Source: Longimicrobiales bacterium
GTDB lineage: Bacteria > Gemmatimonadota > Gemmatimonadetes > Longimicrobiales > Gaopeijiaceae
Assembly (NCBI GenBank): GCA_963422615.1
Contig: OY730414.1
Location: 1,410,302 to 1,474,301, forward strand
Direction: 5' to 3'
Length of the DNA: 64,000 nt
Positions 1 through 64,000 of the stretch are shown here, in pieces (position 1 is the stretch's first letter; every line of letters starts with the position of its first letter). The position numbers and the translations under genes are program-made. The notes under the pieces are model-generated. The model saw only the letters and a list, made by a program, of their open reading frames with translations. It had not been told where the DNA came from and searched no databases.

Positions 1-74
1 ACGAACACCGCCGCGCAGAAGGCCAAGTAGACGAACCCACGGACTCGGTCTGCCGGACTTGTCGCGGCCATCAC
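1..74 (-). CDS. ABC transporter permease (PotC-like), 5' end only, runs off window
   Basis: GTG(74)/ATG(71) just after the upstream permease stop; reads MAATSPADRVRGFVYLAFCAAVF, start of a hydrophobic helix; fourth position in operon. Confidence 0.6.
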   Translation of the reverse strand, partial: MMAATSPADRVRGFVYLAFCAAVF

Positions 75-75
75 C

Positions 76-1296
76 TCATCCCAAGCTCATGCGTTCAACC
101 CCGACGAGGCGGTCATAGACCCAGTAGAGCATGAGCACGCCCGCCAGCAGGATGACCCCCAGCGCCGCTGCAAGACCCCAGTTGAGAGAGGTCTGCATGT
201 GATAGGCGACCATATTGGCAATGAGCTGGCCGCTGCTTCCTCCCACAAGCGCCGGGGTAATATAGAAGCCGATGGCCAGGATGAACACGAGGAGCGACCC
301 GGCGCCCACGCCCGGAAGGGTCTGTGGCCAGTAGATCCGCCGGAAGGCCTGGAACCGTCCTGCACCCAAGGAGGCGGCGGCGCTCATGTGCAGACGGGGA
401 ATGGATCGCATGACCGAGTAGAGCGGCAGCACCATGAAGGGCAGCAAGATGTGGGTCATCGCCACGAAGGTGCCGATCATGTTGTACACGAGGGCGAGCC
501 TGCCGTCGTCGTCAAATAGCCCGAAAAAGACAAGCGCGTCGTTGACGACGCCCTGGGTCTGGAGCAGCACGATCCAGGAGGTCGTCCGGACCAGCAGCGA
601 TGTCCAGAAAGGGACGAGCACCAGCATCAGAAGAAGATTCTGCCGGTTGGCCGGTGCATGGGCGATGAGGTGCGCGACCGGATATCCCAGAAGTAGACAA
701 AGTCCGGTGACACCCAGGCTCACCAACAGAGTCCGCCCTAGCAAGGGGACATAAATTCGGCGTTCCTCGGGCTGGGGGCCGACTGATCCGTCGGGCAGGC
801 GCTGCAGGTCAATGGCGTTGAGGTAGTGCCGCGCCGTGAAGCGCTCCCCGGCGCTTCGGATTGCGTGCCACGTCGTCGGCTTGGCCCAGGCGGTATCCAT
901 GCCGATCATGGCCCCCTTCCAGGGCCCGCCTTCTGCGTCCCTCAGCCGGCGGGTACTGCGGGTCAGCACGCTGCGCAGACCACCCTCCACCCGATTGATC
1001 CGGCTGGCGATCTGGCCGAGCGTCCGTTCCCTTTGCGCTCTGACCAGCTCCCGGGCTAACGCGCCGTAAACCGCCTCCTCCGGTACGCTCTCCCCGTCCC
1101 ATTCGGCCAGCAACGCGAGGGTTTCGGGCAACGCGTCCGCAACAACCGGATCGTGAACGCTGCGAAAGAGCATGGTCGCAAGCGGGGCAATGAAGGTCAC
1201 GACGACAAAAGTCAGCAAGGGCAGCACCAACAGTGCGGCGAGAAGCTTCGGTCGACGTCCGGGGCTTGCTCGGGCCCCGTCCAAGGCTCGGCTCAC
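76..1296 (-). CDS. polyamine/opine-type ABC transporter permease (PotB-like)
   Basis: TM helices, PFWTSLLVRT, LPFMVLPLY and EAA-like AAASLGA loop. Confidence 0.9.
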   Translation of the reverse strand: MSRALDGARASPGRRPKLLAALLVLPLLTFVVVTFIAPLATMLFRSVHDPVVADALPETLALLAEWDGESVPEEAVYGALARELVRAQRERTLGQIASRINRVEGGLRSVLTRSTRRLRDAEGGPWKGAMIGMDTAWAKPTTWHAIRSAGERFTARHYLNAIDLQRLPDGSVGPQPEERRIYVPLLGRTLLVSLGVTGLCLLLGYPVAHLIAHAPANRQNLLLMLVLVPFWTSLLVRTTSWIVLLQTQGVVNDALVFFGLFDDDGRLALVYNMIGTFVAMTHILLPFMVLPLYSVMRSIPRLHMSAAASLGAGRFQAFRRIYWPQTLPGVGAGSLLVFILAIGFYITPALVGGSSGQLIANMVAYHMQTSLNWGLAAALGVILLAGVLMLYWVYDRLVGVERMSLG

Positions 1297-1365
1297 GGGC
1301 GGCGTTTTTTCTGGCCAGGCGTACGCGGATCCGGTCCCTTCACGGGCCGCGGTGGGACTTCTTGA

Positions 1366-2535
1366 TCATCGGGCCAGCCAAGCACTGAAGCGCTCGTTCA
1401 TCTCATCCCCATGGTCGCTCCACCACGCCCAGTCATCCCGAAGAGCCCGCACGGTGTTCTCGGAGTTCGTGGGCATGTGCGGGTCCATGTCCACGCCGGT
1501 CTCCAGGTGAGTCGCAACCAGGGCCATCCCGGACCGGCGGGTCGGAGCGTAGGAGATGTAACGACTGATCCTGGCCAGGGATTCCGCGGTCGAGGCAAAA
1601 GTGACGAAACGCAGGGCGCCTTCCAGGTTTCGCGTTCCCGACACGATCCCGAACTGGGCCGTAGCAAGGATCTGACCGTCCCAAACGATTTCGAAGGGCT
1701 GGTTCTCGAGCACCTGGGCGTTGAAGATGCGGCCATTGTAGGCCGTGCTCATCACAACTTCCCCGTCGGCCAGCATTTGCGGCGGCTGGGCTCCCGCTTC
1801 CCACCACACGATTTGGTCTTTGATGGTGTCGAGTTTGCGGAAGGCCCGTTCCGCGCCCTCCGGCGCGGCGAGGGTGGTGTACACTTCGTCAATGGGAACC
1901 CCGTCTGCGATGAGCGCGAACTCCAGGTTGGCCTGCGGCAGACGACGCATGCCGCGGCGGCCCGGAAACTTCTCCAAGTCGAAAAAGTCTGCCATGGAGG
2001 TCGGTTTTTCTCCGGTGATCTTCTCCCGGTTGTAGGCATAGACTGTGGAGTAGAACAACGTAGCGACCCCGCAATCGGTCAGGGTTTCCGGGACGAAGTC
2101 TTCCTCCGCCGGCGTGCCGTCGGGGGCGGGCTCCAGCAAGCTGGCGTCGAAGGGCTCCAGGAGTCCTTCGTCACAACCGCGCACTGCGTCGGCTAACTCC
2201 ATGTCGACCACGTCCCAGTGGACGTTGCCTACATCCACCTGGGCTCGAATCTGGGCCAAACCGCCGTTGTAGTCCTCAACGTGGATGTCTATGCCCGTGG
2301 CAGCGCTGAACGGTTCGAACCATGCCCTGGTGGAGGCGCGTCCGTAGGATCCTCCCCAGGTCACCACGTTCAGTGATGGGGCTTCGCGGGGTGTCTGACC
2401 GCCTGCTTCCTGCTCTCTCCGTCCGCCGTCGGCAGCCGGGCGATCCGCGCCCCGTTCCCCGCAACCTGCGGCCAGAGCGGTCAGAGCGGTGGCGAAGAAG
2501 GTGATCCGGGTCGGGTGTCTCCGTTTGTTGCTCAT
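1366..2535 (-). CDS. ABC transporter substrate-binding lipoprotein (PotD/PotF-like)
   Basis: lipobox AAGC; TWGGSY, WDVVD, FPGRRG, YNGR motifs. Confidence 0.9.
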   Translation of the reverse strand: MSNKRRHPTRITFFATALTALAAGCGERGADRPAADGGRREQEAGGQTPREAPSLNVVTWGGSYGRASTRAWFEPFSAATGIDIHVEDYNGGLAQIRAQVDVGNVHWDVVDMELADAVRGCDEGLLEPFDASLLEPAPDGTPAEEDFVPETLTDCGVATLFYSTVYAYNREKITGEKPTSMADFFDLEKFPGRRGMRRLPQANLEFALIADGVPIDEVYTTLAAPEGAERAFRKLDTIKDQIVWWEAGAQPPQMLADGEVVMSTAYNGRIFNAQVLENQPFEIVWDGQILATAQFGIVSGTRNLEGALRFVTFASTAESLARISRYISYAPTRRSGMALVATHLETGVDMDPHMPTNSENTVRALRDDWAWWSDHGDEMNERFSAWLAR

Positions 2536-3659
2536 GTTGTTTCCTCTTCATCGTCGTCCGGGTTGAGGGCCCGGCAGTCCGTCGGCGTCCAGCCCACCCG
2601 GATGCGGTCGCCTTCAAGCACCGCTCCGTGACCCACCGTGTTGGGGATCTTGGCGATGAAGTCTTTGCGGCCGCACACCTCCAGGCGAAGGCGTAAGTGA
2701 TCCCCCAGGAAGGTTATGTCTTCGATCCCGGCGTCCAGTTCGTTGGTGTACAGACCAGGCTCGGGCTCAACCGCGACCCGTTCCGGGCGGATCGACAGCG
2801 TCGTGGCGTCCCCCGGTTGGCAGGATGCGACCCGCAGCGCCCGCACGATCCGACCTCCGGTCTTCACTTCGCAGATATCCCCGTCCGCCTTTGTCACCCG
2901 GCCGGGCAGGCGGTTGTTCTCTCCGATGAATCGGGCCACGAAGGCCCGCTCCGGTTCTTCGTACAGGGTTTCGGGCGCTGCCACCTGCTCGATTCGGCCC
3001 CCGCGCAACACCGCGATGCGGTCCGACATCACCATCGCTTCCTGTTGATCGTGGGTGACGTACACCACCGTGACGCCCAGGCTTCGGTGAATGCGACGGA
3101 TCTCGTACTGCATCTCCTCGCGCAGCCGCCGGTCGAGGGCACCCAGGGGCTCGTCCATCAGGACCAGGCTGGGCTCGAAGACCAGAGCCCGAGCGATGGC
3201 CACCCGCTGTTGCTGGCCGCCGGAGAGCTGGCCAGGACGTCGGTCCTCCATGCCCTTCAGACGCACCAACCGCAGGACCCGCTCGATTCGTTCCTGTTGC
3301 TGCTCCCGGCCGATCCCTCGCACCTCCAGCGGGAAGGCGAGGTTGCGGCCCACCGTCATGTGGGGGAAGAGGGCGTAGTTCTGAAACACCATGCCGATGC
3401 CGCGCTTGCGAGGCGGGAGGTTGTGTACCGAACGGCCCCCGATCCGAATCACGCCCGTGGTCAGCGATTCGAAGCCCGCAAGCATCATCAGGGACGTCGT
3501 CTTTCCCGACCCGGATGGCCCCAGCATGGTCAGAAACTCTCCCTGGTGCACCCGGAGGTTGAGGTCGCTCACCACCATGGTATGGCCGTCGTAGCTCTTG
3601 CCGACGCCTTCGAAGTCGACATACGCGGCGTCGCCAGGGCTCCCCTCGTTCGGATTCAC
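2532..3659 (-). CDS. ABC transporter ATP-binding protein (PotA-like)
   Basis: Walker [17 protein letters not shown], Walker B LMDEP, C-terminal TOBE-like region. Confidence 0.93.
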
Positions 3660-3861
3660 TGCGGGTAAAGTCCTTAATCTCCCTTTTGTGGCCGGGTGTG
3701 TCCTTTAGCCCTACTTTGCCCGCGCGCGACGGCTCCGCACCCCTGACGGACTGTATGCGCACCCTTCAACCCGGACCGGCCAGTACGGGTCCACCAGCAT
3801 CCGAGTTGTCCTTCTGCCCCTGTGTGCAAGCCCCCGCCGGGGTACGATTTCCCGGGGGCGT

Positions 3862-4377
3862 TCAGGTGCCGAAGAAGACCTCGCTGAATTCGAGAGCTCC
3901 GCCTTCGGACAGGCTAGCCCTCTGAAGATACTCAACCTTTCCGTCGAACGACACCGAGAGAATGATCTCCGCAGCCATGAGGCTATGGTTGGTCAGGCGA
4001 ACGAAGAACCGGTGCGTACCCTCAATCTCGTACGCTCGGGTGAAGTCGGGCCGGACGAAAGCCGTGTCTGCTTGCAAGAGTTGGGTGTAAGTGGCTCCCG
4101 CATCGAAGTTCTGCACTCGGAGGAAATCGTCGGAAGTCACGAGCTCCAGGGCGTCTGGCGCGTCCCCTGTGATCTCCACCCGTGCGGTGGAAGGCAATGG
4201 CTGGTCGTCATTCAACAGACCGCACCCCACCGGCGCCAAGGCGAAAACGACGGCAGCCGCAACGACCCGGGCCGCCTCCCCGACGGCCGGACGGGGGCCG
4301 ACCCGAACCCGAGGGGGCTCGGCGGTCCTGGTCGCCGAACCCCCCGCCAACCGTCCGCATCGGCTCGTCTTCCCCAC
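3862..4377 (-). CDS. hypothetical lipoprotein downstream of susD
   Basis: hydrophobic stretch ending APVGC then beta-rich domain; start uncertain (first in-frame GTG after SusD stop). Confidence 0.6.
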   Translation of the reverse strand: MGKTSRCGRLAGGSATRTAEPPRVRVGPRPAVGEAARVVAAAVVFALAPVGCGLLNDDQPLPSTARVEITGDAPDALELVTSDDFLRVQNFDAGATYTQLLQADTAFVRPDFTRAYEIEGTHRFFVRLTNHSLMAAEIILSVSFDGKVEYLQRASLSEGGALEFSEVFFGT

Positions 4378-4406
4378 GAGCCCGACGCCCGACCGACGCG
4401 TCCCGC

Positions 4407-5756
4407 TCAGGTCGGCTTGGTCAGGTTGGGGTTGCCTTCGTACTCCTCCAGGGGTAACGGGAAGCAGGTCGCGTTGCCGTAGGAGCCCCACTCACTGGTG
4501 GGATGGGTCCCTGCCGGGAAGAAGTCTCCCACACCCTGATTCTTCCAGCGCCGAAGGTCACCCAGCCTGAATCCGCCCAGGTACATGTCCCTGGCGCGTT
4601 GCTCCCGCAATTCGGCCATCAACGCATCCCCCGAAAGGTTGATCGGTTCTTGGCCGCCGAAGGCGCGCCGGGCGTTGACGAAGTCCAGCGTCGACCCCGC
4701 GGGACCGGTGCCGCCGGAGCCTGCGGCTTCGTACAGGTGATGAAGGGCCTCCAGCCCGGATGCCATCTTGATATCTGTGCCTCGCTCGTAGAAGGGCGGC
4801 GACCCACCGCTGGCAATGGCCTCCCCATTGAAGCCGCTGAAGGGCAGAGACTGATACGGCTTGTACAGCCGGGTCAGGCGGTTGTGTCCCAGGGACCAAC
4901 TGGGCGTGTGCTGAAGGCGCGGGTCGGTCTGGCTGGTGACGAGATCCTTGTCCCCGAAGGTGCCGTTCAGGAATTCGGGGTGGACGCCCAGGGAGTGATT
5001 TCCGCCGTTGATTCGGCCCCAGAGGACCAAGTCGGTCCCGCCGTCCGAGGTCTGTTCATATTCAACCCAGTGCACGAAGTCCTGGGGCACGGAGGATGCA
5101 TACTGCACGACCTGGCTCCCATTGCCCAAGTTGAGGTGAGTTCGGGCGAGGCCGACCCGAGCCAAGTTCACCAAGTCCTCCCGTCCCGCTGCCCCGGCGA
5201 CCTGCATGCCGTCTTCCAGGCGGGTGAGGCCCCGTTCGTATATCTGCGCCTGCGACGAAATAGTTTCGTCCACGTCAAAGACGGCTTCACACATGGCATC
5301 GCCCAGGATGATGTGGGAATACCCGGCGTAGATCAACGCCGTCGCCATGCGTTCGTCCGAGCCCGGGTCGGCAAGCAGCGTACGGAACCGGCCCGATACG
5401 CTGTCCGCCATGGCCCGGGCCGCGCTGATGGCGGAGAACATAAAGTCCGGATCTCCTTCATCGTAGCGAACCAACCGCTGGTTGAGCCGGGCCGTGGACT
5501 CCCAGTTGATGCCCGTGATCTGCTCGTCCGTGAACATGCTTCCCCGCCAGATGAACGGGTCGTCGTACATGGCCGAGAACTCGCCTATGACGCTGTTTGT
5601 CAGAACTTCCACCAAGAGCGCGTCGTTGAGCTGTTCCTCGCTGATTCGCTCGGGGTTGTTCACCTTCAGCAGATCGTCAAACGTGTCACAGGTTGCCACG
5701 GCTCCGAGCCCCGCTGCCACCACGGCGAGCCGGAGCATCTTGTTGAATCGGATCAT
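4407..5756 (-). CDS. SusD/RagB-like outer-membrane lipoprotein
   Basis: lipoprotein signal (VATC-D), ARVGLARTHL, VNARR, REQRARDMYLGGFRLGDLRRW, C-terminal PLPLEEYEGNPNL. Confidence 0.88.
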   Translation of the reverse strand: MIRFNKMLRLAVVAAGLGAVATCDTFDDLLKVNNPERISEEQLNDALLVEVLTNSVIGEFSAMYDDPFIWRGSMFTDEQITGINWESTARLNQRLVRYDEGDPDFMFSAISAARAMADSVSGRFRTLLADPGSDERMATALIYAGYSHIILGDAMCEAVFDVDETISSQAQIYERGLTRLEDGMQVAGAAGREDLVNLARVGLARTHLNLGNGSQVVQYASSVPQDFVHWVEYEQTSDGGTDLVLWGRINGGNHSLGVHPEFLNGTFGDKDLVTSQTDPRLQHTPSWSLGHNRLTRLYKPYQSLPFSGFNGEAIASGGSPPFYERGTDIKMASGLEALHHLYEAAGSGGTGPAGSTLDFVNARRAFGGQEPINLSGDALMAELREQRARDMYLGGFRLGDLRRWKNQGVGDFFPAGTHPTSEWGSYGNATCFPLPLEEYEGNPNLTKPT

Positions 5757-5768
5757 CTTCGTCCTCCT

Positions 5769-8700
5769 CTAGAACTGCAGGGCGACCGACGCCGAGAACC
5801 TGCGGGTCATTGGCGTGGATGCATAATCGAGTTGGGTATAGTCGGAACGGCTGTAAAAGGATACCTCGGGGTCGGAGGTTCCCCCGTATCGGGTCCACAT
5901 CCAGATGTTTCGCCCCGAAAGTGTCAGGGTTGTTCGGTCGGCGCGGAAGGCAGAACTCCACTCCCCGGGAAGGGTGTAGCTCAGGGATACTTCTCTCAGC
6001 TTCAGTAAGTCCGCCGGGAAGATATGGGTCTTCGTCTGGCGGCTGCGCCAGACGGCGACTTCAGCCGGAGTCGCGTCCGGGTTGTTCACTTCCCAGGAAT
6101 TCCGGTCAATGCGATTCCGAATGGAGCATATCGCGCACCACTGGTAGTTGCCACCCTTGTAGTCCATCTGCGTGAAGATGCGTAGATTGCCCATCACGGT
6201 GAAGGTATTGGAAAGGCCCAGCTCCCGAGTCGGAAGTTGCGGTCCTACGAAGACTTCGTTTTCGTAGTCCACGATGGCGGCGCCGCTTGACGTTAGAACG
6301 GGATTTCCGTTTTCATCTCGTTGTACGTCCACATACCAGAAGCCCCCGAGAGGATATCCTTCAATGTGCTTCTGCACCTGGGCGAACGCCCCGAAAGTGA
6401 TGTCCTCCAGGGCGCCGCCGAACGACACGAGTTCGTTGGAATTCGTATAGAACGAAAGCGTGGCGTCCCACTGTAAATTGCGCTGGTAGACCGGCGTACC
6501 CGTCAGCAAGGCCTCGAAGCCGCTGTTGGAAATCTCCCCGATGTTGACGAAGTGGCTGCCGCTGAATCCGCTGGAGGGGGGATCGGGCACCTGGACGAGG
6601 GCATCCCTGGTGTTCTGGTTGTAGTAGGTGAATTCGAGAGCCGCTCTTCCTCCCAGAAAGGACGCGTCGAAACCGATCTCCAACTCCGAACCGGTCTCCG
6701 CCTTGAGGTCCGGGTTGCCGTAGGACGCCGTGGACAGCTGGTTTACCCCCTGATCGCCGACGACGGTGACGTCGGGCGCGAAGGCCCGGTCGGCAGTGAA
6801 GGGTGCCGGCGCCTTTCCGGCCTGGCCCCAAGCGGTTCGGAGTTTCAGCTCGTCCACGTGGGGCACGCTGAAGAAATCCTCGTCGGAGATGATGTACGAC
6901 GCCGACGCCTTCGGGTAGACCACAAGGGAGAAGTCGCTTCCGAAGGCCGAATTGTCGTCCACGCGGACCGCGACGGTGGTGTAGAGGCGATCCCGCCAAG
7001 CCGCTTGTTCCTGCACGTATACCCCGAGAGAGGTCTGTTCCACGAACTGCTGGGAAGCTCGAGTGACCGCCGCGGTGCCGACGAGGTTGAGGTTGTTGGC
7101 GACCAGCCCCTCTCCGGTCACGCTGTGGGACTCGTACTGGTCCCGGATGAGCTGCACTCCGAAGGACAGGGAGGAGCCCAGGTCGTTGGTCACATCGGCC
7201 GTCATGGTGCCTGAATAATCAACGGTCCAGAAGTGGCTGACGGGCAAGAAACGGTTGACCGTGCCCGTTGCATTCGTGGCCCCCCAAGGTTGGGCTCCCG
7301 TGGTGTCGATCTCGTAGAACAGGGTGTTGATTCTGTCCTGCTTGTCCATGCCCAGGGTGAGGCGGTTGGAGAACCAATCCATGGGCTGATAGTTGACGGT
7401 GAAGCCGATGGTCGTGCGCTCGCCTTCGGTCTGGTTGTCGTACTGATTCGAGAGCGTGGGCCCGAAGCCCCGGAATCCGTCTTCCCACGGCGCGGAGGAT
7501 CCGGGCCTGCCCCGGAATCCGTTACGGAGGATCGAGTTCGAAGAGTTGTTGTTGAGGGGCATCCGAACGTGGGTACGGGCGTACCCCATGTTCACCGAGG
7601 CCGAGAAGGTTTCCGATGGCGTGAATCCGAAGTTCGCCCGTCCCGAGGTCCGGTTGGAAAAATTGTTGTAATAGACGCCTTCTTCCCCGCCGTTTTCGTA
7701 GGACAGGTAGTAGTTGAAGGCGTCACCCCCGCCCCGGGCGGAGAGATTGAAGGTGTTGAGGTCGGCGTAGTCGTCGGGGCCTCCCTGGTTCTGCCGGAGG
7801 GCCAGGGGGTGGCGCTTTACGGGATCGTCCGTCAGTACCGTATTCTCGGCCACGCCGGCGCAGCCTGGGTAGATGTCCGGGTCCGCGATGTTCGAAGCGG
7901 TGCATTTCCAATGGTTGGTCGGCGTGTCCAGCGCCCATTCGCTGTAGCCCATGTCAAAGGAGGCGTTCCACTGAATCCCGGATCCGGCGCGCCCCTTCTT
8001 GGTAAAGATCTGGATCACGCCTCCGGCGGCGTCGGCCCCGTACAGGGTGGCTGCCGCGGGTCCCTTGATCGTCTCGACGGACTCAATGTCGTTCGGGTTG
8101 ATGAAGTCGAGGGCATTCGTGCCCTGAACGACCCCGTTGCCGGTGCTGTAGCCGTTCTGGGTCCCGGACTCTACCCGGATTCCGTCAATGTAGATTACCG
8201 GCTCCAAGCCGGCGGACAGGGAGCCCGCCCCACGAATCCGGAGTTTGGAGCTGGCGCCGGCCTGCCCGGAGCTGGACAAAAGCGTCAGGCCTGGGGTCCG
8301 GGCGGTCAGGAGTTCCTGCACGTTGCTGATCGGCGCGATCTCCACGACCTGGGCGGCGTCGATCCTGGACACGGTGTTGCCCACCGAACGTTCCTGGGTT
8401 TCCCGGGCCGTTCCCGTGATCACGATCTGGTCCAGCTGAAGCGCCGTCTGAGAGAGTTGGAAGTCCAGAACCGCGGTTTCGCCGCTGGCGACGGTCACCG
8501 TTTGGGTGACGGTGCGGAAGCCGATGAACTGGACCCGGACCGTTTGGGTGCCGGTGGGAACGTTGAGAATCAGGTACTGGCCGGAGGTGTTGGTGATCCC
8601 GCCTCGGCGAATTCCCTCAATATCGATCTGAGCTCCGCCCAGCGCCCGCTGGGTGATCGCGTCCACGACCTGTCCCCTCAGGGTGCCGGTCTGGGCCTCG

Positions 8701-8792
8701 GCCGACGGAGGAGGGGGGAGCGCCATCGTAGCAAGGGCGACGACGACGGCCACCCCCAGGTTGACGAAGTTTCTTACTTGTGCTGGTGCCAT
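5769..8792 (-). CDS. SusC/RagA-like TonB-dependent receptor
   Basis: GAGG RBS before ATG 8792; carboxypeptidase-regulatory N-domain; plug INPNDIESVETIKGPAAATLYGADAAGGVIQIFTKKG; GNPDLKAE; terminal Phe. Confidence 0.93.
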   Translation of the reverse strand: MAPAQVRNFVNLGVAVVVALATMALPPPPSAEAQTGTLRGQVVDAITQRALGGAQIDIEGIRRGGITNTSGQYLILNVPTGTQTVRVQFIGFRTVTQTVTVASGETAVLDFQLSQTALQLDQIVITGTARETQERSVGNTVSRIDAAQVVEIAPISNVQELLTARTPGLTLLSSSGQAGASSKLRIRGAGSLSAGLEPVIYIDGIRVESGTQNGYSTGNGVVQGTNALDFINPNDIESVETIKGPAAATLYGADAAGGVIQIFTKKGRAGSGIQWNASFDMGYSEWALDTPTNHWKCTASNIADPDIYPGCAGVAENTVLTDDPVKRHPLALRQNQGGPDDYADLNTFNLSARGGGDAFNYYLSYENGGEEGVYYNNFSNRTSGRANFGFTPSETFSASVNMGYARTHVRMPLNNNSSNSILRNGFRGRPGSSAPWEDGFRGFGPTLSNQYDNQTEGERTTIGFTVNYQPMDWFSNRLTLGMDKQDRINTLFYEIDTTGAQPWGATNATGTVNRFLPVSHFWTVDYSGTMTADVTNDLGSSLSFGVQLIRDQYESHSVTGEGLVANNLNLVGTAAVTRASQQFVEQTSLGVYVQEQAAWRDRLYTTVAVRVDDNSAFGSDFSLVVYPKASASYIISDEDFFSVPHVDELKLRTAWGQAGKAPAPFTADRAFAPDVTVVGDQGVNQLSTASYGNPDLKAETGSELEIGFDASFLGGRAALEFTYYNQNTRDALVQVPDPPSSGFSGSHFVNIGEISNSGFEALLTGTPVYQRNLQWDATLSFYTNSNELVSFGGALEDITFGAFAQVQKHIEGYPLGGFWYVDVQRDENGNPVLTSSGAAIVDYENEVFVGPQLPTRELGLSNTFTVMGNLRIFTQMDYKGGNYQWCAICSIRNRIDRNSWEVNNPDATPAEVAVWRSRQTKTHIFPADLLKLREVSLSYTLPGEWSSAFRADRTTLTLSGRNIWMWTRYGGTSDPEVSFYSRSDYTQLDYASTPMTRRFSASVALQF

Positions 8793-9029
8793 GGCTGTTT
8801 CCTCATGTGCGTGAGTCCCCGGTTCGAATGTGGCTTTCGCCCCGGAGGGGGGGCCCCAGGGCGAATCTTCAAGTGTAGACACGTACGGGTGGGTGGTTCA
8901 TTCGTTACGGACCTTCGTCCCCGCGGCGCCTCGGACATTTGCCGGACTTTTCGTCGTATAGGTAGATGCAGGCAGGAACCGCCCGGTGGCGGTCCATTCG
9001 GCTTGATCCCTGACGGGTAGGAAAAGAGG

Positions 9030-10406
9030 ATGAATCTCTGCGATAGGGCTTGTTCCGCGGCGGTCGGGTGGTGGCGTTGGCTACGGCTACCAGCCGTTGG
9101 GCCTGCGGAGACGACGGGCCTACGAACGCTGGTGGTGAGCCTCGCTGCCTTCTTCGTCTTTTCCGGGAGCTCTTTGTCCGCGGCGGCCCAGCTCCGGACG
9201 GCCGTCCTCGGTCAAGTCGTTGACCAGGATACGCGGTCTCCGGTCTCCGGGGTGGAGATTTCCATTGAAGGTATAGGGGTGCGCGTCACCGACGCCCAGG
9301 GGTTTTTTGCCTTCAACTGGGTGCCCGCCGGTGGTTTTGTGCTCCAAGTGAGCCACGTCGCCTACGGGACGCATGAGATGGATCTCGACAAGGATTCGGA
9401 TCCGGTTCGAGTGACCGTCGAAATATCCAGGGAAGCCATCCGCCTCGCTCCCCTTGTCGTGGAGGGGATGGGCCGCCGGGAGCGGGAACGGCGAGGGACC
9501 GGCCACCAGATCAACCGGATCGGGCGAGAGGAAATCCAAGCCTACGAAGACACCTCGATGAGGCTGGTGGACGTACTCACGGCCCGGGTGCCGGGCGTGC
9601 GCACCACCCGGAGCGGGGTCGTGGGCCAACCGATCTGTCTCGAGTTCCGGGGCGCTCGGTCGGGGAACTTCATTCGCGGGTTGGGGAGCACCGACCCCGG
9701 GTGCAATTCGCCCGAAGTCTATCTGGACGGGGTTCGGGTCCATGGTCCGGCAACCCTTTACGCAACATTGCCCATCGAGACCATCGAGACCATCGAGGTG
9801 GTGCCCCCGTCCGAAGCCGGCGCTCGATTCGGGACGGGTTCGCTCTGGGGCGCGCTGCTCATCGAGACCCGAAAGCCCTGGCTGGACCGGGACGAAGCGG
9901 CGGTTTCCAGCGCCGCGACGGGTCCCCACCGGCACGACTGGTCCTTGGAAACCGGGCCGCACCGGAGCGGACAAGTGTTTCTGGGTGCGGCGGCGGGCAA
10001 TGCAATCGGGCTGGTGGCCGGGATCGGGGTGGGGAGCCAGTGCATCGGCTTCCGGGATTCGGGAGACCATTCGGTCGTCTTCGGCTGCAACGGAACCGCC
10101 ACGGTGGCGGCAGCGGTGGCGGCAGTCGGGCTGCCCGCGCTGGGTGCGGCCCTGGGCGCTCGTTTCGCGGGGGCGACTGAACGTTCCCGGGGGACATTGG
10201 GGGCGGCGCTCATCGGGGCGGGCGTCATCCTCATTCCCGGGTACGCCTTGGGGATTGCGAGTCGGCGCGACGACTCGGACGTACTTGCCGGCGCGGGGCT
10301 TGTCACCTTGGCCATCGCGGTGCCCGTAGTCACGACCGTGGCGGATCGGTTGTTCCGGTCGTTGGGAGGGAGTGGAGGAACCGGAGAAGGTCCCGGCGGT
10401 CGCTGA
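9030..10406 (+). CDS. carboxypeptidase-regulatory-like + TonB plug-like protein with C-terminal membrane helices (no barrel)
   Basis: GQVVDQDT..TDAQGFF N-domain; PEVYLDG..IETIEVV..AGARFG..GALLIETR plug motif; Gly/Ala-rich hydrophobic C-terminus; start uncertain. Confidence 0.72.
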   Translation: MNLCDRACSAAVGWWRWLRLPAVGPAETTGLRTLVVSLAAFFVFSGSSLSAAAQLRTAVLGQVVDQDTRSPVSGVEISIEGIGVRVTDAQGFFAFNWVPAGGFVLQVSHVAYGTHEMDLDKDSDPVRVTVEISREAIRLAPLVVEGMGRRERERRGTGHQINRIGREEIQAYEDTSMRLVDVLTARVPGVRTTRSGVVGQPICLEFRGARSGNFIRGLGSTDPGCNSPEVYLDGVRVHGPATLYATLPIETIETIEVVPPSEAGARFGTGSLWGALLIETRKPWLDRDEAAVSSAATGPHRHDWSLETGPHRSGQVFLGAAAGNAIGLVAGIGVGSQCIGFRDSGDHSVVFGCNGTATVAAAVAAVGLPALGAALGARFAGATERSRGTLGAALIGAGVILIPGYALGIASRRDDSDVLAGAGLVTLAIAVPVVTTVADRLFRSLGGSGGTGEGPGGR

Positions 10407-10849
10407 CGGGGTCGGGCCTCGAAGGCGTCTCCGGCCTCTCGGCTTCTCCCCCGAATGCGGTCGCCACCATTCCCCTCGCAAAGAACACGATGAGCGGCAC
10501 CCCCGGGGTGGTGAGAAACGCCGCTCACGGTCCCGTTCGTAGCGCTCTTCCGCCCTTGGGGAACATTCGGCTCCAATGAGGGTGTAGTGAGTCCAAACCG
10601 TCGTGCCTATTACTGCACTGCTCAACCGCACTGCGCGACCGACAGAGGAAGCGGAACAACTGGGTCACCGAGATGCCGTCACCGACATCGTGGCTGAATT
10701 GACTGGGGGCTCGGTATGGGCCACCTTCCAGCTGTTGCGGGCGCAGGGGAAGCACCGAAAGGGTGCGAGGACCGCGCCCGGTGGCCTCCTCATCAACCCC
10801 CTTACTCATTGACTCCCTTGATCAATTCTCCATTGAAAGGAAGGAATGC

Positions 10850-13606
10850 ATGATCGGACGCGGATGCATGATCCTCGCTCTGTTGGCGATGCCGGCGAAG
10901 GGTCTGGCCCAGATGGCAACGATCGAAGGAACCGTCCGCAGTGGCGACAGCGGGATGGGACTTGGCAACGCCCGGGTCGAGATTCCCGCCCTTGGGCTCG
11001 CGGAATACACGGGCGCAACGGGCACCTTCTCGATTACCGGCGTTCCAACGGGAACCCATGCCCTCGAAGTTCGGCTCCTCGGATATGGACTCCAAACCCA
11101 AGCCGTAACCGTGGCCTCGGGCCAGACGGTCAACGTGGACATCTCCCTCGGCCTGGCGGCGTTCGAGCTCAATGAGCTGGTGGTGGTTGGAAGCCGAACG
11201 CCACCGCGCACCGTCACGGAGTCGATGGTCCCGGTGGACGTGATCCCAATCTCCGAGATCGCCCGCCAGTCGGAGACCAACATCGACTTCCTGCTCCGGA
11301 CGGTGGTGCCATCCTACAATGTGAACATGCAGCCGATCAGCGACGCCGCGACGGTCACCCGCCCGGCCAACCTGCGCGGCTTGGCGTCCGACCACACCCT
11401 GGTGCTGCTCAACGGAAAGCGACGCCACCGGGGCGCGGTCATCACATGGCTCGGCGGAGGCCTCTCCGACGGCGCCCAGGGGCCCGATATCGGGTCCGTC
11501 CCCGGCATCGCGCTGCGGCAGGTGGAGGTGCTGCGGGACGGCGCCTCGGCCCAGTACGGTTCGGATGCCATCGCCGGGGTGTTGAACTTCGTCCTCTCCG
11601 ACGACCGGTCCGGCGGTAGGGTTGAAGTGAAGCAGGGCAGCTTCTACGAGGGCGACGGCGACGCACTGGCCGTGGCCGGCAACTTCGGCGTGCCGCTCGG
11701 GGAGTCCGGCTTCGCGAACATCACCGTCGAGTACGGCAACCAGGATCCCACCGACCGGGCCATTCAGCGGGGCGACGCGGCGGGTCTGATTGCGGCCGGA
11801 AACACGGCCGTCCGCACGCCCACCGCCCAGGTCTGGGGCTCGCCCAAGGTCACGGACGACCTGAAGGTGTGGGTGAACACCGGGTACACCTTCGACGACG
11901 ACGAGCAGGCGTACGCCTTCGGCAACCTGGGAACCAAGGAGGTCGACGGGGGCTTTTTCTTCCGCAATCCTAACACCCGGGGCGGCGTGTTCAGCGGGAA
12001 CGGCGGCGAGACGCTGCTGATCGGGGACGTGCTTGACGCCATGGACGGCGTGAACGACGGCTCGGCCAACTGCCCCGTGGTCAACATCGTGAACAACGTG
12101 CCGGATCCGGTCGCCTTGAAACAGGTCTTCGACGATCCCAACTGCTTCTCCTTCCAGGAGATGTTTCCCGGAGGATTCACGCCGCAGTTCGGCGGCAACG
12201 TTCTTGACGCGTCCGTGGTGGCGGGCATCAGGGGCCGGACGGACTCCGGTGTCTTTTGGGATGCCTCCACGAGCTACGGAAAGAACCTCGTCGACTTTTT
12301 CATCTACAACACGGTGAATGCGGCCCTGGGCCCCGCGACTCCCACCCATTTCGACCCCGGGCTCTACAATCAGGAAGAACTCAACTTCAACCTGGATCTG
12401 TCCTACGAGATCAACGACCGGGCGTACCTGGCGGGTGGGTTCGAGAAGCGGGAAGAGCGCTTCGAGATCGGACAGGGGCAGGACGAATCCTGGAGGATCG
12501 GGCCGTATGCGTCCCAGGGATTCAGCTCCTCTTCGAACGGATTTCCCGGCTTTAGCCCGCTCGCGGCAGGCAACTGGCGCCGCAGCAACACCGCCGTCTA
12601 CGGGGACCTGAACCTGGGCGATGTCGCTCAGGACAGGTGGACCCTGGGCGTGGCCGGGCGGTACGAGGACTTCTCGGACTTCGGCGGCAAGGCCACGGGC
12701 AAGGTGTCTGCACGGGTCGAAGCCAACGATCGGTTCTCCTTCCGGGCCAGCGCAACCACGGGCTTCCGGGCTCCGACGCCCGGACAGCAGAACGCCTTCA
12801 ACGTGTCGACCGTGTTTGACGCGGAGATCGGCGACTTGGTCAACCGTGGAACCATCCCCTCGACCTCGGCCGTGGCGGGGTTGCGCGGAGGAAAGCAGCT
12901 TGAGCCCGAAACGTCAGTCAGCTTGGCTGGCGGGGTCGTCTACGAAGGTGGTGACCTGCGGATGACCGCGGACTACTTCCGCGTGTCGATCACCGACCGC
13001 TTCGCGCAGACCAGGACCTTCAAGCTCACGGACGACGAGGTGGCGCGGCTCATCTCGGAGGGCATCACGAGCGCCGGTAACCTGGCCGAATTCCGCTTCT
13101 TCACGAACGACTTCGCGACCCTCACGCAGGGAATCGACTTCGTCGCCAACTACGCGCCCGAACGTATGGGCGGCAACACGGCCTTCAGCCTACTCTTCAA
13201 CTACACCGGCACCGAGGTCACGGAACGGAACCCCGAAGTCGTGGACGACGACCGGGTGTACCAGCTCGAGCAGTCGCTTCCGAATTTCCGCAGCTCTCTG
13301 AGCGCTTCGCATCCGTTCGGCCGAGTGCGAACCCTCCTCAGGGGCACGTACTACGACGGTTGGTACGATGTTGGCGACGAGCGCGACTACACGGGCCGCT
13401 TCATCGTCGACGCCGAAGCCTTGATCGAGCTTTCCGGCAACGCGTCCATCACGATCGGTGCGCAGAACATTCTGAACACCTACCCGGATGAGAGCCCGAA
13501 CGCCCTGAACGTGGGAGCCCGCTACCCCGAGAGCACTCCCTTCGGGTTCAACGGTGGCTACTACTACGTTCGCATGAACTACAACTGGCTGTGGGAGACG
13601 CGCTGA
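10850..13606 (+). CDS. TonB-dependent receptor
   Basis: purine-rich RBS; LRGLASDHTLVLLNGKRRH and VEVLRDGASAQYGSDAIAGVLNFVL plug motifs; IGAQNILNTYP C-terminal box. Confidence 0.93.
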   Translation: MIGRGCMILALLAMPAKGLAQMATIEGTVRSGDSGMGLGNARVEIPALGLAEYTGATGTFSITGVPTGTHALEVRLLGYGLQTQAVTVASGQTVNVDISLGLAAFELNELVVVGSRTPPRTVTESMVPVDVIPISEIARQSETNIDFLLRTVVPSYNVNMQPISDAATVTRPANLRGLASDHTLVLLNGKRRHRGAVITWLGGGLSDGAQGPDIGSVPGIALRQVEVLRDGASAQYGSDAIAGVLNFVLSDDRSGGRVEVKQGSFYEGDGDALAVAGNFGVPLGESGFANITVEYGNQDPTDRAIQRGDAAGLIAAGNTAVRTPTAQVWGSPKVTDDLKVWVNTGYTFDDDEQAYAFGNLGTKEVDGGFFFRNPNTRGGVFSGNGGETLLIGDVLDAMDGVNDGSANCPVVNIVNNVPDPVALKQVFDDPNCFSFQEMFPGGFTPQFGGNVLDASVVAGIRGRTDSGVFWDASTSYGKNLVDFFIYNTVNAALGPATPTHFDPGLYNQEELNFNLDLSYEINDRAYLAGGFEKREERFEIGQGQDESWRIGPYASQGFSSSSNGFPGFSPLAAGNWRRSNTAVYGDLNLGDVAQDRWTLGVAGRYEDFSDFGGKATGKVSARVEANDRFSFRASATTGFRAPTPGQQNAFNVSTVFDAEIGDLVNRGTIPSTSAVAGLRGGKQLEPETSVSLAGGVVYEGGDLRMTADYFRVSITDRFAQTRTFKLTDDEVARLISEGITSAGNLAEFRFFTNDFATLTQGIDFVANYAPERMGGNTAFSLLFNYTGTEVTERNPEVVDDDRVYQLEQSLPNFRSSLSASHPFGRVRTLLRGTYYDGWYDVGDERDYTGRFIVDAEALIELSGNASITIGAQNILNTYPDESPNALNVGARYPESTPFGFNGGYYYVRMNYNWLWETR

Positions 13607-13684
13607 GCCGCATGGGCAGCCGCCAAACGCGGGAATCGGTCGGCTGACAGATTGGCCGGCCGCATGACCGGTTGGCGCAACCCG

Positions 13685-13720
13685 GACCCCGGCGGGCTAG
13701 GAAACTTGTCCGCCGGGGTC
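13685..13720. terminator. strong hairpin between convergent genes (probable terminator)
   Basis: GACCCCGGCGG pairs with CCGCCGGGGTC, GAAA loop; no U-tract. Confidence 0.45.
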
Positions 13721-13778
13721 AACCCGACTGGCCGCTGTCGGGCACGCCCAAGTCGGCCGCCCCTCGGGACCCCACCCC

Positions 13779-14585
13779 TCACCAGACGAACGGGGCCAAA
13801 CTCATTCTGGAATTGTTCAGGCGCTCGATGAACCACCGCGTATAGACCCGCAACTCTCCGGACGTCGGTCTCAAAATCCAATCCATGGAGTGGATCTCCT
13901 GGTGGTTGAGGAGCTGGAGCTCTTGCATCCCCCCGAGAAGCGGGCCTTCGTCAAGGTAGATGGCGATGGGAGCGATTTTCCCCCTGCGCAGGACGCATTG
14001 TTCGTGACCACATGCGACAATGGGGGCCCGGGCATTTCGCCTGAGAACCGCCAGCGGATCCGGATTGACCGCCCTCGCGAATTCTTCAGCATCCAGGGTG
14101 ACAACCCGAAAGGGGACTCGGTGCCGGCGCCGGACCAGGAGCCGTTCCGCCCGCGTCCGGACCCGGAAGCCCTCCAGAGCCACCGGGTCGGGGGCTAGCC
14201 GGATGTGAAGTCCGTTGCCCTGGGATACGGTGACCGAAGCATCCGTCGGGTGATATCCTAATTGCTCGACCGCGACGTCCCAGGTTCCCTGGGGAAAATC
14301 GGTGAAGGAAAAGTCGCCGTTCACGTTGGAAAACGCGTACCGGCTCAACTGGGGGAACTTGATCACCGCGGCGATGACGGGACCCTCCGTGAGACCGTCC
14401 ACGACCCGGCCCGTCAGGGTGAAGGTCGGTGGGAGAGAATCGGCGGATGGGGGAGCCCGCTCCTGGCCCACTCCCTCCCCAGCACCGGCGCTTGCGAGCG
14501 CCGTCAGTACCCCCCAGCCCGCGGCAACCCGCAGAGATCGACGCGGGCGCAGGGGACCTTGCCCACCCAGGGACCGGTGAGGCAT
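13779..14585 (-). CDS. carboxypeptidase-regulatory-like domain protein with degenerate plug-like C-terminus
   Basis: signal peptide; LTGRVVDGLTEGPV..SNVNGDFSF..EQLGY; AIYLDE..EIHSMD..LRVYT. Confidence 0.7.
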   Translation of the reverse strand: MPHRSLGGQGPLRPRRSLRVAAGWGVLTALASAGAGEGVGQERAPPSADSLPPTFTLTGRVVDGLTEGPVIAAVIKFPQLSRYAFSNVNGDFSFTDFPQGTWDVAVEQLGYHPTDASVTVSQGNGLHIRLAPDPVALEGFRVRTRAERLLVRRRHRVPFRVVTLDAEEFARAVNPDPLAVLRRNARAPIVACGHEQCVLRRGKIAPIAIYLDEGPLLGGMQELQLLNHQEIHSMDWILRPTSGELRVYTRWFIERLNNSRMSLAPFVW

Positions 14586-14602
14586 GGCGACCTGCCTGCT
14601 GC

Positions 14603-15469
14603 CTATCCTTCCTGGCCCACCGCCGCCCGAATTTGCCGAACCGCCGCCGCTACGCGCATGTCCATCCCGACGCTGCCATACTCCGCCGATGCTCGGGTTG
14701 GGTCGCCGGACACGCCGCTTCCCTCGAATCCGCCGCCCGGCTCCCGCGCGTCAAGGCGTATGTGCTCCGGCGCGACGTAGAGCAGAATGGAAGTGTCGGA
14801 TATCCCGGCGTGGCGCCCGATGGTTTCCTCCGTCTCACCTTGCTCCATGAGCCAGTCCCTAAAGCCGTTGGCCGCATAGTAGTCACCGATGAAGTGGACC
14901 CGGGCGCCTTCGCCGTTCCACGCTTCGTTGAGGAGGGATGCGACCGCTTCCATCCCCCGCTGGTTCCCCCCGCTGTCGCCGATAAAGACGATGTCGGTGA
15001 AGCCGTGCACCCGGAAACTCCGGGCCGCGTACTCCACCAGCTTCATGAAGTACTCGTTGGGCAGGGTGATGGTACCGGCATAGCGCATGTGACCCGACGG
15101 AGGATCGACGTCGCCTTCGGGCACGTAGGTGACGGTCGGTGCGACGAGCGCGTTGCCCAGCTCCCGAGCGATCCGGTTCGACGCCTCCTTGATAATGTAC
15201 CGGTGCTTCCCCATGACCATATGAGGTCCGTTCTGCTCGGTCCCGGCGGTGGGCAGGATGACCGTGGTCTTTCCACCATCAATGGCGTCTCGAATCTCGG
15301 TCCAGGTCATCTCTTCAATGAAAACGGTGTTGACTTCCTGTTCCTGTGAGTCGGCCGCACCGATCCGGACATCCCTGTCGGCTCCGCTCTGTCCACCGTC
15401 GTCCGCGGCAGGAGCACAGGCCCAGGCTCCCAGCCCCACGAATGTCAGGGTCGTCTGGAATAAACGCAT
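14603..15469 (-). CDS. creatininase-family protein with lipoprotein-like signal
   Basis: IEEMTWTEIRDAI, PTAGTEQNGPH, GTITL, HAGISDTS, GVSGDPTRASAEYG; GGAGG upstream of ATG 15469. Confidence 0.85.
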   Translation of the reverse strand: MRLFQTTLTFVGLGAWACAPAADDGGQSGADRDVRIGAADSQEQEVNTVFIEEMTWTEIRDAIDGGKTTVILPTAGTEQNGPHMVMGKHRYIIKEASNRIARELGNALVAPTVTYVPEGDVDPPSGHMRYAGTITLPNEYFMKLVEYAARSFRVHGFTDIVFIGDSGGNQRGMEAVASLLNEAWNGEGARVHFIGDYYAANGFRDWLMEQGETEETIGRHAGISDTSILLYVAPEHIRLDAREPGGGFEGSGVSGDPTRASAEYGSVGMDMRVAAAVRQIRAAVGQEG

Positions 15470-15699
15470 TTCTTGCAAACCTCCATCAAATCTGGCGGGA
15501 ACGGTAAGATTGACTTTGATCCTGCCCTCCGTGGCCTCCCCGGCGCAAGCGGGACGAGTAAAGATCGGAGTGGACCCTGATCCGTCCCAGAGCCCTTGAG
15601 GTCCGTGGCCCCCGGGGCAGGGATGACCGGGTGAGGCGAGGTCCGAAAAGGCGCTGGACGTCCCCCCAAGAGCCGATGTCGGCAAGGGGAAAGGCGGGT

Positions 15700-18081
15700 T
15701 CAGAAGCGCGTATCCGTCCGCAGATGAAGCGCCCAACCGGGCTTGCGCCAGACGTCCGGTTCTTTTGCCAAGACGGGGTCTTTCCACTGGGCCAGCCCCC
15801 GTGCCACGTCTACCCGGATGAGGCCTTCCATGAAGGAAACCCCAAGGCCCGCCGACCGCAGGCTTTGGTCGCCAGATGCAGCCCAGTCCCCGAAAAGGGC
15901 CAAACGCAGAAGCGGGACGGAATACTGGATCTCGGCTCTGACTTTCTGCACCGCTTCTCCCGAAAGAGCGCCGGAGGGGTAGCCCCGCAGCCATTCACCG
16001 CCTCCCCCGAGACGCCAGAGATCGTGCGGGGATGGGTCGCCCCACAGGCGGGCAGCTCCTGCCTCCGCCGCGACCAGAAGGCGGGCACTCAGGGAAATCA
16101 AGAGCGCACCCGTGAGCGAAGCTTTCGCGGCTGGATTGTCGCCCAGCCACCCTTCGAGCGCTGCGTTCCCGCCGCCGCTCCATGAGCCGTATTGACTTCG
16201 GCCCCACCAGGGCTTCCAAGAAGCAAGCCCCCCCGCCCGCATTTGCCGGGTGGGGGGTGTCCCTGTGAATCCGCCGACCTGAAGCTGTCTTTCGGCAAAC
16301 AGGGTCAGGGATCCCCAGAGGCGCTCGTCCCGGGACGGGAGGAGCTGGAGTGCGACCCCAGTTGCCACGTAGTAGTCGGCCGGGTCCGCCGCAAAATTGA
16401 GGGGAGCGATTCTCCGGCGTTCGCCAAGCGGGGTCCTTTGTCGAAGGGCGTGGTACAGGGAGAATCGGTGCCGCCGCCCCGGATAGCCGTAATCCAGCGT
16501 TAGATCGACACTTGGCTCCCTTCGCAGGGTCCCGGCCCGCAGAGTTGCCACCCCGGTTCCCTTCGCCAGCCGCCGTCGCAGGCGGGTTCCCACCGACAGC
16601 CCTTCCACCCGGTTGTAACGAAGAAGCCGCAGCGTCCACAGGGGCGGCTCGAAAGCCCACGGGCTCCTCCGGCCCCTGGCTCCTTCTTGAGGGTTCCCGG
16701 CGGCTCCGCTGTCAGCGACGGTTCGCGCTGCCCCCCTGAGGAGCGCATCGTCTTGCGGAAAGTCCGGGTGCGGATGCTGAATCGGCGGGGGTAGCCCCTC
16801 GTTAATCGCTAGGGCAGCGCGGTTGCGGGGGATGATTGTGATGGTCCGGTTCGGCCCGTCTGTCGGCCCGGTTCCGAAGTCGATGCTGTCGCCGTCTTCA
16901 CGCCAGCGTTCGACCACGCTCCGGGCCGTGGCTGGGGGAAGACCCCCGGTCTCTGCGCTTTGAACCTCTTCTATCGTAAAGGTCCAGTCGCGAATGAACG
17001 GCAGGATGGAATTCGGACTGTCAAGGTCGGTTTCGTCCCCGCTCCTCAGGTATCCGGCGACTCGGACGCTCCGGGGAAGCCAGTGACTCAGCTCCCACAG
17101 CGTGTAGTCCGCAACCACCGAGGTAACATCCATCTCCGTCGGGGGCATCAGATTGTTGACGATTCCATCCAGGAATCGGTCCAGGCGCCCCCTGTGCCGG
17201 TCGGACGCCGAGAAGGTTCTGCCGGACTGGACCCGGATCGCTTCCTCGGACCCTTCGTCTTCGGCGCCGTCACCAGGATCGATCCGGAGGGCTGGGGGCC
17301 AGCGCTCCTCCCCGGTTACGCTCCACTCGAACTCGGAATCGATCTTCTTGGACAAGCGGTAGACGGTTCGGGCGAGGCCGTAGGATTCGGGCTCAATCCA
17401 CATCACTGCGGAAAGCAGCTGGACGCTTCGGAAACGGGGGGTCGCGGTGACGGCCACGACCTGGACAGAACGGTTGCCCGGCAGCGCCAAGGAAATCGTG
17501 TCGCCTGAGCGGAACTGGTAGTCGCGCTCCGATCCGGCTTCCAGAGGACTCCGGAGAAAGGTTGCCATGGTGGCACGGGAGTGGGGGAGCACACTGGAAA
17601 GCGCGAAGTGAAAGGGATCCTGAAGCGGATTGGCCGCATACCTGGCTGCGATACCCTGGAACAACCCGCCGATGGGCAAGCCCGCAAAACGTACCCGCGA
17701 TCCGAGGACCCGCACGACATTGGGTTGGTCCTGGAACCAGCGCAGTCTGGAGACGTGCTCCCCGCTCATGAGGGGGTAGGACCGGCTGGACGCTGTGGCC
17801 GCAACAGCGACCCGTTCCTGAACCACGGCCTTGTAGGAGAGAATCTCCGCCAGGGAGGCGTCGCGGGCCGCCCTGGCCCCCGTGATCAGGCGGCGAGCGG
17901 TTTCGTCCAGGTACGCATCGTCCGGCTGTGCGGCCGCAAGACCGGGAAGAACGCTGGCAAGCAGAAAGCCCGCGCAGACGCCAACGCGCCGGAAGAAACC
18001 GGCGCGGAAAACCGGGGGAGCTAGGGGCAGATTCGGGAACCTAGATACAGATATCGCCCCGGGTTCATCCGGTCGGCGCAA
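15700..18081 (-). CDS. large exported/outer-membrane hypothetical protein with C-terminal beta-barrel-like strands
   Basis: signal-like region ending AAAQ; LRYNRVEGLSVG motif; amphipathic strands, terminal Phe; start uncertain (TTG 18081). Confidence 0.65.
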   Translation of the reverse strand: MRRPDEPGAISVSRFPNLPLAPPVFRAGFFRRVGVCAGFLLASVLPGLAAAQPDDAYLDETARRLITGARAARDASLAEILSYKAVVQERVAVAATASSRSYPLMSGEHVSRLRWFQDQPNVVRVLGSRVRFAGLPIGGLFQGIAARYAANPLQDPFHFALSSVLPHSRATMATFLRSPLEAGSERDYQFRSGDTISLALPGNRSVQVVAVTATPRFRSVQLLSAVMWIEPESYGLARTVYRLSKKIDSEFEWSVTGEERWPPALRIDPGDGAEDEGSEEAIRVQSGRTFSASDRHRGRLDRFLDGIVNNLMPPTEMDVTSVVADYTLWELSHWLPRSVRVAGYLRSGDETDLDSPNSILPFIRDWTFTIEEVQSAETGGLPPATARSVVERWREDGDSIDFGTGPTDGPNRTITIIPRNRAALAINEGLPPPIQHPHPDFPQDDALLRGAARTVADSGAAGNPQEGARGRRSPWAFEPPLWTLRLLRYNRVEGLSVGTRLRRRLAKGTGVATLRAGTLRREPSVDLTLDYGYPGRRHRFSLYHALRQRTPLGERRRIAPLNFAADPADYYVATGVALQLLPSRDERLWGSLTLFAERQLQVGGFTGTPPTRQMRAGGLASWKPWWGRSQYGSWSGGGNAALEGWLGDNPAAKASLTGALLISLSARLLVAAEAGAARLWGDPSPHDLWRLGGGGEWLRGYPSGALSGEAVQKVRAEIQYSVPLLRLALFGDWAASGDQSLRSAGLGVSFMEGLIRVDVARGLAQWKDPVLAKEPDVWRKPGWALHLRTDTRF

Positions 18082-18721
18082 AGCAGTAGAACAGACCGTT
18101 GCCGCCCGTGCCCTGGAGGTTCTGCTGACTGCACCCTCGAGAGGAGTGGGCCGAATTCCACGACGTGGGGTTCTGGCCTCCACCCTGGCGGTCGTGGTGA
18201 CCCACCCGGGTGCTTCCGTCCCCGTTGCTCATCCAGTTCTCGCAGTTGTCGTAGTCTTCAGCGGTAAACGCGGTGCCGTCCACGTTGGAGCCGGTAAGGA
18301 TGTCGTGCATGTTCGGGCTGTCGCCGCGGCCGTTCACCGGGTCTCCCTTTTCGGTGAGGATCGTTTCCTTGGTAAGGTTGGCGTCCTCGGAGTGCAGTTC
18401 GTCCACGGTGTTGGCGACAAGCACCCCGCCGTGATTGTACCAGGGACCGTCACCGATCCGGTCTCGGGCGTGGACGGCGGCGTTTCCGGCTTCGTCAATG
18501 GTGCTCAGGTATGCCTTCCACCCCATGCCGCCAGCGCCCTGGGCGTACGCCAGCGTTTCACAGTGAAGGTCGGCGCCTTCCAGACCGCCCAGGTTGGCCC
18601 CGTCCCCCGGTCCCTGGCTGGTAATGAAGAAGTTCATCTGGGCGCTCTGGCCCAGGATGGGGACGGCAAGCAAGAGGGTGCCCAGAAGGGCGAAGGATAC
18701 AACAGTCGGGACGTGCTTCAT
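18065..18721 (-). CDS. secreted endostatin/C-type-lectin-like protein
   Basis: signal peptide; FFITS..GANLGGLEGADLHC, WKAYLST, ARDRIG.GPW, ILTGS, NCENW, terminal LFYCF. Confidence 0.8.
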   Translation of the reverse strand: MKHVPTVVSFALLGTLLLAVPILGQSAQMNFFITSQGPGDGANLGGLEGADLHCETLAYAQGAGGMGWKAYLSTIDEAGNAAVHARDRIGDGPWYNHGGVLVANTVDELHSEDANLTKETILTEKGDPVNGRGDSPNMHDILTGSNVDGTAFTAEDYDNCENWMSNGDGSTRVGHHDRQGGGQNPTSWNSAHSSRGCSQQNLQGTGGNGLFYCFAPTG

Positions 18722-18738
18722 GATTGGCCGGTCCTTAT

Positions 18739-18772
18739 ATGTGGTTACGGGTCTTGTGCAATGTGGTTACGG
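18739..18772. promoter_or_regulatory. 12-bp direct repeat (22-bp period), candidate operator of lectin-like gene
   Basis: ATGTGGTTACGG at 18739-18750 and 18761-18772, adjacent to AAGGA RBS on minus strand. Confidence 0.5.
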
Positions 18773-18809
18773 AGATCCGGTTGTCGCCGGGGTCGCTTTT
18801 TTTTGGGGG

Positions 18810-19988
18810 TCAGTTACCGCTCCGGCTGGGCCATGGAGCTCCCTGGTTCAGGGCTGTAACGGGTCCCACACCCTTGAAAACGAACTTCTGGACGCGCTTC
18901 CCCTCGTAGGTTTCGGTGGTGTAGATGTTGCCCCGGGAGTCCGTGGCGATGCTGTGGACGGCGAAGAAGAGACCGGGCTGGCGGCCCCCGTCCCCGAAAG
19001 TAGTGAGGATTTCCAGGGTTTCGCGCTCCATGACGTAGACCTTCATGTTCTTCCCGTCCGCCACGTACATGTATTTCTGTTCGGGGTCCCGGGAGAAGGC
19101 GATGTCCCACGTCGAGCCGTCGCCCAAGGTCATGGGGGCGATGACCTTCTCGGCGACAAAGGTGCCGTCGGTGCGGAAGACCTGAATCCGGTTGTTGGCC
19201 CGGTCACAGACGTACACCAAGCCGTCGTTGGACGGATCCGCGCAATGCACGGGGTTTCGGAACTGTTGCGCCGGGGGGGCGTCCGGGTCGTAGCGGCCCA
19301 AGTTTTCGTCACTGGGCTCATTTCCGTAGGCGCCCCAGTACCGCTTGAACTCACCGGTGGAAACGTCCAGAACGGCGACCCGCTTGTTGCCGTATCCGTC
19401 CGCCAAATAGGCTTCGTTTGCGGCCGCGTCGAAGGAAACCTTGGCGACCCGCCCGAAGTGCTCCCGGCTGTTGCTGTTTACCGCAAGGCCCGCTTGGCCG
19501 ATCTGCATCAGGAAATCGCCGCTGCGGCTGAACTTCAAAATCTGGGAGTCGTTGGCGCCGTTGCCACCAATCCATACGTTGTCCATGGGGTCAAGCGTGA
19601 TCCCGTGGTTCGACTGGGGCCAGTCGTACCCGTCCCCCGTCCCGCCCCAGCTGTTGACCAGGTTTCCCTCCGGGTCAAACTCCAGGACGTAGGGGGCAGG
19701 GAGGCAGCATTCCCCGGTGGGAGGATCCGTTGCGGCCCCGATCTCCGTCCGTTCGTTCAGGGGCGCCTTTCGGTGGATGATGAACACGTGGTCCCGGGAA
19801 TCCACGCCTACCCCCACGACCGAGCCTAGCACCCAGTGGTTGGGAAGGGGCTTGGGCCAGAAAGGGTCAACTTCGAAGATCGGCGCCTCGGCGGCGCTGG
19901 CGGAGGCCCTTTGAAGACGGCTTTGGCCAAAATAGACGATGCCGGCGGCCATCACCAGAACCGTGCCGAGAATCAGGTTGCGCTTCAT
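18810..19988 (-). CDS. NHL-repeat beta-propeller, PAL (alpha-amidating lyase)-like
   Basis: EVDPFWPKPLP, ADGYGNKRV, VCDRANNRIQVF, HSIATDSRGNIY. Confidence 0.85.
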   Translation of the reverse strand: MKRNLILGTVLVMAAGIVYFGQSRLQRASASAAEAPIFEVDPFWPKPLPNHWVLGSVVGVGVDSRDHVFIIHRKAPLNERTEIGAATDPPTGECCLPAPYVLEFDPEGNLVNSWGGTGDGYDWPQSNHGITLDPMDNVWIGGNGANDSQILKFSRSGDFLMQIGQAGLAVNSNSREHFGRVAKVSFDAAANEAYLADGYGNKRVAVLDVSTGEFKRYWGAYGNEPSDENLGRYDPDAPPAQQFRNPVHCADPSNDGLVYVCDRANNRIQVFRTDGTFVAEKVIAPMTLGDGSTWDIAFSRDPEQKYMYVADGKNMKVYVMERETLEILTTFGDGGRQPGLFFAVHSIATDSRGNIYTTETYEGKRVQKFVFKGVGPVTALNQGAPWPSRSGN

Positions 19989-20089
19989 GAGTGAGCTCTC
20001 CAGATGGTAAGGATGCATTCTTGCTGCTTCGGGGCAAAGTACGAAGCAAAGCGCTTGTCTGCCATGGCCGTCGGTTGCAGGGTGGGTCC

Positions 20090-21487
20090 GTGACGCTTTT
20101 CCGAAGGGCTCTGGTCGGTGCGGTCCTCGCTCTGGCGGCTTTGGTCGCCTGGCCGTCTTCGCCTGCCGCCCATGAGATCCCGACGGACGTGGTCGTACGG
20201 GCCTTCGTGAAGGCGCAGGACGGGTTGCTGTGGCTCGTGGTCCGGGTGCCCCTCACCTCTATGCGGGACGTGGACTTTCCGGTCCGGGGCCCGGGGTACG
20301 TGGACATCGAGGGCGCCCGTCCCCTTCTGGCGGACCAGGCGAGCCTGTGGATTGCCGGCTACGTGGCCCTCTACGAGGGGTCCTCCCGGCTCCCGCCCCC
20401 CGTCGTGACCGGAGCCCGCATCTCCCTTCCCTCCGATCCCTCCTTTGCGGACTACGACCGGGCGATGGCCCATGTCAACGGCTCCCCGCTCCCCGCCGGC
20501 ACCGACCTGGTCCTGGAGCAGGCCATGCTCGATGTGGTCCTCCGAACCCCTGTCCGGTCCCAAGAGTCGCGCTTCTCCATCGACCCCGCCTGGGCCCACT
20601 TGGGGGTCCGCACGACCACGGTACTTCGATTCGTGACCCCTGGCGGAGAGGAGAGGATCTTTCAGTACCGAGGGAATCCGGGGCGCGTCCATCTGGACCC
20701 CCGGTGGCACCAGGCGTTCCTGCGCTTCGTGTCCCTGGGCTTTTCCCACATCCTGGACGGGGCCGACCACCTCCTTTTCCTGCTGTGTCTTGTGATCCCT
20801 CTTCGGCGATTCTGGCCTCTGGTATCCGTGGTCACAGCCTTTACGGTTGCCCACTCCATCACCCTGGCAGCGTCGGTCTTGGGACTGGCCCCCGGCGCGC
20901 TCTGGTTTCCGCCCCTGATTGAGACCCTGATTGCCGGGTCCATTGTCTGGATGGCCGTGGAGAACATCCTCGGCGGAGGTCTGCGCAGGCGGTGGGCGTG
21001 GGCCTTCGGCTTCGGCCTGGTCCACGGCTTCGGCTTTTCCTTTCTGCTTCGCGAGTCGCTTCAGTTCGCAGGTTCGCACCTGTTCAGCTCCCTCCTCGCC
21101 TTCAACGCCGGGGTTGAACTGGGGCAGCTCTTCGTACTGCTGTTGGCGGTTCCGGGACTTGCGCTCTTGTTCTCCAAAGGGGTTTCTCCCCGCGTGGGGA
21201 ACATCGTCGTCTCGGCGTTGGTCGCCCACGCCAGCTGGCACTGGATGAGGGAGCGGTGGAGCCGCCTGGTGGCCTACGACTTCCGGTGGCCGGGGATGGA
21301 CGCCGCCTTCGCGGCCGCCTTGCTCCGGTGGGTCCTTCTTCTGTTGGTCGTGGCAGGCACGGCGTGGATCCTGGGGGGCGCCTACCGGCGACTGGCGGAG
21401 CGACTGCCCAGGTCCCAGGATACTGAAGCCGGGGCGGGAGCCGAGGCGGCCGGGGTGGGCGCAGAGACGACGGTGCCAACGTCGTAG
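20090..21487 (+). CDS. HupE/UreJ-family membrane protein with N-terminal periplasmic domain
   Basis: signal peptide ending AAH-E; LGFSHILDGADHLLFL, TAFTVAHSITL, FGLVHGFGF, FNAGVELGQ. Confidence 0.88.
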   Translation: MTLFRRALVGAVLALAALVAWPSSPAAHEIPTDVVVRAFVKAQDGLLWLVVRVPLTSMRDVDFPVRGPGYVDIEGARPLLADQASLWIAGYVALYEGSSRLPPPVVTGARISLPSDPSFADYDRAMAHVNGSPLPAGTDLVLEQAMLDVVLRTPVRSQESRFSIDPAWAHLGVRTTTVLRFVTPGGEERIFQYRGNPGRVHLDPRWHQAFLRFVSLGFSHILDGADHLLFLLCLVIPLRRFWPLVSVVTAFTVAHSITLAASVLGLAPGALWFPPLIETLIAGSIVWMAVENILGGGLRRRWAWAFGFGLVHGFGFSFLLRESLQFAGSHLFSSLLAFNAGVELGQLFVLLLAVPGLALLFSKGVSPRVGNIVVSALVAHASWHWMRERWSRLVAYDFRWPGMDAAFAAALLRWVLLLLVVAGTAWILGGAYRRLAERLPRSQDTEAGAGAEAAGVGAETTVPTS

Positions 21488-21633
21488 GACGACCGACCGC
21501 AGGGACCCTGGCCCGGAACGGAACCCTGGCCGACTCCCTGGACTTCGTCGTAAGCTCCGTCCGGGACGGCGCTCCGAAGGCACGTCAATTGAAACGGGTT
21601 CAAGACGATAACGGGTTCATCAGGAGAGATCAG

Positions 21634-22644
21634 ATGTCAAACGGATCACGATTCGGGTTCACTGCGGCCGTCCTGACGCTGGCCGCCGGGGCCGGGAGCG
21701 CTGCGGCGCAGGCGGGATTGCCTAACCCCTACCAAGCCGTGGACGGATGGGCAAAGCTGGACAGGCCCTGGGGCGCGACGAGCGCGGTCTACCCGGATGG
21801 AAACGGAAACATCTGGGTCGCGGACCGTTGCGGCGCCAACCTCTGCGTCGGCAGTGATCTGGATCCGGTGATGCTCTTCGACTCCGGGGGGAACTTGGTC
21901 CGCAGCTTTGGGGCCGGGGAGATCGTCTGGCCTCACGGGATGTTCGTGGACGACGAAGGGAACGTGTGGATTACCGACGCCGTGGGGTACGCACCGGTGC
22001 CCGCGGGGGTCGGTCACGTGATTCTCAAGTACAGTCCCCAGGGGGAGCTTCTCATGACATTGGGCGTCCAGGGAGTGGCGGGGGCGGGAGACAGGATCTT
22101 CAACAAACCTTCGGACGTCCTTGTAGCCCCCGACGGCAGCATATTTGTCGCCGACGGTCACGACGCGGGGGGCAACAACCGAATCGTGAAGCTCGCTCCC
22201 GACGGTTCCTTCCTCATGGCCTGGGGGGAGACGGGGTCGGGGGTAGGTCAGTTTCAGGACCCCCACGCCCTGGCCATGGACTCCCAAGGGCGTCTCTTCG
22301 TCGGGGACCGGGGGAACAGCCGGATCCAGATCTTCGACCAGGAGGGGAATCACCTGGAAACGTGGACCCAGTTCGGGCGACCCAGCGGTCTGTTCATTGA
22401 CGCCAACGACGTCCTGTACGCGGCCGACTCCGAGTCGAATGCCCGCCGCAACCGGGGCTACAGACGGGGCATCTACATCGGCAACGCTGCCGACGGCTGG
22501 GTGACCGCCTTCATCCCCGACCCCGAGCCCGACCCCGACAACGCGGGGACGAGCGCCGCCGAGGGGGTAGCGGTGGATCGGTACGGGAATGTCTACGGCG
22601 CGGAGGTTGGGCCCAGACGGCTGCGGCGGTACGAGAAGCGATAG
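21634..22644 (+). CDS. NHL-repeat beta-propeller, PAL-like
   Basis: AGGAG RBS; signal peptide; WPHGMFVD, FNKPSDV, PHALAMDSQGRLFVGDRGNSRIQIFD. Confidence 0.87.
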   Translation: MSNGSRFGFTAAVLTLAAGAGSAAAQAGLPNPYQAVDGWAKLDRPWGATSAVYPDGNGNIWVADRCGANLCVGSDLDPVMLFDSGGNLVRSFGAGEIVWPHGMFVDDEGNVWITDAVGYAPVPAGVGHVILKYSPQGELLMTLGVQGVAGAGDRIFNKPSDVLVAPDGSIFVADGHDAGGNNRIVKLAPDGSFLMAWGETGSGVGQFQDPHALAMDSQGRLFVGDRGNSRIQIFDQEGNHLETWTQFGRPSGLFIDANDVLYAADSESNARRNRGYRRGIYIGNAADGWVTAFIPDPEPDPDNAGTSAAEGVAVDRYGNVYGAEVGPRRLRRYEKR

Positions 22645-23064
22645 CTCGAGGTCTAGGGGGCCTTGTCCCTCGGGGGACCAGCCATAAGAAAAGACCCCGG
22701 ACGGTGCGCGAGCCCCGCAAGTGTGCGGCGCAAGGGAGTTTTCGGACGGGGTGCCGGCGACTGGCCGCCGGCACGGGGTCCACGCGGGTTCGGGTCCGGA
22801 GTGATCCGGCGGGAATCGCACGGAGAGACTGATCCACCCTGGCACAGGGTCGGGAGGCGACGGTAGGCCCGGTCAATCCACAGGCATGGACGCCCCGACC
22901 GGGATGAAGGATCCGATTGCAGTGGCTCCGGTGAACGACCAAGAAGGGCACGGGCGATGCTCCGCGCCGGCATCGTCGTGGTCCAGCAGAGGGGTTGTCA
23001 CCGGATGCCCCCGCATCCACCACACCAGCCGCCGAGACCGACGGGTCGATTGGCGGCTGTCCCC

Positions 23065-24708
23065 TCAGCTACCTCCATCCTCGCTAACCGGCTGGGCCCG
23101 CACCGTCGGGTACTCGATGCCCAGCTGCTCCAGGTACGTCTCGTAGCGGGAAGGATCGTAGTAGTACTTCTCCAGCTCCGGCTTCCACCGCTGCATGATG
23201 TCGGCGTTCAGCCAAATGGCGGGCTTGTCGTCGGGGGTAATGAACGGGGTGTACGTCATCTCCTCCAACTGCACATTGTTGAAGTAGTCCCAGGCTTCAG
23301 CGATCAGCTCCTCTTCCAACAGGAGGTCAAGAAGGGTAAGGGCCTGGACCTTCGCGCCGGCCACCGCCCCTTTGTGAGCAATCGGCGTCGCCATCGCGAT
23401 CCCGTTGGCCCAGTTGTGTCCCGGCGTGCCACTCACGTTGGAGGGGAATCGAAGCGTGACGGTCGGCATGTTCCAGGAGATGTCGCCGATGTCGTCGGAG
23501 CCGCCTCCCAAGGACCGGCTCAGGTCCACGGGCCCCTGGAGCTCCCTGATCTCGGTGGCCAGCCCCTCCTCCTCGCTCCCCAGCTCCCGCTGTATCCCCT
23601 TGGCCAGAGCGATGTCGTCTTCACTCCATTCAGGGAGGCCGACGTGCCGGATGTTCGCGTACGTTGCCTCGGCCACGGGCTTGCTGAAGTGGCGGCTCCA
23701 AGCCGAACCCACGGTCATGATCGTGTCGATCTGGGTATCGGTCATGAGCGCGGCCCCCTGGGCCATTCTCTTCGCCGCGTCGTAGATGGCCATGACGTGC
23801 TCGTAGTCCCGCTCCCGGAAGAAGAACCAGATCGTGGACGTCTGGGGCACCACGTTGGGCTGATCGCCTCCGTCCACAATGATGTAGTGGATCCGATAGG
23901 GTGGCCGGAGGTGCTCCCGCTTGAACTCGATCGCCTGGGCCAGAAGCATGACGGCGTCCAGAGCCGAGCGCCCGCGCCAGGGAGCGCCGGCGGAGTGGGC
24001 GGTCTCGCCGGTAAAGCGGAACTGGACCGATACGAGGGCATTGCCCCCGCCTTGACCCCAGGAGACCCCGAAGTTGTTGCTCACATGGGTGAACAGGTTC
24101 ACGTCCACGCCTTCAAAAACCCCGTCGCGCACGAAGTACGCCTTGGAGCCCAGCTGCTCTTCCGCGACTCCGGGCCAGATGAGAAGCGTGCCCGAGATAC
24201 CTTCCCGCTCCATGAGCTCCTTGACGGCCAGCGCGGCGACGATGTTCACGGCTTGTCCCGAGTTGTGTCCTTCACCGTGCCCGGGTGCCATCGGAAGGAT
24301 GGGTTCCCGGTAGCCCACTCCCGGTTTCTGATTGGACTGGGGGATGCCATCCACGTCGGATCCCAGGGCGATCACGGGCGAACCGCTGCCGTTGGACCAA
24401 CGGGCGGTCCACGCGCTGGGCATTCCCGCAACTCCCAGCTCAATGTCGAAGCCGGCTTCCTCGAGAATGCCCGTCAGGTAACGCTGGGTCTCGAACTCCT
24501 GCATGCCCAGTTCGCTGAACGAAAAGAGCATGTCCACAATTTCCTGGACCTGCTTGGAACGCGCCTGGACGCTCTCCATGGCTTCCGCCTTCAGGTCTTC
24601 CAGGTCCTGGGCCCGACTTTGGGGTGGAAGGGCCCATGCGGAGGTCGAAATCGCGACGAAGGCGGGTACGGAAAGGGCAATAACGCGCTTGGAAGCGAAC
24701 GAACGCAT
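23065..24708 (-). CDS. M20 amidohydrolase (AbgB-like) with signal peptide
   Basis: SELGMQEF, GHGEGHN, AEE, TAHSAGAPWRGRSALDA, GGSDDIGDISW; AAGGAG upstream of ATG 24708. Confidence 0.88.
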   Translation of the reverse strand: MRSFASKRVIALSVPAFVAISTSAWALPPQSRAQDLEDLKAEAMESVQARSKQVQEIVDMLFSFSELGMQEFETQRYLTGILEEAGFDIELGVAGMPSAWTARWSNGSGSPVIALGSDVDGIPQSNQKPGVGYREPILPMAPGHGEGHNSGQAVNIVAALAVKELMEREGISGTLLIWPGVAEEQLGSKAYFVRDGVFEGVDVNLFTHVSNNFGVSWGQGGGNALVSVQFRFTGETAHSAGAPWRGRSALDAVMLLAQAIEFKREHLRPPYRIHYIIVDGGDQPNVVPQTSTIWFFFRERDYEHVMAIYDAAKRMAQGAALMTDTQIDTIMTVGSAWSRHFSKPVAEATYANIRHVGLPEWSEDDIALAKGIQRELGSEEEGLATEIRELQGPVDLSRSLGGGSDDIGDISWNMPTVTLRFPSNVSGTPGHNWANGIAMATPIAHKGAVAGAKVQALTLLDLLLEEELIAEAWDYFNNVQLEEMTYTPFITPDDKPAIWLNADIMQRWKPELEKYYYDPSRYETYLEQLGIEYPTVRAQPVSEDGGS

Positions 24709-24880
24709 GGGCCTTGCTCCTTGTGGGGGCTCCTGTGGGGATTCGATCGGAAACGGTGAATGTGGCATGTCAAGTTGGGGTGAAGGGTGGGGGGCGCGCC
24801 AGATCGTCGGGACACCGGATCGCCAGGACAGGGGAGCCCGAAAGGATTCGCAAAGACCCGTCTCCACCCCGAATCCAAAG

Positions 24881-24940
24881 GCGGCAAGTAAGAGACCAGG
24901 ACGACAAGTAAGAGGCCCGGTCGGGCGATAAGAGGAGCCG
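24881..24940. repeat. three degenerate 20-bp tandem units
   Basis: CAAGTAAGAG at 24885 and 24905; TAAGAG at 24889, 24909, 24929. Confidence 0.7.
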
Positions 24941-25114
24941 GCCCCGCCGGTGCCTGGGAACCCCGAGGCCGGGAATCGAGTTGCTTGACGCCTGGGTTGC
25001 CTGCCGCCCAGGATGGAAGCAAGCATGCAGCGGCAGCACAGCCCGTCGTCGCTCGTCGCCAGTAGCGCAACCCGTCGTCTCCAGTCTCCTCGCAAAGTGG
25101 ACTTCCCCTTAGTC

Positions 25115-26578
25115 ATGAACCGCTCTCTCCCCACGCTTTCGCTCGTCGCCCTCCATCTTGTGCTCCCGGTTGCGGCCGGGTGCGCTCAGACGGGAGGCGA
25201 AGACCTCACCCGGGATCCCCGCTTTCAGCAGGCGGAGGACCTCTTCGCCGCTTGGCTCGACGCCAAGATGGACTACGAAAAAATCCCCGGGGTGTCGGCG
25301 GGTCTGATTCACGATCAGGACTTGGTTTGGGCCAAGGGTTACGGGTACGCCCACCCGGACTCCCGCGCTCCGTCAACCCCGTCGACCCTGTACTCCATCT
25401 GCTCGATTTCGAAGCTCTTCACGTCCATCGGGGTGATGCAGCAGCGGGACCAGGGCAACCTCGAACTGGGAGACGCGGTTTCGGCCCTCCTCCCATGGTA
25501 CGACTTGGAACCGTCTCATCCCCGGGGCCCCGAGGTCACCGTCAAGGGCATCCTGACCCATTCTTCGGGGCTCCCCCGGGAGTCGGCCCACCCCTACTGG
25601 ACGGGACCCGAGTTCCCATTTCCAACTCGCGAAGAGATCATTGAAGGCCTTGCCGAACAGAAGACCCTCTATCCCGCCGACCGCTACTTCCAGTACTCCA
25701 ACCTGGGCATGTCCCTTGCGGGGCAGCTCGTGGAGGAGGCGTCGGGGATGGCGTACGACGACTACGTGCGGAGCCGTATCCTGAGCCCGCTGGGCATGGT
25801 GGACACCTACACCGATATCCCCGCCCAGCACCGAGGCGGCCGCTTCGCCACCGGATACACCCGGCTGGCGCGAGACGGGAACCGGGCCGAGGCCCCCTTC
25901 TTTCAGGCGCGGGGGGTTGCCCCGGCGGCCGGATTCGCGTCGACGGTGGAAGATCTGGCCCGTTTCGCTTCTTGGCAGTTCCGGCTGCTGGAAGAAGGCG
26001 GAACCGAGGTCCTGGATGTCAACACGCTTCGGGAAATGCACCGGGTCCACTGGGTGGACCCCGACTTCGAGACCATGTGGGGGCTCGGCTTCGCCGTCTC
26101 CCGCCGCGCCGACCAGCGCACGGTTGGCCATGGTGGAAGTTGTCCCGGGTTCCGCGCCACGCTTCAGCTCATTCCGGCGAAGAAGCTGGCTGGAGTCGTG
26201 ATGATCAACGCCCAAGGAACGAGTCCGGACCAGATTTGGGCCCGAATGGCCGGTACCCTGGGGGCTGCGCTGGAATCCATACTGGAGGACCCGGACGGCG
26301 GGACGCGGCGACCGGCTTCTCTGGCGGAGTACGAGGGGCTGTACGAATCCGACTGGGGGGAGACGGTCATCCTGCGTTGGGACGAGGGCCTTGCGGCGGT
26401 CCGGGTGCCCGTTGCCGACCCCGTGGAGGCCATGACCCGGCTGACGGCCGCCGGGGCCGACAGCTTCAGACGCGTTCGGGACGACGGAGAACCGGGAGAG
26501 GCGTACGTGTTCCACCGAACCGACGGCAGCATCGATCGCCTGAGCGTGCATGGAAATTTCTCCAGAAAGGTGCGGTAG
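25115..26578 (+). CDS. serine hydrolase, beta-lactamase/AmpC-like lipoprotein
   Basis: lipobox AAGC; SxxK (SISK), YSN, LTHSSGL, HGG. Confidence 0.9.
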   Translation: MNRSLPTLSLVALHLVLPVAAGCAQTGGEDLTRDPRFQQAEDLFAAWLDAKMDYEKIPGVSAGLIHDQDLVWAKGYGYAHPDSRAPSTPSTLYSICSISKLFTSIGVMQQRDQGNLELGDAVSALLPWYDLEPSHPRGPEVTVKGILTHSSGLPRESAHPYWTGPEFPFPTREEIIEGLAEQKTLYPADRYFQYSNLGMSLAGQLVEEASGMAYDDYVRSRILSPLGMVDTYTDIPAQHRGGRFATGYTRLARDGNRAEAPFFQARGVAPAAGFASTVEDLARFASWQFRLLEEGGTEVLDVNTLREMHRVHWVDPDFETMWGLGFAVSRRADQRTVGHGGSCPGFRATLQLIPAKKLAGVVMINAQGTSPDQIWARMAGTLGAALESILEDPDGGTRRPASLAEYEGLYESDWGETVILRWDEGLAAVRVPVADPVEAMTRLTAAGADSFRRVRDDGEPGEAYVFHRTDGSIDRLSVHGNFSRKVR

Positions 26579-26848
26579 CGATCGGGAGGGCTTGGGCGTT
26601 GTTTGTTCCTGTGGCGAGAATCGAGGCCGGCGGATTGCCCTCATGGCGTTGCTTGGCCGCAAGCCTAGGGTTTCAAGCTCTCCGGAGTGATTGACACCTC
26701 CTTCCGTCCGGGCGAAGTTTCGGAGTCGGGCTCCCGGCGGAAGCGCTGTTGGCGTTTCGGCCGGGCAGACCGTCGCTTGCTCGCGATGGCCGCAGCCCCG
26801 AGTCCGGCACCACCAACCAGACCCTGAGGGGAATTCAGGACAAGCATC

Positions 26849-28504
26849 ATGTTCAAGTCATTCGGCGCCCGGATCGTCGTCATCCTGGCGGCCCTCGCCC
26901 TCGCCACCGGTTACCTCTGGGGCCGGGGGTTGAAGCTGGGCCTGGACCTCCAGGGAGGGATGCACCTCGTCCTGGAGATCGAAGACCCGGACGGAACCAT
27001 GACGACGGAGGCTCGCAGCGACGCGATTGACCAGGCGGAGCGCATCATACGGACTCGAGTCGACGAGTTCGGGGTCGAAGAGCCGCTGATCCAGAAGAGC
27101 GGCGAAGACCGTCTCATCGTGGAGCTCGCCGGACTGGACGACGAGAGCCGGGCCAAGGAGGTCATCAACCAGCAAGCGTACCTGGAATGGAAGCTGGTAC
27201 TGGAGACCACCCAGGTAGATCGGGCCCTGGAGCGCATTGACCGGGCCGTTGTAGCGGCAATTGGAGAAGAGGGACTGCGGGAGATGGGGCGGGCGACCGA
27301 GTCCGGGCCGACCCGTTCGATTCAGCAGCTTCTGTTCAGTCCCCAGGATTCGGTTCAAGGGGCTGGGGACAGCGCGTCGACGGACGGAGCCGACACCGCC
27401 GACGCCTTGGGAGAAGAGGATGCCCCGGACGAAGAGGAGCCCGCAGAAGCCCTGAACTTCCGTCCCTTTACCGGCCTTTTGAATACCGGAGAGGTGGGCA
27501 CCTACCTGGTGGACGTGGCGGATGTGGAAACCGCGAACCGTTTCATGGCGTTGGAGGAGTTTCAACGCGCCCTTCCGCGCAACATCAGTCTCCAATGGAG
27601 CTGGGATTCGATCCCCAGGGGAACGGGCTACTACCGGGAGCTTTACGTGCTGGAGGAGGAGCCGTTCCTTACCGGTGATCAGCTGGAAAACGCGACGGCG
27701 AACCGGGACCTCCAGTTCAACCAAGCCCAGGTTCTCTTCGAGCTGAACCGGCGGGGCGGGCGGGACTTCCAGCGTCTTACCAGCGCCCACATCGGGGACC
27801 GGATCGCCATTGTCCTGGACGAGGAAGTGGTGAGCGCACCGGTTGTCAGGGACAGGATCGGGGCCAACGGGTCCATCGACCTGGGTTCGGCCGACATGTC
27901 GGAGGCGGCGGACTTGGCCCTCGTTCTCCGGGCAGGGTCTCTGCCGGCCCGGCTCCAGATCATGGAAGAGCGGACCGTCGGCCCCTCCCTGGGTCAGGAC
28001 TCCATTGACCAGGGTCGAATCGCGGGAATCGTCGGCTTGGTCGCCGTCCTCGGGATCATGATGATCTACTATAAGATAGCGGGCATCCTTGCCGTCTGTG
28101 CCCTGGGCATGTACGTGCTCCTGGTTCTCGGCGGACTGGCCGCCCTGGGCGCAAATCTGACGCTGCCGGGAATCGCCGGGCTCATCCTCTCTGTCGGGAT
28201 GGCCGTGGACGCCAACGTGCTCATTTTCGAGCGAATACGAGAGGAACTGGCCAAGAGGCGGGCACCCAGAACGGCCGTCGACGAAGGCTTCGGAAATGCC
28301 CTCTCGGCAATCGTTGACGCGAACATCACCACGCTGATTACCGGGCTCATTCTCTTCCAGTTCGGAACCGGGCCCGTGAGAGGCTTCGCGGTGACCCTCT
28401 GCATCGGAATCGTGGCGTCCTTCTTCTCCGCCCTCTATGTGACCCGCACGCTCTTCCTCCTCTATCTCTCGGGGAAGAGGGGCTCGGACCCAGTAAGCAT
28501 TTAG
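26849..28504 (+). CDS. secD: protein translocase subunit SecD
   Basis: LGLDLQGG, VGPSLGQDSI, LTLPGIAG, GMAVDANVLIFERIREE. Confidence 0.97.
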   Translation: MFKSFGARIVVILAALALATGYLWGRGLKLGLDLQGGMHLVLEIEDPDGTMTTEARSDAIDQAERIIRTRVDEFGVEEPLIQKSGEDRLIVELAGLDDESRAKEVINQQAYLEWKLVLETTQVDRALERIDRAVVAAIGEEGLREMGRATESGPTRSIQQLLFSPQDSVQGAGDSASTDGADTADALGEEDAPDEEEPAEALNFRPFTGLLNTGEVGTYLVDVADVETANRFMALEEFQRALPRNISLQWSWDSIPRGTGYYRELYVLEEEPFLTGDQLENATANRDLQFNQAQVLFELNRRGGRDFQRLTSAHIGDRIAIVLDEEVVSAPVVRDRIGANGSIDLGSADMSEAADLALVLRAGSLPARLQIMEERTVGPSLGQDSIDQGRIAGIVGLVAVLGIMMIYYKIAGILAVCALGMYVLLVLGGLAALGANLTLPGIAGLILSVGMAVDANVLIFERIREELAKRRAPRTAVDEGFGNALSAIVDANITTLITGLILFQFGTGPVRGFAVTLCIGIVASFFSALYVTRTLFLLYLSGKRGSDPVSI

Positions 28505-28522
28505 CGAAGGACCGACGCTGCC

Positions 28523-29491
28523 ATGTGGCTTTTTCACGAAGCGAAGTACGGCTTCATTGACATGCGCCGGAAAGCCTTTGTCTTTTCGGCGATCTTCCTG
28601 GCCCTGGGTGTGGGGGCGATGGTGACGAATGCCGTTACCATCGGAAATTGGCAGAACTACGGGGTGGATTTCACCGGTGGTTCCTTGGTGCAGGTGCGTT
28701 TTCTGGAGCCCACGTCGGACAACGAACTCCGCCAGGCATTGGGAGGTGCTCAGGCTCCTCCCCTCACCCGTTTCGGTGCCGACAACGAGTTTGTCATCCG
28801 GGCCCCCCTTGAGGAGGACGTGCGGATCGAACAGGTGGCCCAGGAGTTGGGCGCCCTGATATCGGCTTCTTACGGGGAGGGGACCTTCGAGATCGTGCGC
28901 CGGGAGGTCGTGGGACCCAAGATCGGGGCCGAACTCCAGCAGAAGGCGGCCCTGGCCATCCTGATGTCTCTGGTGCTCACCCTGATCTACATCGCGATTC
29001 GCTTCGAATTTCGCTTCGGGGTCGCGTCGGTGATCGCCACGGCCCACGATGTGCTCCTCACCCTGGGTTTACTGGCGCTCTTCCGGGTCGAGATCTCCCT
29101 GCCCACGGTGGCGGCCATCCTGACGATCCTGGGGTACTCCCTGAACGACACGATCGTGGTCTTCGACCGGATTCGGGAGAATCTCAACAGCAAGGGTGGG
29201 CGCAGGGAGGACCCGTACCGCTTGGTGAATCGCTCCGTCAACGAAACCTTGCCCCGGACGGTGCTGACCTCGGGGACGACGCTGGCGGTTCTCTTCTCTC
29301 TCCTTGCCCTGGGGGGAGCCGTCATCCGGGACTTCACGATGGTGCTGATCCTGGGGGTGGCCATCGGCACCTATTCGTCCATCTTCATCGCCGCCCCGGC
29401 TCTGCTTGAGATCCAGAAGCGCTACGGCACAGGAACCACCTCCCAGGACCAAAAAAAGAAGCGAAGGGCGAAGGCGGCCGCGGCGGTTTGA
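28523..29491 (+). CDS. secF: protein translocase subunit SecF
   Basis: GVDFTGG, GYSLNDTIVVFDRIREN, GTYSSIFIA. Confidence 0.97.
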   Translation: MWLFHEAKYGFIDMRRKAFVFSAIFLALGVGAMVTNAVTIGNWQNYGVDFTGGSLVQVRFLEPTSDNELRQALGGAQAPPLTRFGADNEFVIRAPLEEDVRIEQVAQELGALISASYGEGTFEIVRREVVGPKIGAELQQKAALAILMSLVLTLIYIAIRFEFRFGVASVIATAHDVLLTLGLLALFRVEISLPTVAAILTILGYSLNDTIVVFDRIRENLNSKGGRREDPYRLVNRSVNETLPRTVLTSGTTLAVLFSLLALGGAVIRDFTMVLILGVAIGTYSSIFIAAPALLEIQKRYGTGTTSQDQKKKRRAKAAAAV

Positions 29492-30378
29492 GGTTTACGG
29501 ATTCTCACTGCCACCTCACCGACGATGCCTTCCACGGGGACCGCCCGGGTGTCTTGGAACGCGCCCGCAGGGCCGGTGTGTCCCGCATTGTAACGGTTGC
29601 CTCGGATCCATCGGATGCTCAGGTCGCCCGGAAGCTGGCCCAAACCCATGACCCGGTTTGGTACTCCGCGGGGATTCACCCTCATGTCGTGGGGGGATCC
29701 CCTAGCGGCGGGCTCTCCCAAGTGCGGGATGCAGCGGACCATCCCCGTTGCGTCGCCATCGGGGAGACGGGGCTTGACTATCACTACGACAGTGCTCCCC
29801 GGGCGTCCCAGCGGCGGAGTTTTTTGGACCACGCAAAGCTGGCGGCTGACCTCGAACTTCCTCTGATCGTCCACTCCCGAAACGCTGTGGCCGATACGGC
29901 GGCTGTGATTCGAGAGGTGGGGGGTGCCGGGCAGGTCCTGGGCGTGCTCCACTGCTTCACCGGCCCCAGGGACCTGCTTGCACTGGCTCTCGAGGCCGGT
30001 TGGTACGTGTCCTTTACCGGGATCGTCACCTTCCGGGGTTTCGACGTCGAGCTTCTGGACGCCGTCTCTTCCGGCCGGTACATGGTGGAGACCGATTCGC
30101 CATACCTGGCACCGGTACCTCGGCGGGGAAGACGGAACGAACCGGCTTTTTTGGTGCACGTCGCCCAAGCCATCGCCCGAATCCGGAATCAGCCCCTGGC
30201 AAGAGTGGCGGCGGATACGTGGGACAACGCGACCCGTTTCTTCCGTTTCGAGAAACGACGAACCCCCCGGCGGGTCGGCGTCTTCGATGGACGGCGGTTG
30301 GATCCCAGTGCGGGCCGTGGCTCGGAAGGGGCCGAAACCGCTCCTAGGGGGGGTGGGAGGAACGGGTACCCTTCGTGA
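29488..30378 (+). CDS. TatD-family hydrolase
   Basis: DSHCHL, GIHPH, AIGETGLDY, HSR, HCF, ETDSPYLAP. Confidence 0.93.
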   Translation: MRFTDSHCHLTDDAFHGDRPGVLERARRAGVSRIVTVASDPSDAQVARKLAQTHDPVWYSAGIHPHVVGGSPSGGLSQVRDAADHPRCVAIGETGLDYHYDSAPRASQRRSFLDHAKLAADLELPLIVHSRNAVADTAAVIREVGGAGQVLGVLHCFTGPRDLLALALEAGWYVSFTGIVTFRGFDVELLDAVSSGRYMVETDSPYLAPVPRRGRRNEPAFLVHVAQAIARIRNQPLARVAADTWDNATRFFRFEKRRTPRRVGVFDGRRLDPSAGRGSEGAETAPRGGGRNGYPS

Positions 30379-32234
30379 GCAGAGAAGGGGGCCCCGCCTC
30401 CCGAATCCGAGTCCTCCCGGATCATGTTGCCAACCAGATCGCCGCCGGGGAGGTCGTGGAGCGTCCGGCGTCGGTGGTGAAGGAGCTGATGGAGAACGCC
30501 CTTGACGCCCAGGCCGGGATGATCCAGGTGTCGATCTGGCAAGGGGGGAAGACCCGAATCCGGGTAGCGGACGACGGTTGGGGCATGGCAAGAGCCGATG
30601 TGCTGGCGTGCCTGGACCGCCATGCTACGAGCAAGATCCGGCGCGCGGAAGACCTCCGGGACATCCGCACCCTGGGCTTCCGGGGTGAGGCCCTTTCTTC
30701 AATTGCTGCCGTGTCCCGTTTGGTCATCGATACGGCGGCAAGGGGAGAAGAGACCGGAACCCGGCTCAGGGTCCTAGGGGGGCGCATCCAGGAAGTTGAG
30801 AACGTGGCCCGCCAGCCCGGCACGACCGTAGACGTGAAGAACCTCTTCTTGAACACCCCGGTGAGAGCCCGTTTTCTTCGCAGCGGGAGTGTGGAGACCC
30901 GGTCCGTCTCGGAAGTGCTGCACACCCTGGCCCTGGCCAACCGGCGCACGCGTTTCGTCTTCGATGTCAACGGGAGCTGCGTACTGGAGCTGGCGGCGGA
31001 CCGGAGCCTCCCCGCACGCATCGGTGAGATTTGGAAGGGTGCGGGGGCGTCAGGGCTCATCCCCGTTTGTGCGCACCAGGGGGACCTTCGCCTGGTGGGC
31101 GCGGTCCAGCGGCCGGATCAGGCGCGCCCGGGTTTCCGCCGGGCCCACCTCTTCGTCAACGGACGGCCCTTTCGGGACAGGGGCATTCTCGCAGCGGGCG
31201 ACAGGGGCTACCGAACCACCCTCCCCGAAGGGACCCGGGCTTGGCTTTTTCTCTTCCTGTCCGTCCTTCCGGACGCAGTGGACGTCAATGTTCATCCCAG
31301 CAAGACCAAAGTGAATTTTCGGGGCCGCAGGGAGATCGAGGAGTTCGTGGAAGCGTCGGTCCGCCAGACCCTGGAAGGGATTGACGCAGCCGCGGTTATG
31401 GGTCAGCCACCTTCCATGGGGGTCGTTCGGGAGCACGCGGTCGGGGGTCCCCCGGGCGGAAATCAGGACCGGGAGGAGGGCGCCCCCGAGGATCCACGGG
31501 AAGATGAGAGCCAGATACAACTCTTTGGCCTGGAGGGCGGCCATCCCAACAACGACCACCCCAATTCAAGTCACGGCGCCTACTCGGTTGCCGAAACGAT
31601 GGCCCGGTCGGGAAATCATGGCGGTGCGAGGTCCGAAGAGATTTTTTTGCCCAGAGCCGCCAGGCCGACCCTCCTTCAAATCCACAACAGCTTCATTCTG
31701 GCGGAGACCCGGGACGGGATGGTCATCGTAGACCAGCATGCCGCCCACGAACGGGTCCTCTATGAGCGGATACTCGCGCGGTTCGAAAGCGGGGAGAGTG
31801 GGGGACAGCGCCTGCTCTTCCCCTTTACCATCCGACTCACCCGGCAGGAACTGGATGTCGTCCAGTCGGTACCGGACCTCCTGGCCCGGATCGGCTTCCA
31901 GGTGGAGCCGTTCGGCACCGACGCGCTTCTGGTCCAGGCGGTGCCCAGCCCCCACCCTCATTTTGACGCGGAGCGTTGCATCCGGGAGGTGATCCAGGAG
32001 CTGGCGCACGGCTCGGACCTTATGCGGACGGCGCGAAACCAGAATGAGCGGGTGGCCATGAGTTTTGCCTGTAAGGGCGCCATCAAGGCGGGACAGAAGC
32101 TGACTGCCGATGAAATGCAGGAACTCTTCGACCAGCTGTTCGCCACCCAGCTCCCGTACCACGATATTCATGGCCGTCCCACCGTCGTTCGCCTCGGGCT
32201 GGGCGAACTCCGGCGAAAGTTTGGACGTACGTGA
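30375..32234 (+). CDS. mutL: DNA mismatch repair endonuclease MutL
   Basis: NQIAAGEVVERP, GFRGEAL, DQHAAHER, ACKGAIK, HGRP. Confidence 0.97.
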   Translation: MSREGGPASRIRVLPDHVANQIAAGEVVERPASVVKELMENALDAQAGMIQVSIWQGGKTRIRVADDGWGMARADVLACLDRHATSKIRRAEDLRDIRTLGFRGEALSSIAAVSRLVIDTAARGEETGTRLRVLGGRIQEVENVARQPGTTVDVKNLFLNTPVRARFLRSGSVETRSVSEVLHTLALANRRTRFVFDVNGSCVLELAADRSLPARIGEIWKGAGASGLIPVCAHQGDLRLVGAVQRPDQARPGFRRAHLFVNGRPFRDRGILAAGDRGYRTTLPEGTRAWLFLFLSVLPDAVDVNVHPSKTKVNFRGRREIEEFVEASVRQTLEGIDAAAVMGQPPSMGVVREHAVGGPPGGNQDREEGAPEDPREDESQIQLFGLEGGHPNNDHPNSSHGAYSVAETMARSGNHGGARSEEIFLPRAARPTLLQIHNSFILAETRDGMVIVDQHAAHERVLYERILARFESGESGGQRLLFPFTIRLTRQELDVVQSVPDLLARIGFQVEPFGTDALLVQAVPSPHPHFDAERCIREVIQELAHGSDLMRTARNQNERVAMSFACKGAIKAGQKLTADEMQELFDQLFATQLPYHDIHGRPTVVRLGLGELRRKFGRT

Positions 32235-32235
32235 C

Positions 32236-33183
32236 GTGGCGCCCGGGCCTTTTGCGCCGGACTTCTTGGCCATCGTCGGTCCCACCGGGTCCGGCAAGAC
32301 CCGCCTTTCCCTCCAGGTCGCGCTGGCTTTGGGCGGGGAGGTCATCTCCATGGATTCCCGCCAGGTCTACCGAGGCATGGACGTAGGCACGGCCAAGGCC
32401 ACGCCTTCCGAAAGGGCTTTGGTTCCGCACCATGGCTTGGACATCCTGGACCCCGGGGACCGGTACAGCGCCGGCAGGTTTGGAAGGGACGCTCGAGGCT
32501 GGATCAGGGACATTCAGAAGAGGGGTAGGGTGCCGGTTCTCGCCGGTGGCACCGGGTTCTTCCTTAAGGTTCTGACGGAACCCCTTTTCCAGGAGCCTCC
32601 CCTGAATTCGAGACATCGCCCGGCGCTTGAAGGAGCCTTGGCGGCCCTGCCCGGGTCGGAGCTTGAGCGCTGGGTCCGGGTCTTGGACCCCGGCCGGGCC
32701 CAGGTCGCTGTTGCGGGTGGCCGACAGAGGATGCTCCGGGTCTTGCTGGTGACGCTGCTGACGGGTCGTCCCCTCTCGTGGTGGCACCGGCGCCGTCTCC
32801 CCGACGGGAAGGCCCTCCGAGGAGTGATCTGTCTACTTGACGTCTCCCGGGAGCTCCTCAACGATCGGATCAACCGTCGGGTCGGCGCGATGGTGGCCGG
32901 GGGCTTCGCGGATGAAGTCGCCCGCCTCCTGCAAGCGGGTTTCGGAAGGGGCGATCCCGGGATGAGCGGGGTCGGGTACCGGGAGATGGCGGACTACGTC
33001 GAAGGGCGGATTTCCCTCGAAGGGGCCGTGCAGCGCACCCGGGCGGCAACGCGTCGCTATGCCAAGCGTCAGCTCACCTGGTTTCGTGGCCAACTGGAAC
33101 CGGATGCCGTGACTGTCGACGGCACGGCCTCGGTGCGTCGTCAGTTGGAAGTGGTTGTGGAGGCGTGGCGGGGGGCGGCCTGA
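32236..33183 (+). CDS. miaA: tRNA dimethylallyltransferase
   Basis: GPTGSGKT, DSRQVYRGMDVGTAK, GGTGF, YAKRQLTWF; start GTG 32236 or TTG 32221. Confidence 0.95.
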   Translation: MAPGPFAPDFLAIVGPTGSGKTRLSLQVALALGGEVISMDSRQVYRGMDVGTAKATPSERALVPHHGLDILDPGDRYSAGRFGRDARGWIRDIQKRGRVPVLAGGTGFFLKVLTEPLFQEPPLNSRHRPALEGALAALPGSELERWVRVLDPGRAQVAVAGGRQRMLRVLLVTLLTGRPLSWWHRRRLPDGKALRGVICLLDVSRELLNDRINRRVGAMVAGGFADEVARLLQAGFGRGDPGMSGVGYREMADYVEGRISLEGAVQRTRAATRRYAKRQLTWFRGQLEPDAVTVDGTASVRRQLEVVVEAWRGAA

Positions 33184-33188
33184 AGGCC

Positions 33189-34325
33189 ATGAAAATCGGG
33201 ATCACCTGCTATCCGACGTACGGGGGCTCTGGCGCCGTCGCCGCGGAGTTGGGCATCGGCTTGGCGGAACGCGGCCACGAGATCCACTTCATTTCCTACG
33301 CCCAACCTTTTCGTCTGTCGGGCTTTCGAGAGAGGGTGTACCTCCACGAAGTGGAAATGGACCGTTATCCGCTGTTCGAGCATCCTCCCTACACCCTGGC
33401 CCTTGCTGTCGCCATTCACGACATCGCTCTGCGGGAAGAGCTGGACATCATCCATGTCCACTACGCCATACCCCACGCGACTTCGGCGTGGATCGCCCAG
33501 GAAATGCTGGAAAGGGACGACGCTCCTCCCTTGGTGACGACGCTCCACGGGACCGATGTAACCCTGGTCGGGGCGCAGCCTTCTTTTCACGCGATCACCC
33601 GCTTCTCCATCCTCCGTTCCCAGGGCGTCACCGCCGTGTCCCGTTTCCTGAAGAAGGTGACCGTCAGGGACTTCCGGGTGCCCGCCGAACGGATCCGTGT
33701 GATCCCCAATTTTGTCAATACGGAGCTCTTCCACCGAGACCGTGACCCCTGTCACCGGGAGATTTTTGCCAGGGCCGATCAGAAGGTGGTCATGCACGTT
33801 TCCAATTTCCGGCCTGTCAAGCGGGTTTCCGATGTGCTCGAGGTCTTTGCCGGGATCAGAAAGGCGATGCCGGCTAGGCTGATCATGGCGGGCGACGGTC
33901 CGGACCGGCCCCGGGCCGCCAGTCGGGCCCGTTCCCTGGGGCTGGACCAAGATGTGGTGTTTCTGGGAAAACATGCCTCCGTGAACGAACTGTTGGCGTG
34001 CGCCGACCTCTTCCTCATGACGAGCGAGAGCGAGTCTTTCGGGCTGGCGGCGCTGGAGGCCATGGCCTGTGGGGCACCCGTCGTCGGGTACCGGGCAGGG
34101 GGGTTGCCCGAGGTGGTTCCCCACGGGGAGGCCGGCTTTCTCGTTCCCGTTGGGGAGCTGGATGAGGCGGTTGAGGGGGCGATCGGACTTCTTGCCGACC
34201 GATCCCTCTGGAGGCGCTTCAGCGACTTCGGACGCAGCGTGGCCGTGGAACGCTTTGCCACCGAACGAGTTCTCCCCATGTACGAGGCCTACTACGAAAC
34301 GATGCGGGACGGATCAAGCCCGTGA
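33189..34325 (+). CDS. bshA: N-acetyl-alpha-D-glucosaminyl L-malate synthase
   Basis: MKIGITCYPTYGGSG, HVHYAIPHA, TTLHGTD, HVSNFRPVKR, ESFGLAALEAMA. Confidence 0.93.
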   Translation: MKIGITCYPTYGGSGAVAAELGIGLAERGHEIHFISYAQPFRLSGFRERVYLHEVEMDRYPLFEHPPYTLALAVAIHDIALREELDIIHVHYAIPHATSAWIAQEMLERDDAPPLVTTLHGTDVTLVGAQPSFHAITRFSILRSQGVTAVSRFLKKVTVRDFRVPAERIRVIPNFVNTELFHRDRDPCHREIFARADQKVVMHVSNFRPVKRVSDVLEVFAGIRKAMPARLIMAGDGPDRPRAASRARSLGLDQDVVFLGKHASVNELLACADLFLMTSESESFGLAALEAMACGAPVVGYRAGGLPEVVPHGEAGFLVPVGELDEAVEGAIGLLADRSLWRRFSDFGRSVAVERFATERVLPMYEAYYETMRDGSSP

Positions 34326-34404
34326 TCCTGCGCCCGTCCGGACGCGGGCTCCGCCGGGCCTGGCTCCCCGGGAGATGGTACTGTCCAAGGAGTTCGCCTT
34401 TGCC

Positions 34405-35187
34405 ATGACATGGTATGAAGCCGTCTTCCTGGGCTTTCTCCAGGGCGCCACCGAGTTTCTCCCGGTTTCCAGCTCGGGCCACTTGGTCATGGGGCAAGCG
34501 GTCCTCGGGGTTGAGCTTCCGGGCGCGGGTTTCGAGGTTGCTCTCCATTTCGCGACCCTGTTCTCGGTTTTTTTTGTCTACCGAAGGCGGATACGGGCGC
34601 TGCTCGCAGGAGTCCCGCGCCGGGATCCGGAGCAGCTTCGCTACGGGGGCTTGCTCATCCTGGCGTCCATTCCGGCCGCCATCGCAGGCATCGGCTTCGC
34701 CACCTTTTTCGAATCTCTCTTCGAGATCCCGCAGGTGACGGCCGTTGCCCTCATGGTTACGGGCTTCATCCTCTTGACGGCCCGGGGGGCCCTGGACCGG
34801 GAACCTTCGGACCGCCCCGGCGTCCTGGTCGCCCTGATCATGGGGCTGGCTCAGGCCCTGGCCATCGTCCCGGGGATCTCCAGGTCGGGAACCACCGTCG
34901 TCGTGGCCCTCTGGAGGGGCGTCGGACCGGCAGAAGCGGCCGCGTTTTCCTTCCTGATGTCGATTCCGGCGGTGGGTGGCGCCGCCCTCCTCAAGCTGCC
35001 CGAAGCGGTTTCGGCGGGGTCGTTTCCGCCTCTGGAGGTTCTGGGTGCCGGAGCCGCAGTGGCCTGCGTGACCGGCGTTTTCGCAATCCGCGCCTTCCAG
35101 GCCATGCTCGATAGCCGATCCTTTCACCGCTTTGCTCCCTACCTGTGGGCTGCGGGTCTGCTCTTCCTCTGGACGGTGCAGGGATGA
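34405..35187 (+). CDS. uppP: undecaprenyl-diphosphate phosphatase
   Basis: QGATEFLPVSSSGH, PGISRSG, FSFLMSIP; AAGGAG upstream. Confidence 0.93.
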   Translation: MTWYEAVFLGFLQGATEFLPVSSSGHLVMGQAVLGVELPGAGFEVALHFATLFSVFFVYRRRIRALLAGVPRRDPEQLRYGGLLILASIPAAIAGIGFATFFESLFEIPQVTAVALMVTGFILLTARGALDREPSDRPGVLVALIMGLAQALAIVPGISRSGTTVVVALWRGVGPAEAAAFSFLMSIPAVGGAALLKLPEAVSAGSFPPLEVLGAGAAVACVTGVFAIRAFQAMLDSRSFHRFAPYLWAAGLLFLWTVQG

Positions 35188-36086
35188 CCGGGCTCCTGGA
35201 GACGTGGGAAGGCCGGGGCCCCGAAAAATGGGCCCGGCGGCTGGGTGTGGCCACGACGGAGTTCCACGCCCGGATCGGATCCACGAACGATCGAGCGGCA
35301 GCCCTGGTCCGGGAGGGATGTTCCGTTCCAGCCCTGGTCGTTGCGGACCGGCAGACCGCCGGAAGGGGCCGGAGGGGACGCCGCTGGAGCTCCGACACCC
35401 CCCTGGGGTTGTGGTTCACTTTCGTGGGAGGCCCCGGTGAGGTTGTGGGCGCCGGCGCGTCCGTTTTTCCGCTGCGAGTCGGCTTGGCGGTGGCCAAGGG
35501 TTTGGAATCTGCGGGGGGCGACCCGGTGGATTCCGTCCCCGGTCGAAGTACCTCCCCCCCGAGCCCGGAGCGCCGGTTACCTGCGCTACGGGTCCAGGTC
35601 AAGTGGCCCAACGACCTCTTCGTAAATGGCCGAAAAATCGGCGGCGTGCTGTGCGAGCAGGTGCGGGGCCATGTGCTCGTAGGAGTCGGCCTGAATCTGA
35701 ACCAATCCGGAAGCGAGCTTCCCTCGGGCCTGAAGGTTATGCCCACCTCCCTGTTGATCGAGACGGGCCGCCGCACCCCTAGGGGTCGGGTTCTGGGCGC
35801 CGTCAGGGACGCGCTGGAAGCCGTCCGCAAACCGTCGACCTCTCCGGTGAACCTCGGGGAGGGGATTCCTCCAGACGAGCTGGAGGAGCTGAACGCTCGC
35901 TCCCCGCTTCGCGGGCGCAGGTTGTCCGCAGAAGGCGTGGTTCGCTACCCTTCGGGTCGCCTGCGCGCGGTGAAGGCCTTTTCGGTCCTGATCGGGGACC
36001 TCCTTCAGGACGGCTCCCTGGAAGTCCGAAACGGCCTGGGCCCGCGGCTGCGGTTGATCGCCGGGTCCATCGGACGGAGGGGGTGA
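35184..36086 (+). CDS. birA: biotin--[acetyl-CoA-carboxylase] ligase (no HTH)
   Basis: GSTND, QTAGRGRRGRRW, KWPND, KIGGVL, GVGLN; ATGA overlap with uppP. Confidence 0.9.
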   Translation: MTGLLETWEGRGPEKWARRLGVATTEFHARIGSTNDRAAALVREGCSVPALVVADRQTAGRGRRGRRWSSDTPLGLWFTFVGGPGEVVGAGASVFPLRVGLAVAKGLESAGGDPVDSVPGRSTSPPSPERRLPALRVQVKWPNDLFVNGRKIGGVLCEQVRGHVLVGVGLNLNQSGSELPSGLKVMPTSLLIETGRRTPRGRVLGAVRDALEAVRKPSTSPVNLGEGIPPDELEELNARSPLRGRRLSAEGVVRYPSGRLRAVKAFSVLIGDLLQDGSLEVRNGLGPRLRLIAGSIGRRG

Positions 36087-36087
36087 G

Positions 36088-36870
36088 GTGCCCTACCAAC
36101 TGGTCGCCGATATTGGGAACACGGAAACCGTTTTCGGCCTCTTGAGCCTCTCCGGCGACGAAGTCGTGGACCATTGGCGGGTCAGCACGACCGTGCCCCG
36201 AACCGTAGAAGAGCTGGGTGTCCTCATGTCGGCGCTTCTCAAGTCAAGAATGGGAAGGGCGGCTTCCATCCACCGGGGGGTCATCGGTTCCGTCGTCCCC
36301 TCGGCCACCCGGACCGTTCGGTTGGCCATGGCGTCCCTCGTTGACGGTCCGGTTCTCGTCGTGAGCGCCGAATCCGAACTCCCCATTCGATTGGATGTGG
36401 AGGAACCCCTTACGGTGGGGGCGGATCGGATCGTGAATACCTTGGCTGCAAAGGTACGTTTTGGCAGGGACACGATCGCCGTCGACTTGGGAACGGCCAC
36501 GACTTTCGACTGCATTACCGCTGACGGGGACTTCCAGGGCGGGGTCATCGCGCCGGGACTGGGGGCCGGATTGGAGTGGCTCACGAAGAACACGGCCAAG
36601 TTGCCCGCGGTGGAACTCATGCCCCCTGATGCGGTGGTAGGACGCCGTACGGAGACTTGCATTCAGAGCGGCGTGTTCTATTCGGCGGTGGACGCCGTGG
36701 ACGGGATCGTCTCCAGGATCAGGGCGGGTTGGGGCCCGGCTGAACCGCTGGTCGTGGCCACCGGTGGCTTCGCGTCGGTGATCGCAGCCCACACCCGTTC
36801 GGTGGACAGGATCGAGCCCTTCCTCACCCTGGAGGGCCTGGGGATCGCCGGGGCGTACCTGGACCGCTGA
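36088..36870 (+). CDS. coaX: type III pantothenate kinase
   Basis: DIGNT, GADR, VDLGTATTFD, GGVIAPG, ATGG. Confidence 0.95.
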   Translation: MPYQLVADIGNTETVFGLLSLSGDEVVDHWRVSTTVPRTVEELGVLMSALLKSRMGRAASIHRGVIGSVVPSATRTVRLAMASLVDGPVLVVSAESELPIRLDVEEPLTVGADRIVNTLAAKVRFGRDTIAVDLGTATTFDCITADGDFQGGVIAPGLGAGLEWLTKNTAKLPAVELMPPDAVVGRRTETCIQSGVFYSAVDAVDGIVSRIRAGWGPAEPLVVATGGFASVIAAHTRSVDRIEPFLTLEGLGIAGAYLDR

Positions 36871-36941
36871 CTCCTCACCCTTGAAGGACTGGCTGTCCGC
36901 CAGGGGGTGGGCGCCTGTGTGGCCCCCCACGGGATGGGGGG

Positions 36942-36969
36942 TTGACATCCAGCTCCTTCGGTCTAGACT
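36942..36969 (+). promoter_or_regulatory. sigma70-type promoter of groESL
   Basis: TTGACA (36942) - 16 nt - TAGACT (36964), just upstream of CIRCE. Confidence 0.7.
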
Positions 36970-36981
36970 GAAAGCGCGTTG

Positions 36982-37008
36982 TTAGCACTCAATCTTACAG
37001 AGTGCCAA
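36982..37008 (+). promoter_or_regulatory. CIRCE element (HrcA operator)
   Basis: TTAGCACTC-N9-GAGTGCCAA, one mismatch to consensus, upstream of groES. Confidence 0.93.
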
Positions 37009-37074
37009 CAACCGGTGCGGGCAACGTGCCCACGAAAATCAGTCATCCGTAAATCCTTCAAGGAGGAAGTACAC

Positions 37075-37377
37075 ATGTCTGCCGCAGAAAAGATCCGACC
37101 CTTGGCGGATCGCGTGGTGGTGAGGGCCCTCGAGGAAGCCGAACAGATGCGAGGTGGCCTTTACATCCCCGACACGGCCAAGGAAAAACCCCAGGAAGGT
37201 GAAATTGTCGCCGTAGGCCCCGGCAAGCTGTCCGACGATGGCAACCGAATCCCCATCGAAGTCGTCGCTGGAAACAGGGTGCTGTACGGAAAGTACAGCG
37301 GCACGGAAGTCACGGTTGACGGAGATCAGTACCTGATTCTCCGCGAATCGGACATTCTGGCCATCGTCAACGACTAA
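37075..37377 (+). CDS. groES: co-chaperonin GroES
   Basis: [38 protein letters not shown]. Confidence 0.98.
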
Positions 37378-37446
37378 AGGAACCGACCGGAGACGCGCCC
37401 TTGGCGCTACCGGTGGACTACGACGCACTAAGGAGATCAAAAACAC

Positions 37447-39084
<1,638 letters not shown>

Positions 39085-39140
39085 CCCATCGCCGAAACCC
39101 CTCCTGGTAAAAGAGGAGGCGGGGACGGATTGGGTCGGAG

Positions 39141-39175
39141 AAGGGGTCCGGGCGCAGAGCGTCCGGGCCCCTTTG
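39141..39175 (+). terminator. probable groESL terminator hairpin
   Basis: AAGGGGTCCGGGCGC/GCGTCCGGGCCCCTT stem, short T-run. Confidence 0.55.
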
Positions 39176-39197
39176 ACTTCGAGGGTAGGAGACGAGA

Positions 39198-39225
39198 CCA
39201 AGGGAGCGCCAAGGGAGCGCCAAGG
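39198..39225. repeat. 11-bp tandem repeat
   Basis: CCAAGGGAGCG x2 plus CCAAGG. Confidence 0.75.
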
Positions 39226-39354
39226 TCGCGTCCAATCGAAGCGCAGCCGCGCCCGACAAATGGGCTTGGCATCAAGGTTGGGAGAGCTGTAGCCTTCGAT
39301 CTGAGATCTGGAATCTCGTAGATGGGATTGATTTTTCGTAACCTTGATAAGGCC

Positions 39355-39873
39355 ATGAGTACCGACCGCGACCAGGTGTTGGCCCGGTGGATGAGAGACC
39401 ACTGGGATCGGCTCGTCGTGGCTGCGGAGACGTATCGGGGGCGGGCAGTCACCGGGGAAGACATTGCGCTTGAAGCCATTTTGGTCGCCCTGGACAAGCG
39501 TGGCCGGATAGAGGACCCGAGGGTCACTGGACGTTGGCTGGAAGGCTTTGTTCGGAATGTTGGACGCAAAGCCGTAACCAAGCGGATGCGGCGGCAGCTG
39601 CTCATGCGGAGACACTACCGTCTTCTGGTCTCGGGGAATATCGAATCTCCCGAAACTCTTCTTGAAAGGAAGATTGCAGACGAAAAACTGGAAGAAGCGA
39701 TCTCCACACTCCCGGAACACCAGCAGATCGTCGTTCACCTCAAGCTTGACGGGTTGTCGTATAGGGAAATCGGCGAAAAACTCGGAAAGCCGGTGGGAAC
39801 CGTAAAATCTGACCGATCCCGTGCAGTGCGCGCTCTTCGGGATACGCTGGCCCAAGGTATGACTAGGTCTTGA
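39355..39873 (+). CDS. ECF-type sigma-70 factor
   Basis: sigma2-like GEDIALE..RWL..VRN; sigma4 LPEHQQ..GLSYREIGEKLGKPVGTVKS..SRA; start 39322 or 39355. Confidence 0.82.
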   Translation: MSTDRDQVLARWMRDHWDRLVVAAETYRGRAVTGEDIALEAILVALDKRGRIEDPRVTGRWLEGFVRNVGRKAVTKRMRRQLLMRRHYRLLVSGNIESPETLLERKIADEKLEEAISTLPEHQQIVVHLKLDGLSYREIGEKLGKPVGTVKSDRSRAVRALRDTLAQGMTRS

Positions 39874-40114
39874 CGGGAACGTTGTCCTGCGCTTGAGCTC
39901 CCTTGGTTCCCGACTTCCGCCAAAGCTGGCCTTTGACGGATTGCGTCGGCCTGGAGGGGATGTGCGGGGGAAGATCATCCGATTGCAACTCCCGAAAACC
40001 TGGAGAAGCTGGAGGCGGCCTACCGGGAAGAGGCTTTCGTTCACTCCCCTTCCGGTTCACTTTCCCGGTCCCGCATCCCCCCGATTCCCCTATCAACCCG
40101 CGAAGGACCGTTCC

Positions 40115-40993
40115 GTGAAGACCTTCTATTCCGTCATTCCAGCTTTCCTCACCGCCGCCTCTCTGGCCGCACCCGTCCACACCCAGCAGGTGGGACCCGC
40201 CAACGGCAGCCTCGTCGTTGCCGGCGGCGCCCTGCGGGACCCTGCCGTCTTCCAGCGCTTCGTCCAGCTGGCGGGGGGACCTTGGGCGCCCTTGGTCGTC
40301 ATTCCCACGGCGGGTGGAGCGGAAGAATACGACCCGTACTTTTCCGGTCGGCTGCCTTTGGAAGCCGCGGGCGCCAGGGACATTACCATCCTTCACACCT
40401 ATGACCCGGCCGTCGCAGACACCGACGCCTTCGTTCATCCCCTGCGGGAGGCCCGGGGGGTGTGGTTTACCGGCGGTCGCCAGTGGCGATTGGCCGACGC
40501 TTACCTGAACACCAAAGTTCACCATGCCCTCTGGGACGTTCTGGAACGGGGCGGGGTCATCGGCGGTTCGTCGGCGGGGGCGTCCATTCAGGGCTCCTAC
40601 TTGGTGAGGGGTGACACGCGTACCAACACGATCATGATGGGGGACCACGAAGTGGGCCTGGGCTTCCTCAAGGGAGTGGCCATCGACCAGCACCTGCTCC
40701 GGCGGAACCGGCACTTCGACCTGGTCGAAGTAATCCGGGCCAAGCCGGAGTTGCTAGGGATCGGTCTGGACGAGAACACGGCCATCGTGGTGCGGGGCGA
40801 CCGATTCGAGGTCGTGGGACAAAGCTACGCCGTCATCTACGACAGCGGGGCCACCCTGGACACGGGCGGCCTCTTCTACTTCTTGGCCCCTGGGGACCGC
40901 TATGACATGGCGGCCCGGAAGGCATTCCGGCCCAGCCGGGGTGAAGAACCCTTGGGCCGGATTACGGGCACGCCGTGGCCCTCGGGTCGGTGA
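40115..40993 (+). CDS. cyanophycinase-like peptidase S51 with signal peptide
   Basis: LVVAGG, IPTA, FTGGRQ, GSSAGA (catalytic Ser), IDQH, GIGLDENTA. Confidence 0.88.
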   Translation: MKTFYSVIPAFLTAASLAAPVHTQQVGPANGSLVVAGGALRDPAVFQRFVQLAGGPWAPLVVIPTAGGAEEYDPYFSGRLPLEAAGARDITILHTYDPAVADTDAFVHPLREARGVWFTGGRQWRLADAYLNTKVHHALWDVLERGGVIGGSSAGASIQGSYLVRGDTRTNTIMMGDHEVGLGFLKGVAIDQHLLRRNRHFDLVEVIRAKPELLGIGLDENTAIVVRGDRFEVVGQSYAVIYDSGATLDTGGLFYFLAPGDRYDMAARKAFRPSRGEEPLGRITGTPWPSGR

Positions 40994-41191
40994 AGGCGGA
41001 CAGGGTGGTCGTACCGGGAAGACCGAGTGGCGGATGGTTTCCGCTCTGGGTCTGCCTTGCAACCTATCCGCATCTCGTGGGGAGTAATAAGATATAAGGG
41101 CGAAGAAATTACACCTAAACGTCGTTACCGTGAGTTCAATCTGGGGAGGATGAGCCTCCCTGAGCACCTACTCCATAACGGAGTTGACAAA

Positions 41192-41416
41192 ATGAACCGT
41201 AGCACCCTACTTCGCTTTCTGTTCTTCACGGCGGCCATAGTTTTGGCCGTCCTCCCGCTCTCGATGGACTTTGAGCACTCCAAGATCACCGTGGCCGAGG
41301 CCACCTGCCAGGACTGCAGGCCTGCTCCAGAAAGGTGGGCATGCATGGGCGTTGAGAAAAGTTGCAACCTCAAATACGAAATCTGTGAAAACCTTCCGTT
41401 TCCAGATCCGAGTTGA
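41192..41416 (+). CDS. small secreted Cys-rich peptide (74 aa)
   Basis: GGAG upstream of ATG; basic then hydrophobic N-terminus; five Cys in C-terminal half. Confidence 0.65.
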   Translation: MNRSTLLRFLFFTAAIVLAVLPLSMDFEHSKITVAEATCQDCRPAPERWACMGVEKSCNLKYEICENLPFPDPS

Positions 41417-41440
41417 GATACCCAGGCGCAGATTGAGATA

Positions 41441-41525
41441 CAGGGGGTCAAAACTGGAGCGGTAAGACCCCCTGACGCGAAGGCTTTCCTGCACGTCTGA
41501 TGCGAATTAGGGCGTGCAGGAAAGC
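41441..41525. other. two tandem perfect hairpins between peptide and propeller genes
   Basis: CAGGGGGTC/GACCCCCTG (41441-41474); GCTTTCCTGCACG/CGTGCAGGAAAGC (41483-41525). Confidence 0.7.
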
Positions 41526-41558
41526 GGTGTTTGACTCAACAACCATAAGGCCAATCAA

Positions 41559-42752
41559 ATGGCAAACCGGGTAGTTACTGTCTTGTTTCTGGTGGCGCTC
41601 GCCGGATGCGGCGACGACCCGCCCGGAGATCCGACCGAGCCGATAGCCGTTGATGTCCAAGCCAGACCGGACGTCATCATGCGGGTGGCCGAAGAACCGA
41701 TCCTCTCCATTGGCCTAACGCAAGGGCCGGACGAGTACCTGTTCGACGACATACAGGGTGCCGTGCGCTTGGGAGACGGCAGTGTTGTCGTGGCGGTCCG
41801 TGGTATGCACGAGATCCGCCGGTTCGGTCCCGACGGCCAACACCAATGGACCCAGGGACGGGAAGGAGAGGGGCCAGGCGAGTATCGGGGTGTTCGGTTG
41901 CTCCCCGGCTGTACGAACGACGATTTGGTCTTTGCCTACGACTTCCGGAACGATCGGGTTACGGTGCTGAACGGCCAAGGAAAGCTGATCCGTGACAACT
42001 TGATCATGTGGAAACAAAGACCTATATTGCAGATTCGGTGTTCGCCTGGCGGACGATTGGTTGTATCCGATTGGAGGGATCCTCATCCTCCCGACCCTGG
42101 GCCCTACCGCTGGAAGAACTCCCTGGGCTTCACCGATGGGCGCGACTCCGAGATCGAAGTGCTTCGGGAGGGAATCCCCGGTGAAGACCGGGTGGCGTAC
42201 ATGCAAGCGGGTGCACCGCCGATAAGCGGCCCGCGTACTTGGGGACACGAGGTTGAATTTTCCGCCACCGACGCTGGGGTATGGATGGGAACGGGCGACG
42301 GTTACGAGATCGAGTTCATCGACTGGAAGGGGATCACGACCCGGCGAATCCAATGGCAAGGAAGGGATCTAGCCGTCACACCGGATCACATTGCCGCGTA
42401 CCGGGACGCGAGGCGGAAGCAGTTTGACAATCCTTCCGATCCGAATTGGCGGCCTCGGTTCGAAGGATGGTGGGCCGTAGAGCGTGAGACTTTGCCTTCC
42501 ATCTTCCCATCGATCTCGCGTATGCTGGCCCAAGACGACGGCGGTGTGTGGATCCAGCACTACAGACGCCCCGGAGACGAGCGACGAGAATGGCTGGTCT
42601 TCGATGCTGACGGGACCTGGATCCGAACCCTCGATCTGCCGGCCAGCCTGCTCGTTGTGGACGGGGGCTCCGACTGGGTGCTTGCACAGACGAGGGATGA
42701 CGTGGGCGTCCAGAGGTTGGTGGTTCACAAGCTTGTCGAAGGAGACGGTTGA
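41559..42752 (+). CDS. 6-bladed beta-propeller lipoprotein
   Basis: lipobox LAGC; GREGEGPGEY motif; W-rich blades; DDVGVQRL C-terminus. Confidence 0.8.
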   Translation: MANRVVTVLFLVALAGCGDDPPGDPTEPIAVDVQARPDVIMRVAEEPILSIGLTQGPDEYLFDDIQGAVRLGDGSVVVAVRGMHEIRRFGPDGQHQWTQGREGEGPGEYRGVRLLPGCTNDDLVFAYDFRNDRVTVLNGQGKLIRDNLIMWKQRPILQIRCSPGGRLVVSDWRDPHPPDPGPYRWKNSLGFTDGRDSEIEVLREGIPGEDRVAYMQAGAPPISGPRTWGHEVEFSATDAGVWMGTGDGYEIEFIDWKGITTRRIQWQGRDLAVTPDHIAAYRDARRKQFDNPSDPNWRPRFEGWWAVERETLPSIFPSISRMLAQDDGGVWIQHYRRPGDERREWLVFDADGTWIRTLDLPASLLVVDGGSDWVLAQTRDDVGVQRLVVHKLVEGDG

Positions 42753-42969
42753 CCCGGAGCGGAGTCAGCTTCAAGCCCTCCCTGTAGACGACCCGGACAA
42801 ACGGCACGATCCCCCCCTCACCAAATCGGCTTGGCTCATCTCTGGGTCGAGCACAAACAGCGAGATCAGAAGCAAGACAACGTCGCAACGTAAAACATGA
42901 GCAGGGTGCGCGGCGCCTGGCTGGGACTGTCCCCCCTCCGCCTCCGAATTTCGGGTTAGCTTTCTTGGC

Positions 42970-44892
42970 ATGAACGCCCGCGCCCTCCGCCTCACCCTCC
43001 CCGACGGCCGCGCCGTCGCTTTGCCCCCCGGGTCCAGTGCCGGAGATTTGGCCGCCCGGATCGGCCCTGGACTGGCCCGCGCGGCCCTGGCTGCGGTCGT
43101 CGACGGCGAGGTCGTGGACTTGGCCCGGCCCCTCCCCGACGGCGCCACCGTCCGCCTTCTCACCGACCGGGATCCCGAATCCCTAGCTGTTCTACGTCAC
43201 TCGGCGGCCCACATCCTGGCCACCGCGGTGCGAGCGCTGGTGCCGGAGGCAGGCATCGGCTTCGGCCCCGCAATTGACGACGGTTTCTACTACGACTTTG
43301 ACGTTCCCCAGTCGTTCAACCCCGAACAGGTAGAGGCCATCCAGAAGAAAATGGCCGAAGTCATTCGGGCCGACCATCCCTTCGAGCGGCTCGTCGTGGA
43401 CAAAGAAGAAGCGCGTGAACTCTTTGCCGACGACCCCCTCAAGCTGGAGCGCCTGGAGGAACTCACCGACGACGAGGTCATCACCGTCTACCGGGACGGT
43501 CCCTTCCTGGACTTGTGCCGGGGGCCCCACGTCCCCAGCACCGGCAGGTTGAAGCACTATGCGCTCCTCAGCGCCGCTGGCGCCTACTGGAGGGGGGACG
43601 AGCGCCGCCGGATGCTCCAGCGCATCTATGGGACGGCCTTCTTCCGGAAGCGTGACCTCCGGAGTCACCTTCACCGCCTGGAAGAGGCGAAAAAGCGGGA
43701 CCACCGGGTGCTCGGAAAGCAGCTGGACCTCTACTCCATCCAGGAGGAGGTCGGATCGGGATTGGTGCTCTGGCATCCCCACGGCGGCCGCCTTCGGCAC
43801 GTCATTGAAGACTTCCTTAAGCAGACACTCGTGGAACACGGCTACGAACTCGTGTTCACACCTCACGTGGCCAACGAGGAGCTGTATCGTCTGTCGGGCC
43901 ATCTGGACGTCTTCACCGAAGACATGTTCCCGTCCATGGACGGTGGAGGGGAACGCTTCCGCCTGAAACCCATGAACTGTCCCCACCACTTCATGATCTA
44001 CCGTTCCGGTGTCCGATCCTACCGGGATCTGCCCCTCCGCTACGCCGAGCTGGGGACCTGCTACCGCTACGAACGTTCTGGGACGCTTCACGGCATGCTC
44101 CGGGTCCGTTCTTTCACCCAGGACGACGCCCACATCTTCATCCGGGAAGACCAGATCGAGGAGGAGTACGCCCGCCTTCTGGATCTGGAGCACCACCTTC
44201 TCGGGATCTTCGGGTATCGGTACCGAACGGCTCTTTCGACCCGCCCCGAAAAGGCCATCGGCGACCCGGCGGTGTACGACGCCGCGGCGGAGCGCTTGGC
44301 GGGGGTGTTGAGGGATCGGGGTCTGGACTTCGAGCTGGACGAGGGAGGTGGCGCATTCTACGGTCCCAAGGTGGACGTTCTTGTCACCGACGCCCTGGGC
44401 CGGGAATGGCAGGGGGGCACCTTCCAACTCGACTTCCTCATGCCGGAGCGATTCGGTCTGGAGTACGTTGGTTCCGACAACCGGCGCCACCGGGCCGTCG
44501 TCATTCACCGCACCCTTCTAGGATCGATGGAGCGGTTCATCGGCGGCTTGGTCGAGCACTACGGCGGAGCCTTCCCTCTCTGGCTGGCTCCCCGTCAGGT
44601 TCGGGTTTTGCCGGTCTCGGAGAAGGCGTTGCCCTCTGCTCGGGAGCTGGCGGACCAGCTGGCGGCCAACGGCCTGCGCGTGGAAGTGGACGATCGGGAC
44701 ACCCTGGGGTACCGGATCCGCAATGCCGAGACCCTCAAGGTGCCCTACATGGGAATCGTCGGGGAGCGGGAGGCGAAGGCGGGGACCGTGGCGGTGCGGA
44801 AGCGGGGGGCGGAGAAGAAGCAGATAACGATGTCTCGGGATACGTTCGTGCAACGACTCCGGGAAGAGGTGGAAAGTCGGTCCCTGACTTGA
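42970..44892 (+). CDS. thrS: threonine--tRNA ligase
   Basis: TGS domain, RHSAAH, DLCRGPH, RDHR, KPMNCPHH, GAFYGPK, HRTLLGSMERF. Confidence 0.98.
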   Translation: MNARALRLTLPDGRAVALPPGSSAGDLAARIGPGLARAALAAVVDGEVVDLARPLPDGATVRLLTDRDPESLAVLRHSAAHILATAVRALVPEAGIGFGPAIDDGFYYDFDVPQSFNPEQVEAIQKKMAEVIRADHPFERLVVDKEEARELFADDPLKLERLEELTDDEVITVYRDGPFLDLCRGPHVPSTGRLKHYALLSAAGAYWRGDERRRMLQRIYGTAFFRKRDLRSHLHRLEEAKKRDHRVLGKQLDLYSIQEEVGSGLVLWHPHGGRLRHVIEDFLKQTLVEHGYELVFTPHVANEELYRLSGHLDVFTEDMFPSMDGGGERFRLKPMNCPHHFMIYRSGVRSYRDLPLRYAELGTCYRYERSGTLHGMLRVRSFTQDDAHIFIREDQIEEEYARLLDLEHHLLGIFGYRYRTALSTRPEKAIGDPAVYDAAAERLAGVLRDRGLDFELDEGGGAFYGPKVDVLVTDALGREWQGGTFQLDFLMPERFGLEYVGSDNRRHRAVVIHRTLLGSMERFIGGLVEHYGGAFPLWLAPRQVRVLPVSEKALPSARELADQLAANGLRVEVDDRDTLGYRIRNAETLKVPYMGIVGEREAKAGTVAVRKRGAEKKQITMSRDTFVQRLREEVESRSLT

Positions 44893-44918
44893 CGCCGCCG
44901 AACCACGATACGTAACTT
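44889..44918 (+). promoter_or_regulatory. candidate promoter for infC operon
   Basis: TTGACG - 18 nt - TAACTT at thrS end. Confidence 0.4.
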
Positions 44919-44982
44919 TGGACCTGTACCCCCGGTTCCCCGTCAGGAGGTATCTCCCGGAGTTGGTTTCGCGGAAAATTGG

Positions 44983-45080
44983 AAAGCAGAGGGTGACCGC
45001 CTCTTGGCTTGGTGGTCGGAGGGCTTCTGGGTTCGCGGGTCGGGTAGCAGGCACGTGCGCCCGTCCGGTGGTCGCGTGGC
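44983..45080 (+). ncRNA. L20-leader-like cis-regulatory RNA (candidate)
   Basis: AAGCAGAGG-GTGACCG-CCTCT hairpin; GTGACCGC can pair with GTGGTCGC at 45068-45075; upstream of infC-rpmI-rplT. Confidence 0.45.
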
Positions 45081-45179
45081 CCGGGTCTACCCGGCTTCTC
45101 AATCGTTGGAGCCCCGATCTCCCAGGTTCCTCTACCGGGAACATCTCGGATAAGTTAGAAAAGTAAGGAGCGTTCCAAG

Positions 45180-45695
45180 ATCGTAGAAAAACGTGTCCGG
45201 GTGAACGAACAGATCCGCATCAGCCCGATTCGTCTGATTGACGATGGCGGCGGCCAGATCGGAATCGTTTCCCTGGACGAGGCTCGCACGCGGGCTGCAA
45301 TGAGAGGGCTGGACCTTGTGGAGGTCGCCCCCGACTCGAGGCCACCCGTGGTTCGCATGATGGACTACGGAAAGTACAAGTACAAGGCGGCCCGCGCCGC
45401 CCGGGAAGCGAGGAAAAAGCAACACACGGTCCAAGTCAAAGAAGTCAAGTTCCGTCCCGGAATTGAATCCCACGACTACGATTTCAAGCTACGCCATGCC
45501 CGTCGCTTCTTGGAGGAGGGGAACAAGGTTAAGCTTACGATGATGTTTCGCGGGCGCCAGGTCACGCACCCGGATCTGGGGCGGAAGGTGCTCTTGCGGG
45601 TCACGAAGGACTTGAGCGGTTACGGAAAGGTTGAACAGTATCCGAACTTTGAAGGCCGCCAGATGTCCATGATGCTGACGCCTCTGAAAAGCTGA
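45180..45695 (+). CDS. infC: translation initiation factor IF-3 (ATC start)
   Basis: VNEQIR, LDLVEV, MDYGKYKY, KEVKFRP; AAGGAG 9 nt before in-frame ATC. Confidence 0.96.
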   Translation: MVEKRVRVNEQIRISPIRLIDDGGGQIGIVSLDEARTRAAMRGLDLVEVAPDSRPPVVRMMDYGKYKYKAARAAREARKKQHTVQVKEVKFRPGIESHDYDFKLRHARRFLEEGNKVKLTMMFRGRQVTHPDLGRKVLLRVTKDLSGYGKVEQYPNFEGRQMSMMLTPLKS

Positions 45696-45774
45696 TCCGG
45701 CAGACCCAGTTTCAAGAAGGTTTCAAGAAGACGGTCCACCCAAACCCAACAAGCCTGATCCGGCCTGAGGACGC

Positions 45775-45972
45775 ATGCCAAAGATGAAAACGAACCGAGG
45801 CGCTGCAAAGCGCTTCCGAAAGACGGGTTCCGGGAAGCTGACGAGGATGCGAGCCTTCAAGTCCCACATCTTGACCAAGAAGAACAGGAAGCGGAAGCGT
45901 CGGCTCCGCAAGTCGACGCTGGCCTCCGGCGCCGATGCCCGCCGGGTACGCCGGATGCTTCCGGGCAATTGA
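45775..45972 (+). CDS. rpmI: 50S ribosomal protein L35
   Basis: [27 protein letters not shown]. Confidence 0.97.
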
Positions 45973-45985
45973 GGAGGAGAGACTC

Positions 45986-46348
45986 ATGCCTCGGTCGACC
46001 CGTTCAGCCGCACGCAGAAAAAAAAAGAAGAAGGTTTTCGGTGTCGCGAAGGGATATTTCGGCGGACGAAAGAACCTGTACCGCACGGCCAAAGACGCCG
46101 TAGAGAAGGGTTGGGAGCACGCGTACCGGGACCGGAAGAAGAAGAAGCGGAACTTCCGCCGACTCTGGATCACCAGGATCAACGCAGCGGCCCGGGAGAA
46201 CGAGCTTTCCTATTCGAAGTTCATGAACGGGCTTCGATTGGCGGAGGTGGAGCTGGATCGCAAGGCTCTGGCCGACTTGGCCGTTCGGAACCCCGATGCC
46301 TTCGCGGCCCTGGCAGACCGGGCGAAGTCGGCGCTGGGGAAGAAGTAG
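45986..46348 (+). CDS. rplT: 50S ribosomal protein L20
   Basis: [40 protein letters not shown]. Confidence 0.97.
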
Positions 46349-46403
46349 AGAGCCGAGGCAGGCCGGGTCTCCCTGGGGCCGGATGGGCAGCGTCCCGCCT
46401 ACG

Positions 46404-47429
46404 GTGAGCGGATCCTTGGTTGAAGTGCTCAAGCAGCTGGAAGCGGACGCCCTCGCAGCCATCACGAGGGCGGAGAATCCTGACGAAGCGGAACGGGTCC
46501 GGATCAACTACCTGGGGCGGAAGGAAGGCCGCATCTCCAGGCTTCTGCGGGGCTTGGGCCAGCTGCGTCCGGAAGATCGGCCGGCGGTTGGGGCCGAAGC
46601 CAACCGGGTGAAAGCGGCGGTGGCCCGGGCCCTGGAAGAACGCCTTCGGACGCTGTCTGCCGCCCAACGGCCCGCCTGCGCGGCCCCGCTGGACCTGACC
46701 CTGCCTCCCCGGGACAAGTGGAGGGGAACCGTCCACCCGGTCAGCAAGGTCATCGACGACATCTGGATGATTTTCCGGAGCCTGGGCTTCACCCGCGCCC
46801 GGGGTCCGGAGGTGGATGACGAGTGGTACAACTTTCTGGCCCTCAACACGCCCCTGGACCATCCGGCAGCGGATGAGCAGGATACCCTGTATCTGGGATC
46901 CGGCTTGCTGCTTCGAAGCCACACGTCCCCGGTCCAGATCCGCACCATGGAGCGGTACGATCCCCCCATTCGGATCATCGCGCCTGGGATGGCCTACCGT
47001 CGGGACACCTACGACGCCACCCATACGCCGGCCTTTGCCCAGATCGAAGGCCTGGTCGTGGACGAAGGCGTCACTTTCGTGGACTTCAAGGCCACACTTG
47101 CCGAGTTCGCCCGGCGGTTCTGGGGGGCCGGGACCCAAGTCCGATTTCGTCCCTCCTTCTTCCCCTTCACGGAGCCGTCGGCGGAGGTGGACGTAAAGCG
47201 AGTCATCTTGCGGGAGGACGGGAGGGAGGAGGAGACGGACTGGATCGAGATCATGGGCGCTGGAATGGTTGATCCGGCCGTTCTCGAAAACGTGGGATAC
47301 GATCCCGAGCGATATACGGGTTGGGCCTTCGGCATGGGACCCGCCCGGGTGGCCCTTCTTCGCTACGGAGTCCGGGACCTGAGGCTCTTCTACGAGAACG
47401 ACATGCGGTTTCTGGGTCAGTTCTCGTGA
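46404..47429 (+). CDS. pheS: phenylalanine--tRNA ligase alpha subunit
   Basis: HPA..QDT, LRSHTSPVQ, FRPSFFPFTEPSAE, GWAFGMG; start 46383 or 46404. Confidence 0.97.
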   Translation: MSGSLVEVLKQLEADALAAITRAENPDEAERVRINYLGRKEGRISRLLRGLGQLRPEDRPAVGAEANRVKAAVARALEERLRTLSAAQRPACAAPLDLTLPPRDKWRGTVHPVSKVIDDIWMIFRSLGFTRARGPEVDDEWYNFLALNTPLDHPAADEQDTLYLGSGLLLRSHTSPVQIRTMERYDPPIRIIAPGMAYRRDTYDATHTPAFAQIEGLVVDEGVTFVDFKATLAEFARRFWGAGTQVRFRPSFFPFTEPSAEVDVKRVILREDGREEETDWIEIMGAGMVDPAVLENVGYDPERYTGWAFGMGPARVALLRYGVRDLRLFYENDMRFLGQFS

Positions 47430-49825
47430 ACATTTCCTATCGTTGGGTTCTAGACGTGGCCCCGGGAATCGATCTCAATCCCGAAGAGGCTGCGGAACGC
47501 CTCGCTCTGCGCGGGGCGCCGGTAGAAGAGATGACCGACTTGACGACCGGGCTGGGAGACGTCGTCGTCGGTCGCGTCGTGGACGCGCGCCCGCACCCCA
47601 ACGCGGATCGGCTCACCCTGTGCCGGGTGGCGGGACGGGGAGGGGAGGTATCGGTGGTCTGCGGGGCGCCGAATGTCCGTACCGGGGCGTTCTACCCCTT
47701 TGCACCCGTCGGAGCGGCGCTCCCCGGAGGGTTCAAGATCGGTCGACGCAAGATCCGAGGAGAGATCAGTGAGGGGATGTTGTGTTCCGAGCGGGAATTG
47801 GGGCTGGGCCCCGATCACGAGGGGATCATGCGCTTGGCGGGAGCGCATGAAGCAGGGATGTCCTTCGTGGAAGCCGTCGGGTTGGACGACGTCCGCTTTG
47901 CCGTCGAAGTCACCCCCAACCGGGGCGATCTCCTGTCTCACGTCGGGGTCGCTCGGGAACTCCATCCCCTGGGCCAGGCGGGGATCGCACTTCCGCCGTT
48001 TCCGGGCCAGCCCCGAGAACCGACCCCATCCTTCGCCCGGGGTACCGAAGAAAGCGGGGCGGGTGGGGTCCGCATCCGCATTGAGGAACCGGAGCTTTGC
48101 CCTCGGTACCTGGGCGCGGTGATCCGGGGGCTCACCGTGGGCCCTTCGCCACGCTGGCTCGCGAACCGGCTTCGGGCCGCGGGAGCGCGCTCGGTGAACA
48201 ACGTGGTGGACGCCACCAACTACGTGATGCTCGAGCTGGGGCAGCCCCTTCACGCCTTCGACCTGGAGAAGCTGACCCATGCCTCGGTGGGGATTGGTCG
48301 GGCCCGCCCCGGGGAAGTGCTGACGACCCTGGACGGGGAAGAGCGCTCGCTCTCGCCCGAGATGCTCCTGATCCGGGATGCCGCCGGACCCGTTGCGCTC
48401 GCGGGGGTGATGGGCGGGGAGAACACCGAGGTCTCGTCCGGCACGTCCGCCATTCTGTTGGAATGCGCCCTTTTCGAGCCTCGCAGAATCAGGATTGCCC
48501 GCCGGGCGCTGGACATGTCCACCGAGGCGAGCTACCGCTTCGAGCGAGGGGTCGATCCCGCGTCTCTGGAGACCGCCGTGCTCAGAGCCGTGTCTCTGAT
48601 TCTTTCGGTCGCCGGAGGGGCCTTGGACGGGGCGGTGATCGACGTGTGTCCGACGACTTGGGCGCCTCCGATCGTTCCGCTCCGGCCTTCCCGGGTCGGG
48701 CGTCTCCTGGGCGTGGACTTTACTCCGGACGAGATCACCCGGCTCTTGGCGCCTCTCGGCTACACCGTCGCCCGCCGGGAGAAAGACGCTCTCGAAGTTC
48801 GGATCCCGGGGCACCGAAGCTTCGACACCCTCCGGGAAGTGGACCTGATCGAAGAGGTTGCCCGGACCCACGGGTACGACGCCTTCCCCGAGACCCTGGG
48901 GGCCTACAGGCCCGGCACCGTACCAGACCATCCCCTCTTTCAGCTCGAAGATACCCTGAGGAGGGTGCTGGTCGCCGATGGGATCAGGGAGGCCCAGACC
49001 CCTGGGCTGGGTTCGGCGGAGGATGGGGACATCCCCCTCCTGAATCCCGTCTCGGCTCATGAGAGCCACCTGCGCCGGGATCGGCTTCCCGGGCTGCTCG
49101 CCCACGTGGAGAGGAACATGTCCCGGGGCGTGAGGAACGTGCGGCTCTTCGAACTGGGCACCGGGTTCACTCCTGTCTCGGGATCGGCTCCGGCCGAGTC
49201 GCTTCGGCTGGCCGTCGTGCTTACGGGCCGGCGCGCCCCGGTTCACTGGTCGGCCCCGGCCGATCCCTTTGATGTCTTTGACGCCGCACGGATCCTGGTC
49301 CTTATCACCGAAACGGCTTTCCCTGGTGGGCGGGTTGCGCCGACGGACGTCGGGGGTCACCATTTCGTGCCCGGTCGGTGTTACGCGCTTATGGACAGGG
49401 CCGGCAAGGTCGTGGGCACGGGTGGCGAGGTCGTCCTCGCAAGGCTGGATCTGCCCCCTTGGGCGGGGATAGTCATCGGGGTCGAGGTGGTGCTTCCCGG
49501 CTGTCCGGAGCCGCTCCCAGAGGTGACGGCTCGGGTCCTGCCCCACCAGCCGTCCTCACGGCGCGACGTTGCGTTTCTGGTTCCTTTCGCCACTTCGGTG
49601 GGCGATGTGCTGGCGGCGGCCAAGGCAGGAGGAGGGGCCTTGCTTGAAGATGTGAGCATCTTCGATGTATACGAAGAAGACGGCCTGGCGGGCGCCCGGT
49701 CGGTGGCCTTACGCTTGCGTTTTCGGGCCCGGGACAGGACCCTGAGGACCGAAAATGTCGAGAATGCGTTCAGGCGGGTTTTGAGAAAGGTGAGGGAGGA
49801 AACCGGTGTCGAGCCTAGGGGCTAA
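47426..49825 (+). CDS. pheT: phenylalanine--tRNA ligase beta subunit
   Basis: HPNADRL, VCGAPNV, TPNRGD, GQPLHAFD, RFERGVD, DLIEEVAR; GTGA overlap with pheS. Confidence 0.97.
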   Translation: MNISYRWVLDVAPGIDLNPEEAAERLALRGAPVEEMTDLTTGLGDVVVGRVVDARPHPNADRLTLCRVAGRGGEVSVVCGAPNVRTGAFYPFAPVGAALPGGFKIGRRKIRGEISEGMLCSERELGLGPDHEGIMRLAGAHEAGMSFVEAVGLDDVRFAVEVTPNRGDLLSHVGVARELHPLGQAGIALPPFPGQPREPTPSFARGTEESGAGGVRIRIEEPELCPRYLGAVIRGLTVGPSPRWLANRLRAAGARSVNNVVDATNYVMLELGQPLHAFDLEKLTHASVGIGRARPGEVLTTLDGEERSLSPEMLLIRDAAGPVALAGVMGGENTEVSSGTSAILLECALFEPRRIRIARRALDMSTEASYRFERGVDPASLETAVLRAVSLILSVAGGALDGAVIDVCPTTWAPPIVPLRPSRVGRLLGVDFTPDEITRLLAPLGYTVARREKDALEVRIPGHRSFDTLREVDLIEEVARTHGYDAFPETLGAYRPGTVPDHPLFQLEDTLRRVLVADGIREAQTPGLGSAEDGDIPLLNPVSAHESHLRRDRLPGLLAHVERNMSRGVRNVRLFELGTGFTPVSGSAPAESLRLAVVLTGRRAPVHWSAPADPFDVFDAARILVLITETAFPGGRVAPTDVGGHHFVPGRCYALMDRAGKVVGTGGEVVLARLDLPPWAGIVIGVEVVLPGCPEPLPEVTARVLPHQPSSRRDVAFLVPFATSVGDVLAAAKAGGGALLEDVSIFDVYEEDGLAGARSVALRLRFRARDRTLRTENVENAFRRVLRKVREETGVEPRG

Positions 49826-50120
49826 CGGGCCTCCCGACCCTGGGGGTCCGGAAATGGATCGGTTGGAGTCGGCCGTTGACCGCATCATCGCCGAGGTGTC
49901 TGCGACGCGACAGCGGCTGGAGAAAGCGCGGGAGCGGACCAACCGGAGTGACGAGCTCCTCCGCGATTTTGTGGACGGGACCCTGGATCCGGGCGCGCTG
50001 TCCCGACGCTTGGCCGAACTTGAGGCCGAGAACGAGAACCTTCGCTTGCGAATCCAACAGGGCCGAGAGGGGATTGATCAGATATTGGCCAAGATACGGT
50101 TTCTGGAGCACCGGCGGTGA
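49806..50120 (+). CDS. short coiled-coil protein (ZapB-like)
   Basis: heptad-rich LAELEAENENLRLRI; between pheT and zapA. Confidence 0.65.
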   Translation: MSSLGANGPPDPGGPEMDRLESAVDRIIAEVSATRQRLEKARERTNRSDELLRDFVDGTLDPGALSRRLAELEAENENLRLRIQQGREGIDQILAKIRFLEHRR

Positions 50121-50401
50121 GCGAGGGCGATCCGATGAGCGAGACCCTCACTTCCGTACGGGTGGAGATTGCCGGAGAGGCGTATACGCTTCGAACCGAC
50201 GCGGACAAAGCCCATACGCTGCGCTGCGCTGCGATTGTGGACGAGCGCATGCGGCAGATCGGCGGGGACTCCCCGGTGGAGAAAAAGACGGCCATCATGG
50301 CGGCGTTGTCCCTTTCCAACGACCTCCTTCAACACCAATCCCGAGCTCGGGCCCGAGCCCGGGACTTCGCCCAGCGGCTTGAAGAAGCTCTTGACTCCTG
50401 A
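50117..50401 (+). CDS. zapA: cell division protein ZapA
   Basis: VRVEIAGEAYTLR, VDERMRQI, AIMAALSL. Confidence 0.85.
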   Translation: MSEGDPMSETLTSVRVEIAGEAYTLRTDADKAHTLRCAAIVDERMRQIGGDSPVEKKTAIMAALSLSNDLLQHQSRARARARDFAQRLEEALDS

Positions 50402-50430
50402 CGCCGACCCCGAGCCTGACGCCGACCCCG
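50397..50430. repeat. 16-bp direct repeat spanning zapA stop codon
   Basis: CCTGACGCCGACCCCG at 50397-50412 and 50415-50430. Confidence 0.75.
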
Positions 50431-50451
50431 CCACCAAGTAAGGACAGGACG

Positions 50452-51732
50452 ATGCTGAACAAAGACCCATCCCGCATGTCCCGGAGGGCGTGGCTCGCCG
50501 CCGGTCCGGGGGCGGCTGCGGCGGGCTTATGGATGACCCGTTCTGACGCCCTCGTGGGCGGGGGGCAGGAAGCCATTGCCGGTGCGACGTCCTCCCCGGG
50601 GAGCGACCCCACCAAGGTGCCTGGGCGCTTCGTCTCCGAAATAGGGAGGCGGGCGCCGGGGGAACAGCCCCGCCGCCTGATTCGTACCCTGGCCCTTTCG
50701 AGTTCATCGCGCACTCCCATTCACGAGCTCCACGGCACCATCACCCCCTCGGATCTTCACTTCGAAAGGCACCACGCCGGGGTGCCCGACATTGGGGTGG
50801 GGAGCCACGAGTTGCTCGTCCACGGAATGGTTGAGCGTCCGATGGTCTTTCGGATGGAGGACCTCAAGCGGTACCCCCGGGTGTCGCGCATCTGTTTCGT
50901 CGAGTGTTCCGGTAACGGAGGGGGAGCGTACAGCCGGGACCGGATGCCCACGGAAATCACGGCCCAACAGCTTGACGGGCTCCTGAGCACCAGCGAATGG
51001 ACCGGCGTGATGCTGTCTACAATTCTTCGGGAAGTCGGGGTCCGCCCGGGGGCGAGCTGGTTGCTGGCCGAGGGTGCGGACGCTGCGGTCATGGCGCGCA
51101 GCGTTCCCCTTGAGAAAGCGATGGACGATGCAATGCTCGCCTATGGGCAGAACGGGGAGGCGATCCGGCCGGAGCAGGGCTACCCGGTTCGGCTGCTGCT
51201 TCCCGGGTGGGAAGGGAACGCCCAGGTGAAGTGGTTGCGGAGGATCGAGATCAGCGACCGGCCTACCATGACCCGGGACGAGACCTCCCGTTACACCGAT
51301 CCGCTCAAAGACGGAACCGCGCGTCAGTTCAGCTTCGTGATGGACGCAAAATCCGTCATCACGTTTCCGTCATACCCGTACATCTTGCCTGAACGGGGCT
51401 GGTGGGGGATCGAGGGTCTGGCATGGACGGGACGGGGCCGGATCGTCCAGGTCGACGTCAGCACGGATCGAGGGCGGTCGTGGACGGCGGCTCGACTCCA
51501 GGGACCGATCCTCTCGAAGTCCACGGTGCGTTTTTCCCATCTGTGGCGGTGGGACGGCCGGGAAACGGTGATCATCAGCCGCGCGACCGACGAGACCGGG
51601 TACGTGCAGCCGACCATCCACCAGCTCTGGGAAGCCCGAGGGGAGAGAACCGCCTACCACCATAATCACCAACGGGCCTGGAAGGTTGCCCCGGACGGGG
51701 CCGTGACGTTCGGGCTGGGGGACCTGCTGTGA
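50452..51732 (+). CDS. soxC: molybdopterin sulfite/sulfane dehydrogenase, SoxC-like
   Basis: Tat-like SRRAWL; GTITPSDLHFERHHAG, FVECSGN (Mo Cys), QNGEAIRPEQGYPVRL, KWL, VDVSTDRG. Confidence 0.88.
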   Translation: MLNKDPSRMSRRAWLAAGPGAAAAGLWMTRSDALVGGGQEAIAGATSSPGSDPTKVPGRFVSEIGRRAPGEQPRRLIRTLALSSSSRTPIHELHGTITPSDLHFERHHAGVPDIGVGSHELLVHGMVERPMVFRMEDLKRYPRVSRICFVECSGNGGGAYSRDRMPTEITAQQLDGLLSTSEWTGVMLSTILREVGVRPGASWLLAEGADAAVMARSVPLEKAMDDAMLAYGQNGEAIRPEQGYPVRLLLPGWEGNAQVKWLRRIEISDRPTMTRDETSRYTDPLKDGTARQFSFVMDAKSVITFPSYPYILPERGWWGIEGLAWTGRGRIVQVDVSTDRGRSWTAARLQGPILSKSTVRFSHLWRWDGRETVIISRATDETGYVQPTIHQLWEARGERTAYHHNHQRAWKVAPDGAVTFGLGDLL

Positions 51733-52448
51733 TGGGCGCCGGGCCGGGGAGGAAGGGTCTGCGTCGCCCTCCCTCCGAGGTCCCCGAAGGCCCACGCGGG
51801 TTCGTTCGCCAGTCGGGTCGGCGCCCGGTTCGGCGGGATTGTCCAGGGGTGGTTGCCCTCGCCCTCACGATGTGCTTTGCCTCCGGTTGTGCTCCGGACC
51901 CGCCGGAGAGGGGTTCCAGCGTCGCATACGCGGTGTCTTCCACCCCGGATGCAACCGATTGGCTCGGGACTGCCCCGGATCGTTTCGGCTTCGGTTCCCC
52001 CGCGTCGGAAGCCCGGATCGCCCGCTGGGACATCGACGTCAAACCCGACGGGGAGGGGCTCCCCGCCGGGAGCGGATCCGTCGCAGAAGGACGGCGGGTC
52101 TACGAAGTGCAGTGCCTCCAGTGTCACGGGCCGACGGGGACCGAGGGTCCGAATGACCGCATTGCCGCAACCGACGAGTGGGGGCAGTGGCCGACAGGAA
52201 GGGCCGTGGGGAGCTACTGGCCGTACGCCACGACCCTCTTCGACTACGTGAGACGGGCCATGCCCCAAGCGACTCCGGGATCGCTTACCGACGAGGAAGT
52301 CTACGCGGTCGTTGCATATGTCCTCCACCTCAACGGCTTGATCCCTGCCGACGCGGTGATGGAAGCCACGACCCTTGCCGCTGTAGAGATGCCGGCCCGA
52401 AACCGCTTCGTACCCGACGACCGTGTGGGGGGCCCCGAGGTCCGCTAA
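51729..52448 (+). CDS. monoheme cytochrome c, SoxD-like
   Basis: WDIDVKPDGEGLPAGSGS, CLQCHG, GSYWPYATTLFDYVRRAMP, MPARNRF. Confidence 0.85.
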   Translation: MMGAGPGRKGLRRPPSEVPEGPRGFVRQSGRRPVRRDCPGVVALALTMCFASGCAPDPPERGSSVAYAVSSTPDATDWLGTAPDRFGFGSPASEARIARWDIDVKPDGEGLPAGSGSVAEGRRVYEVQCLQCHGPTGTEGPNDRIAATDEWGQWPTGRAVGSYWPYATTLFDYVRRAMPQATPGSLTDEEVYAVVAYVLHLNGLIPADAVMEATTLAAVEMPARNRFVPDDRVGGPEVR

Positions 52449-52490
52449 ACCCTTTGGGCCGGGAGTCCACGTCTGGTACCCCAGGTACAG

Positions 52491-52751
52491 GAGGCCGGGC
52501 CGCACCCGATCTTCGTGCTCCGGGCGTAACCTTGGATGGGGCGCGAATACGCGTCCCATCCGGCTCCCGAATCATGCCTCTGCTTCCCCTGGTTCGTCCT
52601 CATACGCGGGGAGCATCCGGCCCGCCGCCTTGCGCCCGTTCCCGCCCGAACCTTATTGTGGAATCTTGCTTTCGGGAAAGCCGCTGTTCGGACGGGCGGT
52701 ACGTTTCCGTTTGTCTTAAGCCATTTGGGCCGGGTGGGTGAACTCGGCCTT
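52491..52751 (+). ncRNA. structured intergenic RNA candidate (6S RNA position or rny leader)
   Basis: ends pair (AGGCCGGG/CTCGGCCT, CACCCG/CGGGTG) with internal hairpins; between zapA region and rny. Confidence 0.35.
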
Positions 52752-52762
52752 GAGGAGAATAC

Positions 52763-54331
52763 ATGGATCCGCTGGGGATGTTCCTGGCGGTGGGCGCGGC
52801 CGTTGCCGCGGTTGTAGCGTTCCTCGTCGGGAGAGGCAGAGAACGCGCGCGGCAGCGAAAAGAGAAGGAAGCGGCACGGGACGCAGCGTCCCTGATCCGC
52901 AGGGAGGCTGAGGAAGAAGCTGCAAGACTGCGCCAAGCCGCCGAGCTGGAAGCCAGAGAGGAAGTGCTTCGCCTCAGGGAAACCTGGGAGACGGAGGAGA
53001 GGCGTCGCCGAGACGACATTGATCAGGGTGAACGAAGGCTTCTGGATCGGGCCGCCGCGGCCGACCGGAGGTCCACTCGGCTTGACGATCGCGAAAGTTC
53101 GCTAGAGGAGCGAGGCCGGAGCCTTGAGGATCAGGCGCGGCGGATCGCCGATAGAAACGCCGAGGTCGGCCGTACGCTGGCGGAGGCCCGGACCCGCCTG
53201 GAGGACCTCGCCGGCATTTCCGGGGAGGAGGCCAAAGCCCGCTTGGTCGCCGAACTTGAGGACCAAGCCCGGGCGGAGGCCGCCCATATCGTTCGAGAGA
53301 TCACGGACCAGGCCCAGCGGACCGCCCAACAGGAGGCCAAGCGGGTGGTGGCCATGGCGATTCAGCGTATGGCAGCAGACGAGACTGCCCACCTCACCGT
53401 ATCGGTTGTCCCCTTGGCTTCGAACGAGATGAAGGGCCGAATCATCGGCCGCGAAGGACGCAACATCCGAGCCTTTGAGTTGGCTACGGGTATCGATGTC
53501 ATCGTTGATGATACGCCGGGAACTGTGGTTCTGTCGGGGTACAACCCGATCCGCAGGGAAGTCGCCAGGGTGGCCCTTGCGGAGCTCATCCAGGATGGGC
53601 GGATACACCCCGGTCGGATCGAGGAGGTCGTTTCCGGCAGCGAAAAGAAGGTCCAGGAGGACATGCGGACGGCAGCGGAAAAAGTGCTCTACGAGCTGGG
53701 AGTCCACAACGTGCACACCGAGATCGTGAAGACCTTGGGGCAATTGAAGTTCCGGACCTCGTTCGGCCAGAACCAGCTCGCCCACGCCAGGGAGGTTGCC
53801 CTGCTTGCCGGCAGTATGGCCGCCGAGATGGAGCTGGACGTACGGATGGCCCGAAGGGCGGGGCTGCTCCACGACGTGGGCAAGGGGCTGACGCATGAGC
53901 AGGAGCACACGCACGTGGAGCTTGGCTACCGGCTGTGCAAGCGGTTCGGTGAACCGGATTTGGTGCTGAACGCGATCAAGGCCCATCACGACGAGGAACC
54001 GCACAGGTATGCGGAAGCGTGGCTCGTTACGGCCGCCGACGCCATCAGCGGATCCCGTCCCGGGGCCCGCCACGAGATGTTCGAAGGGTATGTGAAGCGG
54101 CTGGAAAAGCTCGAGGAGGTCGCCAACCAACAACCCGGCGTCGTCAGGTGCTTCGCGATTCAGGCGGGCCGCGAGCTTCGGGTTATGGTAGAGCCGGAAC
54201 AGGTGTCCGACCGGGGCATGACGCGGATCTCGAAGGCCGTGGCGAGGAAGATCGAGAATGAGCTTCAGTACCCCGGACAGATCAAGGTCGTGGTAATCCG
54301 GGAGACGAGAGCCGTCGATTTCGCTCGTTAG
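52763..54331 (+). CDS. rny: ribonuclease Y
   Basis: N-terminal TM, coiled coil, KH MKGRIIGREGRNIR, HD LLHDVGK, AIQAGRELR. Confidence 0.97.
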   Translation: MDPLGMFLAVGAAVAAVVAFLVGRGRERARQRKEKEAARDAASLIRREAEEEAARLRQAAELEAREEVLRLRETWETEERRRRDDIDQGERRLLDRAAAADRRSTRLDDRESSLEERGRSLEDQARRIADRNAEVGRTLAEARTRLEDLAGISGEEAKARLVAELEDQARAEAAHIVREITDQAQRTAQQEAKRVVAMAIQRMAADETAHLTVSVVPLASNEMKGRIIGREGRNIRAFELATGIDVIVDDTPGTVVLSGYNPIRREVARVALAELIQDGRIHPGRIEEVVSGSEKKVQEDMRTAAEKVLYELGVHNVHTEIVKTLGQLKFRTSFGQNQLAHAREVALLAGSMAAEMELDVRMARRAGLLHDVGKGLTHEQEHTHVELGYRLCKRFGEPDLVLNAIKAHHDEEPHRYAEAWLVTAADAISGSRPGARHEMFEGYVKRLEKLEEVANQQPGVVRCFAIQAGRELRVMVEPEQVSDRGMTRISKAVARKIENELQYPGQIKVVVIRETRAVDFAR

Positions 54332-54418
54332 AATCCGCAACGTATCGGCGCGTCGGGAGCCGCTCCCGGTTGCGTTCCCGCCCCCCAAGGAAAGACGAAT
54401 CCAACAGACGGAGCCCCC

Positions 54419-55327
54419 ATGGCGGCAAAGATCATTTCAGGGACAGCAATCGCCCGCACGATTCGGGACGAACTCAACGAGCAGGTGACCGGGCTGGCGA
54501 AGGAAGGACGGGTGCCTGGCCTCGCCACCGTCCTGGTCGGGGAGAATCCGGCCAGCCGGCTGTATGTGGGCATGAAGAACAAGGCCGCGGCCGAAGCGGG
54601 AATCCACTCCCGCCAGGTGACGCTACGGGATTCGACAAGCGAAGCCGAGCTCCTCGCCACGGTCGCCGAGCTGAACGCCGACCCCCGAATTCACGGCATC
54701 TTGGTGCAGCTTCCCTTGCCCCGCCAGATTGACGAGGCCAGGGTCCTGCTGGCCGTGGATCCGGAAAAGGACGTGGACGGATTTCACCCCCTGAACGTCG
54801 GGCGGCTTGCCATCGGAGATCCCGATGTTCTGGTTCCCTGCACCCCGCGGGGCGTCATTGAGCTGCTCCTCCGAAGCGGAAACGACCCGGCCGGAAAGCA
54901 CGTCGTGGTCGTCGGTCGGTCGAACATCGTGGGTAAACCCATGGCCTTCCTGTTGCTCCGACGAGCCCGGGGGGGGAACGCTACGGTCAGCGTCGCCCAC
55001 AGTCGGACCGCCGACCTGGGAGGACTCACCCGCCGGGCCGATGTGCTCATCGTCGCGGTAGGCCGCCCCGATACGATCACGCGGGAGATGGTCAAGCCCG
55101 GCGCGGCTGTGATCGACGTGGGGACGAACCGGGTGGAGGACCCATCCCGGGAGCGGGGGTACCGGATCGTGGGTGATGTAGACTTCGAAGGCGTCAGGGA
55201 AGTCGCTTCCGCCATCACGCCGGTTCCGGGCGGTGTGGGTCCCATGACCATCGCCATGCTCCTGGCCAACACGGTGGAAGCCGCGATCCGCCAACGGGCT
55301 GCCGGGGAAGGTAACCCGGTCGGGTGA
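54419..55327 (+). CDS. folD: methylenetetrahydrofolate dehydrogenase/cyclohydrolase
   Basis: GILVQLPLP, KDVDG, PCTP, GRSNIVGKP, TPVPGGVGPMT. Confidence 0.97.
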   Translation: MAAKIISGTAIARTIRDELNEQVTGLAKEGRVPGLATVLVGENPASRLYVGMKNKAAAEAGIHSRQVTLRDSTSEAELLATVAELNADPRIHGILVQLPLPRQIDEARVLLAVDPEKDVDGFHPLNVGRLAIGDPDVLVPCTPRGVIELLLRSGNDPAGKHVVVVGRSNIVGKPMAFLLLRRARGGNATVSVAHSRTADLGGLTRRADVLIVAVGRPDTITREMVKPGAAVIDVGTNRVEDPSRERGYRIVGDVDFEGVREVASAITPVPGGVGPMTIAMLLANTVEAAIRQRAAGEGNPVG

Positions 55328-56643
55328 ACAACCGGAATCTGGATCTCTTCCTGGACGGCCCGCCCGTGGGTGCGGGAGAACATCCTCCTCCGACCCCGCC
55401 CGGGGCCGTCCACCCCGCCGTCCGCCCCCGGATCTGGACCGTTGCTCAGGTCAACCGGGCCGTTCGCCTTCTTCTCGAACAGACCCTGAGCCGACTCTGG
55501 GTCGCAGGAGAAGTGGCCAACTTCAGCCGTCGCCGGTCCGGCCACTGTTACTTCACGCTTAAGGACGACGCGGCCCAGCTCCGGTGTGTCATGTTCCGCC
55601 GAGAAGCCGCCCGACTCCCCATGGACCCCGAAGAAGGCATGACGTTGCGGGTCTTCGGAAGACTGACCCTGTACGAAGCCAGAGGCGGCTACCAGATGGT
55701 GGTTTCCAGGCTGGCGACCGAGAGCGACGGCGGGATGTGGAAACTCGCGCTTGAACGCCTTCGGAAGCGGCTGGAAGCCGAGGGGCTGACCGATCCCGCC
55801 CGCAAGCGGAGTCCGCCGCGTTTTCCCCGGACCGTGGGGGTCGTCTCCTCTCTTGAGAGCGCAGCCCTCCGGGACATTTTGTCCGTCATCGGGAGGCGCG
55901 CTCCCTGGGTGCGCTTGGTCGTACGGGGAACGAGGGTCCAGGGGGAGGGGGCGAGCCTGGAGATCGCGGCGGCGATATCCATCCTGGCCTCCCGGGGTGT
56001 GGATGTCCTCATTGTGGCTCGGGGTGGCGGCTCCGTAGAGGACCTGTGGAGCTTCAACGAGGAACCCGTCGCCCGGGCGGTGGCTGCCAGTCCCGTGCCC
56101 GTGATTTCGGGGGTGGGGCACGAGACGGATGTGACCATCTGCGACTTGGTTGCCGATCTGAGGGCGGCCACGCCCTCGGCTGCTGCGGAGGCCGCGGTGC
56201 CCGAGCTGGAGGCGGTGGAGAGCACGTTGGAACGGCTCGCCCAGCGGCTCGGATCGGCCCTTTCCGCCCGAGCCCGGTCCCGCCGCCGGCGACTGGACCG
56301 GGCTCACGTCGCTTTGCTTCGCCGGCTGCACCGCCTCGAAGCTGCCAGTCGGGACCGGTTGGAGAGGGGGCGGGTAGGGATGACCGTAGGCGTTCGCCGT
56401 CAACTCCGGCACAATGCCGACCGGCTGGCCGCTGCCGCGGCGGCCATGGAGGCCCTTTCGCCATTGTCTACCTTGGCCCGCGGCTACGCGGTACCCCTGG
56501 ACCTGGAGGGACGCCTTCTCCGCACAATTCGGGACTTCGCCTTAGGCCAGGACTTCAAACTGCGGGTTGTGGATGGGAATGTATCTTGTACGGTGACGCC
56601 GCCGCCCGCCCGGGAAGCGCCGGAGGCCGCCGTTGGCGCATGA
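55324..56643 (+). CDS. xseA: exodeoxyribonuclease VII large subunit
   Basis: SGHCYFTLKD, ARGGGSVEDLWSFNEE, GVGHETD, TPSAAAE, LARGYA. Confidence 0.96.
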   Translation: MNNRNLDLFLDGPPVGAGEHPPPTPPGAVHPAVRPRIWTVAQVNRAVRLLLEQTLSRLWVAGEVANFSRRRSGHCYFTLKDDAAQLRCVMFRREAARLPMDPEEGMTLRVFGRLTLYEARGGYQMVVSRLATESDGGMWKLALERLRKRLEAEGLTDPARKRSPPRFPRTVGVVSSLESAALRDILSVIGRRAPWVRLVVRGTRVQGEGASLEIAAAISILASRGVDVLIVARGGGSVEDLWSFNEEPVARAVAASPVPVISGVGHETDVTICDLVADLRAATPSAAAEAAVPELEAVESTLERLAQRLGSALSARARSRRRRLDRAHVALLRRLHRLEAASRDRLERGRVGMTVGVRRQLRHNADRLAAAAAAMEALSPLSTLARGYAVPLDLEGRLLRTIRDFALGQDFKLRVVDGNVSCTVTPPPAREAPEAAVGA

Positions 56644-57034
56644 ACGAAGGGCTCAAGGCCCGCCGTCGCACGAGACCGTTGCTCGGGAAGGGGGCCGGGG
56701 TGGTGCATCCGAATCCGAGGCCGGGCTGGAGGGTCGGCTAAAGCGGATCGAGGAGATCGTGGCTGCCCTGGACTCGGACTCCCTAGGGTTAGACCAGGCC
56801 CTGGCCCTCTTCGAAGAAGGGGTGGAGCACGTTCGGAGGGCCCGGGCCATTCTGTCCGCTGCCGAACTCAAGGTCGAAGAACTGATTGGGGCCCGTGGGG
56901 AGGAAACCCGGAGAATCCGTCCCGGGGGGGAAGAGGACGGGGCGCTTGGAGACAACCACGAATCCGGTCCGGTTCCCACGGTCCATGCGTCAAGGGAGCG
57001 TGGCGCCCCCCGGGGGCCCGGCGGCAATGCCTGA
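56633..57034 (+). CDS. xseB: exodeoxyribonuclease VII small subunit
   Basis: LKRIEEIVAALDS..LDQALALFEEGV..AELKVEEL core with low-complexity extensions. Confidence 0.85.
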   Translation: MAHERRAQGPPSHETVAREGGRGGASESEAGLEGRLKRIEEIVAALDSDSLGLDQALALFEEGVEHVRRARAILSAAELKVEELIGARGEETRRIRPGGEEDGALGDNHESGPVPTVHASRERGAPRGPGGNA

Positions 57035-57932
57035 GGAATCCTTCAGGGACTTTGTACACGCCCGCCGAAAGCGTGTCGAAGCCGCGCTGCGGCGTGCGTC
57101 GGCCGGGTTGATCAAGTTGGTACCACCGACGGTGTCGGCTGCGGCGGAAGACGGGATTGTCAGTGGGGGAAAACGCCTCCGTCCCCTCCTGGTGGTCACG
57201 GCCTGGGAGGAACTGGGGGACGAGCCTGCAGGCGACGCCATATTCGACTTGGCGGCGTCCGTCGAGCTCCTCCACGCGTACTCCCTCATGCACGACGACC
57301 TCCCTTGCATGGACGACGCACCGTTGCGAAGGGGCCTGCCTGCGCCGCATACGGTCCACGGGGTGGGCGCGGTCACTTTGGCTGGGGCGGTCCTGATCCC
57401 GTATGCCGGCGCAAGGGCATACGAAGCCGCCATCCACGCGGGCTGCCAGGCATCGGTGGCCCGAAACATCACCGTGCGCCTTTTGAGCGCCGCCGGGGCG
57501 GGCGGAATGATCGGCGGCCAAGCCCTTGACCTGTTGGGGGAGGGACGATCGCTGGAGGAAGGGGAGCTGGTTGCGCTCCACGGGCTCAAGACCGGGGCGC
57601 TTCTCTCGGCGTCTCTTGAAGTCGGGGCGATGGCGGCGGGGGTAAACGGGGCGACTTTGGCAGCCGTAGGGGGGTTCGGCAGGGACGTGGGGCTGGCATT
57701 CCAGGTCATGGACGACGTCCTGGATGCGACAGCATCTTCCGATACCCTTGGCAAACACCCTTCGGACGCAGAGCGGGCAAAGGCCACGTATGTTGCCCTT
57801 CTGGGTGTAGCGGGAGCGCGCTTCCGAGGGCGACAGCTGGTGGAGCGCGGTATGAAGGTTCTGGACGCCCAGGGCCTGGCTGTGCCCCGGTTGAGGGATT
57901 TTGCCCGCTTCGCAATCAACCGTCAGCGGTGA
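57027..57932 (+). CDS. ispA: polyprenyl diphosphate synthase (IspA-like)
   Basis: GGKRLRP, HDDLPCMD..RRG, GQALDL, KTGAL, AFQVMDDVLD. Confidence 0.92.
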   Translation: MPEESFRDFVHARRKRVEAALRRASAGLIKLVPPTVSAAAEDGIVSGGKRLRPLLVVTAWEELGDEPAGDAIFDLAASVELLHAYSLMHDDLPCMDDAPLRRGLPAPHTVHGVGAVTLAGAVLIPYAGARAYEAAIHAGCQASVARNITVRLLSAAGAGGMIGGQALDLLGEGRSLEEGELVALHGLKTGALLSASLEVGAMAAGVNGATLAAVGGFGRDVGLAFQVMDDVLDATASSDTLGKHPSDAERAKATYVALLGVAGARFRGRQLVERGMKVLDAQGLAVPRLRDFARFAINRQR

Positions 57933-58942
57933 ACGCCGTGCGCTTTCGCCGTATCGGGGTCGTCGGAAAGGACCTGCCCAGGCGGACGGGTGCGGGGCAG
58001 CATGGGAACAGGGAGGTCCCCGGCGGGAGCCACCGGGCCGCCGGTCTTTCCAGGAGGAGGGATGTCCGGCGGAGAGACGGAACCCGGCCTGCAAGGGGAA
58101 AAGACGAGATCGGGGACGCCTACCGGCGAATCGCTGCCTTGGCGAAGGAATTCGGAGCTTCGGTGGGCGTCGAACCGGTTTTGGCACGGGTTCTGGGAGG
58201 CACCGCCGTTGATCCAGCCGATGAAGCGGTGGACTTGGTGATCTCCCTGGGCGGGGACGGGACCCTTCTGCGGGCGGTCCGATTGGTTGCGGGTCGCAAT
58301 GTGCCCGTGCTGGGGATCAATCTGGGAAACCTGGGGTTCCTCACGTCCCTGTCCGCAGCCGGGATGGAGACCGGCCTCCGGCGGGTCCTGGGGGGGGAGT
58401 ACGAAATCGAGGAACGGAGAACCCTGGAAGCCGAGGTCCGATCTTTCGGAGCCGATTCGGGACGTACGTTTACGGCCCTCAACGACTTGGTGGTGCACAA
58501 GGCCGGCGCGGCTCGGGTCAGCCGCCTCGACTTGTGGGGGAGTCGGGGTCGCGAACCGGAAGCGATCGGAAGCTTCTCCGGCGACGGGGTGATCCTGTCC
58601 TCCCCGACCGGATCGACGGCCTACTCCCTCTCCGCCGGAGGGCCCATCGTCGTGCCCGGGCTGAACTGCTTTCTCGTCACGCCGATCCTTCCCCACACCC
58701 TGTCCGTTCGTCCCCTGGTCGTGCCCGGGGACAGAGAGATCATCGTGACGGCCCTGGACAGGGGCGAGTCCCTCTTCCTCACGGTGGACGGCCAGGACGG
58801 GGGTCCCATGAGGGACCGGGATCGACTGGTGGTACGGATGGGCGCTGCTCGAATCCGGCTCGTCCGGCTTCCGGGGCACTCCTTCTTCGCCACTCTCCGC
58901 CAGAAGTTGAACTGGGCCGCCCGGCCTGTGGAGGGGGGATGA
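57929..58942 (+). CDS. nadK: NAD(+) kinase
   Basis: LGGDGT, GINLGNLGFL, ALND, SPTGSTAYSLSAGGP, VDGQ. Confidence 0.95.
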   Translation: MNAVRFRRIGVVGKDLPRRTGAGQHGNREVPGGSHRAAGLSRRRDVRRRDGTRPARGKDEIGDAYRRIAALAKEFGASVGVEPVLARVLGGTAVDPADEAVDLVISLGGDGTLLRAVRLVAGRNVPVLGINLGNLGFLTSLSAAGMETGLRRVLGGEYEIEERRTLEAEVRSFGADSGRTFTALNDLVVHKAGAARVSRLDLWGSRGREPEAIGSFSGDGVILSSPTGSTAYSLSAGGPIVVPGLNCFLVTPILPHTLSVRPLVVPGDREIIVTALDRGESLFLTVDGQDGGPMRDRDRLVVRMGAARIRLVRLPGHSFFATLRQKLNWAARPVEGG

Positions 58943-58982
58943 AGGAATGGATGTGCTTGGCCGGGGACCCGCCGTTGTGGGG

Positions 58983-60587
58983 TCATTCGCCCGGGGACTG
59001 ACGCCCCCAGAGTCCCACGTAGAACCGGAAGCCGGCCTCCAGGGACCGGGTGGCGGGCACGACCCCCCGGATCCCTCCCGCGACTTGGCGGTAGACGGCC
59101 CGGATCTCCAAGGGGCTCCCGAGAACACCTCCCTGGAAGGACCCCGCCCGGTTGAACACCATGCCCAGGGAGAGTTTGCCCGACGACACCAGGCTTCCCC
59201 TGACCAGGACATCCGGATCCGGGAGCGATGAAGCGGCAGGGTCGACTTCTCCGGTTTTCATCGTGAATGCGTCCTGGCCCTTGCGGAAATAGCGGTAGCC
59301 GACAAAGAGGGTCAGGGGATCCGTGAGCCGGTACCAAGGTGACAGTTCGACGAGTTGGTAGTCCCCCGGCTTCCATTCAAGTTGAACCTGAGTGTCCAGG
59401 GGGGCCATGGCGAAGGTGGGGTCGAAGACCCGCCGAACCGCGGTTCCCTTGAATTGGATGCCGTAACGAAAGTCGGCCCAGAGGCCGAGTCGGCCCCGCC
59501 AGTGTCCGTTTGTCCACCCCCGGACCTCCAGGTCGGGCTGGCCGTCCCCGGATCCTGCGTCCATGAAGTTCGCGGGATCGTTCTGAGTCGCCGTCGGGAG
59601 CCGGAGGAGCGCCCCGCCGCCGACAACGATGTGGTAGGAGTCCGCTTCGTCCCCCTTCTTCAGAAAGCGTGCGTTGGCTCGGACTTCCACGTCGCCCAGC
59701 ATCCAGAGGGACTTCCACTTCTCCAAGGGGTGAGACGCGGCGATCCCGAACAAAGAATCGGTGACCAGGCGTTGCAGGTCCTCAAGGTCAAGAAGGGCAC
59801 CCGACAGGGGAACGGTCGCGGGGGTGCCGAAGATTCCCGCGGCGTGGTAGGCCTCGGAAAGCGCGGTCAGGCGGGCTTGCAGGGCCACGCCCGCGGGGGA
59901 CCACTCCGCCGGGGCCATCCACGTGCCGTACATGGTGGACAGGGCCTGGTGGAAGCTGTGGGAACTCGTCAGCACTTCCGTCGCCTCCCGGCATTCCGAC
60001 GACGTCGGATCGCCGGCGCAGGCGCTATTGCGGAACCCTTGATACGCGGAGATGGAGCCCTGAAGGCCCGACAGGAATTCCGAAACGGCGGCCTCGTTGG
60101 CAAGGCCTGGGCTGAACCCCGCGTTGACGTCGGCGGAGTCTGCGGCAAAGGAGAAGGCGATCTCGGTCTCGTTCCGCACCAGCGGGACCAGGCCGCCCAA
60201 GGTTAGCCAGTCGAAAACCCCTACGTCCACGGAGATGGGGAGACGGACCGAGCTTTTCTCCATCACGGAAGCCATGGAACCGAGGTTCATTGTGTAGGAT
60301 TCCCCGGAGGCGGTACGCACCGCCGCTTCGAAGCGAGCGAGGGCCGGGAAAATGTTGCTGCCAGCAGGACCCGTGAAGGCCGCGCCCAGGTCTTCCAGCT
60401 CGTTGCCGACCGGGCGGGCATCGCCTGGGCGACCGTACCGGGCAGAGAAGATCGAGTAATCGGACCGGATGCCGAGGCGAGCCATCCCCTTGGGCACGAG
60501 GGGGGAATAGGGTTCCTGCGTAGCCGACTGGACGGGGGCGGCCAGGGCTACGAGAAACGAGAAGAATAGGGAGGTGGGGCGGAGCAC
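58983..60587 (-). CDS. exported/outer-membrane hypothetical protein
   Basis: signal-like FFSFLVALAAPVQSA; LGDVEV and LRLPT then amphipathic strands; start uncertain. Confidence 0.65.
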   Translation of the reverse strand: MLRPTSLFFSFLVALAAPVQSATQEPYSPLVPKGMARLGIRSDYSIFSARYGRPGDARPVGNELEDLGAAFTGPAGSNIFPALARFEAAVRTASGESYTMNLGSMASVMEKSSVRLPISVDVGVFDWLTLGGLVPLVRNETEIAFSFAADSADVNAGFSPGLANEAAVSEFLSGLQGSISAYQGFRNSACAGDPTSSECREATEVLTSSHSFHQALSTMYGTWMAPAEWSPAGVALQARLTALSEAYHAAGIFGTPATVPLSGALLDLEDLQRLVTDSLFGIAASHPLEKWKSLWMLGDVEVRANARFLKKGDEADSYHIVVGGGALLRLPTATQNDPANFMDAGSGDGQPDLEVRGWTNGHWRGRLGLWADFRYGIQFKGTAVRRVFDPTFAMAPLDTQVQLEWKPGDYQLVELSPWYRLTDPLTLFVGYRYFRKGQDAFTMKTGEVDPAASSLPDPDVLVRGSLVSSGKLSLGMVFNRAGSFQGGVLGSPLEIRAVYRQVAGGIRGVVPATRSLEAGFRFYVGLWGRQSPGE

Positions 60588-60964
60588 GGCTGAACCGGGT
60601 GACGGCGCGCGGGGCGGAAACGGAGCCGTAAGGGGACGGCTACGAAAACTCAAGGTAACAGCTTCCCGTTCCGGCGTTCGGTCCTGCACTGTAGGTCGGC
60701 CGGGCCCGATTTGCGCCGACCCATGCCCGGGACTCTGGCGTCGCCGACGTCTGAAATGGCCACGGAGGGACGCCCCGCCGCCCCCCGAAGTCCCTTGGCG
60801 GGTCCGAAGGGAAAGCGGGGCCTGCAGCCGGGACCGGGAAAAGGAAGTCACCCAGCCGGGCGATGCCCGGGACTTGGCGGCACGCTTCGTGGCGGAACTT
60901 TGGAGCTCCGGTCGCCCTGCCCCAAGCCCCTTGATCACCTTGAGGGGGCTTGGCCGATCCTTCC

Positions 60965-60994
60965 TTGACATCCTTGCGAGCGTCTCTTTACTCT
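60965..60994 (+). promoter_or_regulatory. candidate sigma70 promoter of tRNA operon
   Basis: TTGACA - 18 nt - TACTCT, about 95 nt before tRNA-Gly. Confidence 0.55.
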
Positions 60995-61087
60995 TCTGGT
61001 CCTTGAAGAAGCCCGGAAGTGCCCTGGATGGGGATGTTGCCGTGTCCTAAAGCAGGCCTCCCATGAGTCCTTTCGGGCAACGAGAAC

Positions 61088-61160
<73 letters not shown>

Positions 61161-61210
61161 CTTGGTAGAATCGGGCGGCGGCGGTTGTCGTGCCGCCCTT
61201 CTTTTGCGCA

Positions 61211-61282
<72 letters not shown>

Positions 61283-61389
61283 CTTGCTTGGGGGGCTTGC
61301 TCAGGCGGGAGTCGCCACAGGCGGAGGGAGTCACCAGGCGCTTCTACAACGATCCGATCATGCGCCTTGATGCGCGATGCGCGGGGACC

Positions 61390-62025
61390 ATGGCCTACAT
61401 TCGCTACGCATCCCCAGCCGAAGGAGGACCCCAGGTGTCGGCGCTTCGTGACCGCTATGGCGGTTCCGATGGGCGCTTGGACAACATCCTGAGGATCCAC
61501 CTCCTGAATCCCCCTTCCCTGGAGCATCACTACCTATTGTACCGGCACCTGATGACGGGGTCTTCGCCTCTGTCCCGGGTTCAGCGGGAAATGATCGCGG
61601 TCGCCGTTTCCGCCGAAAACGACTGCTTCTATTGAATCAACCATCACGGAGCGGGTCTCCGTAGGCTCACCGGGAGTGCCGATTTGGCAGAGGCTCTGGC
61701 CAGGGGACGTCGAGACGGAATCGGCGAAGCGGATGGCGCCATGTTGGACTACGCGGTTAAGCTGACCCGGCATCCCGGCGCCATGACCCGGGAAGACACC
61801 GGGTTGCTCCGGGCGGCGGGCTTTGGCGACCGGGCCATTCTGGATATCTGCCAAGTCGTTTCTTACTACAACTACGTGAACCGGCTGGCCGACGGTCTGG
61901 GCGTGGAGCTGGAAGCCCACTGGACCCTCGCAGACCAAATCCTGACCCGGGAAGATTTCGAGGCGCGGCGGCAGAAGCGGAAGATTCCGTCGCCCCGAGG
62001 GGCCCCTCCTGTTGACGGCGCGTAA
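61390..62025 (+). CDS. AhpD/carboxymuconolactone-decarboxylase-family peroxidase, probable selenoprotein (TGA 61633-61635 = Sec)
   Basis: ORFs 61063-61635 and 61684-62025 share a frame: LSRVQREMIAVAVSAENDCFY-U-INHHG..LDYAVKLT..LRAAGF..YYNYVNRLADGLG. Confidence 0.85.
61636..61662 (+). promoter_or_regulatory. candidate bacterial SECIS element
   Basis: ACGGAG-CGGGT-CTCCGT stem-loop starting 10 nt after the in-frame TGA, G-rich loop. Confidence 0.65.
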
Positions 62026-62046
62026 CGAACGGGAAGGTCCAGCGCC

Positions 62047-63618
62047 GTGATCACGATCGACGGCTACCGCCTGACCTTGGGGCAGATCGAGGCGGTGGCG
62101 TACGATCGCCTCCCGGTTCGGCTGGCCGCCGAAGCCTTGGAGCAGGTTTGCCGCTCCCGGGCGCTGTTGGACCGCCTCTTGGATGAGGGAATCCCGATCT
62201 ATGGCGTGACGACCGGCTTCGGAAGGCTGGCCGACATCGCAATCCCGCGCGAGGAACAGCGGGCCCTTCAGAAAAACTTGGTCCGGAGCCATTCGGCCGG
62301 GTCGGGGTCCCCGCTCCCCGTTGCGGAGGTACGTGCGATTCTGCTCCTTCGGGCCAATACCCTGGCCCGGGGACATTCCGGCTGCCGTCCCGTGGTGATT
62401 GAGCGACTGCTGGACGTCCTCAACCGGGGCATCCACCCCATCGTGCCCGAAATCGGATCCGTCGGCGCCAGCGGCGACTTGGCGCCCCTGGCCCACGTCG
62501 CCCTGGGACTGATCGGGGAGGGCAGGGCCGAGAAGGACGGCAAGGTCGGAGAGGCAGGGGCGTTGCTGGCCGAGGCCGGGATTCCCCCTCTGGACCTTGC
62601 AGAAAAAGAGGGCGTGGCGCTGATCAACGGGACTCAGGCCACAACCGCGATCGGGGCTCTGGTGCTATGCCGGTTCGGCCGGGCCTTGGACACGGTCGAC
62701 GTGGCCGGGGCAGCGAGCCTCGAGGGGCTGAAGGGGACCCCGTCCGCGTTCCGACCCGAGATTCAGGCGGTCCGGCCCCATCCAGGGCAGATCGCCAGCG
62801 CCCGGCGCCTCCGGGCCCTCTTGAAGGGATCCGAGATTCGGGAGTCCCACCGGGAGGGGGACTCGAGAGTGCAAGACGCCTACTCCCTCCGCTGCATGCC
62901 TCAGGTCCACGGGGCCGCCCGGGAAACCCTGGACTATTCCCGCCGAATCCTCACGACGGAAGTCAACTCCACCACCGATAACCCGCTGGTCCTGCCCGAC
63001 GAGGAGATCGTGCTCAGCGGGGGGAACTTTCACGCCCAGATCATTGCCCAGTGCCTGGACTTGGTGGCCATCGCGGCGGCGGACTTGGCTTCCATCTCCG
63101 AACGGCGGATCGACCGGCTTCTCAACCCCGAACTGTCCGGGCTGCCCGGCTTCCTCACCCCTAGGCCCGGGTCCCGCTCGGGCTTCATGATCGCTCAAGT
63201 GACCGCCGCCGACGCCCTGGCCGAAATGCGGATTCTCGCGACCCCGGCCAGCATCGATTCCGTGCCGACCAGCGCTTCTCGGGAAGACCACGTTTCCATG
63301 GGGATGGCGGCGGCAAGGAAGGTCCGAAGAAGCATGGAGTTGCTGGAAACGGTCCTGGCCATCGAGATCCTGTGCGCTGCCCAGGCCATTGATTTCCACC
63401 GGCCCCTCCTCCCCGGCAGAGGGGTGGGACGGGCCCTGGCAATTGTGCGGCGCAACGTCGCCCCCCTGGACGACGACCGGGTGCTGAGCCCCGATATCGC
63501 CGCCGTTTCGGACATGGTGCGGGCAGGCACGTTCGCGGCCATTTTCCAGGAACGCAGCGAACCTCCTCCGGAACGGGCAGATAAGGCGGACGACACCGTG
63601 AGGCGGAGACGTCGATGA
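62047..63618 (+). CDS. hutH: histidine ammonia-lyase
   Basis: [11 protein letters not shown] motif [37 protein letters not shown]. Confidence 0.96.
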
Positions 63619-64000
63619 CGGGGGAGGGCCGGATCGTGCGGGCGCCTCGGGGACGCGCACTCAGGTGCCGAGGCTGGACCCAGGAGGCGGCGCTTCGAAT
63701 GCTCATGAACAACCTGGACCCCGCCGTCGCAGAAAACCCGGAGGCGCTGGTGGTGTACGGCGGCACCGGAAAAGCCGCCAGGAACTGGGCCGCATTCGAC
63801 GCCATCATCGCTGCCCTGAAAGTTCTGGAGGACGACGAGACCCTCTTGGTCCAATCCGGAAAGCCCGTTGCGGTGTTCAGAACCCGGCGAAGCGCGCCTC
63901 GCGTCCTCATCGCCAACGGGAACTTGGTGGGCCGCTGGGCCACATGGGAGCACTTCCACGAGTTGGAACGGGCGGGGTTGACGATGTACGGCCAGATGAC
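63615..64000 (+). CDS. hutU: urocanate hydratase, 5' part (runs off window)
   Basis: [41 protein letters not shown] overlap with hutH; absent from ORF track. Confidence 0.95.

Follow-up and report, generated by a model that had tools for sequence, protein, structure and literature searches.

Positions 61390–62025 on the plus strand of the window, the 64,000-nucleotide stretch of DNA analysed here, are read with good confidence as one gene of 211 codons whose single in-frame TGA very likely encodes selenocysteine (Sec), yielding an AhpD-like protein whose predicted activity is that of a thiol/selenol peroxidase or of a disulfide reductase. Insertion of selenium at UGA82 itself appears nearly certain, and the gene is very likely a real selenoprotein gene of a family known since 2005.

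Evidence for selenocysteine at codon 82

The frame opens with ATG at 61390, at the same MAYI start from which relatives begin, and closes with TAA at 62025. Its sole internal TGA occupies 61633–61635 (+) as codon 82, in the context GAC TGC TTC TAT TGA ATC AAC CAT CAC (peptide ENDCFY-U-INHHGAGLRR), where the predicted selenocysteine takes the second position of C79-x-x-U82. The ORF list breaks the gene into two pieces, 61063–61635 and 61684–62025, the first of which carries a false upstream start and passes through two tRNAs. The sequence-only reading had treated these pieces as fragments of one frame separated by the TGA at 61633, and the single 211-codon frame confirms this. A hexamer model built from the source genome rates both halves as coding, at 0.14 and 0.15 per codon, and gives −0.39 for the two remaining frames of the 3′ half.

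That the organism uses Sec, as had been supposed, is borne out by its genome (one contig of 2.6 Mb, 98% complete), in which selA (497 bits), selB (308), selD (378) and the tRNA-Sec gene selC (79) all exceed curated cut-offs. The selD gene is of the Sec type, carrying its own in-frame TGA. A relaxed ARAGORN run on the same genome returned 1249 calls and was set aside as noise.

Among 61 relative genomes, 32 match the AhpD-like gene; of the 30 loci returned, own locus included, 22 carry TGA at the Sec column and 8 carry Cys. In GTDB, search patterns that left out the Sec column led to 596 confirmed stretches, and the best 80 of these, spread over many phyla, comprise 76 with TGA and 4 with TGC at the column; 28 further phylum loci, one of which repeats an earlier locus, carry TGA without exception. 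Neither TAA nor TAG occurs at this column across more than 100 loci of many phyla; relatives were expected to hold TGA or Cys there, and scattered stops are indeed absent. These sequences are kin, not independent samples. The sel genes are found in 20 of the 21 TGA genomes as selA or selB, the 21st (78% complete) having a Sec-type selD, and selA and selB were not found in seven of the eight genomes whose best match carries Cys (78–97% complete). A marginal tRNA-Sec match in genome G004 (51 bits, 84 nt) counts against that genome lacking Sec. In a quick-version tree, seven of the eight Cys loci form a separate clade and that of G001 stands alone within the close group; because this tree has many open forks, no order of Sec and Cys events is claimed. 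The Cys version of G001 sits at the same locus as the source gene, and such Sec/Cys pairs in one clade suit tests of the attacking residue. In one close homologue, L052, a premature TAG stands 60 codons past the TGA, which marks a pseudogene or an assembly error.

Downstream of the TGA lies a candidate bacterial SECIS element at 61646–61662 (+), in which ACGGAG (61646–61651) pairs with CTCCGT (61657–61662) around a CGGGT loop, the hairpin starting 10 nt and the loop 16 nt past the TGA. The bSECIS model given in PMC13188914 specifies a loop of 3–9 nt, a stem of 4–16 bp, a UGA-to-loop distance of 16–37 nt, a G within the first two loop positions and an energy of −7.5 kcal/mol or lower. The geometry here falls within that description, with a 5-nt loop, a 6-bp stem, G at the second loop position and a spacing of 16 nt, while the bare hairpin folds at −6.7 kcal/mol and its centroid in a 48-nt segment reaches −7.5, the value of the published model. 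The 6-bp stem, the CGGGT loop and the 10-nt distance are all as first described from the letters; the hairpin taken alone is unremarkable. Surrounding segments have no folding advantage over shuffled sequence (z +0.1 to +1.0), a similar SECIS rule is passed by 60 of 450 ordinary TGA stops, 11 of the 450 having a loop start at +16 to +18, and an Rfam scan of 60900–62100 returns two tRNAs only, with no match to a SECIS family. By itself the hairpin is not beyond chance, and the real evidence lies in its conservation.

Specifically, pairing is retained in 93.2% of cells across 22 TGA genes, with slid controls at 30–49% and 2 of 500 shuffles as high. Within these 22 genes a single stem pair shows two-sided change, in three sequences, and an A-U/G-U pair varies in ten. 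Additionally, synonymous codon choice was compared with expectations from the same genes in the 42 of 97 distinct TGA genes, themselves kin, that encode H-G-A-x-L-R: GGR is used in 42 of 42 (16.5 expected), GCG in 42 of 42 (15.5), CTY in 42 of 42 (18.3) and CGT in 40 of 42 (4.8). The near-fixed synonymous codons are those that preserve the stem and the loop G, and the codon of the loop Gly is variable. The codon of His86 (61645–61647, +), which overlaps the stem, is CAC in all 42 genes, and the His codon preceding it is CAT-biased (30 of 42). All six pairs recur in the source register in 40 of the 76 TGA loci among the best 80 of 596 GTDB stretches, and many others hold a shifted hairpin. Six of these 76 loci (L068, L072, L078, L081, L084 and L095) show no hairpin within +7 to +32 and may use a different or farther SECIS; they carry TGA and an H-x-R-N-L-R peptide, and most are records from Chloroflexota. 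In four Bacillaceae-type records (L076, L082, L092 and L098) the TGA occurs together with a perfect hairpin, and should these carriers prove to have the Sec machinery, they would give the family cultured hosts in which it can be tested.

Protein family and predicted redox chemistry

The read-through protein scores above cut-off against TIGR01926 (126.5 bits, cut-off 81.8), TIGR00778 (45.2, cut-off 27.8) and the Pfam CMD family PF02627 (38, cut-off 23), in keeping with the earlier proposal of one 211-residue AhpD/CMD protein, a predicted selenoenzyme. Sec-containing AhpD-like families, to which that proposal appealed, are indeed catalogued: a 2005 study of the Sargasso Sea described 27 CxxU sequences of COG2128/TIGR01926 (PMC1088965), 'AhpD-like 1' in GOS comprises 299 sequences (PMC2398784), and Table 1 of a 2026 review (PMC13188914) counts the AhpD-like protein (TIGR01926, CxxU) among those 'Predicted with high confidence'. 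The family is thus listed as predicted, not experimentally verified. With it the gene shares TIGR01926, the CxxU motif, a SECIS-like hairpin immediately 3′ of the UGA and widespread Cys homologues; nothing defining sets it apart, its clade differing in some 20 extra residues at the C-terminus, modelled with a predicted helix at 187–198, and in its position before hutH. The model NF041238 (AhpD-related (seleno)protein, CFYUT) has the CFYU motif in common and matches weakly over residues 45–178, but it spans 357 positions and the score of 59.3 bits lies below its cut-off of 175, so the source protein is not a member.

In alignments U82 coincides with the second Cys in PDB entries 3c1l, 2pfx and 6k40, the best PDB sequence matches, and this, with the TGA/Cys column in relatives, upholds the earlier placement of the TGA on the second Cys. 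An AlphaFold model built with Cys at position 82 (pLDDT 94, pTM 0.89) has 2pfx, 3c1l and 6k40 as its top structural matches; Bmp8, which would favour a dehalogenase reading, ranks 19th. The Cys-type structures Mlr4105 (3c1l), TM1040 YP_614459 (2pfx), D. radiodurans DR1765 (6k40) and R. eutropha YP_296737 (2prr) share the all-helical fold (TM-score 0.72–0.78), 25–34% identity and the relay residues, but carry CxxC where the source gene has CxxU. Loss of DR1765 raises sensitivity to H2O2, and both of its Cys residues are needed (PMC8945050).

The AhpD-type helix-turn-helix site, composed of Glu, Cys, Tyr/His, Cys(Sec) and His, is represented by E67, C79, Y81, U82 and H86. E67, C79, Y81 and H86 are invariant in all 46 aligned sequences and are spaced as in the AhpD relay, formed by Glu118, Cys130, His132, Cys133 and His137 (PMC3141380). 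Glu67 (61588–61590, +) is the equivalent of the M. tuberculosis proton-relay residue Glu118, Cys79 (61624–61626, +) is the first Cys of the redox pair, and His86 corresponds to the relay His137. The Glu-Cys-x-Cys-His relay is shared with M. tuberculosis AhpD and P. aeruginosa PA0269, both described as having weak peroxidase activity and lipoyl-based reduction, and the source protein has Tyr at the position of M. tuberculosis His132, as in PA0269.

A redox function is well favoured. In the proposed mechanism, SelB bound to the hairpin (61646–61662) would bring Sec-tRNA to UGA82, and the selenolate of Sec82, held in the helix-turn-helix site, would attack a hydroperoxide or the disulfide of a partner. 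Cys79 would then resolve the intermediate to a selenenylsulfide, with Glu67, Tyr81 and His86 assisting, and a dihydrolipoamide-based system would re-reduce the protein. By analogy, Sec is probably the attacking residue: in M. tuberculosis AhpD the second Cys, Cys133, is exposed and cross-links to AhpC (PMC6626918), and since Sec82 occupies its place, the selenolate would attack and Cys79 resolve. The roles of Cys79 and Sec82 could be reversed, as suggested by B. thailandensis AhpD, in which the first Cys matters more, and by Sestrin2, in which the first Cys is the only one (PMC4674687). The lipoyl donor is an evenly balanced proposal, also drawn by analogy: lipoamide systems re-reduce AhpD proteins (PMC8945050), and the source genome holds one lipoamide dehydrogenase (lpd) above cut-off. 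M. tuberculosis AhpD partners AhpC, whereas no AhpC above cut-off, the classic AhpD partner, was found in the source genome, so that the AhpD-like protein would act directly or reduce other peroxidases. In C. glutamicum, OsmC is reported to be fed by AhpD, and the source genome has two OsmC-like candidates.

Gene surroundings and a possible link to histidine breakdown

The gene is preceded by tRNA-Gly(GCC) at 61088–61161 and by tRNA-Cys(GCA) at 61211–61283, the latter 106 nt upstream, and is followed after 21 nt by hutH, encoding histidine ammonia-lyase (62047–63618; TIGR01225, 656.6 vs 539.15, with synteny). The start of hutU, encoding urocanate hydratase (63615–64000), overlaps the hutH stop by 4 nt and leaves the window; all four genes lie on the plus strand. 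The full hutU scores 930 against TIGR01228 (cut-off 375), and past it lie a hutF-like gene and hutI. A promoter scan returned no sigma-70 site, and one terminator-like hairpin between the two tRNAs is at chance level. Divergent from the tRNAs, an ORF of about 660 codons (58983–60971, −) without a Pfam or NCBIfam match is kept at this site in relatives (24–52% identity, 8 loci).

Among 40 close loci, picked by similarity and family and including 15 from one genus, hutH (33) or hutU (1) lies directly 3′ of the AhpD-like gene in 34, and stop and start overlap by 4 nt in 27 of these. The link is kept while upstream neighbours differ. In G004, G019 and G030, which give no selA, selB or selD matches, the tRNAs are followed by hutH and the AhpD-like gene is absent, an arrangement that resembles the same site after loss of the gene or in an empty state. 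A literature search found no publication on an AhpD/hut linkage, supplements possibly listing the source clade, and this linkage is the new part of the finding. The simplest reading is that the order probably represents inheritance within one family.

A true selenoprotein with a job in histidine breakdown would keep the Cys residues of HutH/HutU reduced, take an S-/Se-histidine derivative as substrate or make hut expression depend on selenium through the UGA. This reading, which draws on the adjacency, the frequent overlaps and the changing upstream neighbours just described, is considered unlikely. In its operon form, the AhpD-like gene would be the first protein-coding cistron of a hut operon, translationally coupled to hutH, with the UGA serving as a selenium gate (scarce Sec leading to a stop at codon 82 and lowered hut expression), or the enzyme would serve histidine or thio-/seleno-histidine catabolism; this form is likewise unlikely. 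Selenium-dependent uncoupling at the Sec codon of T. primitia fdhF (PMC3892789) provides a precedent. Selenium-dependent control of histidine catabolism is possibly at work, and a functional coupling would tie trace-element supply to amino-acid catabolism.

Several observations weigh against such a job. The link is limited to one family: hut genes lie directly downstream in none of 97 distant loci, and the AhpD-like gene lies upstream in none of 17 other hutH loci, many of whose genomes have sel genes. In G012 the gene is located about 12 kb away from hutH, and in L025 (G035) and L182 (G323) hutU directly follows an intact selenoprotein gene, hutH being a remnant or missing. HutH and HutU are canonical, both falling below thiourocanate-hydratase cut-offs, and no HutH Cys column cleanly follows gene adjacency; Cys113 occurs in 16 of the 17 adjacent loci and in 8 of the 16 others, a difference confounded by kinship. 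The source genome itself shows the 21-nt gap and no overlap.

Alternative readings of the TGA, database entries and further candidates

Reading of the TGA as Trp or Cys, through an alternative code or leaky read-through, or its origin in a sequencing error, is highly improbable. Among 120 database homologues (P0002–P0121), the Sec column is given as W in 31, which would suit a Trp reading, and as R in 2, G in 1 and L in 1; 24 entries are C-terminal fragments, 19 entries start at residue 83, right behind the column, and the entry of the source gene, P0019, is an N-terminal piece that ends at CFY. The W, R, G and L readings and the residue-83 starts are consistent with gene-caller artefacts, and W is probably one, since P0007 closely resembles L032, which has TGA. 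Standard annotation does split such genes, as predicted, and also misreads them, and the selenoprotein reading puts right an error that recurs systematically in database annotation. Among the stops of the source genome TGA is the most frequent (450 of 734 long genes), so no code change is indicated, and tRNA-Trp(CCA) and tRNA-Sec(UCA) are both present.

An assembly error behind the TGA is unlikely, as judged from the contigs of two runs; raw reads in run X16 number two, both on the tRNA. In run X2, possibly the source sample, a 7.2-kb contig at depth 68 shows 0 differences to 61222–62200, while run X7, from a different study and a related strain, shows 24 differences across 61222–61954, none in the TGA or the stem. 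In this strain 10 of 14 altered codons are synonymous and the TGA is kept. A real stop, leaving a pseudogene or two small separate proteins, is the least credible reading of all, the predominance of TGA among stops and the split database fragments being outweighed by its position at the catalytic Cys column across phyla without TAA or TAG, by two coding-like halves with mostly synonymous close-strain changes, and by the active-site helix that a split would sever.

The nearest named relatives place the organism in Longimicrobiales (Gemmatimonadota). With TGA82 read as Sec, its 2.6-Mb genome holds at least nine candidate selenoprotein genes and represents a lineage of Gemmatimonadota that uses Sec. 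A genome scan for TGA between coding-like halves, which can miss short selenoproteins, gave 83 candidates, of which 26 were inspected and 8 tested, resulting in eight further candidate genes, all of them in families for which Sec forms are known. SelD, FdhA and an ArsC-like protein score above cut-off, UGSC lies just under its NCBIfam cut-off and above that of Pfam, and the remaining candidates are two Prx-like and two OsmC-like proteins. On G000:C1, two AhpC/TSA-type candidates with apparent signal peptides lie at 2454383 (−) and 2470851 (−), the ArsC-like gene at 1392715 (+), the UGSC family gene at 1301824 (+), FdhA at 2308502 (+) and SelD at 390673 (+). FdhA likewise has a hairpin with a 5-nt loop, which begins 18 nt past the UGA. 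The OsmC-like genes with in-frame TGA, at 874638 (−) and 1009307 (+) (L130 and L131), encode AAAAG-U-LLGT and AATGG-U-LVGT with near-identical downstream hairpins; both match Pfam OsmC and fall far under the NF041052 cut-off. Elsewhere on G000:C1, a cluster of 17 tRNA genes occupies about 2.3 kb of the minus strand at 287968–290279.
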